Source: Octopus bimaculoides
Lineage: Eukaryota
Reading direction: 5' to 3'
Assembly: GCF_001194135.2 (NCBI RefSeq)
Contig: NC_068983.1
Coordinates: 90,536,308-90,580,977 of the forward strand
DNA length: 44,670 bases
The notes beneath the pieces were generated by a model. That model was not told where the DNA came from. It did no database searches and saw only the letters and a list, made by a program, of their open reading frames with translations. This document shows positions 1-44,670 of this stretch, piece by piece (position 1 is the first letter of the stretch; each line of letters begins with the position of its first letter). The translations under genes and the position numbers were made by a program.

Positions 1-1124
1 GGTGCGCTGAAAGTGTAGCTGCTAGAATAAGAATAGCCTGGGCAAAGTTCAGAGAACTCTTACCCCTGCTGGTGACAAAGGGTCTCTCTCTCAGAGTAAA
101 AGGCAGACTGTATGACGCATGTGTACGAACAGCCATGCTTCATGGCAGTGAAACATGGGCTGTGACTGTTGAAGACATGCGTAGGCTTGCAAGGAATGAA
201 GTCAATATGCTCCGATGGATGTGTAGTGTCAGTGTGCATACTAGACAGAGTGTAAGTACCTTGAGAGAAAAGTTGAACCTAAGATGCATCAGTTGTGGTG
301 TGCAAGAGAGACGATTGCGCTGGTATGGTCATGTGGTGAGAATGGATGAGGATAGCTGTGTGAAAAAGTGCCACACCCTAGCATTTGAGGGAACCCATGG
401 AAGAGGTAGGCCGAGGAAGACCTGGGATGAGGTGGTGAGACACGACCATCAAACATTGGGCCTCACCGAGGCAATGACTTCCGACCGAGACCTTTGGAAA
501 TATGCTGTGCGTGAGAAGACCCGGCAAGCCAAGTGAGACCTAAATCCAAGGCCTCTGCCAGGGCTGTAACCAGCCCACTTATGCATACCTTTCCTTCATT
601 GGACACTAAACTCCGCTTGCAAAGACCTGTTGAGGCAAGTGAAATGGAAATCGAACTAAACTCGATGACTGGCACCCATGCCAATGTCGTCTCCTTCATT
701 GGACACGAAACTCAGCTTGTGAAGACCTGTTGGGGCAAGCGAAAGTGAAATCGTGATGGCACCTGTGCCCAGCATCTCCTTCCTGGCACTTGTGCTGGTG
801 GCACGTGTAAAGACATCCAAGCGAGAACGTTGCCAGTGCCGCTGGACTGGTTCCTGTGCAGGTGGCACGTAAAATACACCATTTTGAGCATGGCCATTGC
901 CAGTACCGCCTGACTGGCCTTCATGCCGGTGGCACATAAAAGCACCCACTACACTCTCAGAGTGGTTGGCGTTAGGAAGGGCATCCAGCTGTAGAAACTC
1001 TGCCAAATCAGATTGGAGCCTGGTGTAGCCATCTGGTTCACCAGTCCTCAGTCAAATCGTCCAACCCATGCTAGCATGGAAAGCGGACATTAAACGATGA
1101 TGATGACGATGATGACGATGATGA

Positions 1125-1156
<32 letters not shown>
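1..1156 (+). mobile_element. RTE-clade LINE, 3' end (RT C-terminus, 3' UTR, (GAT)n/(AT)n tail); 5' part lies upstream of the window
   Basis: Frame is open from 3 to 536 (CAESVAARIRIAWAKFRELLPLL...YDACVRTAMLHGSETWAVT...RRLRWYGHVVRM...GRGRPRKTWDEVV), typical of the RTE RT C-terminus. The UTR has internal imperfect repeats (cttcattggacac...aagacctgttg at ~595 and ~694) and ends in GAT then AT microsatellite at ~1095-1156. Confidence 0.9.
3..536 (+). CDS. C-terminal part of RTE ORF2 (reverse transcriptase), no stops or frameshifts in the window
   Basis: ORF track 72..536 extends in frame back to position 3; LHGSETW and RWYGHV motifs. Confidence 0.88.
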   Translation, partial: CAESVAARIRIAWAKFRELLPLLVTKGLSLRVKGRLYDACVRTAMLHGSETWAVTVEDMRRLARNEVNMLRWMCSVSVHTRQSVSTLREKLNLRCISCGVQERRLRWYGHVVRMDEDSCVKKCHTLAFEGTHGRGRPRKTWDEVVRHDHQTLGLTEAMTSDRDLWKYAVREKTRQAK

Positions 1157-1159
<3 letters not shown>

Positions 1160-1161
<2 letters not shown>

Positions 1162-2438
1162 AATCAATATATTTATAATAGTCAATTCGTGTTGCCTACA
1201 TACATTTTGGTTTATTACTTAAATCCATATTTATGCAATTAAACGGCATTATGAATTTGTAAAAGCAAAACCTTCGGAATTTGGGAGGGGTCTATACAGG
1301 GATGACACACTTTTTACCCTGCATAAGAAATATAGGAGATAAGAAATATATAAAAAGAGATTTTATAAATTTTTCAAAAATTTAGGGCTATCCATCACTA
1401 TCAAAAATGAGCATAACTCTGTCAACTTCTTGACATTAGCCTAGATCTAGAAACAGGTAACTATGAATCCTACCATAAACCGAATACTAATCTAAGGTAT
1501 ATTAACACAAATAGTAACCATCCAAGAAATATTACACATAAATTAATTGAAAATATTCCAAAAGAATATCAAATCTATCGGCAAATGGGGAAATTTTTAA
1601 ACAAACTGTGGATTATTATAACATTGCACAAGGTAAAACCGGATATAAGCAAAAATTAAAATTCTACAGACCAAGCTTAAATTCTGATAATAGTAACAAT
1701 ACGCAAAACAAGATTCCCAATAATGATATTAACATGGAAATAAATGAATATAAAGATAAAATATTTACAGATAGAATAGGGAATAAATTAGATAAGAATA
1801 ATATAAGTAAAAACATCAGGAAACAGTTTAAATAAACCAAACACATATAACAGGGATAGAAACAGTAAAGAACTAATAAAAATCAATGGTAAGATAGAAA
1901 GTTAGCCAAAAACAAAACACTACAATAAGAGTAATTATAATTATATAAATACAAACCAAAATGGGACAATAAGCAACAAAAAGGTAGGAATTGAGAAGCT
2001 AAGCAGTAATGTTCCTAACAATTCTGTAAAAAATTACATCCCATGTATAAATGAAATTAACTGCCTTAAAAATTATTCTGGAGATAATACCTTTTGAAAA
2101 GCAAATTAGAACTAATATAGTGAAATTATTTTATAAAGTTGTCTCTAAACATTTTTCTGAGAAAAATAATACCATATAATTATAAACTCACACAAATTTA
2201 GAGCTGGCTTTTGCACTTCAAGGAACATAGCACAAATTATAACTACACAAAATAATAAAAGATTAAATGATTTCTATAAAAATAGGGGTAAAGAGAATAA
2301 AAATGAATTATTAAATGATCAAAATGACGAAAAATTTAATGATAGTATACACAATTGTTATATCCTTATGGATAAACGAATACACTGCAACAGTGTAATA
2401 ACAATATAATCAAAACAAATGGCAGTAACCACACATAA
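1160..2438 (+). mobile_element. Penelope-like element, degenerate RT C-terminal half and linker (left part of a split element)
   Basis: GLYRDD catalytic motif at 1289-1306. Then VNFL...YHKPNTNLRYINTNSNHP, YNIAQGKTGYKQKLKF, and FCTSRNIAQIITTQNNKRL near 2210-2260. Stops and frameshifts are present. Confidence 0.8.
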
Positions 2439-2630
2439 TGTAACAACAATCTTTTAAGAACCAACAATCCAACATGCTAACTCGAACTGTAAACTTTGAA
2501 CTCCAACTTTAAACTATCAACACATGAACTGTGGAACTAACACAAACTATCTCACTTACTGAGACCGCTACTATTTGTATGTAGTGGTCCAGTCCATTCT
2601 TGGCAGGGGATATCGTACTCTCACACAACA
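2439..2630 (-). repeat. 3' LTR of the Mag-like gypsy element
   Basis: Starts TGTAAC and ends CAACA. It is directly followed by tctctcctttt (2631-2641), which is the polypurine tract AAAAGGAGAGA on the minus strand. About 90 bp are shared with 9309-9398. Confidence 0.75.
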
Positions 2631-2671
2631 TCTCTCCTTTTGAGATTTTGTATTCCAAAGGAATAAAGAAA

Positions 2672-3023
2672 TTTACTCTTTTACTCTTTTACTTGTTTCA
2701 GTCATTTGACTGCGGCCATGCTGAAGCACCGCCTGTAGTTGAGCAAATCGACCCCAGGACTTATTCTTTGTAAGCCTAGTACTTATTCTATCGGTCTCTT
2801 TTGTCGAACCGCTAAGTTACAGGGATGTCAAGCGATGTTGGGGGGACAAACACACGCACACACATATATACGACAGGCTTCTTTCTACCAAATCCACTCA
2901 CAAGGCTTTGGTTGGCCCGAGGCTATAGTAGAAGGCACTTGCCCAAGGTGCCACACAGTGGGACTAAACCCAGAACCATGTGGTTGGTAAGCAAGCTACT
3001 TACCACACAGCCACTCCTGTGCC
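2672..3023 (-). mobile_element. tRNA-derived SINE, near full length
   Basis: On the minus strand: Pol III box A-like TGGCTGTGTGG (3002-3013), box B-like GGTTTAGTCCC (2960-2970) and a (GTAAAAGA)n tail at 2672-2692. Confidence 0.85.
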
Positions 3024-6000
3024 TATTTACATATTTACATATTTTTTTTAGTATCTCTTTCGCTTGGGCATTATCTCAAGGTCTGCTTTCTTTTTCTTAT
3101 GCTGGTTCAACTTTTGGTACCAGTACATTGAATATTTCACCGAATACTTCCTTGGGAATTTCTTCCATGTTCTTGTGTATGCTTCTTCCTTAGTTGGTTT
3201 ATATGTCTCTTATGTTCACCATGTGACCCTTTAATTAGATACATCATACTTCCAATTTTTCTGGTAACAGGGCCATCTTCCCAGCCTTCTTTACTGTTTC
3301 TATAGGTTTTGAAATGTACTTTATCACCTATCTCGATGTATTTCATTGGCGTTTTCATATTTCCTTTAGATCTTTTTTTCTCTCGTAATAGCTTAGCAAA
3401 AATGGATTTTATTCTTCTTGCGAACATCAACTCTGCAGGAGATTTCCCTGAATTTGTACTTGGATTGGTGGTCATTCTGTATATTCTTAAGAAATTTGCC
3501 AGTGCTTCGTATTACTTAATTCATTCCTTGCTTTTCTTAACACTCTTTTAAAGGTGTCCACAAATCTTTCTACCTGTCTGTTTGACCTCAGGTGGTAAGG
3601 TGGAGTGAAAATATGCTTTATTGTATGCCTTTTACAGAAGTTCTTGAATTCATACCCAGAGAACTGCATTTCGTTGTCTGAAACTAGCGTGTCAGTGACA
3701 CTGTATCATGCAAACAATTCATATAAAAATTTTAGAGTTCTCTTAGAGATTGGTCTATAGCACCTGCAGACCTCCAGCCACTTAGTACACCTACCTACTA
3801 CGATTAGGTAATAAGCACCATTTACTGGTTCGGCATAGTCAATGTGTAACCTAGACCATGGGTTCTCTGTCTCTGGCCATGATTGATATTTTACCAGTGG
3901 GGCTTTAGTTGCGAGCGCGCAACTTCAGCATGTTCTCACCAAGTTTTTGATATCTCAGTCCATAGATAGTCAATAGACATAATTTCAGAGCCTTCATCCT
4001 TGCCATTCCTGGATGACCGCTATGCAATTGTTGCAATACACCTTTTTGTACTGAAGTTGGAACCACCACTCTTTGGGCATACATCAAAATATCATCGCAA
4101 ATTGAAAAACTACTGGCATCTAAATTTTTATTGTTTATTTTTTTAAAGCTTCTTTTATTTTTGTAACACACTCAGCACCTACAGCTTTCATTCTTATATC
4201 CTGTGCTGCCACTGGTAGTTCTTGGATAACATTCATCATAACACTTTTAATTTTACTTTCTGCCTGCAGTGCGGCTGTAACAGTCTCTTGTAGTGGTTCC
4301 ATATTTTTTGGAATTAATCTCAAAAGGCAGTTTGCATGACCGATTTTTTTCAATGGAATGTATTGCTTTTGAAATTATGATTTAGTAATATTACACCCCA
4401 ACATTGCAGGTGGTTCACAGTATGAGTTGGCAACCTTTTTTTAGACCCATAAATCGACAGCAAAGGTCTATGGTTTGTTTACAATAAAAAACTTCTGCCA
4501 TGCAGAAACTTGTGAAATTTTTTAACTGCAATAATGATTGCTAGGGCCTCGTTTTCAATTTGACTATATCTCTTCTCTGCTGCTATTAGTGAGCGCAAAA
4601 CATGAACCACTGGTTTTGTATTTCCATTTTCATATTTATGAAGTAGAACTGCACCTAATCCATGCTTGGAAGCATCAGACACTACAATGATGTCCATTTC
4701 AGGATCGTAATGCGCTAAAGACAGGTCTGAGATTATAATTTTTTTTATTTCTTCAAAAGTATTCTGGCATTTAGTGGACCAATTCCACTTTACTCCTTTT
4801 TTTTAATAAGTCGTTCAATGGAGCTCTTAACTTGTGCGTATTAGGAATGTAATTTTGGTAGTAGTTTTGCCCTCAATGAGTCAGGACATCTACCACTTTT
4901 ACCAATTATTTGCCCTAAGTACTTAATTTGGGGTAGAGAAAATTTGCATTTTTCTTCACTCAAAGTGAACCCAAAAACTTTAATTTTCTCAAACACAGCC
5001 TTTATGTGTTCCACATGCTGTTCATGAGAATTACTCTTGGTCAAAATATCGTCCAAGTACGGGATTGCAAATTCACAATTAGCTAACAAAGTATCCATGA
5101 TTTGCTGGAATATTGCTGATGCCATTTTTAATCCAAAAGGTAATCGTGTGTATCTGTACAATTCTCTGTGTGTATTTATTGTTAAATACTTTGAGCATTT
5201 TTCATTTACCTTTATCTGTAAATAGGCTTCAGACAGATCTAATTTGGAAAAAAATTTTCCACCATTTAACTTTGAAAAAGTCTCCTCTGCTGTCAGGAGT
5301 GGATGGTGGTATGTTTTTAAGCAGTTGTTCAGTCCTGTAGAGAAATTGGCACACAACCTAATCTTATTGTTTTTTTTTTTAATACATACCATGAGTGCTG
5401 CCCACTTCAAGTAATCCACCTTTTTGATGACTTCACTCTTTTTAAGTCTGTCCAACTCTTCATCTACGGTTTCAATTGCCATAAATAGTACTTTTCTGTT
5501 TGCTTTAAATACAGGTACAACATTTTCACTTACTTGGAAATAGACTTCCATTTTTTACATAGACCTAACTCCTCTGATAATACTTGCAGGAACATTTTTT
5601 ACAATTTTTCCTTCAGTTCTTCCAAAGGCTTGTTTTTAATGGGACAACCATTTGTGCTATTGCAGTAAAGATTTATGGGGAAGTGCTATAAATTGAATAG
5701 TTCTAACCAATCTGTGCCAAACAGATTGACTGTATTATCCACAATGAATAATTTTGCTTCACATGTCCCTCCTCGAAATGTGACATTGATACATCTTTTG
5801 CCCATGAAATGTAAATTATCGCCCATTACACCATGCACTATTTTCGCTGTTTTATGTAATTTTGGTTTACAAGTTTTTTCCAAGTATCTGCATTTATAAT
5901 CGAGATATCACTACCTGTGTCTAACTGTAATTTGGTATTCACATCATTTATTTTTATGTGCACGAATTTTCTTGTTTTTCCATCACAATCACTCTCTGCT

Positions 6001-6589
6001 CAAAACACCTTAGAACTTTTTGTTTGAGCCTCGTAGTCTTGTTCTGCAATGAGAACTCCTGTGTCCCAGTTTCTGACAGCTATAGCACTTTTTGTTTTTA
6101 AATGGATGATCCTTTTTGTAGTGTAGCCCTCCACAACTACAAACAGCGTGGATTGGGGCCTGACACTTTTTTTTTATTGTGCTTCCCAGGATGACAAATT
6201 TGAATTTTTGCAGAGTCTTTATTTTGTATTTTTTCACATCTTGTTTAAGATTTACCATAGTTTGACATTCTTCTGCAATGGTCTGCAGAGATAAATCCTG
6301 GTTTGTTTGCTCCATTTTCAAGAGAACCCTTGCCCAAATTTCTCTATCTTCAGGTGCTATAAGCCTTTGCATAAAGGTAAGTGATTTGAACATATCCTGA
6401 GTGAGATCCTGGAGTTTGAAATTTTCACACATATGGTTGACTATTCCAGTGTAGGTGATAAAATCATCCTTCTCATGTTTTGTTAAGTTCCAACACTCCA
6501 TTCTGGTGTTAAATAATAAACTTCTATCACAAAAAAGTTTTGAAAGCAGTTCCACTGTTTCTTGGAAACCAATCTCTCAACTTTTTGGG

Positions 6590-9300
6590 CAAAAATAAAG
6601 TTACAGTAATGCTTATGTTTGGCAGGAGCTATCTGTACTCTCTCCAGATGTGACAGTACCCATTCAGTAGAAATCCACAGGTCCGAGAGACTTGGACACT
6701 GTACTATTGCATGCAGAACAATTTTGTTGCTCTGCCTGCAACATGGGCATGTAGGCGAAACTGTGAGGCCATGCCTCGCTAGTTTATCCTGAACTGGCTA
6801 GGCACTTTGGAAGCACAGCCAAATCAGGGACCTCTGGAAGTTGTCCATAGGTCCCAGGTCGAAAGTCCTTCGATGCAGTTTGGCAAGCTGACTTTCATCG
6901 AAACCCAGTGTCTCCTCCAGGCCATCATCAAACTTGCCCTCTACCAGCCCTCTATAGTATGCTGTGGTGGTACCCCCTCCACCGGCATTGCTCATTCGGG
7001 AGAAGCACGAGAGCCTGTCGACACTCTGCTTGTTAAGCTCCCAGCCTTGGTCTGCACCTGATCCAGCATTCCAGTTCATCAAAAGAGGTGAACCTGAGAA
7101 ATATCTCATCAATGAATGGAGACCACACCCACTCACCATCCAGGTAGAGCCAGAGATGCCTCACACATGTTTGCACATCTTTAGCCACAGCATCCTTAAC
7201 CCACCCTTTAGTGGCTGTTGGCAGCAGATAGAGCACTTTACAAGAGGCCACCTGCCCTCCCACAAGAAGTGTTCCAACTTGTTTAGCCACGAATCGGGGT
7301 ATGGCACGACGGTTAGGCAGTAGGTAATGACAGATGCGATAAACACATTTGCCACTTCTACCCTCCCTTTCAGGGATAGCCTCTGCCCAAACCAGGGCTG
7401 AGTTATGGACACCACCCTGCTTATAACCTTGCTCCAATTCTTCTCTATTTGGAGGTCTGGACTAAACTAGACTCCAAACATTTTCACCAGACTGTCTGTC
7501 CAGCGTACAATAATGCTATTGGACAGCATTGACTTGCCTCTTCAGGAGCCGAGCTGCAAGCTGACCAACTTATCTTGGTTAATTCTTGCTCCTGCCACCG
7601 CTTTGTAATCCTTTAGGGCCTCACCTACCCTCTGTAGGTCCTGGTCCCTGGATATGATGACAGTGACATCGTCCACATATGCTGAGACTGACTTTCCATA
7701 CCCTAGATCTTGTGGGTCTCCACTTGTCACCTACAATCTTCATAGTAGTGGCTTGAGCGCCAATACAGACAGCAGGGGCTAGAGTGGACAACCTTGAAGA
7801 ACCAAATGTTTGATATTGAATGGCTCTGAAAAAAACTGTTCACCTGAACTACTGACTTGATGTTGCTATATAAAGCATTGATCCAACCTTGGAATGTCAG
7901 GCCAAAACCGCTCACCTCAAGGACCACCACCAGATATAAATGGTCTACCTTATCAAAGGTTTTGGATTGGTCTAAATGGGCCAACGCCCCACCTTGCCAG
8001 GAATCCTATTTACCCTTTCTAAGGTATAGCATATAAAGTGGAGATTATCATGTATGGTCCTACCAAGGATGGCACAAGTTTGCACTTCCCCAATGATACC
8101 ATCGATGACTTTTGCCAACCTTTTTGCTAAAACCTTGGGCAGAATCTTCAACTCTGCGTTAAGCAGAGTGATGGGCCTAAAGTTGTTAGTTACGTCCTTC
8201 TTGTTTGGATCCTTTCTGATCAGTACCACTATTCCCTGGCTTACAGATGCAGGAATACTCCCATTCTGCTGCTGGTTATTAAAGGTACAGGCCAGCAGGT
8301 GCCCAAAGAAGTTTGGCATAGTATAGTACAATTCATAAAAGAGACCATCGTGACCCAATGACCTGTCTCCAGCACACTCCGACAATGCCTCCTCCACTTC
8401 TGCAGCTGTGATTGACCCTTCACAGCACTACACCTCCCTCCCCAAGAGGCGTGGTAGACTGGTGAGGAAGTCCGTGAGGTCCTCCCTATGCTCTGGTCCA
8501 TCACCCCACCCCCACCCGAAACAGTCCAGCGAAATGCTCATGTACGGCTGTACACATTTCCTCAGGTTTGGTTACCATTTGCCCCTGTTGGTTCATCAAA
8601 GACCTTATTGTGGCATTATTGCCATGCTGAGACTCTACCACATGAGCCCATCTGGCGGAGTTAATACCATGTTGGCCCATTGCGCATATCTTCACTCTGA
8701 CTCTACAACCCTTATGTTTAGCCTCAAGGTGATGGCTGAGCGCCATTCTCACAGTCAGCACTTGAGAAGCAGAGCCAGATCTCATTGCCTTCTCCAATGC
8801 GTTTACTAAGTGTCTTTCTACACTATTTCTATTCTCAGTTAACTCTCTACTAATCAACTCTTTTTCTATGGCTCTTTTGAGGGCATACCAACATTCGTTG
8901 TTAATAATGGTCCCTGTCAATGCCCTTATCACTAACTGTCTAATCCAACTCATGTAGGCATCACAGGTCAGTAGCAACTTACTTATCTTCCAGTAGCTGG
9001 ATCCCTGTCTAGTCGTACTACCTACATCCAGCTTATAGGTCATCAGTTTGTGATCACTGTAGCTGACAATGGTTAATTGTGGACACCTAGCTATATTCTT
9101 GTCCTTAATCCTTATTATTATTCTATCTAGGTAAGATCTAGATGACCCATCATTTCTTGACCATATCCAATGTGGAACATGCAGGTGATCTAGTCTGTAT
9201 CAATCTGCCAGCTGGAAACATCTGAGCAGATCGTTGAGGCAACAGCTTACCTTCCTAAAACGATTTGAGCCAGCATAATCTACGCATGCATTGCAGATTG
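6590..9300 (-). mobile_element. Tx1/L1-clade LINE, 5'-truncated, degenerate ORF2
   Basis: APE C-terminus SYLDRI...SDH (~9040-9140), FRPITLLNAELKIL, DQSKTFDKVDH, QGCPLSPLL, SAYVDD (7542-7730), GGLRMLWL, and a zf-RVT-like end (CPCC...LHAIVQCP) at ~6690-6760. Confidence 0.88.
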
Positions 9301-9308
9301 CATTGAAG

Positions 9309-9401
9309 CACAAACTACCTCACTTACTCAGACCATTACTACTTATATGTAGTGGTCCAGTCCATTCTTGCCAGTGGGCGTCATACTCATGCACAACAAC
9401 A
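9309..9401 (-). repeat. Truncated 5' LTR of the Mag-like gypsy element
   Basis: cacaaactacctcacttactcagacc...tatgtagtggtccagtccattcttg...cacaaca matches 2541-2630. The left part was lost at the Tx1 junction. Confidence 0.7.
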
Positions 9402-10120
9402 ATAAACGAAGGAAGGGAAGTAACTCTTATAGATTGCTCACTAGAATCTAAAAATAAAACATGCAATCTGAAAAGGGAAGAAATAATAAGCATGATACTA
9501 ATAACAAAAATAATAATAGAGACACAAATACTAATAATACAAATATAAATGCTGGTATTTATAATAGCAGCAATGACCATAAAAGAGAAAACAATATAAA
9601 CATTAAGATAGATAAAGAAAGCAATAACGAAGCGGATAGGTTAATAGTTAAGACTCCTAACATAGTAAATAAGTATAATGAGAATAACTTGGAAGACATA
9701 ATATACAAGTACAGTATATTTGGTAAGGAAACAAGGAATGCTCCTAAAAATAAAACCTGTGATTGTGCCAATCGATGCCCATTAAGTAATTTTTGTAGGG
9801 AAAAAAAGTGTTATCTATGGGTGTAGGGTAACACCTGAGTGACAGGATTACTACTATATAGGTTCTACAGAAAATTATATAAAAAGAATAGTGAACCATG
9901 AAAACACCTTTAGGGACAGGCGACAAGAAGCAAGCACTAGTCTTAGTAAACTAATTTGGATGATTAAGGATAAAAATAGGGAATATACACTTAGGTGGGA
10001 AATAATTAGCTAGGCAAAATCTTATAGCATTTGGGAACAAAAGATGTGAACTCTGTCTAAAGGAAATTTATCAAATTCTTACATCAAAACACAAATTGAT
10101 AAACAACAAGACGGAAAGAG
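9402..10120 (+). mobile_element. Penelope-like element, Asn-rich linker and GIY-YIG endonuclease (right part of the split element)
   Basis: CDCANRCPLSNFC, then VIYGCRV, YIGSTENYIKRIVNH, SLSKLIWMIK and YTLRWEII at ~9760-10010, with frameshifts. Confidence 0.82.
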
Positions 10121-10228
10121 GATTTTGTTGTGTGTATGGGGTTAAATATACGTTTAATAAATTTAAATAAATTGAAATGAATATAATTAAATAGACACTG
10201 TGTGAATAATACAACTATACTTAAGAAT

Positions 10229-10600
10229 AATTCTTAAAGTTAAATATACTTTCGTTGAATTTAAATAGTTTTTAGTTAAGTATTAAACACAGTGTTTATG
10301 ATACCTAGGAATCATGCTTCTACACCATTAATTAAATAGATGAATAATGTAGGAACCCAAACTATCGACTAGTATATTTAAATAAATTATGCTAATAATA
10401 AGAAGAGAAGGGGACTTTGTTCAAAATTCTTAAAGTTGAATATACTTTCTTTTGTATTTAAATGATTTTAATTAAGAATAAATACTGTATATGATACATT
10501 AGAATCGTACTTCTATACTATTAATTAAATAGACAAGTATATGTAAGAACCCAAACTATCAACTAATACATCCAAATAAATAATCATATTAATAATAACT
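10229..10600. repeat. Diverged tandem duplication, period about 196 bp, 2 copies
   Basis: aattcttaaagtt.aatatactttc...attaattaaataga...gaacccaaactatc.act starts at 10229 and again at 10425. Confidence 0.7.
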
Positions 10601-12706
10601 AATATAAGTTCTTACAATAAGAATAAACAAATAAGTAAAAGTAACAAGTAAGTACATACCTAGATTTATTCTTTTTTACTAAGAATAAGAATGTAGAAGT
10701 ATATATTATGAACAAGATGGATAGTACAAATGATAAAGGCAGGTTTATAAGCCTACATAGTTAATGAAGAATGTGCTTATAGACATACTGAACAGAGATG
10801 AAAATAATAGCTAGCCTGTAAAAGGCTGTTTTGCACTTCCCAAAAGGGTGAATAGTAACATGACCTAGTTCTTCTGAACTATGCCTATCCCTTGTCTATT
10901 TTAAAAACAGAATCCAAGACACACATGCTACAATTCAATTGGAATGAACTCTTCATCTGTTAGGATGTGAATTAAAATTCAAGTTGATTTCTGCTCTGAT
11001 GAAAGTTTTATCTTTTTCAAATTCATAATGCAATTTAATTGCATAAATATGGATTTAAGCAATAAACTGAAACATGCGCAGACAACATGAATTGACTATT
11101 ATAAAAAGTATATTGGTTATTCTGTGTATGCATTCTCCATTTTCTTTGTATTATTAAATTTTTTTTACCTATATTGAAAAGATGGAAACATTTATAGTAA
11201 CAACTGGAATTTCAAAAGTTTAAGGTATTAATATCGAAGAAGAACCAATGATAAACAAATGTACATATGCACACTGGAATTTACAGTATCATTAATTGAT
11301 ATAGAGCTAAACTGGTGTACACTTGGATAAATATCCCTAGGAATGAACAAGCTTTTTCCACACAGACCTTGTATTTCGTATTTCATGTTGTTTACATTCT
11401 GTGACGTCCTGTGCCTACATATGCATATGTATATACATATATATATATATAAGTATGTACATATATGTATGTATATATGCATATATATATTATTTAATTT
11501 ATTATATGATTGAACGCCACGCATCTATTTCCAAGTAAGTTTTATCTTAATAATTTTGATGCGACACTTATTCTAGTCTATTCTATTTTATTCTATTACT
11601 CTTTCATTTCCTCTCTCTTCCTTTCTCTAATTCTTTTTATCTCCCCTTCTCCCCCTTTTGTTTTTTCTCTCCTATCCTTTCTCTAATTCTTTTTCTCTCC
11701 CCTTTGCCGTTCTCTGTCTGTCCCTCTCTCTCTCTCTTCCTCCTTCGCTCTCTTGTTGCTCCCAAGTGACCATTGGCCAAAATAGTTACGTATAAAAAAT
11801 ACAGATATGAACAGCATGTATATTTTCATATAAACATGTATATGCAAACAACATAAACATGCATACACACAGTTCATTGCATTCTCACATGTGTTGTCGG
11901 TGTTGCATCTGTTGTTGTTGCTGCTACTGTCATCGATATTGTTGCTGTTGGAACTAGGGCTGCTGGTGTTGGCATCACTGGATTAGTGACTGCATCTCCT
12001 ACATGCCAGAACCCAACAGCTGCAGAAGGAAGCACTGCAGAAATTTTGGTCCCACCCACCTCTCCCTTAACACAATAATGCCCATAGGTAGACTATTCCC
12101 TAAATTAATAGACAAACATTTCACTAGCTCCCATAGATATGGGTCCATTTTCAACAGGCTCAACATTAGAGTCTCATTTAGCCATGCATCCAATATTAAG
12201 AGCATCCTAGTTAATGCCCTTAAGCAGTGGTATAGCTAGGGTAAACTGTGCCCGGGAAAATCACAAAGATACGCTCCCCCCATTACAAAATCCATGATAT
12301 TATATAGTACTTATTTGCTACAGGTAATTAATGTTTTAAAGCAATGTTTTAGGTACAAATACTTTACTGGGGTTCATTCAAGAATCTTAAAAGACTCACT
12401 CGAACCAGGAAGCATCCTTAACTCCAGAATGGAGATTTTCAGGCCATGTTTACATTTCAGGAAATTCCCGCTAGCCTTTTGGGGTCCACAAGATGGCAGG
12501 ACATCTGGAAGTGGATAGCCATGGCAAAGGGAGATAATCCCCTATTGTTTACCTTTGTAGCAAGGCTTTTCTGCCTCCATATTTTGAAGAGGTCTTAGGC
12601 CAACAGGTTTTGGGGGTCTGATAATACGCCATAAAGCTAAATCCTTTATGGATGGGAAACCCAGGGTAATCCCATAAACTGGCCTTCCCCACTTTTAATG
12701 TACATA

Positions 12707-12763
<57 letters not shown>

Positions 12764-13076
12764 CACAGATGGGATCCAAAGATTCTTCAGTACAGAAGAC
12801 AGTAGTATTCAAAAGATTCAAACTTAGACCCCAATGTCTTTACAAGGGATCATTCCGCACAGTAAAGAAAGGCTATGAGAGGGATCAAGTTGAGTGGGTA
12901 TAGAGGCAATTATGCAAATAAACAAATTAGACACATCAAATGTGTATATATGTATACATACAAAATGAGAGAAAGCAAAAGGTGGAAACTTTCAGGTGAT
13001 GATATTTTATGTAAAAATTTATAGATATTTATATCAATTTGTCCAACTTACACAGAGTACGAATGACAGAGAAAAT

Positions 13077-13395
13077 TAACATGAGGATGGAAAATACCAA
13101 GCTTTGATAGCAAATGACATTTGTTTCTGCACCAGACACCAGTTTTAAGTTGCTGGATTTACATTGATATAATTTATAAGATTATTCTTTAGAATTACTG
13201 TATAATTGAATATTTTTCAGCAACAGCTGTACGTTAGTGCATCATCAGATAGAGTGCAATCAAGCATTGTGAGATTTTTCTGAATTTCCTCAGATATATG
13301 ATGTTCACTACTCTCCACTAATCATTTTATTAGATTCCAGGTAATACATGTTGCAGTGACACATGAACAAATAGAAAAGTAATATCATAATAATA
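13077..13395. repeat. About 300-bp unclassified repeat, inverted copy of 24731-25019
   Basis: The reverse complement shares long blocks such as cagcaacttaaaactggtgtctggtgcagaaacaaatgt and gtagtgaacatcatatatctgaggaaattcaga. Confidence 0.8.
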
Positions 13396-13761
13396 TTTTT
13401 TTCTTAAACAGTATGCCAAAAAGCATCGACTACTAAAAATATACTATCATGTTTTAGCTACACTTTCTACCAAAACCTAAATTTTTCTCTAGATTTTACT
13501 CTGCATTTTCATATTTTTGTGACCATTTCAATTCACATTCAAATGACAATTTTGATCTGCTATCTAGATGCATCATCTCATCTTACATTTTGACATAATA
13601 AAATATTGAATTATTAGTGCTGTATTTTTTTCTTTCTAGATATATACTTTCCATAACTATACTTTATATTTGATACTATATGACTGTCTCTGATTAATAC
13701 ACCATTCTGTAGTTACTGTCACTGTTACATCATTTTAGTCTCCTCCACAATCATTAAAATG

Positions 13762-14354
13762 GTCTATCTTTTCCACCAATCAATCTTACTTGTTGTAATC
13801 ACTACTAAACACATTACAAATTTTGTTTTGAGAAAATTAATTTAATCTTTATTCTGAGACTTTTATATATAAAATCCAGGATTTCGGATATAAGTGCTTT
13901 CTCTCAACTTTCCATCAGAGATTCTATTACTATTCTCTGATTAACACCAGGCATTTCCTACTGCTGCAATTACCAGAGGATTATAATCAACATACACAAA
14001 TCTTTATAATCATTTTGACAATAATCATACAATGTTCACTTGTTATTACCAGTCATATACTTATTTGATTATAATTGACTTATACAAAATATTCTTATTC
14101 ATTAACATCTATGTATTGTAATTTACATAATCCTTTCACTACACTTGCAAATAATAATAAAGTTGACACATTATTTCAAGTCATCTCCTTAGGTGATTAT
14201 AATCAACATATAGTAATTATTACAATTAATTGTCTATCTTTTCCACTGATCAATCTTACTTGCTATAATCACTACTAAGCATACTACAAATTTTATTTTG
14301 AGAAAATAAATCTAATCTTTTTTCTGAGACTTTTATATATAAAATCCAGGATTT
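13762..14354. repeat. About 123-bp direct repeat (13762-13884 and 14232-14354)
   Basis: gtctatcttttccac..atcaatcttact...ctgagacttttatatataaaatccaggattt is present twice, 470 bp apart. Confidence 0.75.
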
Positions 14355-14369
14355 TAGATATAAACTTCC

Positions 14370-15230
14370 ATTGAAGCTACTGATACTATTCTAGAAATAA
14401 TGAAGGAACTTGAAGTAGAGGATAGAACAAAACCATATATGCCTTGGAAACCCAGAATTAATCTTAAGGACCATAATGGAAATTTTCATAGTAATCCAAC
14501 ATATAGGCTGATATGTCCATCAAAATCTGACATAAGAAGAATAAGTACAACAATTACACATAGTATAAATCTCTAATTTAACTTACACTATAGATATAAT
14601 TAGTTAGTTCAGTAGCTAAGAAAATTTTAAAAAGTAATAAGTTTATACAATTAGATATATCCAATTATTACTCAACTATCAATCCAATAAGCATTATTAT
14701 TTGCAAAACGAAATTCAGACTTATCTAGACATGAAACTGACATATTAACATCACATGCATGATAATTGATTATGATGAAAAACTATGGATACAATCAGAT
14801 AGAATTTATTGCTTTGATATAATGATGGGATCAAGTTACTCAGTGCAAGTCACTGATCTTTTCAGTATTTATATACTTTTCCTGATAGAATCTTGGATTC
14901 CTAAAGTAGGTGGTGGTAGTGGTAGTCTGTATAGGAGTGAGAAGTATTCAAATTTTTTAAAAACTTAGGGCTATCTATAACAATTGAAAATGACCATAGA
15001 TAAGTGAATTTCTTAGCTGTAATGCTTAATCTAAACACAGAAATGTTTGAACTCTTCCACAAACCAAATGAAAATTCAAAATACGTTACAAAAAACTCAA
15101 ACTATTCCCATTCGGTATTAAAAAGTACAGTAAAAAGCATGTAAGATAGAATTTCAAAACTATCTCCAAATAAAACAATATTTAATGCACATGCTGAGTA
15201 TTACAACATGGGGAATAAATGAGCCATAAA
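14370..15230 (+). mobile_element. Second Penelope-like RT fragment, degenerate
   Basis: NPTYRLICPSKSD, FIQLDISNYYSTI, FDIMMGS, and VNFLAVMLNLNTEMFELFHKPNENSKYVTKNSN, which parallels the element at 1430-1520. Confidence 0.75.
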
Positions 15231-15269
15231 ATCAACCTCTCCTACTGCAAACCAATTCTAAATCACCTT

Positions 15270-15690
15270 TGATGTCATCACTCTGATGCACTTCTGGTCT
15301 GTGTTTGGGCATTTTGCAGAAAGGTTTCTCATGTCCAGAATATTGTGGGTGATGTGGCCAATTCTTTTGTGGGAAAGCCTCAGAGTCTTGGCTATGACTT
15401 TAGCTAAAATCCAATGATCCTCAAGAATAGTGATGTGTATAGTGTTGGGGTTTGTCCTCTGTGGTCATGGAAATTGGCCATCCTAACCAGTGTTCATCTG
15501 TGACTTCAAAACGACCAGTCCAAAACCGTGACACATATTTTCACTATGGAGTAAGATGGGCAACCATCCTTCAAGACTTCCTTCATTTTACCATGGATTT
15601 CCACTGTGCCTTTGACTTGCAGGAAGAGGAACTTCATGACCGTCCATGCTTCAATGTTATCAAAATCCACTGTAGGAGCTGCCATCATGT
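15270..15690 (-). mobile_element. Tc1/mariner transposase N-terminal (HTH) relic
   Basis: IEAWTVMKFLFLQVKGTVEIHGKMKEVLKDGCPSYSIVK, followed out of frame by GHFEVTDE and RPQRTNP. Confidence 0.75.
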
Positions 15691-16700
15691 GTTAAATCTG
15701 CAAAAAAGAGAAAGATATATTGCATACCAACATGATTTTTTGCATATCTTCTCCTAAACAGTTGTCCTACCTTTCCTGTAAAGGTAACAGCTCTACTTGT
15801 TTGTGATACCCTTAAAGCCAGGAACTTTTCAACACTCCCTCACAGGTGGATAAGCATACTGAGAAACTGGATAAAGATATAAGAAGTAGGATAAGAAATA
15901 CAGGGGATAAAAACAGTAGCCATCAATATAAAGGCAAATATCGAAGAAGAATGGATAAAAATAATCATAAGGACAAAGAGAAGAAAATAGTGGTTAAGAA
16001 TAAAATAACCAAATTTAATCCAAGTTGAAAAAGCTATAGTAGAAACTTCAATAGTTTTACTAAACTCAATAAAGCATTACATAAAGATGACATATTATGG
16101 TTAATCCAGTATTTGGATTACAAGTCAAATCCAAAATTGTCCCTGAATCTTTCTCTGCATTAGATAGACATTTTCTTAGGTCTTTAACTAGCATAGGGGG
16201 AAATTGTCACATGTGATATTCCACAACCTAGAATACTACATGCATAGAGTAAAAAATAAAAAGCTAAATAAGTTAAGACTAGAATATGATAACAGAACTC
16301 AGAATAGTGCAAATTTGGGACAGGATAATAACTATTCTGAAAATCTTGATGTAAATGGCAACATTAGCATGGAGGAATGACTTAGAAAACAGAACAAAAA
16401 CAAATGGAGATGGAGTTATGGAAGAAACATTCAGAAACAATCAAAATAGAAAAAAACAATAGCAATTGCACAAATATGCACAATGTGAAATGAACTAAGA
16501 ATAAGAATGAAATTAGAGGAAGCTAGGTTACAAAAAATGAAATTAAAAGTGCAGCTTCTGAAACTTGAGAAAGAACATCATATATGAATGTAAAGTAGAA
16601 ACAAATGCACATACATATGCATACTTAGGTGCAATGAGCAACACTCTCAAAACCGCCTTAGAAACCACTGTAATAGTGTAGCAATTCTCAATTTCCTTAA

Positions 16701-16926
16701 TACAGAAGGTTGAAAAGATTGGCTATAAGTAGGGTTTACTCTTTTAAGAATAAGAGTACTGTATCTGTCAGTAGTTGCTGCTGGTCAGCAGACAGCCATG
16801 TTTTAAATACCCTTACTAGACTTTGTTTTCATCCCAAAGCCTCATTTCCAACTGGCTGTAGTAATATTAATAATAGTGAGTATAACATATATAATTATAG
16901 TAATAATATCAGTAATTATTACCACA
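16701..16926 (-). repeat. 3' LTR of second gypsy element
   Basis: tacagaagg...gtaattattaccaca; begins TG on the minus strand and abuts the PPT. Confidence 0.85.
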
Positions 16927-19900
16927 TTCTCTTCTGCTGAAGAATCTGAGTACTACCAGGTGAGTTCGATACGTTTTTAAGCATCAAAATATAACATGGG
17001 GCATTCCAATATTCCAGATAGTTTATGTCTTTTGATTTTGCAAATTGTATGAGTGTAGGTGCTGTTCACCAACCTTTCAGTTTCTTAAGTTTTATGAGTG
17101 TAGATGCTGTTGAGCTGCTTTCAATTGCTCACGATATCAAGTTTTGAGTTGTTAGTTTCTTCTTTAGAATCGATACCACTACTGGTTCTGGTTTCAATTG
17201 TCGGTGTTTCCACTTTGAGATTATTCACAGGTTCCTGGTTGCACAGTGAGGTATCAAGCTCAGTTGGCATATCTCCCACCCAGAGCCAGATGTTTCAATG
17301 AAGCCATTTCCTCCTTGCCACTTGAGTGTACATGAGTGTACTGTGGATTGCATTCAAGTAATTCAAACTTTTCTACTGCTGGATCGTATTTTGAGAACCG
17401 CTGTTGTTTCTTCAGAAGCACAGGTCCACCCTTCACTTGCCACTCTGATAGTGAGATTCCAGAAGTTGAGCGGTGGTGAAAAACTGAACAGCTCCTCATG
17501 AGGCGTGGTGTTAGTGGCCATACAGAGGAAGAAGCGAAAAGAGTGCAGAGCATCAACGAGTATGCACTGCCAGTGACTCACACTCAGTCCCTTAGACTTC
17601 AATGCCAAAGTAATGGTTTTCCATAAAGTTGAATTGAGCCTTTCAACTTTGCCATTCCCCACTGGATTGTATGGAGTTGTCCTGCTGGTTGCTATGCCTT
17701 TATCAAGGAGGAATTGTTTCAGTTCAGCTGACATGAAGCCAGTGCCATAATCAAAACGGATGAAAGGAGTCCAAAAATCGAAAATAGTTGATAAAGACAA
17801 TGAATGACAATAGCAGCTGATATATCTGACCATGCAAATGCAAATGGAAAGAAGGAAAATTCATCGATAATAGTGAGTAAATATTTGTTGTGATTAGTGG
17901 ATGGGAGTGGACCCTTGAAGTTTACACTTAATCTCTCAAACGGCTGAGTGGCCTTCACAATTTTAGCTTCAGTGGCACAAAAAATCTAGGCTTCAGTTTG
18001 GTGCATGTGGGACATTGAGATGCCACAGATCTTATGTCATGAGTGGAAAATGGTAGATTCTTTGACTGCATAAAATGAAGCAATCTTGTCACACCTGGAT
18101 AGCACAAAGAATTGTGGAGGTGTGTAAGGTCCATGGGGTAGAAGATGCACAATAACCCTAAGAAAAAGCATCTGCAGCTTTGTTCTCCATACCTGGCCAA
18201 TAAGCAACATTGTATTCGAAAGAAGATAGCTCAATCCGCCATCATAATATCTTGCCGTTCTTGACTTTACCTTAGTGTTCGTTGTTGAACCTGAAAGCCA
18301 CAGACTGTTGGATGGTCACTAACTGAAAATGAACTCCAATAAGGTAGTGTTTACATTTACAAAGAGTTTGAGTAAGGGCGTAGGCTTTCTCTTCCACTAA
18401 GGTATGGTTCTGTTCACTGGAGTAAGCATTCTGAAGAAGAAGGATACAAGTTATTCATTCTGGTTCAAGGTTGCACTGATAGTAATATCAGAAGCATCTG
18501 TCTCCACAATCAAAGGTACTTGATGGTCAATGGTGACCAAAGCAGTGCCCTCAAGCTCTGACTTAAGGTTCCAGAATGATTGTTCGACAATATCAGGGGT
18601 GGAGGAAAGGTCTTATAATGTATCAAGGGTGTGATTTTGTTGGAAAATGGGCGATTCAGTGAGAATAATAAGCAAACATCCCGATGATCCTCTCATGTGC
18701 AAACATCCTGATGATCCATCTTGAGGAGACAGGAGCTCGTGTAAGGGGCAGAATCATTCTGGATTTAGTCTGATTACCTCTTTGGACACTTTGTAATGCA
18801 GGAGCGTGATAGTCCTGGGGCAATGACTATTTTCTTATCATTGAAAGTAAGCCCATATGTCTTTGCGACCTGTAGGAATCTTTCACAATTCTCATCATGT
18901 TCTCTTCAGTTATGCCCACATATTGTGACATTGTCAATATAGGCGAAAGTATCCTGTAGTTTTATTTGTTAGATAAGATTATCAATGATATGTTGAAAAC
19001 AAGCCATACCATTTTTGACTCTGAATGGTATACGATGGAATTGATATAGGTCCTCACGTGCTTTGAATGATGTAAATTTTTTCTCATCTTTGCATATAGG
19101 GATCTGATGATAAGCACTCTTAAGATCAAAAGTAGTGAATATCTTGTAGCGAGATATTTTCTCAACCAGCTCATCAATACATGGCACAGGATAGGTGTCG
19201 AGTTGTGTGCATTAATTGATTGTCTGACTATAATTGATTACCATTTGCCTTTTGTGTGAGTCATCACTGGTGACTAAAACTTGCATCCTCCTGGGAAAAT
19301 GAGATGGTTCAATGATTTGTTCCAATAAAAGACAGCTGACTTCACTTTCGACAAATTTCTGATCCAGCAATGACAGGTGCCTGGGTTTAGTAGCAATAGG
19401 TTTGCAATGTAGTGAAAGCGACCCAAATAGTGTAGGAATGTCAACATGAGCCGCTGTCAAGCCACAAAGTGAAAATGGAGGTCTGAGTCCTCTGAAGGCT
19501 ATGTTTACTTGTTCATGCTGGTTCAAAAAATCGTGCCCAAGTAAGACATCTGAGCAAAGCTCAGGTAAAAGTGAAAGCTTCATATTGGGGGTAATCATTG
19601 TCACAATAGATCAATTTGGCAAAACAGTGACCTCATGTAACACTTGACAAGGTAGTAAAGGCCATCAAAATTGGAGTGTTTGATGGATGGATATGCTAAC
19701 AATGTGAGTGTACAATATGAGATGATATCTAACTATCGGAGCTTCCAGTATCAACCAGAGTGTTGAGTTTCACTCCATTTATATATACTTTAACAACAGC
19801 AGAAAACAATGATACTGGAAGAGCTGCAGAGAATATGGCAGACAATGTTGGATCTGTGTATGTAACAAAGCATTTGTTCATGCGAGATGATTGATATACC

Positions 19901-20611
19901 TGCTAGAAGTGACTGACTTTGTTGCAGGCTTTACATGTCGCTTCTCAGGCTAGGCACTTGGTTCATGACTTTGTTGAAGCCAAAAGATATTTAGGCATGG
20001 TGGCCGCTAAATTGGCATTGGGTACAGTGTTGTGTTTTGGGCTGGGAGGTCATGCAGCACAGGATTCATTGGGGGACTGATTGACCTTGAGTAACTTGAA
20101 GATTGAGCCTCTGCAGTTTTGAGCATCTATGCGTGGACGAAGGTCTGGTCAAGATCTAGGTTGTCCTGTTTCAACAACTGCTAGCATATGCTACTAGAAT
20201 GCATCCCACTTATGAAGGCATCTCTTACAGCTTCATTGAGATGTTCAGTAGCTGAAACAGCTTTGTATCCACAGTCTTTCACCAAAAGTTTGAGGTTCTG
20301 GAGGTATTGATCTAAACTTTGTCTGTACTCCTGCTTGCAAGTATATAATAAGTGACATGCATACACTACATTCTTTGGTTTCATGTATAGTGAGGTAAGA
20401 ATGTCAAGGGCTCTGTTGTACATGTTGCGGTTCATGATATATTCAAACACATCAGGATCAATGTGATTGGCAAGCAGGTGGAATATATACTCTTCCACTG
20501 CATTAAGCTGTCTAGGTAGTTGGTAAAAATAAAATACTGTTTTTCAGCAGTAGGTAAGGCTAGGTCAATGTCAGTACACTCCAGGTATAGTGCTTTGTCC
20601 ATTTAGAAGAG

Positions 20612-20856
20612 TACAGAAGGCTGAAAAGATTGGCTGTAAGTAAGCTTTACTTTTCTATGAATGAGAGTACAGTATTCATCAGTAGTAGCTGCTGGTCAGC
20701 TGATAGCCATGTTTTAAATACTCTTACTAAGCCTCGTTTTCATTCCAAAGCCTCATTTCCATTCCAAAACCTCGTTTTCAACTGGTTGTAGTAATATTAA
20801 TAGTAGTGAGTATAACATGTATAGTTATAGTAATAATATCAGTAATTATTACCACA
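20612..20856 (-). repeat. 5' LTR of second gypsy element
   Basis: Same sequence as 16701-16926 with scattered substitutions and a ~19-bp internal duplication. Confidence 0.85.
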
Positions 20857-21624
20857 ACCACATTACATCATTTTCTAATAGGTCCAAGAGTCAATGTATT
20901 TTGCTTGTGGACCTTGAGTAGAAACTCAAAAGAAAGGGGATAGGTTATGTAACAACGTGGTCAGTATTAAGAAATGCAAAACCATATGATGCACAGTCTA
21001 GAGTTTGCGATTTCGTCCACGCATGGATGCTCGAAACTGCAGAGGCTCACTCTTCAAGTTACTCAAGGTCAGTCAGTCTCCCAATGAATCCTGTGCTGCA
21101 TGCCCTCCCAGCCCAAAACACAACTCTAGAAATAATTTTATGTAAAGACAAATTACTTAATAAGTGTTTTGAAGTTATACTTATGTGTAACCATAAACTA
21201 AAAAATTCATTTATAGGATTCGAGAAAAAATAATATCAAGAAATTTCAGATAATGTTGAAACTGTTTATATTGTAACACTCATTAACATAAATATTGATA
21301 GGTTAGAATTGTTTGCATACCTGTTAAAGGAATTGTAATAAGTTGTATAAGTTGTTTGCTTTCCCATAAACAGATGACTACTGATAACAAGTTAACATTG
21401 TTGCTTGCATGTTCAGCAAAGTCATTGTTAAAATTTATATAAGTAGGAACCACTATGCATTTTTGAAAGTATTTAAATGTAATTTTTACTGTACTTTTTC
21501 ACGAAGAGCATCCAAAAAGAAACATTTTGATACCTCATTTGTGAAACATGGATGACTATTTTAGGAAACAGGACAATTTTAATGGTAAGCAAATTGGTCA
21601 AAATCTTGCCTGATTGACCCAAAT

Positions 21625-21880
21625 CAGTGTTTCTCAACCATTTTTTACCTATAGAACCACTTTGATTCCTATTTTACTCAGATAGACCCTCCTAGCCATT
21701 TGATGTTTAAAAAATCCTATTATATTTTTATAATTAAATATTATAAGGAATTGTATTTAAAAAATTGTTAAAATATTTTGTGTACTGTAGAAGTATAACC
21801 AATTTATTGTACATAAATTTTAACAACAAAATCTTATATGGATCTCTAAGGGCCATATGGACCCTTGTTGAAAATCAATG
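21625..21880. mobile_element. hAT (Charlie-like) MITE
   Basis: Left TIR CAGTGTTTCTCAACC, degenerate right TIR tgttgaaaatcaatg, and an 8-bp TSD acccaaat (21617-21624) / acctaaat (21881-21888). Confidence 0.75.
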
Positions 21881-22870
21881 ACCTAAATGAATAATTAGTC
21901 ATGTTTGTAATGTCATATTATTGAAACTGGGGTGATAATCATCTTCAAATTACACAAATTAATAGTGATCATAGCACAGCAGTTGCCCATTTTTTCAGGT
22001 TCTTGGGAAGGAAACTTCTTTTGGCAATTTTTTTAAAGCCTATTTTGTTATGTGTAACAAACAGTCAATTTCACAGTGTTTTCAGACCTAGCTAAATCCA
22101 AAAGTACAAGCCACAGGGACTACATTTGTTGTAGGTATAGAACTAAATAAATCCTGAGATTTGGGGACATGACTCCATTGCGATAAAATTTTAATGGACT
22201 ATTAAAAATAGTTATAAATGATGGGGCTTCAGATCAGAGATTTTGACCGGGAGTTTTTTTTTTTTTCTTTTACATTACAGACTTGCAAATAATGGCAGCA
22301 ATGGTTTCATGAAAATATTTTTGAAAATTTATGATTTTTTCCATCCCCTCCTCTCCCCTCTGGACTGATTTTAGCCAATTTGTTTGGCACTATACACTTA
22401 AAAAAACGATGTGAGAAGCCTTTTTGATTAAAAAAAAAAAATTGAAAGTATTTTCTAATGTTAAGGTGTGTGATTTAAGGAAAATTTAGTTGTATACGTA
22501 CAAAAAATATGTATGCAATTGGTATACATACGTGCGTGTGTGTATGTGTGTTGCTCATATATATATATATATTTATATAGATAGGATGATAAATTGAATA
22601 TTAATTCAATTTAAAACCAAGTGGCCTAACATATAACAAATCTGAAAATTCAGAAAAAATTGTATTACACGTGTATAAGGGATGACCACTAGGTGGACAT
22701 CGAATATGCTAGAAAGAGGTCATCAACGACCCAACCACAAAGAAAAATTATGTTCTCCAGAAAAATTTCGCAAAACGCCAGAACAGGACAAAATAAGAAA
22801 TATACAGAATAAAGAATTATCTATGGCCTGCTGCTGTTTCGAACATTAACGTTTTACTTTCGTAACATGC

Positions 22871-22953
22871 NNNNNNNNNNNNNNNNNNNNNNNNNNNNNN
22901 NNNNNNNNNNNNNNNNNNNNNNNNNNNNNNNNNNNNNNNNNNNNNNNNNNNNN
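22871..22953. other. Assembly gap (83 N)
   Basis: Run of N. Confidence 1.
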
Positions 22954-22969
22954 TATATATATATATATA

Positions 22970-23287
22970 TACTTAAGACTTTGTTGTGAGATCTGAACAG
23001 AACCACTTCTGACACAGAGAATCGGGAGGCCTTTTGGTCATTCTATTTTCCTTGCTGGAAGGGTTCCTAACCCAAGAGGGGTTAGATGATGGCGGTGGTG
23101 GTTTCAAAGGGATGGCATGTGTAACCTGATCACCTCTGCCGATCAAACTCTCAACCCATGCGCTCCAGTTGCAACACTGATTCTGCCCAAATTTGACGTC
23201 ATGTTACTTAGTTTGGTTTGAAATAAAGAACTTGATTAGCTTAATAATCGCAACTTAATCCCGGGCAAAGCCGGGCTATACTGCTAG
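22970..23287 (+). mobile_element. Non-autonomous Helitron, 3' end
   Basis: GC hairpin CCCGG-gcaaag-CCGGG (23260-23275), 8 nt, then CTAG (23284-23287) followed by T. The 5' boundary is approximate. Confidence 0.65.
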
Positions 23288-23990
23288 TATATATATATAT
23301 ATTTATATGAGCAACACACATACACACATGCACGTATGTATACCAATTGCATACATATTTTTTGTACGTATACATGTTCGTATGTATGTGTGTGTGTGTT
23401 GCCCGTATATCAACAAAACACACACACCTTGCCTTACATATATATACGGATAAATGATTTGAAAGAAATATATTTTGGAAATGGCGATTTACGGTACAAT
23501 ACCTAGAAACGTGAAAATCAGACCACATGGGTTTGTTTACATCAGTTCGGCAGAGATAGAGAGAGAGCGCTCTCCCTCTCTTACACACATTTATCTCTCT
23601 TTCTTTCTTTCTCTCTCTCCCTGTCTCACATACACAACAACATTACACACACACACACACATGCTGCTCTCTCACATTAACAAAAGAACTTCACATACAC
23701 ACCACACTTTCTGTCTCGCATACTCACTATAAAAAGATAGCATCTATTTCTTTTTGGCAACGTGTTTTGTGTGTAATGTTACTGTGTGTGTGAGAGAAGG
23801 AGAGAGAGAAAGAAAGAAAGAGAGAGAGATAACTGGCATGTGTGTAAGGGAGGGAGAGAGAGAGAGAGAGAAGGTATTTTTTTCTTACCACACAACTGTT
23901 AAGAAATAGCCGCCCTCTCCTACTTTTTTTTTGTCAGACGGTGGCCAAGAAAATGTATCTCTCCTTCACCCTCCCTCTCACAAACATACA

Positions 23991-24022
<32 letters not shown>

Positions 24023-24730
24023 CCTTCACGCGCGTACGCACAGATTTGACTTCGCCATGTCAACAAATTTCAAAATTGGTAAAAGTTTATCGATTTTTAC
24101 AGCTATACGCGGGTACCTCTGAGAGAGAAAGTTCACTAAAATTCACATAGGGTCATTCTGAATCTGCTCCTAAAATTGGAGCAACATGCGTGCTAATTTG
24201 TGGACGTGCATAACCCACATTCACGTACACACACATACAAACATCGTCTGTTTTATAGATATAGATAACAATTATCTTGATCTATCCCCATCCATTTTTA
24301 TATTAAAAAAAACCCCAAAAATCTTCATCTTTGTAACAGAAAATTAAAAAAATTTATATAAAATATTGGAAAGAAAGCAAGCCTGTAATGTAATAAGTGA
24401 AAGAAAGCAAACCTACGATAACCAGTGGAGCTTATGAGGTCACTTGAAACCAAACAGCTGGAAAGCATAAAGATGATAGATACTTACAAAAAGTTGGCTA
24501 GGGCTGTAAAACGATGGCATAGCAATCAAAACAATACCTTGTGAATTTATTTACTTATTTTTTATTTTAACCCATCAACACACTTCTACTACTCATAAAG
24601 CCATCTTCAGTTTTATTTTATATTTTTATTGTACTACCACTATCACTTAGAGTTGATTTTGTTGTTATTTTTATTACTGTGAATACCATGAAGGTTGCCT
24701 TTATTCTGTTGTTGTTAATGTTGGTGGTAC

Positions 24731-25019
24731 TATTATTGTGATATTATTTGTCTATTTGTTCATGTGTCACTACAACAATATGTGTTGCCTGGAATCTAAT
24801 AAACTGATTTGTGGATAGTAGTGAACATCATATATCTGAGGAAATTCAGAAAATCCCACAGCGTTTGATTGCATTCCATTCAATTATACAGTAATTCTAA
24901 AGAATAATCTAACAAATTATATGAATGCAATTATATTCAGCAACTTAAAACTGGTGTCTGGTGCAGAAACAAATGTTGTCATTTGCTATTAAAGCCAAGT
25001 ATATTCTATCCTCATGTTA
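24731..25019. repeat. About 290-bp unclassified repeat, inverted copy of 13077-13395
   Basis: See 13077-13395; this copy lacks a ~40-bp block present in the other. Confidence 0.8.
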
Positions 25020-25211
25020 TATTATTCTTATATACATGTGTGTGTGTGTGTGTGTTCATAATATACAGAAAATAGGTATGATATTTACAGAACATACACA
25101 TGTTCCAGCAAAATGTTATATTCTACATAGCAATTATAGAAACATTATACAATCTTGCACTGTACCACATCAAAGTTCTGCAATAAATACAATGACAGAT
25201 GCTGAAAGCTC

Positions 25212-25367
25212 CAAATATATACAATTTTCTTGTTACACAAATATATACAATTTTCTCATTACACAAATATATACAATTTTCTCGTTACACAAATATATAC
25301 AATTTTCTTGTTACACAAATATATACAATTTTCTCATTACACAAATATATACAATTTTCTCGTCACA
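25212..25367. repeat. Minisatellite, 6 x 26 bp with a 78-bp higher-order period
   Basis: Unit CAAATATATACAATTTTCT-NN-T(T/C)ACA; NN runs TG, CA, CG, TG, CA, CG. Confidence 0.95.
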
Positions 25368-25737
25368 TGCCATAGCAGGAGACAGAAAACTTACCATGGA
25401 TATAAGAGGCCACACATCTTTCAAACTGAAGTAAGTGTGACTAGAAATACATACATATACTCAGACCTGTTCCCCATTTTTTAGGAGCGGGTAGCCACAA
25501 TAAGACACACACCAGGCATTCCATTCATTTCCCAGCTCAAAGAGGAGAACCCCGTCCTATGCTCTGGTCAAGGCCTAGAATGCAACACCCAATATCAGCA
25601 GTGGGGCCCAACAGCATATGCTGGTTTACCCCTGCTGCATCATGGTGCAATAAAAGGTAATAACTACACAATATGAAGAACACCGACCATACCAATACCA
25701 GATGGTCGTTAACCACTCAGGTTATAAATTCTGCACT

Positions 25738-25783
25738 ATGGCCGGTATCTGACAGACGTTACAGTCTGTCAGATACCGGCCAT
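25738..25783. repeat. Perfect 20-bp inverted repeat with 6-nt loop
   Basis: ATGGCCGGTATCTGACAGAC-gttaca-GTCTGTCAGATACCGGCCAT. Confidence 0.95.
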
Positions 25784-26091
25784 GATGAAATACCAAAAAC
25801 GTATTGAAAATACGTATTCGCCTTTATATATTTAATCCTTTATATTGAACACTCAATATTTCATATATTCAATAAGACATATTCCATATATTCAATAAGA
25901 CATTTAATACTTCATTTCATTGTACCATCCATTTTTATATTATATATTATATATTCCATATTCTATATCCCACATTAATTTTACAAGAATATAAATAAAA
26001 CATAAAAAACAGAGTTGGAACTCTTTCAATAAAATAATATATTCCTCTATACACGATCATACAAAACCCCCTTTTTTTGTATTTATTTTTA

Positions 26092-26140
<49 letters not shown>

Positions 26141-26301
26141 CGTCCTAATCATCATTGAATGGTTCATTTTCCATGCTGGTATAGGTTGGACACACACATG
26201 TATATGTGTGTGTGTATGGATACAGATATAGATATAAAACATTGTACATTATTGTATATTATTATATATTGTTATATCAGATGTAATGATATCCATTGCA
26301 G

Positions 26302-26393
26302 TACCAATATTGATGCTCTTGTAGATGAGATCACCTTAAAAGAACCATTAGTTACTGCAGCAAAATCAGGCCAATTGAAAACACTTGTTTCTC
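26302..26393 (+). CDS. DAW1: DAW1/WDR69/ODA16 internal exon (92 nt): TNIDALVDEITLKEPLVTAAKSGQLKTLVS
   Basis: CAG acceptor at 26299-26301. The translation matches the ODA16 N-terminal domain (vertebrate recalled as [25 protein letters not shown]). It ends at an ATATCCTT donor. Confidence 0.85.
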
Positions 26394-27653
26394 ATATCCT
26401 TTTGATAATTTCTATCATAAATTTACATTATTTCTGAATAGCAGTCAGGTCATAAATATCCCTATACTCGCTAGCCTTTATCCTATGAAGAAACAGGTTG
26501 ATATAATAAGTTATGTCCAAATCTGGGTATGCTAAACCGATTTATCTGTCCAAGCTTTAGAAAAACAATGCTCTATTGCTCAGGTTGAGTTTCACTCTCA
26601 CTTCATAGAGTCATTTAGACTATACATGAGGTTTATGAATGAAGGACAGTTTTTGTGGTTTTACATGCAATTTTAGTCAGTTTATTCTCTGATTACTTAG
26701 ATCAGTCTAATGTAATCCAGTTTTCTTACAGTTATATTCTACCTACTTTCCATAGAATAAGAAAAATTTGTCACTCCAAACCACCATTAATTAATTTTAC
26801 TGTACTACCTGTGTTTCCTCTGATCAGCCACACTGTTCACTGATATTTACAGTTACATAAACAGAGCCAAGTTAGGTGTCTCAGGTTTGAATGCATTACC
26901 AGTGCTGATGAGAAAATATGAGCTGCCAATATCTTGACTTTTCTTCTTTTAATGCTGTTGTCAGAGTTTGAAAGACAGCGTTCATAATCCATTTCCAGGT
27001 CTTACAAGTGTGAAGAAAGAAGTTATATTGACACTGGTTCAAATGATTTCAACAGTGTGTACTCTGAAAAGGATACCCAAAGGCTAGATGTTGGTATTAA
27101 AGCAGGTGACAGTATAAGTCTACCTCCCAACAACAAAGATTGCCCCTCTAATAGGCTTGCATACAGTCTCTGTCTGCCAACTTTCATTCACAGAGATTGA
27201 GTCAAACTGAGGCTATGGTAGAAGACACTTATCTACATTGTATGGTAATAAAGTGAGAGTGATTCTAAAACTACATTTTTGTGAGTGAACTTTTTAATCA
27301 GACAGCTACATTGTCCATTATGGTATCACATGGCTTTTGAAAATAGAAAATATTGGATTGATAGTTTAGTTATCATACACACACACACACACACACACAT
27401 GCAATACTTTCTTGATTGGTTTATGCAGCATTTGGTAATTGAGATTAGATATAGAAATCAAATCTGGCAAATGATTTTGATAGTGGTTGAGGTGTGGTTA
27501 AAATAGACATTACAATCAAAACAATAAAAAAGATATCATATCATTGATCTATATATGTGTTGGAGAGTTTACTGATAATTTGAAAGACCTTTTGTATCAT
27601 GTCTAAAATGATGGCCAATTGTCCTTTATTTAAAATTCTTTAACTTCAAGTAA
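26394..27653 (+). other. DAW1: U12-type (minor spliceosome) intron, AT-AA by homology (alternative AT-AC ending at 27659)
   Basis: 5' splice site ATATCCTTT and branch site TTCTTTAAC at 27636-27644. No usable GT donor occurs before the in-frame stop at 26435-26437. Confidence 0.8.
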
Positions 27654-27706
27654 GTTTACAGGAAAAACTGTCACTCTCTATAAACCATGAGTTTTACCTG
27701 TTCAAG
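27654..27706 (+). CDS. DAW1: DAW1 exon (53 nt): (R)LQEKLSLSINHEFYLFK
   Basis: Matches vertebrate RLQEKL...HTFYLFK and ends at a GTAAGT donor. The start could be 27651 or 27660. Confidence 0.85.
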
Positions 27707-30283
27707 GTAAGTATTACAATATTATTTTGCTTGATTTTTTTTCTTTCTGTCTTTTCCATGTGTTATACTTATGTCATCAAGAGAAGTTATAACTTGAATG
27801 GAGAAATATATATATATAGAAAGAAAGGGGATGGGGAAGACCTTTTCTGTTTGGTTTTCACTGTTCAATTCCTTTGATTTTGTTCCAATTGATTTCAAAT
27901 TTGGTGTATTGATGTAGTTTTGTATGCTAATTATAGAAATGAAATTCATTTTGGCCTAACTTAATAAATAAAAAGTTAATAGTTTTTAAAGTTTACAAAT
28001 TTTGGGTAATTTTAGCCGTAGTAACAAGCCAAGCTGTTTTGTAGTCTGCTTACCTGTCTGTTGTTGTCCTGTTTAACTACATGTAGTTTATGTTGTGTTT
28101 TCCTGCATTTACCCATCTGCTGCTATCTGAGAAACAAATGGATATTTTTGGTTGTATTTTCCTGCTTATATTCATCTGTTGCAGTCCTGATAGTCTGCTT
28201 GCCAACCGCCATCATGTATTTTTGAGGAACGAATGGTTAATTGTGCTTTCCTGGACATTTTTAACCTAAATAGAAGTATGACTGCAGTCAACTTGTGTAA
28301 AGAAAATATGTATTCTTTACACAAACTGAATTACAGCCTGCTTTTTTTGTAATTTAATGTTCAGTTTCAGTGTCTTATTTTTTTTTTGCAATTTTCTGCA
28401 TTACATGCCTGTTCCAACATTTCACAAGACTTTACTCATTAAAACTTAAAATTTCCTTCATTGAATGTTTTGTCATCATTATGCCATCAGTCATCGTAAT
28501 GTCATCACATACAAAATGCCAGCTTCCAAATCCTGTTTTCTGATTAGGTAAAAATAATCGCACTTTAAACCTCAGTAACATTTTTCAAAAATTTTTCTTG
28601 AAACAAGTGAATAACATCAGATTCAGCATGAAAAATTACATGAATATACCAAATTTGAAAATTTTCACTTAATTTTAAAATTTCAAATAGTGAAGCCAAA
28701 CAGAAAAAATCCAGTAGCTGTGGATGTTACACTTTTATGTGTTCCAGACTAAAAACTGTAGCCATGCATGCTGGGGCAATGTTGTTATTCCTTTTTTTTT
28801 TTTTTTGTTATTAGGTTTAAATGCTTATTGGTATTATGAAATTAAACAGATACACATATGGGCAGAAGGTAAAATAGATATGATAGTTACTTAGATAGAC
28901 CTACAGACAGGTGACCAGGCAGGCAGGTAGGTAGATCAGTAGGCAGGTAGATGAGCCTACTGATATATCATAAGTTATGCAAATAGAGATATAGTAACAG
29001 ATACAAATAGCTAGATAGCTGAACCCAAATGAAATGAAAATATTCTCAACTGGTATATAACTTGGACCAAGCTTTGTTGGTGGTTGAACAGCAAACAGTG
29101 TAGTTTGATATATACATTTAAAAAAAAAATCCCTCATTTTATGCATGAACTTTAATGCAATTAATTATCTCTTGCACAATCAAAGCATTTGTTTATAAAA
29201 CATGGACAATGATTGACAACATTAGCTAAAAAGAGAAAGAATGAAAAGGATTATTTTTCAAAAAATAAACATGTACTATGTGTAGAATGTTTCAGCCTCC
29301 ACAATAATTGCATTGAAGCCACTTCAATAACAGGTACATAAGAAGGAATACTCTTCCTGATACCTCACATGAAGCTGACTCCAAATGACTCCAGCTTACA
29401 TTTAATTTCAGAAGAGTTCAGTTCCTTGTAAGGCTATCCTACTCTCTGATACAAGGACAGTCATTTAATAAAATTGTAAATAATAAACATTTAATCAATA
29501 TATTATGAATAAATTTTTACCTTTTTAATTCATCTTTCCTTAAACTATAAAGCACATCATATCTGTCCAATGTAAATAAGCAATACCTTATCAAAAGAAT
29601 TTTAAAAAACTTCTTGCTTGTGTTTAATATACTAACATGTTTTCAAATGTACTGACTTATACTGTGGAATTTCCATGGGTCCTACCAGTTCCAGAAAATT
29701 TTTCTCTGAAGATAATTAAATGTACATGCTAATTCAATTAAAGAAGACAATTAAATCTACATGCCAATTCAGTTAAAGAAAACAGTCATACCTACATTTT
29801 AATTAAATTTAGTTGATCTATTATGACTATTATATCCTGCAATAACGACAATTTTTCCAGAGGAAGATACATCACTTATCCACTTAATATTATATAAGGT
29901 TGGAGCTTTCACTCTGTGAAGATGAGATTATGTCACAAACTCCCAGCATAATGAGTCTGTGACATAAATTCATTTTCTAGTTTTAGGTCTTTCACTTGCT
30001 CTATTAATAAATTCACTTATACAAGTTATGAATGTTGCATCTAGCATTCCCTGCATCTCTTGTAGTTAATTGAACTGATTACTCTATCATACTTGAGTTT
30101 GGGATTAATAAATAGTTATCCTGATGTATTTTTATGCATTAATACATTATAAACGAAATAGTCTTGTAATGAAAAGATATATAATGAAGGGTAAGTTGAT
30201 AAGGACAGTTTATTAATTACAGAATGGTAACAGATAAGAAGAAAATAAACCATTATCTAACTTGCAGTAATTTCTACTTACAG

Positions 30284-30342
30284 GTACTTAGAGCCCACAT
30301 ATTACCACTGACTAATGTGGCTTTTAACAAGTCTGGTTCATG
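30284..30342 (+). CDS. DAW1: DAW1 exon (59 nt): VLRAHILPLTNVAFNKSGS
   Basis: CAG / GTAAGC boundaries; near identity to ODA16/DAW1 as recalled; phase fits both neighbours. Confidence 0.95.
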
Positions 30343-32828
30343 GTAAGCTATTTGTTGTTGTGCCTGATGTTTATAATACAATTTCTGGTGTAATGTTACT
30401 ATTATTGTTGGTGGTGGTGGTCATGTTATGATAGTTATAGTAGTTGTGTTGGTGCTATAATTGCATGTTTTACTCTTATTTTATTGTTATTGAAAGGGCT
30501 CTTGTGAAAATCTCTTGAGCAAGTTACTTTTTGGCCTTGTGACTTTGATGTTTCTGTTGGAAAACATCAGGACAAGTATAGAGGAAGTTATGACCATGAT
30601 GTTAGAAAGGAAGGCTTCTGAATTTTATGATGAAAATAATTATATCATTTGAAACTTAAACTTTGGAAAGCTATTAGTCACTTACTTTTCAGGTGAACAT
30701 AAGGATCAGACTGTATTTTTGTTAGTAGAAAAAGGAACATACAAATGGTGTGAGAAATTATTCTTTCCTTGATGAAAAATGCACTACCTTTGACTTTAAC
30801 TAGTTTTGACAATTTCAGGTTGAGAATGAAGAAGATTAGGAAGTAAATTACAACTAGGAGAAAAAGGTCCAGTTAAAAGATCCCTCTATTTGATGGAATC
30901 TCAGTACTGTGTCACACGTGTTTCCACAGGATGGAGAGAATGGAAAAAGAGATAATATAGTAGACAACTGGACATTCCTAAGAGACAACCTGTTGTAAGC
31001 TGTAGCTTTAACAGACTCTTATCCAAACAGTAAATGACATGGTGATGCTAAAGAATATGAGATAGAGCTATAATATCAAAGGGTAAGAAAACGTGAACAA
31101 CTACCTATGTAAGAACAAAATCATGAAGCAAGACAGTTGATCTTGTCAGGAAAGAAAAGAATAGAATGTTGTGCATGGCATTAACAATATTGTGCATGCT
31201 GTGCATATTAATGTTGTGCACAGTATTAACAAACTGAATTTCAAGTCACTGTGTTCATATAACTAGCATGTTATTGGGAAAATTTGTTTGAAATGACACT
31301 AACAAGATGGTTCTTAGTAACAGTAAAATAAAGAGGTATGGTCATGTTACTACAAGAGATAGTTGAATGAAAAATATCAACTGGTTGACTCAACAGAGAG
31401 CCAACTTTTTAAGTTAGCTTAAGCAGGGTTGATATGCAAACATAAGAAAATGAAAGCAAGGAAGTTGTAGGTTCATCAGGGATAGTGATGTCAGTACTGT
31501 GATAGCTATTTAGTTAAATCAAATACTGCAAGTTTGTGGTCCTGTGTCAATTTAAAAAATAATTACTATTGTTGTTACTGGGGTTGATGATTTTATAGTT
31601 GTTACTACTGCAGTTTCTGAAAGTGGAATGACAGAAATAGCAGAGTACCAAATAAGATGTTTTGCAGTATTTATTCTTGCCATCTATGTTCAGGATTCAA
31701 ATCAAGTCTGACCCAACTTTGATTTACATTCCTCTAAACCAGAATCAACAAAATCATTTCTGGTTATGTAGTGGACTTCATCCTTCTCCCATAAGTGTAA
31801 GACCCTGAATCAATGGATGAAATCATTATTACTGTTAATATTACAGTTATTTCTCATAGTTAAAGAGTAGAGACAATATTTAATACTACTCTTCTATATT
31901 CTGTTTTCAAGTCCTACTGGGTTGACATCTCCACCACCCCTGACAATAGCAGTTGTTGCTGTTTAACCACTGGTCAGTCTTGATTAAGTAAACCTATGGC
32001 CAAAAGCATTTCAACTGTGGCCATCATGAGTACAAGAAAACCATGACCACATATCCAGTGTGTCGTTTTCCAAGATGGATGTGATTTGAGTGAAATTTGG
32101 CTGCTATTTCTAGATTGAGTGACCATATAGAAGTTCCCTCAATAGCTCAAGGCAATACCAATTTTATACTAAGGTATATCCAATTCAATTACATCCCACT
32201 CTTGTAGCCTAGTTTATCAATTCAACAGCTGTTTTGTTGCTATTACTGCTGTTTTTTTTAGTAATATTGTGTTTAAAGAAGTGGATGGCATCAGGTGCTG
32301 AATGAATTGTTGTGTGGTTTTGAGGTGGTATTTGGTTATGTTCCTATATGTTCTGTATTCTTATTCCTGTTGACATTTACTTCACCTTTCATCCCTTCTG
32401 GGTTGGAAAAAAATATCAGTCAAGCACTGTCAGCTGATTCCATTGTAAATTTATGGTGTTTTATGAAATAATAAGTTGTTATTATATTTAGGTGAATTGG
32501 CTGAAGTGATAGAGTGATTGATAAAATTTTGTGCTGCTTTAGTAACATCCATTATATGTTATATGTTTAAATTTGATTAAAGGCATTTAACCTGATGAGG
32601 TTAACTACCTTTCATCTGTCCTCAATATTTTATGGTCTTGTGTCTATGTTACAAATCATATTATTTTTGCTAATACCTATGGATTTGGCAGCAACTGATC
32701 AGCTTTACTTTATGATATTCCTGATCTGAGAAAAAATAACTACCAATCAATTACTGAGTGAGTCAGTTAAATCAATTAAACCTCTTCCCTAATCTATGAC
32801 ATTATGTCCAAATTAGAAACCATTAAAA

Positions 32829-33050
32829 ACTGGTGGATTGGCTGAATCAGTAACGTATAGGACAAAATGTTTTGTTATATTCTTTTATGCAGTGAGTTCA
32901 AATTCCACCAGGGTCACCTTTGATATTCATCCTTCTGGGATCTTCTGGGATCAATAAAAGAAGGTACCAGTCAAATACTGTTCTTGATATAAACAACCAG
33001 ACTCTCCATTAATGAGGTTTTGTGCCTTTGTTAGAAATAATATTTACTAT
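32829..33050 (+). mobile_element. Decayed tRNA-type SINE
   Basis: ggattggctgaatcagta...gagttcaaattccaccagggtcacctttg...catccttctggg...aataaaa...gtaccagtc; similar text recurs at ~31620-31850, ~39380-39480 and ~40000-40190. Confidence 0.55.
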
Positions 33051-33071
33051 TGTTATTACAAAGCACACATA

Positions 33072-33949
33072 TGAGGTCTGATCAATAAGTATTCAGACTG
33101 TTGCCATAGTAACGAATGCAGAGTGAAACCACTTGCTGGAAATTGACCTTGAACTCTGCTGTGCATGAGCACTAAGTTTTAACATTTTAGCTCACTTCCA
33201 CTGTTTACAGTAGTGCTTGGAAGGAAGGTGTGTAGCATGTGATCGTCACATTGACCATGACAGAGAATGTTGTCATGACAATACTTGCTTAGAGTCTGAT
33301 GCAAAGTTTAAGAAAGTGTATGGAGAGGAGTGTATGAGCCACACACAAGTGTATGAGTGGTTCAGACGTTTCCAAGATAGTACAAAAAATGTCAATATTG
33401 ACAAACATTTTGGGAGACCTGCAACCAGCAGAACTGAGAAAAGGATCGCAGATGTGAGTGCAGCTGTGAGAGGAAATCATCGAATCACCATCTGTGAGTT
33501 ATCAAAGGATGTGCAGATTAGTTACAGTTCAGTTCAGTCCATTATCACTGAAGATTTGGGTATGAGATGCCTATCTGCCATGTTTGTGCCAAAACTGCTT
33601 TCAGCTGACCAAAAAGACACTCGGGTTTCAGTTGTGCAAGATCTCCCTGATTGTGTGGAGAATGATGAAAACTTTTTGAAAACTTTGCGTAGGCCTCTGA
33701 GCAGGTATTGCCAAGCTCTTGTCAAAATTTGATGCAGATTCTCTTTTCAACTTTCTCTGTCATAATCAATGTGACGATCACATGCTACACACCTTCCTTC
33801 CAAGCACTGCTGTAAACAGCAGAAGTGAGTTAGAATGTGAAAACTTAGTGCCCATGAATCCAAGATCAATCTGTGCCAAGCGGCTTCACTCTGTGTGCTT
33901 TAACTTCGTTACTATGGCAACAGTCCGGATACTTATTGATCAGATCATG
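33072..33949 (+). mobile_element. Mariner internal-deletion derivative (about 880 bp) with both TIRs; retains HTH region, lacks DD34D domain
   Basis: TIRs tgaggtctgatcaataagtattcagactgttgccatagtaacgaa (33072-) and ttcgttactatggcaacagtccggatacttattgatcaga (33905-). TA precedes the left end. ORF 33217-33732 has KVYGEECMSHTQVYEWFRRF, GRP and FVPKLL. Confidence 0.88.
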
Positions 33950-34147
33950 AATACCATGATGAACTCTTGCTGCTGTTACTTTTGCTTCTCTCACTGCTAC
34001 TGCTTCTGCTGCTGTTGTTGTTTCCAGCATCGTCATTGTTGTTGTTATTGTTGTTGTCACTGCTACTGATGCTGTTGTTGATGTTGTTGTTGTAATATGA
34101 ATAATATCAAACACAGTAACATGAGGAGATCTCATTGTCTATTACAG

Positions 34148-34270
34148 TTTCATCACAGGAAGTTATGATCGTACATGTAAGATATGGGATACAGCCTCTG
34201 GAGAGGAACTTCATACACTGTATGGTCACAACAACGTCGTCTATGCAATCTCTTTTAATAACCCTTTTGG
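34148..34270 (+). CDS. DAW1: DAW1 exon (123 nt): (C)[40 protein letters not shown](G)
   Basis: CAG / GTATGC boundaries; WD40 repeat; phase continuous with 30342 and 38825. Confidence 0.95.
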
Positions 34271-35614
34271 GTATGCCATCCATCTTTCTTTTAGAATGGT
34301 TATATTTAGGCCCTAAGTAGTATACCACTTTCACTTTCTCAAATGGAGTACCAGTTTGTTTTGCAGCAGCACTGTGTTGCAGCCAGCTTTTTTTTGTTTT
34401 TTTAATCATGGAGTTTATTTTTTGATGAATTCAGTATTTTTTGTGTTGTTATTTAATATGTAAGAGTGTGATTATATCAAATTATTTAGACTTTTTGTTT
34501 TTGTCGTTTCTCATTTTTGTGAGATGGAAGGATGTGATTATATAAAGATTTGGGTTCATTTTCTAGCAGGTTAAGTGATTGATTAAAGACTTCACCACAA
34601 GGTAAAATAATAGAAATTATTCAATTAATTTTTTTTTTTACTTCAAATACAAAATTAAGTCATTTCTGTTTCTTTTTTTTTCTTCTTCGTTTTTTTTTTT
34701 AAATTAAAAAAAAATTTTTTTTTTTTAGAAAAAAAGATAAATAAGATAAATTTATTCACACAAAATAGCACTTTCTTTTCAGTTTCAGGACACTTACTTT
34801 TCGCTTTCACAAATGAATGATTTCAGATATATGAAATTAATATTGTTATGACAACTATAATCTTTAAAAAATAAAGGAAATTTTTGGCCAGTGTTTGACC
34901 ACTGTAATTTATAGTAAATTAGAGTAATTTTATATCATGAAACAGCAGATCTATGAAATGAACAATGACAGAATATATTGTTCATGGATAGCAATCATAA
35001 TCTTTTCAATGTTTGGTCTATTATTTATAATTGTGTAGAAACAAGGATAATTTTCCTAGAAGAATTTACCTATGTAGTCAGGTATCTTCAGTAATAATCT
35101 AACTAACAGTCTGAAAAGATAACTAATAGTCCTAGACAAACTGAAAGCCAAAGGTTGGGAATCACCTGCAAAAGTGATAGGTGATATATTGGTAATGGAG
35201 AGTCCTAAATCAAGTGAAAATTACTTTTCTTAAGATTGAAAATTGTATGTTATATATCATCTTCCCCTAAATTTATATTCTTTCTAACATAACAAAATTT
35301 TAAGCAAATACAATTACACCTTTCCATTTTTACAAAAACACAAAAATGAACAACAATAAAAATTTAAATAACATTATATAATCACACCATCCTATCTGAG
35401 ACAAAGATGAAATCTTAAAATATATTATATTGCACAAAACTGTGTAAAGATCTTCTGCAACTGCCAAACAAACTGGTACCAGCTAAAGTTTGAGAAAGTA
35501 AAAAATTGCTTTCATTTATTTATCATTTTGTGTTTTTCTTCTTTAGTGTACATTGACTTTTAATATTATTCATACTAGAACTATACCACAACCAATGACA
35601 ATTTCAGTAGAAAA

Positions 35615-36798
35615 GGCAGGTTGTACTGAAAGTAATGCAAGTGTAGGCATAACTTTTTCACTAACTAACATGAGTTGTTCATTTGACGAAGTAGAATAAT
35701 TCTTTATGCAACTCTTCCCCCTGTCCTTTATTGCAGGCAAATAATAGGTTCCAATTGAAAGGTGTGTTCTGTCATTGAATTTTTGATGGAGGAAGGTGGA
35801 GGTCATCCAAAATCCATAGAAGGCTATAGGTTGCTTACAGAGAAGATACCATTGACAAGAGCAATATGCACAGATGGATAAAAAAAAGTTTTAAGAAGGG
35901 GAAACTATCAACTATGACCAGTAAGAGGATAAATTGATGTGGTCAGACAAGTTGCAATCCATGAGCTTACTCTACGACTGGACTATGATCACAATGGTCT
36001 ACAGAAGATGGTGGACTACTCTGGGTATTGGAAAGTGTGTGCAGAGTGGGTACCTTGACAGTTGACATCCAATTTGAATTTAAAAAATGGTGGAAGTTTG
36101 TTCTGATCTGCTGGAAGTGTTTGAAGCAGTTTTTTTAATCTGGTGACAAGGGATGAAACATGACTGTATCTTTATGATCTGGAAGTGAAGGTTCAGCCCA
36201 TAAAATGGCATCACACCTTTTCTCCAGGGCTTAAGAAGTTCAAAAGTCAGTGATCAGTACAGAAAGCCATGGTGACTTTTGGGATATGACAAGGGCATCA
36301 TTCTCCCTGGTTTTCTACATGTCTGTATTGTGAACAGCTAGTGGTATGGTAAGCCACTCAGAGAGTTTAGAGAAGCCATTATGTGAAAGAGATTACACAA
36401 AAATCTGAAAACAATTCACATTCACCTTAACAATACCTGACCACATATCTTTGGCAATAAATCAGTCAGTTTGCAAATTAGGTGGCCAGTGTTTCCCCAT
36501 CTACCATACAACCCCTATCTGACACCTGACTTTTACCTATTTGTTCAATAAAGGACAATCTTTGGAGATAAAAATTTGATGATGTAGAAGAGGTGAAAGT
36601 GATTGTAAAGAAGTGTGTACAACAGTGCACATCTGAGTGCTTTCAAAGAGGATTCATGAATGGTAGTCAATGATAGAGACTGTTGAGTAGTACCTTTGTA
36701 TAGAGGAAGAGTTATACTACCAACATATGGAATTTGAATGACCTATGTCAGTTAATAAAGTTATGTCCAATTTTGCTTTACTTTCAGTATAATCCTCA
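35615..36798 (+). mobile_element. Near full-length decayed mariner (about 1.18 kb)
   Basis: TIR core tt(g/a)tactgaaagtaa(t/a)gc at ~35621 and inverted at 36775-36798, followed by TA. Relics of WVP*QLT, DET, and HLPYNPYL (the YSPDL motif). Confidence 0.75.
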
Positions 36799-37199
36799 TA
36801 TATTGAATATGAACTAAGAGAAGGGATGTAACCCAATAAGACAAAGCATTTAGGTTTATCTCACTACATTACATTCTTGTACATTTTATACAAATGTACA
36901 CTAGTGTGTCCAAAGAGGAGGACCATAACATAGGGCTAGTCAAGAAGCCTCACAAATCCAGGACTATTCTGACCAAGGATAAGTGATCACTCACAGTTAT
37001 TATTCTATGATATATAGCTGCATACTGAGAGAAACTCCTTTCACTCAAACCATACATGCTACTTTCACCCACTTTTCAATAAATTTATTGAAGGGAACAT
37101 CAGTTTCACTATTCTTACCGTCTCTTCTAGTGAAATTTGAAAAAGTCAATGAGAGCTTAGTTGGAGAGGAAGATGCCTGTCTTCAGTCCTTTCAGTCAT

Positions 37200-37830
37200 A
37201 TCTATGAAATACTCTCTTTCACCATAGTCATCAGACAGAGAAAAAAATGTCTGTTCTTCCTGATCACAAGAAAGTGGTAGGGTGATCTTTACAATGGACT
37301 TGAACCGCAGCTATATCTGACCTACATGCAACAACAGCTGTTCAGCAAAACTCCTCAAGCCAGAATGAATGCATGTAGAATGGTTTCTTTACTCTATATG
37401 CACCTCGGACAGACCCAAATGACTGCACTTTCATGACTGTTGAATTTATTTCATTTCTACCCCTGGTAGAACAGCCAATCCAGAGATTTCTCGAAATTAT
37501 TCATCAGTTCCTAGGTTACAGATCCTCCAGGAAAGACTAGCCAAGTGATTCTCATCAATGCCCAGAGTTTGAGAACATTGTCATTAACCCCTCCCCCTGC
37601 TAGTCTTCTATAGAAAGCTAATGTGTAGTATTTATTGTCCAATTGTCCAACTGGTAAAAAGCATCTGATGATATTCCAGATACCAGGCACCCAGTCTTGA
37701 TCTTTGTTCCAAAATCACATTTCCATCAAAGTGATAGGCTATACAAAGCACAACCTCCCCTGCACACCATATAGGAATCTCTGCAGATGTTACAGCCTTA
37801 ATGCATGCATGAATATAGCAGATGGACTAC
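37200..37830 (-). mobile_element. Tx1/L1-like LINE 3' fragment
   Basis: The minus strand gives VCPRCI*SKETILHA and FAEQLLLHVGQI, resembling the zf-RVT end at 6600-6800. Confidence 0.55.
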
Positions 37831-38824
37831 CTGATTGATGGAGTGTGACCTACAAAAAGTGATAGAGCAAATGTGTCCACTCTCTCAAATGAAGCTTTCC
37901 TTCTATTTTCCATATTAGTAATGAATGAAAAACCATTACAAGAACAAGTTACAAAGATGGTAGAGATTTTCATCATAAACTTATTGAGAAAAACAAGCAT
38001 GGAAAAACAATAAAGATATGAAATGAAACTGCTGCCTAAAACCAATCAAAGAACCCCAAAGATTCAGGTTTAACCTTACTACCAAAAATAGTACCCTTTC
38101 CTAAATGTTCTCTAGCCTACAGGTGCATGCTAGAAGGCTTGTTCACCTTTCTTTGCAAGTTTGTGCTGTGACTTCCATTATAGCTTTGAAAAAATAACTG
38201 TTAAAATCGAACTGCACACTTCAGAACTTGTACTAAGAATAAGTACATGGTAAAATTACTACCTGCTTTTATAGCAAGTTGATGCAGGTAGTTTATCCTG
38301 CCCTCCTCCGACTTTTAGTTCATGCAATTGAAAAAACTGCATTATTTATGGGATGACCCAATACTTGGAGACAATGTAATACTGCTCTATTTACTTATAG
38401 CCACTCAGTTTTTCCACAACTTGGAGAAAAAAAAAACATGTAATTCTCTTCCAAACCTCTACCTCTTTCAGAAATGACAGTGTAAAGACATTATGAAACT
38501 TTAGCACACAGATAGACTACCTGATACTTGTAAGCTTGACATCATTTTCCAAGATAAAAATAATAATACCATATAAATTATCAATATAACAACACCTAGT
38601 GTATCTGTTGTTGTGAAGAAATGACATTATTTTTTCTAACATAGATGAGAGTCAAAGACACAAATTTGCAAAGTGATCTCTGATGGATTTTAACTACTAC
38701 CACTATGTAGTAGTTCAAATAGAAATAATAATCAACATCATTACCATTGTCATTGTAATTGTTCATCATTCATTTGGCAACTAACAACTAAGTTTTGATA
38801 GTTTCCATACTTTTTTCTATTTAG

Positions 38825-38924
38825 AGACAAAATAGCAACTGGATCATTTGACAAGACATTTAGGTTATGGAATACAGAAACAGGAAATTGTTACCGCACC
38901 CACCGAGGTCACACAGCTGAAATT
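38825..38924 (+). CDS. DAW1: DAW1 exon (100 nt): [33 protein letters not shown]
   Basis: TAG acceptor, GTTAAG donor; WD40 repeat. Confidence 0.93.
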
Positions 38925-39914
38925 GTTAAGTTTTAATTTCATTTTTTTACTTTGAGTGTCTGTACATTTGTAAATGTGTATGTATAGAAATTTGAGAGAT
39001 AGAACTTAGAAGGTAAACTGTAATTCAAAGGGCCAACCTTATCAGACATTGTGTTGGGCTGGCTCTGCCTAAGGATTATGTTAAGGATAGAAGCATTGGA
39101 GGAATACTCAGTCACAAAGGCTACAACTAGTAGATATTTTTGTTACTCAAAAAACTTGGAGAATGTGTATCGCTGTCTGTGTCATATACACTCTGATATA
39201 TGATGATATGGAGAATGATAATGGCGTCAGAGGAAATAAAGAATTATTTATTTCCTCTCAAATACTTTCTATTATCAATTAGGAAGCTTCTAAATTGAAC
39301 TAAAAAAATTCTTATTTTATTATTGTCTAAAACATACAGATAGTTGAGTTATTAGAACATCAGAATTATGTGCATTGTAGTATGCAGTTTGGTACCTAAT
39401 TTCTCTAGGTTCAAATCTCAGTGATATTAAACTTACCTTTCATCTTTCCAAGCTTCAATGAAAAAGTACCAGTTGACTAAAAGTTAATCTTGCTTGTTTT
39501 GTGATGAAAAACTATGGAAACTGAAGAGTCATTAGTAATGATTTTTACATAGGGTGTAGTTGATTGAATCAACTCCCAGCACATTTCTTATATTTATTTA
39601 ACAGAATGAAGAGCAAAATTGTTGAGACATGAAAGTAAACACTGCCAAATATTTAATCTATTGAGGCATAATTTTTATTGCTATACTGCCTTTAAGACAC
39701 ACTGCTACAATTAAAACTACAATCTACAATTAAGACTGATAAACAATCAAAATAGTGCTGGAGAAAAATCCATAAAAGATGAACTTAATAGTCAAAAAAA
39801 TGAAGTGTTGTGTATATGTATATCTATATATGTGTGTATGTGTGTGTGCATGCATAGTCATGAGATAAATACAAAACTTTCTTATTATCAGTTGAATATA
39901 TATTACTGTATGAT

Positions 39915-40190
39915 ATTGGTCTCAAATTTTGGCTCAAGGCCAGCAATTTCAGTGAAGGAATTAAGTTGATTACACCAACACCAGTGTTCAACTGGTACAG
40001 TTGGGCAAAATGCTTTGTGGCATTTCATGTCTTTATGTTTTAAGTTCAAGTTCCACCAGGGTTGACTCTGCCTTTCATCCTTTTGGAGTCAATAAAATAA
40101 ATACCAGTTTAGCACTAGGGTTGGCATAATCAACTTACTCCCATCCCCAAAATTGTTGGCCTAGTGCCAAAATTTGAAACCATTATTATA
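39915..40190. mobile_element. Two abutting decayed SINE fragments in opposite orientation
   Basis: tctcaaattttggctcaaggccagcaatt...ctggtac is inverted relative to ataccagtttagcactagggttggcataatc...ttggcctagtgccaaaatttgaaacc. Confidence 0.5.
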
Positions 40191-40651
40191 TCACTATTTT
40201 GTATTATTAAAGTAGACTAATATACATTATTGGATCAATGAAAACTGTGTGATAACCTGTTGAATAGACTTTATCCATGATTTGAGGGCAATCCTTGTCA
40301 CACACAATGTTAATATGATTCTGTCTGTGCATTACATTAAGTGTACAAATTTTTATGGAACACTCGACCACTTACTTAATAATACAAAATTCAATGAATA
40401 AGTAGTTTATCAAACAACTGCAGTTCTTGTTCATTGAAATAGATGTGAGATCCCCTTTTATGGTATTACTTTCATTTTCTATGAATTCAAGTCCAGACAC
40501 TTTGTTTTAAAAAGACATTTACACACTGATTCATTAAAAAATCATTATTTGTACCACGTTCCAGCAGGACCTGGATAAATTATTTGCTTATTTATTCTTA
40601 ATACATCTAGGCAGGTTCAGACTCAAAAATATGCTGATTGCTGCAGTGTCT

Positions 40652-40695
40652 GTCCAGCTGATGAGACAACATATTGAAACACTAGTGTCCCAGAA
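40652..40695 (+). ncRNA. Decayed minimal type-I hammerhead ribozyme (Penelope-associated type)
   Basis: CTGATGA (40658-40664), G, short stem II, T, GAAA (40676-40679), C, palindromic ACTAGT, GTC cleavage triplet (40687-40689). Stem I pairs at only 3 of 6 positions. Confidence 0.45.
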
Positions 40696-40878
40696 TCCTG
40701 TGTGCCAATGAGCCAAATGTGTTGAACATACCATCATTGTAAAATAAAGAAGTTATTCTCCTATGACATACACCACTGCAACCAACATATTTTGCATCTG
40801 AACCTGCCCAGACACATTAAGAATAAATATGTGAATAATCATACTGATTCGTGTTATATTTTTTAAAACTTTTGCCAG

Positions 40879-40986
40879 GTATGTTTGAGTTTTAACCCCC
40901 AAAGCACTATAGTTGCAACTGGCAGTATGGATACAGATGCAAAGCTGTGGGATGTACAAACTGGGAAAGAACTTTTTAATTTATCA
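40879..40986 (+). CDS. DAW1: DAW1 exon (108 nt): [36 protein letters not shown]
   Basis: CAG / GTAAGT boundaries; close match to DAW1 [25 protein letters not shown] as recalled. Confidence 0.96.
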
Positions 40987-41723
40987 GTAAGTTGACTGCT
41001 ATTTAACATCATAATAACATGAATTTTATAATATTTTGCTCTCCCCTATTCGTGTATGTGTGTGTGTGTGTATGCATGTGTGCACATACAGACCAAATTT
41101 GTGGCTGATGTAAAGTCCCAACCAAACCTAGGGTGGCATGGTGGTAGAACAGTGCACTTGACTGGGCCATTGGAGCAAAGAAATAGACCTGGAAGGGTGG
41201 CAGTAGCAAGTAACTATATCAAGTACTTTGAAGGGAAAAAGCTACCATGGATCTACCATGGATTGCTTCATTTTTAAAAACAAACTATTTTGTTATATTT
41301 TTAATCGAGGAGTAAAAAAATTTTTTAGACAGTTGATATGTTTTAGTAATTCATTTTGATCACCTACTTTAGTCGATTTATATATACTTTTTCTTGACAG
41401 GCCCTTCTATATATTTTATATTTTTATATGTGCATATATATTTTTTACCTTCTGTGCTTATATATATGTATTTCTTTTTATGTGTTGAAGGCCACGGTAT
41501 TATTTGTATATGAGGAAATGTATACAAGCATGGGGTTATATAAAGTCGTTGGCCCAAATTTGATGTTTGTTCTCTAATTAATGATTTATCTATAATATAA
41601 ATTGAAGTTGGCCGAGCGTTGTATTCTTTCTCGTCTTGAGGTTCACGACCAAACGGCTGGGTGGATTTGTGTGAAAATGGCACACATGTGGAGACGGGTG
41701 CATAGATTGGAACGCACTTTCTA

Positions 41724-42614
41724 TTTTTTCCTAGCCCCCATACTTACAGAGAAAATCAATTAAAACAACTTGCGTGCGTGCGTGCGTGTATGTGAGTGTG
41801 TGTCACTTAAGCCATTCATACATATATACATATAATCTCTCTCTCTCATATGCACACACATCATCAACATTACTCTCTCTGTCTCTTCACACACACTCAC
41901 AAAAGCAATTTATATACACACCACACATTCTGTCTTGCACACCCCATCAAACACACACATGCGCACGCACGCACATCAATTCTTCCGTCTCATGCAACTT
42001 CAAGAGAACTTCACTGATACAACCGCACTCTCTCTGTCTCTTTCGCTTTCACACCGACTTCAGAAGATCCCCTTTTTTCCCCAACCATATATTAAAAAAA
42101 ATATTTTCACTTGTTCTGGCATTGCTATTACAGACAAATTCACAATTCGACTTGAGAGATAAACACAAACCACCTCGTGCTGACTGCAAAACTCCCGCCA
42201 AATTATCCACAAAAGCACACACACACACACACACGTCTATCTCATATATCTTCTTTCAATTTCTGCTCTGATTAAACAAACGTCTAATACAATAGCTCTC
42301 AGCCACATTTTGTTTTCTAAAAAGGTACGTGTCTATTTTTTGTATAAGCGTATAACAATGACTTTTATCTTCACTTTTCTCAAATTGGATATGTCTGCTA
42401 TTAAGTTGCAGAACTTTGGCAGTACAATTACAAATCATTTCTGCTTTACTTCTTACATACAATTTCCCCGTAAATTCTTACAGCTTCATTTTTTGGTGAT
42501 GATTGAAATGTCAAACATTTTCTAACTGTTAAAGCAATTATTAACGTCACCTTCTTAATGCCTCTTATATTTTTTTCCTAGCCCCCATACTTACTGAGAA
42601 AATCGATTAAAACA
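41724..42614. repeat. 44-bp direct repeat (41724-41767 and 42571-42614), 2 mismatches
   Basis: ttttttcctagcccccatacttac(a/t)gagaaaatc(a/g)attaaaaca. Confidence 0.85.
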
Positions 42615-43177
42615 TTTTTTAATGCAAATCTCCTCTTTCTTCCGCCATTAAAACAACCAGTTGCCCACACAGCAACAAGGGGACTACAGGATGACAGTCA
42701 GCCAAAACTTTCGCTATGCTGTCTCTCTTCTTTCACCTCTTTGTGGAGTTAATTATCTTCATCTTTAGTTACAGTTTCTCATTCAAACTACATAATACGC
42801 AGAATTGTCGCATTAATACAGTAGGGTGATTTGGCTGCTATTTCTACCAGGTCTACCTACCATGTAGAGGTCTGAACTTAATTTTCATTCACAGATTTGC
42901 ATTTCAAAAATTTAACATAATCTTTTCCATAAATCAACTATCGTAAACATTTTCTACCATGACCTCACATTTTCTATGTATGTGAGCGTACCTTAAAAGA
43001 TGTGATTAGACAGAAGTCCAATAGAATAGTTCTCAGAAACAGACTACGTACAAATTCTTTCTTCACAACTCCTGAAGCTGTTTTCTGCGAAGATATTTTG
43101 GAAAGACTTCTGCACCCCCCCTCCTTTTCTCCCAAATTTGTTTATTAAAAAAATTTTTTTTTGTAAAAAATCCCTGT

Positions 43178-43891
43178 NNNNNNNNNNNNNNNNNNNNNNN
43201 NNNNNNNNNNNNNNNNNNNNNNNNNNNNNNNNNNNNNNNNNNNNNNNNNNNNNNNNNNNNNNNNNNNNNNNNNNNNNNNNNNNNNNNNNNNNNNNNNNNN
43301 NNNNNNNNNNNNNNNNNNNNNNNNNNNNNNNNNNNNNNNNNNNNNNNNNNNNNNNNNNNNNNNNNNNNNNNNNNNNNNNNNNNNNNNNNNNNNNNNNNNN
43401 NNNNNNNNNNNNNNNNNNNNNNNNNNNNNNNNNNNNNNNNNNNNNNNNNNNNNNNNNNNNNNNNNNNNNNNNNNNNNNNNNNNNNNNNNNNNNNNNNNNN
43501 NNNNNNNNNNNNNNNNNNNNNNNNNNNNNNNNNNNNNNNNNNNNNNNNNNNNNNNNNNNNNNNNNNNNNNNNNNNNNNNNNNNNNNNNNNNNNNNNNNNN
43601 NNNNNNNNNNNNNNNNNNNNNNNNNNNNNNNNNNNNNNNNNNNNNNNNNNNNNNNNNNNNNNNNNNNNNNNNNNNNNNNNNNNNNNNNNNNNNNNNNNNN
43701 NNNNNNNNNNNNNNNNNNNNNNNNNNNNNNNNNNNNNNNNNNNNNNNNNNNNNNNNNNNNNNNNNNNNNNNNNNNNNNNNNNNNNNNNNNNNNNNNNNNN
43801 NNNNNNNNNNNNNNNNNNNNNNNNNNNNNNNNNNNNNNNNNNNNNNNNNNNNNNNNNNNNNNNNNNNNNNNNNNNNNNNNNNNNNNNNNNN
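43178..43891. other. Assembly gap (714 N)
   Basis: Run of N. Confidence 1.
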
Positions 43892-43980
43892 GAGAAACGC
43901 TGTTATAGATTATGCCTAACTGAAAACGATCACAGCCACATTATCCAAACAGACCGGGTGAAACCAGGCTTAGCTGCTAG
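43892..43980 (+). mobile_element. Helitron 3' end (second copy)
   Basis: CCGGG-tgaaa-CCAGG hairpin with one mismatch (43954-43968), 8 nt, then CTAG (43977-43980) followed by T; same geometry as 23260-23287. Confidence 0.55.
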
Positions 43981-44670
43981 TATATATATATATATATATA
44001 CATATACCTCATTCTTTGAACAATATATATATATATATATATATATACCTCATCCTTTGAACAATATATATATATATATATATCTATATATACACACACA
44101 CACATATATATAAGCAGTTGATCAATTTGCAAGCATCTATCAATGTACTGTGGACCAGTTCAACTTTTGCAGGTATCCCTGACATTTCAACATTTCCCTG
44201 ACTAAACTCTCGGCCCTTTGATGTCTCTGCCACTTCCAAAAAAGTGTCATTTCATCATGTTGAACCATTAATCCCTACACATTTCTCTTCTCTCTCCGTA
44301 TTTTTTGTTCTCCCTCCTTTTTTGCCTTCTCAATCCTTTCTGTTGAAGAGCGAAGGCTCAAAGCATCAAAGACTTTTCCATTCTTCCCAAGTCTCAAACT
44401 AACACACCTACTTGTGGTTCCTTCACCTGTCTTCATCTTTTGTTTTCTGTAAATTTGAACTTTGTGTGTGTGTGTGTGTCTTACTAAAACGGGCGTTATG
44501 TCCGTCTTGTGGTGTGTGCGTACGAGTAGATGTAATCGCCTTACCTCGGTTTTCCTTTCCTCGACTGCGAGTCTGTCTTGCGGTAGCCAATCCTTGAAGC
44601 TTGCCCCGACCCAAAGTACACCAGGAATAGCAGCTGCCTCTCCCAAACCTAGACCGTCGCTTAACACGTT

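Follow-up and report, generated by a model that had tools for sequence, protein, structure and literature searches.

An intron of DAW1 at positions 26394-27653 of the window (the whole stretch of DNA that was analyzed, 44,670 nt) is almost certainly of the U12 type, that is, a substrate of the minor spliceosome, as judged by its own sequence and by comparison with orthologous introns in other animals. The intron lies in phase 1, begins with AT and appears to end with AA, and it is likely spliced out in this AT…AA form by the minor (U11/U12-dependent) spliceosome, with AA/G probably serving as the main productive junction (a slash within a nucleotide sequence marks an exon-intron border or a splice junction throughout). 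The AT-AA form is rare, yet already catalogued, and the DAW1 case adds one well-supported example.

The DAW1 gene in the window

A tblastn probe and two database searches located the DAW1 (WDR69/ODA16) gene on the + strand of the window. In line with the gene name given in an earlier, sequence-only reading of this DNA (the first-pass annotation), the protein encoded in the window is 74-76% identical over 178 amino acids to proteins named by their sources "dynein assembly factor with WD repeat domains 1" or DAW1/WDR69. The arrangement expected of DAW1/WDR69/ODA16 proteins was found, namely an N-terminal …EPLIT…[RK]LxxKL…FYLFKVLRAHILPLTN followed by WD40 repeats. The following exons were recognized:

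26302..26393, + strand: DAW1 coding exon of 92 nt, encoding (x)TNIDALVDEITLKEPLVTAAKSGQLKTLVS plus C, base 1 of a split Arg codon; supported by tblastn/blastp to DAW1 orthologues
27654..27706, + strand: DAW1 coding exon of 53 nt, in which GT completes CGT (Arg), followed by LQEKLSLSINHEFYLFK
30284..30342, + strand: DAW1 exon encoding VLRAHILPLTNVAFNKSGS plus TG; GT-AG borders
34148..34274, + strand: DAW1 exon with the first WD repeat, …NNPFG; GT-AG borders
38825..38923, + strand: DAW1 exon, …HTAEI; GT-AG borders
40879..40987, + strand: DAW1 exon, …ELFNLS plus G; GT-AG borders; last DAW1 exon seen in the window

The 92-nt exon is preceded by AG at 26300-26301 and ends in …ACACTTGTTTCTC, while the 53-nt exon has the 3' border TTCAAG/gtaagt, with a GTAAGT donor from 27707. 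Apart from the intron between these two exons, every DAW1 intron in the window is GT-AG. The 5' exons of DAW1 were not found in the 26 kb upstream when searched for by tblastn and regular expressions, and the window carries only the portion of the gene from the exons flanking this intron to the fourth exon downstream. The 26 kb upstream of 26302 is filled with retroelement debris, and assembly gaps span 22871-22953 and 43178-43891 of the window.

Three word-indexed protein searches, which appear to reach targets of up to about 1.75 times the query length, gave no DAW1 protein or transcript from this species or from any mollusc; a 53-amino-acid query had no match, and the third query was extended with a protist C terminus. 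The 30-amino-acid exon peptide had 0 matches in an exhaustive representative search. Ten open reading frames (ORFs) of the window, used to seek independent assemblies of the same locus, had no exact match in the sequence collection. No snRNA gene was detected in the window, as Rfam run on its whole length gave no match.

Anatomy of the intron and its candidate 3' splice sites

The elements of the intron, all on the + strand, are as follows:

26394..27653, + strand: putative intron, 1260 nt, phase 1, AT…AA, delimited by ungapped protein alignment and by nucleotide alignment of acceptor regions
26394..26402, + strand: U12-type 5' splice site ATATCCTTT, A-type (AT subtype); exact consensus match on the base where homology ends
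27636..27644, + strand: branch site TTCTTTAAC, one C>T change from TTCCTTAAC; candidate branch adenosines 27642 and 27643
27652..27653, + strand: putative AA at the 3' terminus, 10-11 nt downstream of the branch adenosine; 27653 falls opposite the G that closes the AG of six orthologous U12 introns

The RTATCCTT-type 5' splice site directly follows the exon: ATATCCTTTT starts at 26394, immediately 3' of the exon end at 26393, and intron bases 1-2 (26394-26395) are AT. Reading through in frame from 26394 gives 15 codons, S-H-I-L-L-I-I-S-I-I-N-L-H-Y-F-stop (ORF 26159-26437), and no GT occurs between 26394 and the in-frame stop. Homology to DAW1 resumes at GTTTACAGGAAAAACTG (27654). The branch site upstream of this point differs from TCCTTRAC by one mismatch, a C>T change that would still permit a U-G wobble pair with U12 snRNA, and the spacer TTCAAGTAA between branch site and exon contains no polypyrimidine tract. 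The first-pass annotation had placed the exon end with its adjoining U12 donor, the read-through into a stop with no usable GT, and the U12-like branch site at these same positions, and each of these observations held. These features agree with what is known of U12 introns, which have no polypyrimidine tract and an optimum of 11-13 nt between the branch site and the 3' end (PMC3584512). Furthermore, U12 introns are biased against phase 0 (PMC7367187), and the phase 1 of the DAW1 intron is in line with this bias. A (CA)n microsatellite lies at 27378-27399 within the intron.

By themselves, the U12 motifs occur in the window at chance frequency, with 2 occurrences of ATATCCTT against 2.7 expected, 2 of GTATCCTT against 1.5 expected, and 38 of TCCTTAAC with at most one mismatch against 40 expected; the second copy of ATATCCTT, at 2360, is without coding context. 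The signal is their position at the homology break. The chance of an exact 8-mer falling on the base where homology stops is about 2/89,340 per position, and that of a branch-site match 8-20 nt before homology resumes is about 38/89,340 x 13, so that the joint chance of the donor and branch-site positions, by arithmetic from the window counts, is of the order of 1e-7.

Downstream of the branch site, the sequence reads ttcaAG(27649-50) tAA(27652-53) gtttAC(27658-59) AG(27660-61) gaaaaactg. Every possible 3' end with a penultimate A was enumerated, and distances are quoted from A27643 and A27642, in that order:

Intron end 27650: AG, 7 or 8 nt from the branch A; in frame, LVS-LS-LQEKL
Intron end 27653: AA, 10 or 11 nt from the branch A; in frame, LVS-R-LQEKL
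Intron end 27654: AG (27653..27654), 11 or 12 nt from the branch A; frameshift, stop after 9 codons
Intron end 27659: AC (27658..27659), 16 or 17 nt from the branch A; in frame, LVS-QEKL, with the conserved R-L deleted
Intron end 27661: AG, 18 or 19 nt from the branch A; frameshift

The three in-frame sites act as the first-pass annotation had described, but its list had missed the two out-of-frame AGs (27654 and 27661). The predicted spliced junctions are TCTC/GTTTACAG for the AA site and TCTC/AGGAAAAA for the AC site, and the frameshift products are predicted to read TCTC/TTTACAGG and TCTC/GAAAAACT. The spacing of 10-11 nt from branch site to AA is the shortest in the orthologue set (11-15 nt in the six orthologues) and lies at the lower edge of the functional range. 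The nearest competitors of the putative productive AA site are a frameshifting AG at a distance of 1 nt and the in-frame AC at 6 nt. An intron shifted by 1 nt (26395-27654; TA…AG, S-H-L) would also keep the reading frame; however, it contradicts the fixed 5' cleavage position of U12 introns and places His where 129/133 orthologues have K/R, and it was rejected.

Protein evidence for the position of the 3' junction

The junction region was compared with 120 orthologues, from protists to mammals, using blastp, and the alignment is ungapped across the junction. A profile hidden Markov model (HMM) was built from 172 distinct DAW1 orthologue segments, with the window sequence left out. On this profile, the AA isoform reached 106.8 bits, against 97.1 bits for AG-27650, 91.9 bits for AC-27659, and 84.3 bits for an isoform spliced from a cryptic GT(26387) to AG(27661), placing the AA isoform 10-15 bits above the AG-27650 and AC alternatives. 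Among gapless orthologues, the first residue past the junction is K/R in 129/133 and the second is L in 132/133. In a MAFFT alignment, the stretch from EPL to EKL is without an indel in 161/172 orthologues, and none of the ten listed indel cases lacks R/K-L except P0131 and P0178, two evidently broken EukProt gene models from other species that diverge exactly at the junction.

The near-invariant [R/K]-L is kept only by the AA junction (27653/27654). These alignments thus place the homologous 3' junction of the window at 27653/27654 (AA/G). It had been proposed in the first-pass annotation that the AA site restores RLQEKL and that the ancestral acceptor lay there, and both parts of this proposal are upheld by the retention of [R/K]-L and by the alignment of 27653/27654 to the AG/G of the orthologous introns described below.

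Orthologous introns in other animals

Comparison with other animals is what decides the case. Genomic loci of DAW1 orthologues were fetched and parsed, and metagenome contigs were scanned once with a degenerate exon 2 pattern. A phase-1 intron was found at the identical codon in Branchiostoma lanceolatum (amphioxus), Acropora digitifera (a coral), Centruroides sculpturatus (a scorpion), and three metazoan metagenome contigs (L022, L062, and L106), with the following borders:

Branchiostoma lanceolatum: …TCAAGA/GTATCCTTTG…CATCCTTGACTTAGTCATTAG/AACTCCAG
Acropora digitifera: …TCATCA/GTATCCTTAA…TTGCCTTGACAAGATCTCCAACAG/GATTGCAG
Centruroides sculpturatus: …TAAGAA/GTATCCTTTG…TTATTCTTAATACAATTAAAAG/ATTTAAAA
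L022 (metagenome, whole intron): …GGGC/GTATCCTTGT…AATCCTTGACACAGATTCAG/GTCTTCAA
L062 (metagenome, whole intron): …ATCC/GTATCCTTTT…GTCCTTAACGCATTAATATAG/GTTTACAGGAAAAG
L106 (metagenome, whole intron): …ACAC/GTATCCTATT…TTCTTTAACCGACTCATCAG/GTTTACAGGAGAAG

All six are U12-type GT-AG introns, possessing GTATCCT(T) donors, TCCTTRAC-like branch sites, and a branch A placed 11-15 nt from the 3' end. The intron class is conserved at this position in all six loci, which bears out the first-pass reading of the window intron, with its AT 5' end, as U12-type. The six loci share with the window the gene, the intron class, and the split codon (1/2, with R/K/N before an invariant L). Alignment of the acceptor regions with MAFFT placed window A27653 opposite the terminal G of AG in 6/6 orthologous introns. 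The split codon C/GT (Arg) is common to the window, L022, L062, and L106, and the resemblance extends further in two of these contigs: the exon start GTTTACAGGA is identical at the nucleotide level in the window, L062, and L106, both contigs having the junction C/GT TTA CAG GA as in the window. The branch-site variant TTCTTTAAC is also present in L106. In contrast, the terminal bases are G…G in all six orthologous introns and A…A in the window. The branch-to-3' spacing of 11-15 nt in the orthologues compares with 10-11 nt in the window, and their intron length of 282-4608 nt with 1260 nt.

Other lineages show different states at this site. In Rotaria socialis (a rotifer), the site is occupied by a U2-type intron of 69 nt, several rotifer-like metagenome contigs likewise have a U2-type intron there, and Schistosoma (a fluke) has no intron at this DAW1 site. 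Clarias magur (a teleost) and the gray whale also have no intron, and their single exon is exactly 145 nt (92+53), the length that the first-pass annotation had given for the single vertebrate exon. That annotation had further suggested aligning animal DAW1 loci to see whether the intron and its terminal dinucleotide are conserved; the position and class of the intron are shared by six loci, whereas the terminal dinucleotide differs (GT-AG) and the teleost and the whale are without the intron. Because an orthologous intron occurs at the same codon and phase across these taxa, the comparison indicates that the intron is older than the cnidarian-bilaterian split, and that it is U12-type wherever it has been kept, save for the conversion to U2-type in a rotifer.

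AT-AA termini among known minor introns

Introns with AT-AN termini ("A-type"), including AT-AA, are a recognized class (PMC8280824), and Levine & Durbin 2001 and Dietrich et al. 2005 are cited for the AT-AA or AT-AN subtype in the same article (PMC8280824). Larue & Roy 2023 report that, in animals as well as in plants, no other non-canonical terminus of minor introns is as common as AT-AA, and that molluscs are relatively rich in minor introns (PMC10639083). Among conserved animal minor introns, GT-AG accounts for 74.2% and AT-AC for 21.8%, followed by AT-AA with 1.12% (823 cases), AT-AT with 0.95%, and AT-AG with 0.89% (Supplementary Table S1, PMC10639083). From that table, AT-AA makes up about 4.5% of the AT-type conserved animal minor introns, and AT-AC is about 20 times commoner than AT-AA.

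The window intron shares with the AT-AA subtype the ATATCCTT donor, a TCCTTAAC-like branch site near the 3' end, the lack of a polypyrimidine tract, a phase other than zero, and, at its putative 3' end, A in both the penultimate and the terminal position. Nothing categorical sets it apart from the known subtype, although its spacing of 10-11 nt is short, the range also takes in two AGs and an in-frame AC, and the use of AA in the window is deduced from homology. No paper linking DAW1 to a minor intron was found in the literature searched, which is to be expected, since vertebrates have lost this intron.

Alternative explanations

The same U12 intron might instead end at the downstream AC (26394-27659, AT-AC), as the first-pass annotation had allowed, in which case DAW1 would be without R-L and the AA would be a decayed ancestral site. 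The AC is in frame and, at 16-17 nt from the branch A, inside the range of 10-20 nt; it would give the intron the AT-AC termini that prevail over AT-AA among animal minor introns; and C is, in the 2005 work of Dietrich et al., reportedly the preferred 3' base with a 5' A. However, use of the AC would delete the near-invariant K/R (129/133) and L (132/133), making the protein 15 bits worse on the orthologue profile, and no such deletion is seen among the listed indel-bearing orthologues. The hexamer GTTTAC, which would then be intronic, opens the exon unchanged in both L062 and L106, and a distance of 16-17 nt is further than 10-11 nt from the optimum of 11-13 nt. We therefore consider the AC acceptor unlikely. 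It is more doubtful still that the 3' choice is mixed, with AA competing against the AG at 27654 (leading to a frameshift, a premature stop, and probably nonsense-mediated decay) and against the AC, to give leaky or regulated expression. On that reading, a considerable fraction of the transcripts would be variant or unproductive. At distances of 10-19 nt from the branch A there are four sites whose penultimate base is A, and 3' splice-site selection in U12 introns is error-prone (PMC3584512); yet AT-AG combinations are disfavoured (PMC3584512), and selection for an efficient productive junction is expected in a conserved cilia gene.

Two further explanations both appear highly improbable. Were A27653 a miscalled or misassembled base, or a minor allele, the intron would in reality be AT-AC or AT-AG. 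The base is read from a single assembly, and the window contains the two gaps given above; however, the region is not low-complexity, and the expected per-base error rate is far below the prior of about 4.5% for AA among AT-type introns. With 823 conserved animal cases on record, AT-AA is a real class, so no error needs to be invoked at 27653. Alternatively, the U12-like motifs could have arisen by chance around a U2-type GT-AG intron running from a cryptic exonic donor, CTT/GTTTCT (26387), to the AG at 27660-61, for which the predicted junction is AACACTT/GAAAAACTG. The chance frequency of ATATCCTT and of branch-site-like words in the window is compatible with this, and TTTACAG/G resembles a weak U2-type acceptor. 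In contrast, no usable GT follows from 26394 to the in-frame stop, which makes a U2-type intron unlikely, and the sole in-frame GT donor (GTTTCT) is very weak, deletes five conserved residues, and leads to the lowest profile score (84.3 bits). A polypyrimidine tract is missing, and six orthologous loci have an unambiguous U12 intron at the same site.

Proposed splicing and history of the intron

If the intron is removed as AT-AA by the minor spliceosome, as we favor, U11 and later U6atac would pair with ATATCCTTT at the 5' end, and U12 would pair with TTCTTTAAC, with A27642 or A27643 bulged as the branch point. In the second step, C26393 would be joined to G27654, 10-11 nt past the branch, creating the CGT codon and the protein sequence …LKTLVS-R-LQEKL….

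Relative to the orthologous introns, both terminal Gs would have changed to A in the window lineage, converting GT-AG to AT-AA. The first-pass annotation had supposed an AC>AA change at the 3' end. Since all six outgroup introns are GT-AG, with the G of their AG aligned to 27653, this supposition does not hold up as well: a G>A change at 27653 is more parsimonious, AC>AA costing one extra substitution. We infer the order GT-AG to AT-AG to AT-AA, in which the 5' G>A change probably came earlier than the 3' change. Dietrich et al., in work from 2001 and 2005, reportedly found the penultimate A to be essential at the 3' end of U12 introns, a 5' A to splice to any 3' base, with C preferred, and a 3' A to be a poor partner for a 5' G. 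The 5' change was probably first because, on these results, an intron that starts with A can end in any base, but one that starts with G copes poorly with a terminal A. Elsewhere, flukes and vertebrates have lost the ancient intron, and in a rotifer it has become U2-type. A more speculative view, to which we give little credence, is that the lineage-specific double G>A has consequences for expression, such that, if the 3' choice is split, DAW1 output would be set by the 3'-site fidelity of the minor spliceosome. Were the choice split in vivo, the locus would offer a natural setting in which to test how the first and last nucleotides communicate during U12 splicing.

Significance for annotation and intron evolution

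The finding is of practical use mainly in annotation. Gene predictors based on GT-AG cannot see an AT-AA intron, so that DAW1 models of this genome probably omit an exon, run on into the intron, or fall short by 1-5 conserved residues. Knowledge of minor splicing is unchanged, as AT-AA is already the best-documented non-canonical minor-intron class, and a specialist would not be surprised by this case.

The evolutionary value is modest and lies in the DAW1 intron being a dated case of GT-AG giving way to AT-AA, at one position where all the fates known for U12 introns (retention, subtype switch, U2 conversion, and precise loss) appear to be represented. Subtype switching, U12-to-U2 conversion, and loss have been described for U12 introns (Burge et al. 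1998, as discussed in PMC7367187; PMC3584512). At this DAW1 position, the intron has been kept as U12 in six taxa and the window, converted to U2 in Rotaria, and precisely lost in Schistosoma, Clarias, and the gray whale. The known subtype switch canonically ends at AT-AC, whereas the switch in the window would have ended at AT-AA.

Additional 3' splice-site candidates

Around the 3' end of the proposed AT-AA minor-spliceosome (U12) intron of DAW1 (window 26394-27653), two candidate sites with a penultimate A were found beyond the three listed in the first-pass annotation. Both are AG dinucleotides, at window positions 27653-27654 and 27660-27661.

Candidate AG acceptors:
Intron end at 27654: 1 nt past the inferred AA site (27652-27653) and 11-12 nt from the candidate branch adenosines (27642/27643)
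Intron end at 27661: 18-19 nt from the same adenosines

Splicing to either AG would result in a frameshift and an early stop. A minus-strand GTATCCTT at 27069-27076, inside the same intron, was set aside as a chance match. (CA)n/(TG)n microsatellites occur at 27378-27399, 26094-26131, and other places in the window, and one of them lies within the U12 intron.

The same junction in other species

A short U2-type intron (GTAAAT…TTTTGAG) interrupts the same DAW1 codon in rotifer and rotifer-like contigs. It was located at about 845-913 in Rotaria socialis (L004) and was also found in contigs L026, L038, L047, L051, L054, L100, and L121, among others. This U2-type intron likely represents a U12-to-U2 conversion. 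When DAW1 orthologue proteins were compared across the junction, two EukProt gene models, P0131 and P0178, departed from every other orthologue precisely at this point (…KLILHPVSETV, and truncation after …SKMEQ), suggesting that the same intron has been mis-annotated in further species. In Centruroides sculpturatus (L003), the acceptor region and the counterpart of the 53-nt exon downstream of the U12 intron are present twice, in an identical block of approximately 140 nt repeated 2 kb apart (about 15961-16100 and 17928-18067); the repeat stems either from tandem duplication or from an artefact of the assembly.

Upstream exons, assembly gaps, and mobile-element remnants

The 5' exons of DAW1, whose counterparts in orthologues encode MKLKRFLLRYYPPG and GIILEYE…IDLLDL, were not detected in the 26 kb that precede the exon starting at 26302 (window 1-26301 searched). 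Therefore, either the preceding intron is longer than 26 kb or the 5' exons escape detection because of high divergence or short length.

Assembly gaps (N runs):
22871-22953: 83 bases
43178-43891: 714 bases

The second gap is downstream of the last DAW1 exon detected in the window; that gap may therefore conceal the following exon, which may otherwise lie beyond the window.

Retroelement debris was observed on the minus strand upstream of the 26302 exon, at 4844-5551, 6013-6555, and 7975-8397. It includes a reverse-transcriptase ORF (RVT_1, E value of 7.6e-28), a gag-like ORF with a CCHC zinc knuckle that scored slightly under the Pfam cut-off, and a second RVT_1 fragment, also under the cut-off. 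Within the DAW1 intron separating exons 30284-30342 and 34148-34274, a plus-strand ORF at 33217-33729 contains an HTH_48 domain (Mos1/mariner type; E value of 3.3e-05) and is probably a transposase remnant.
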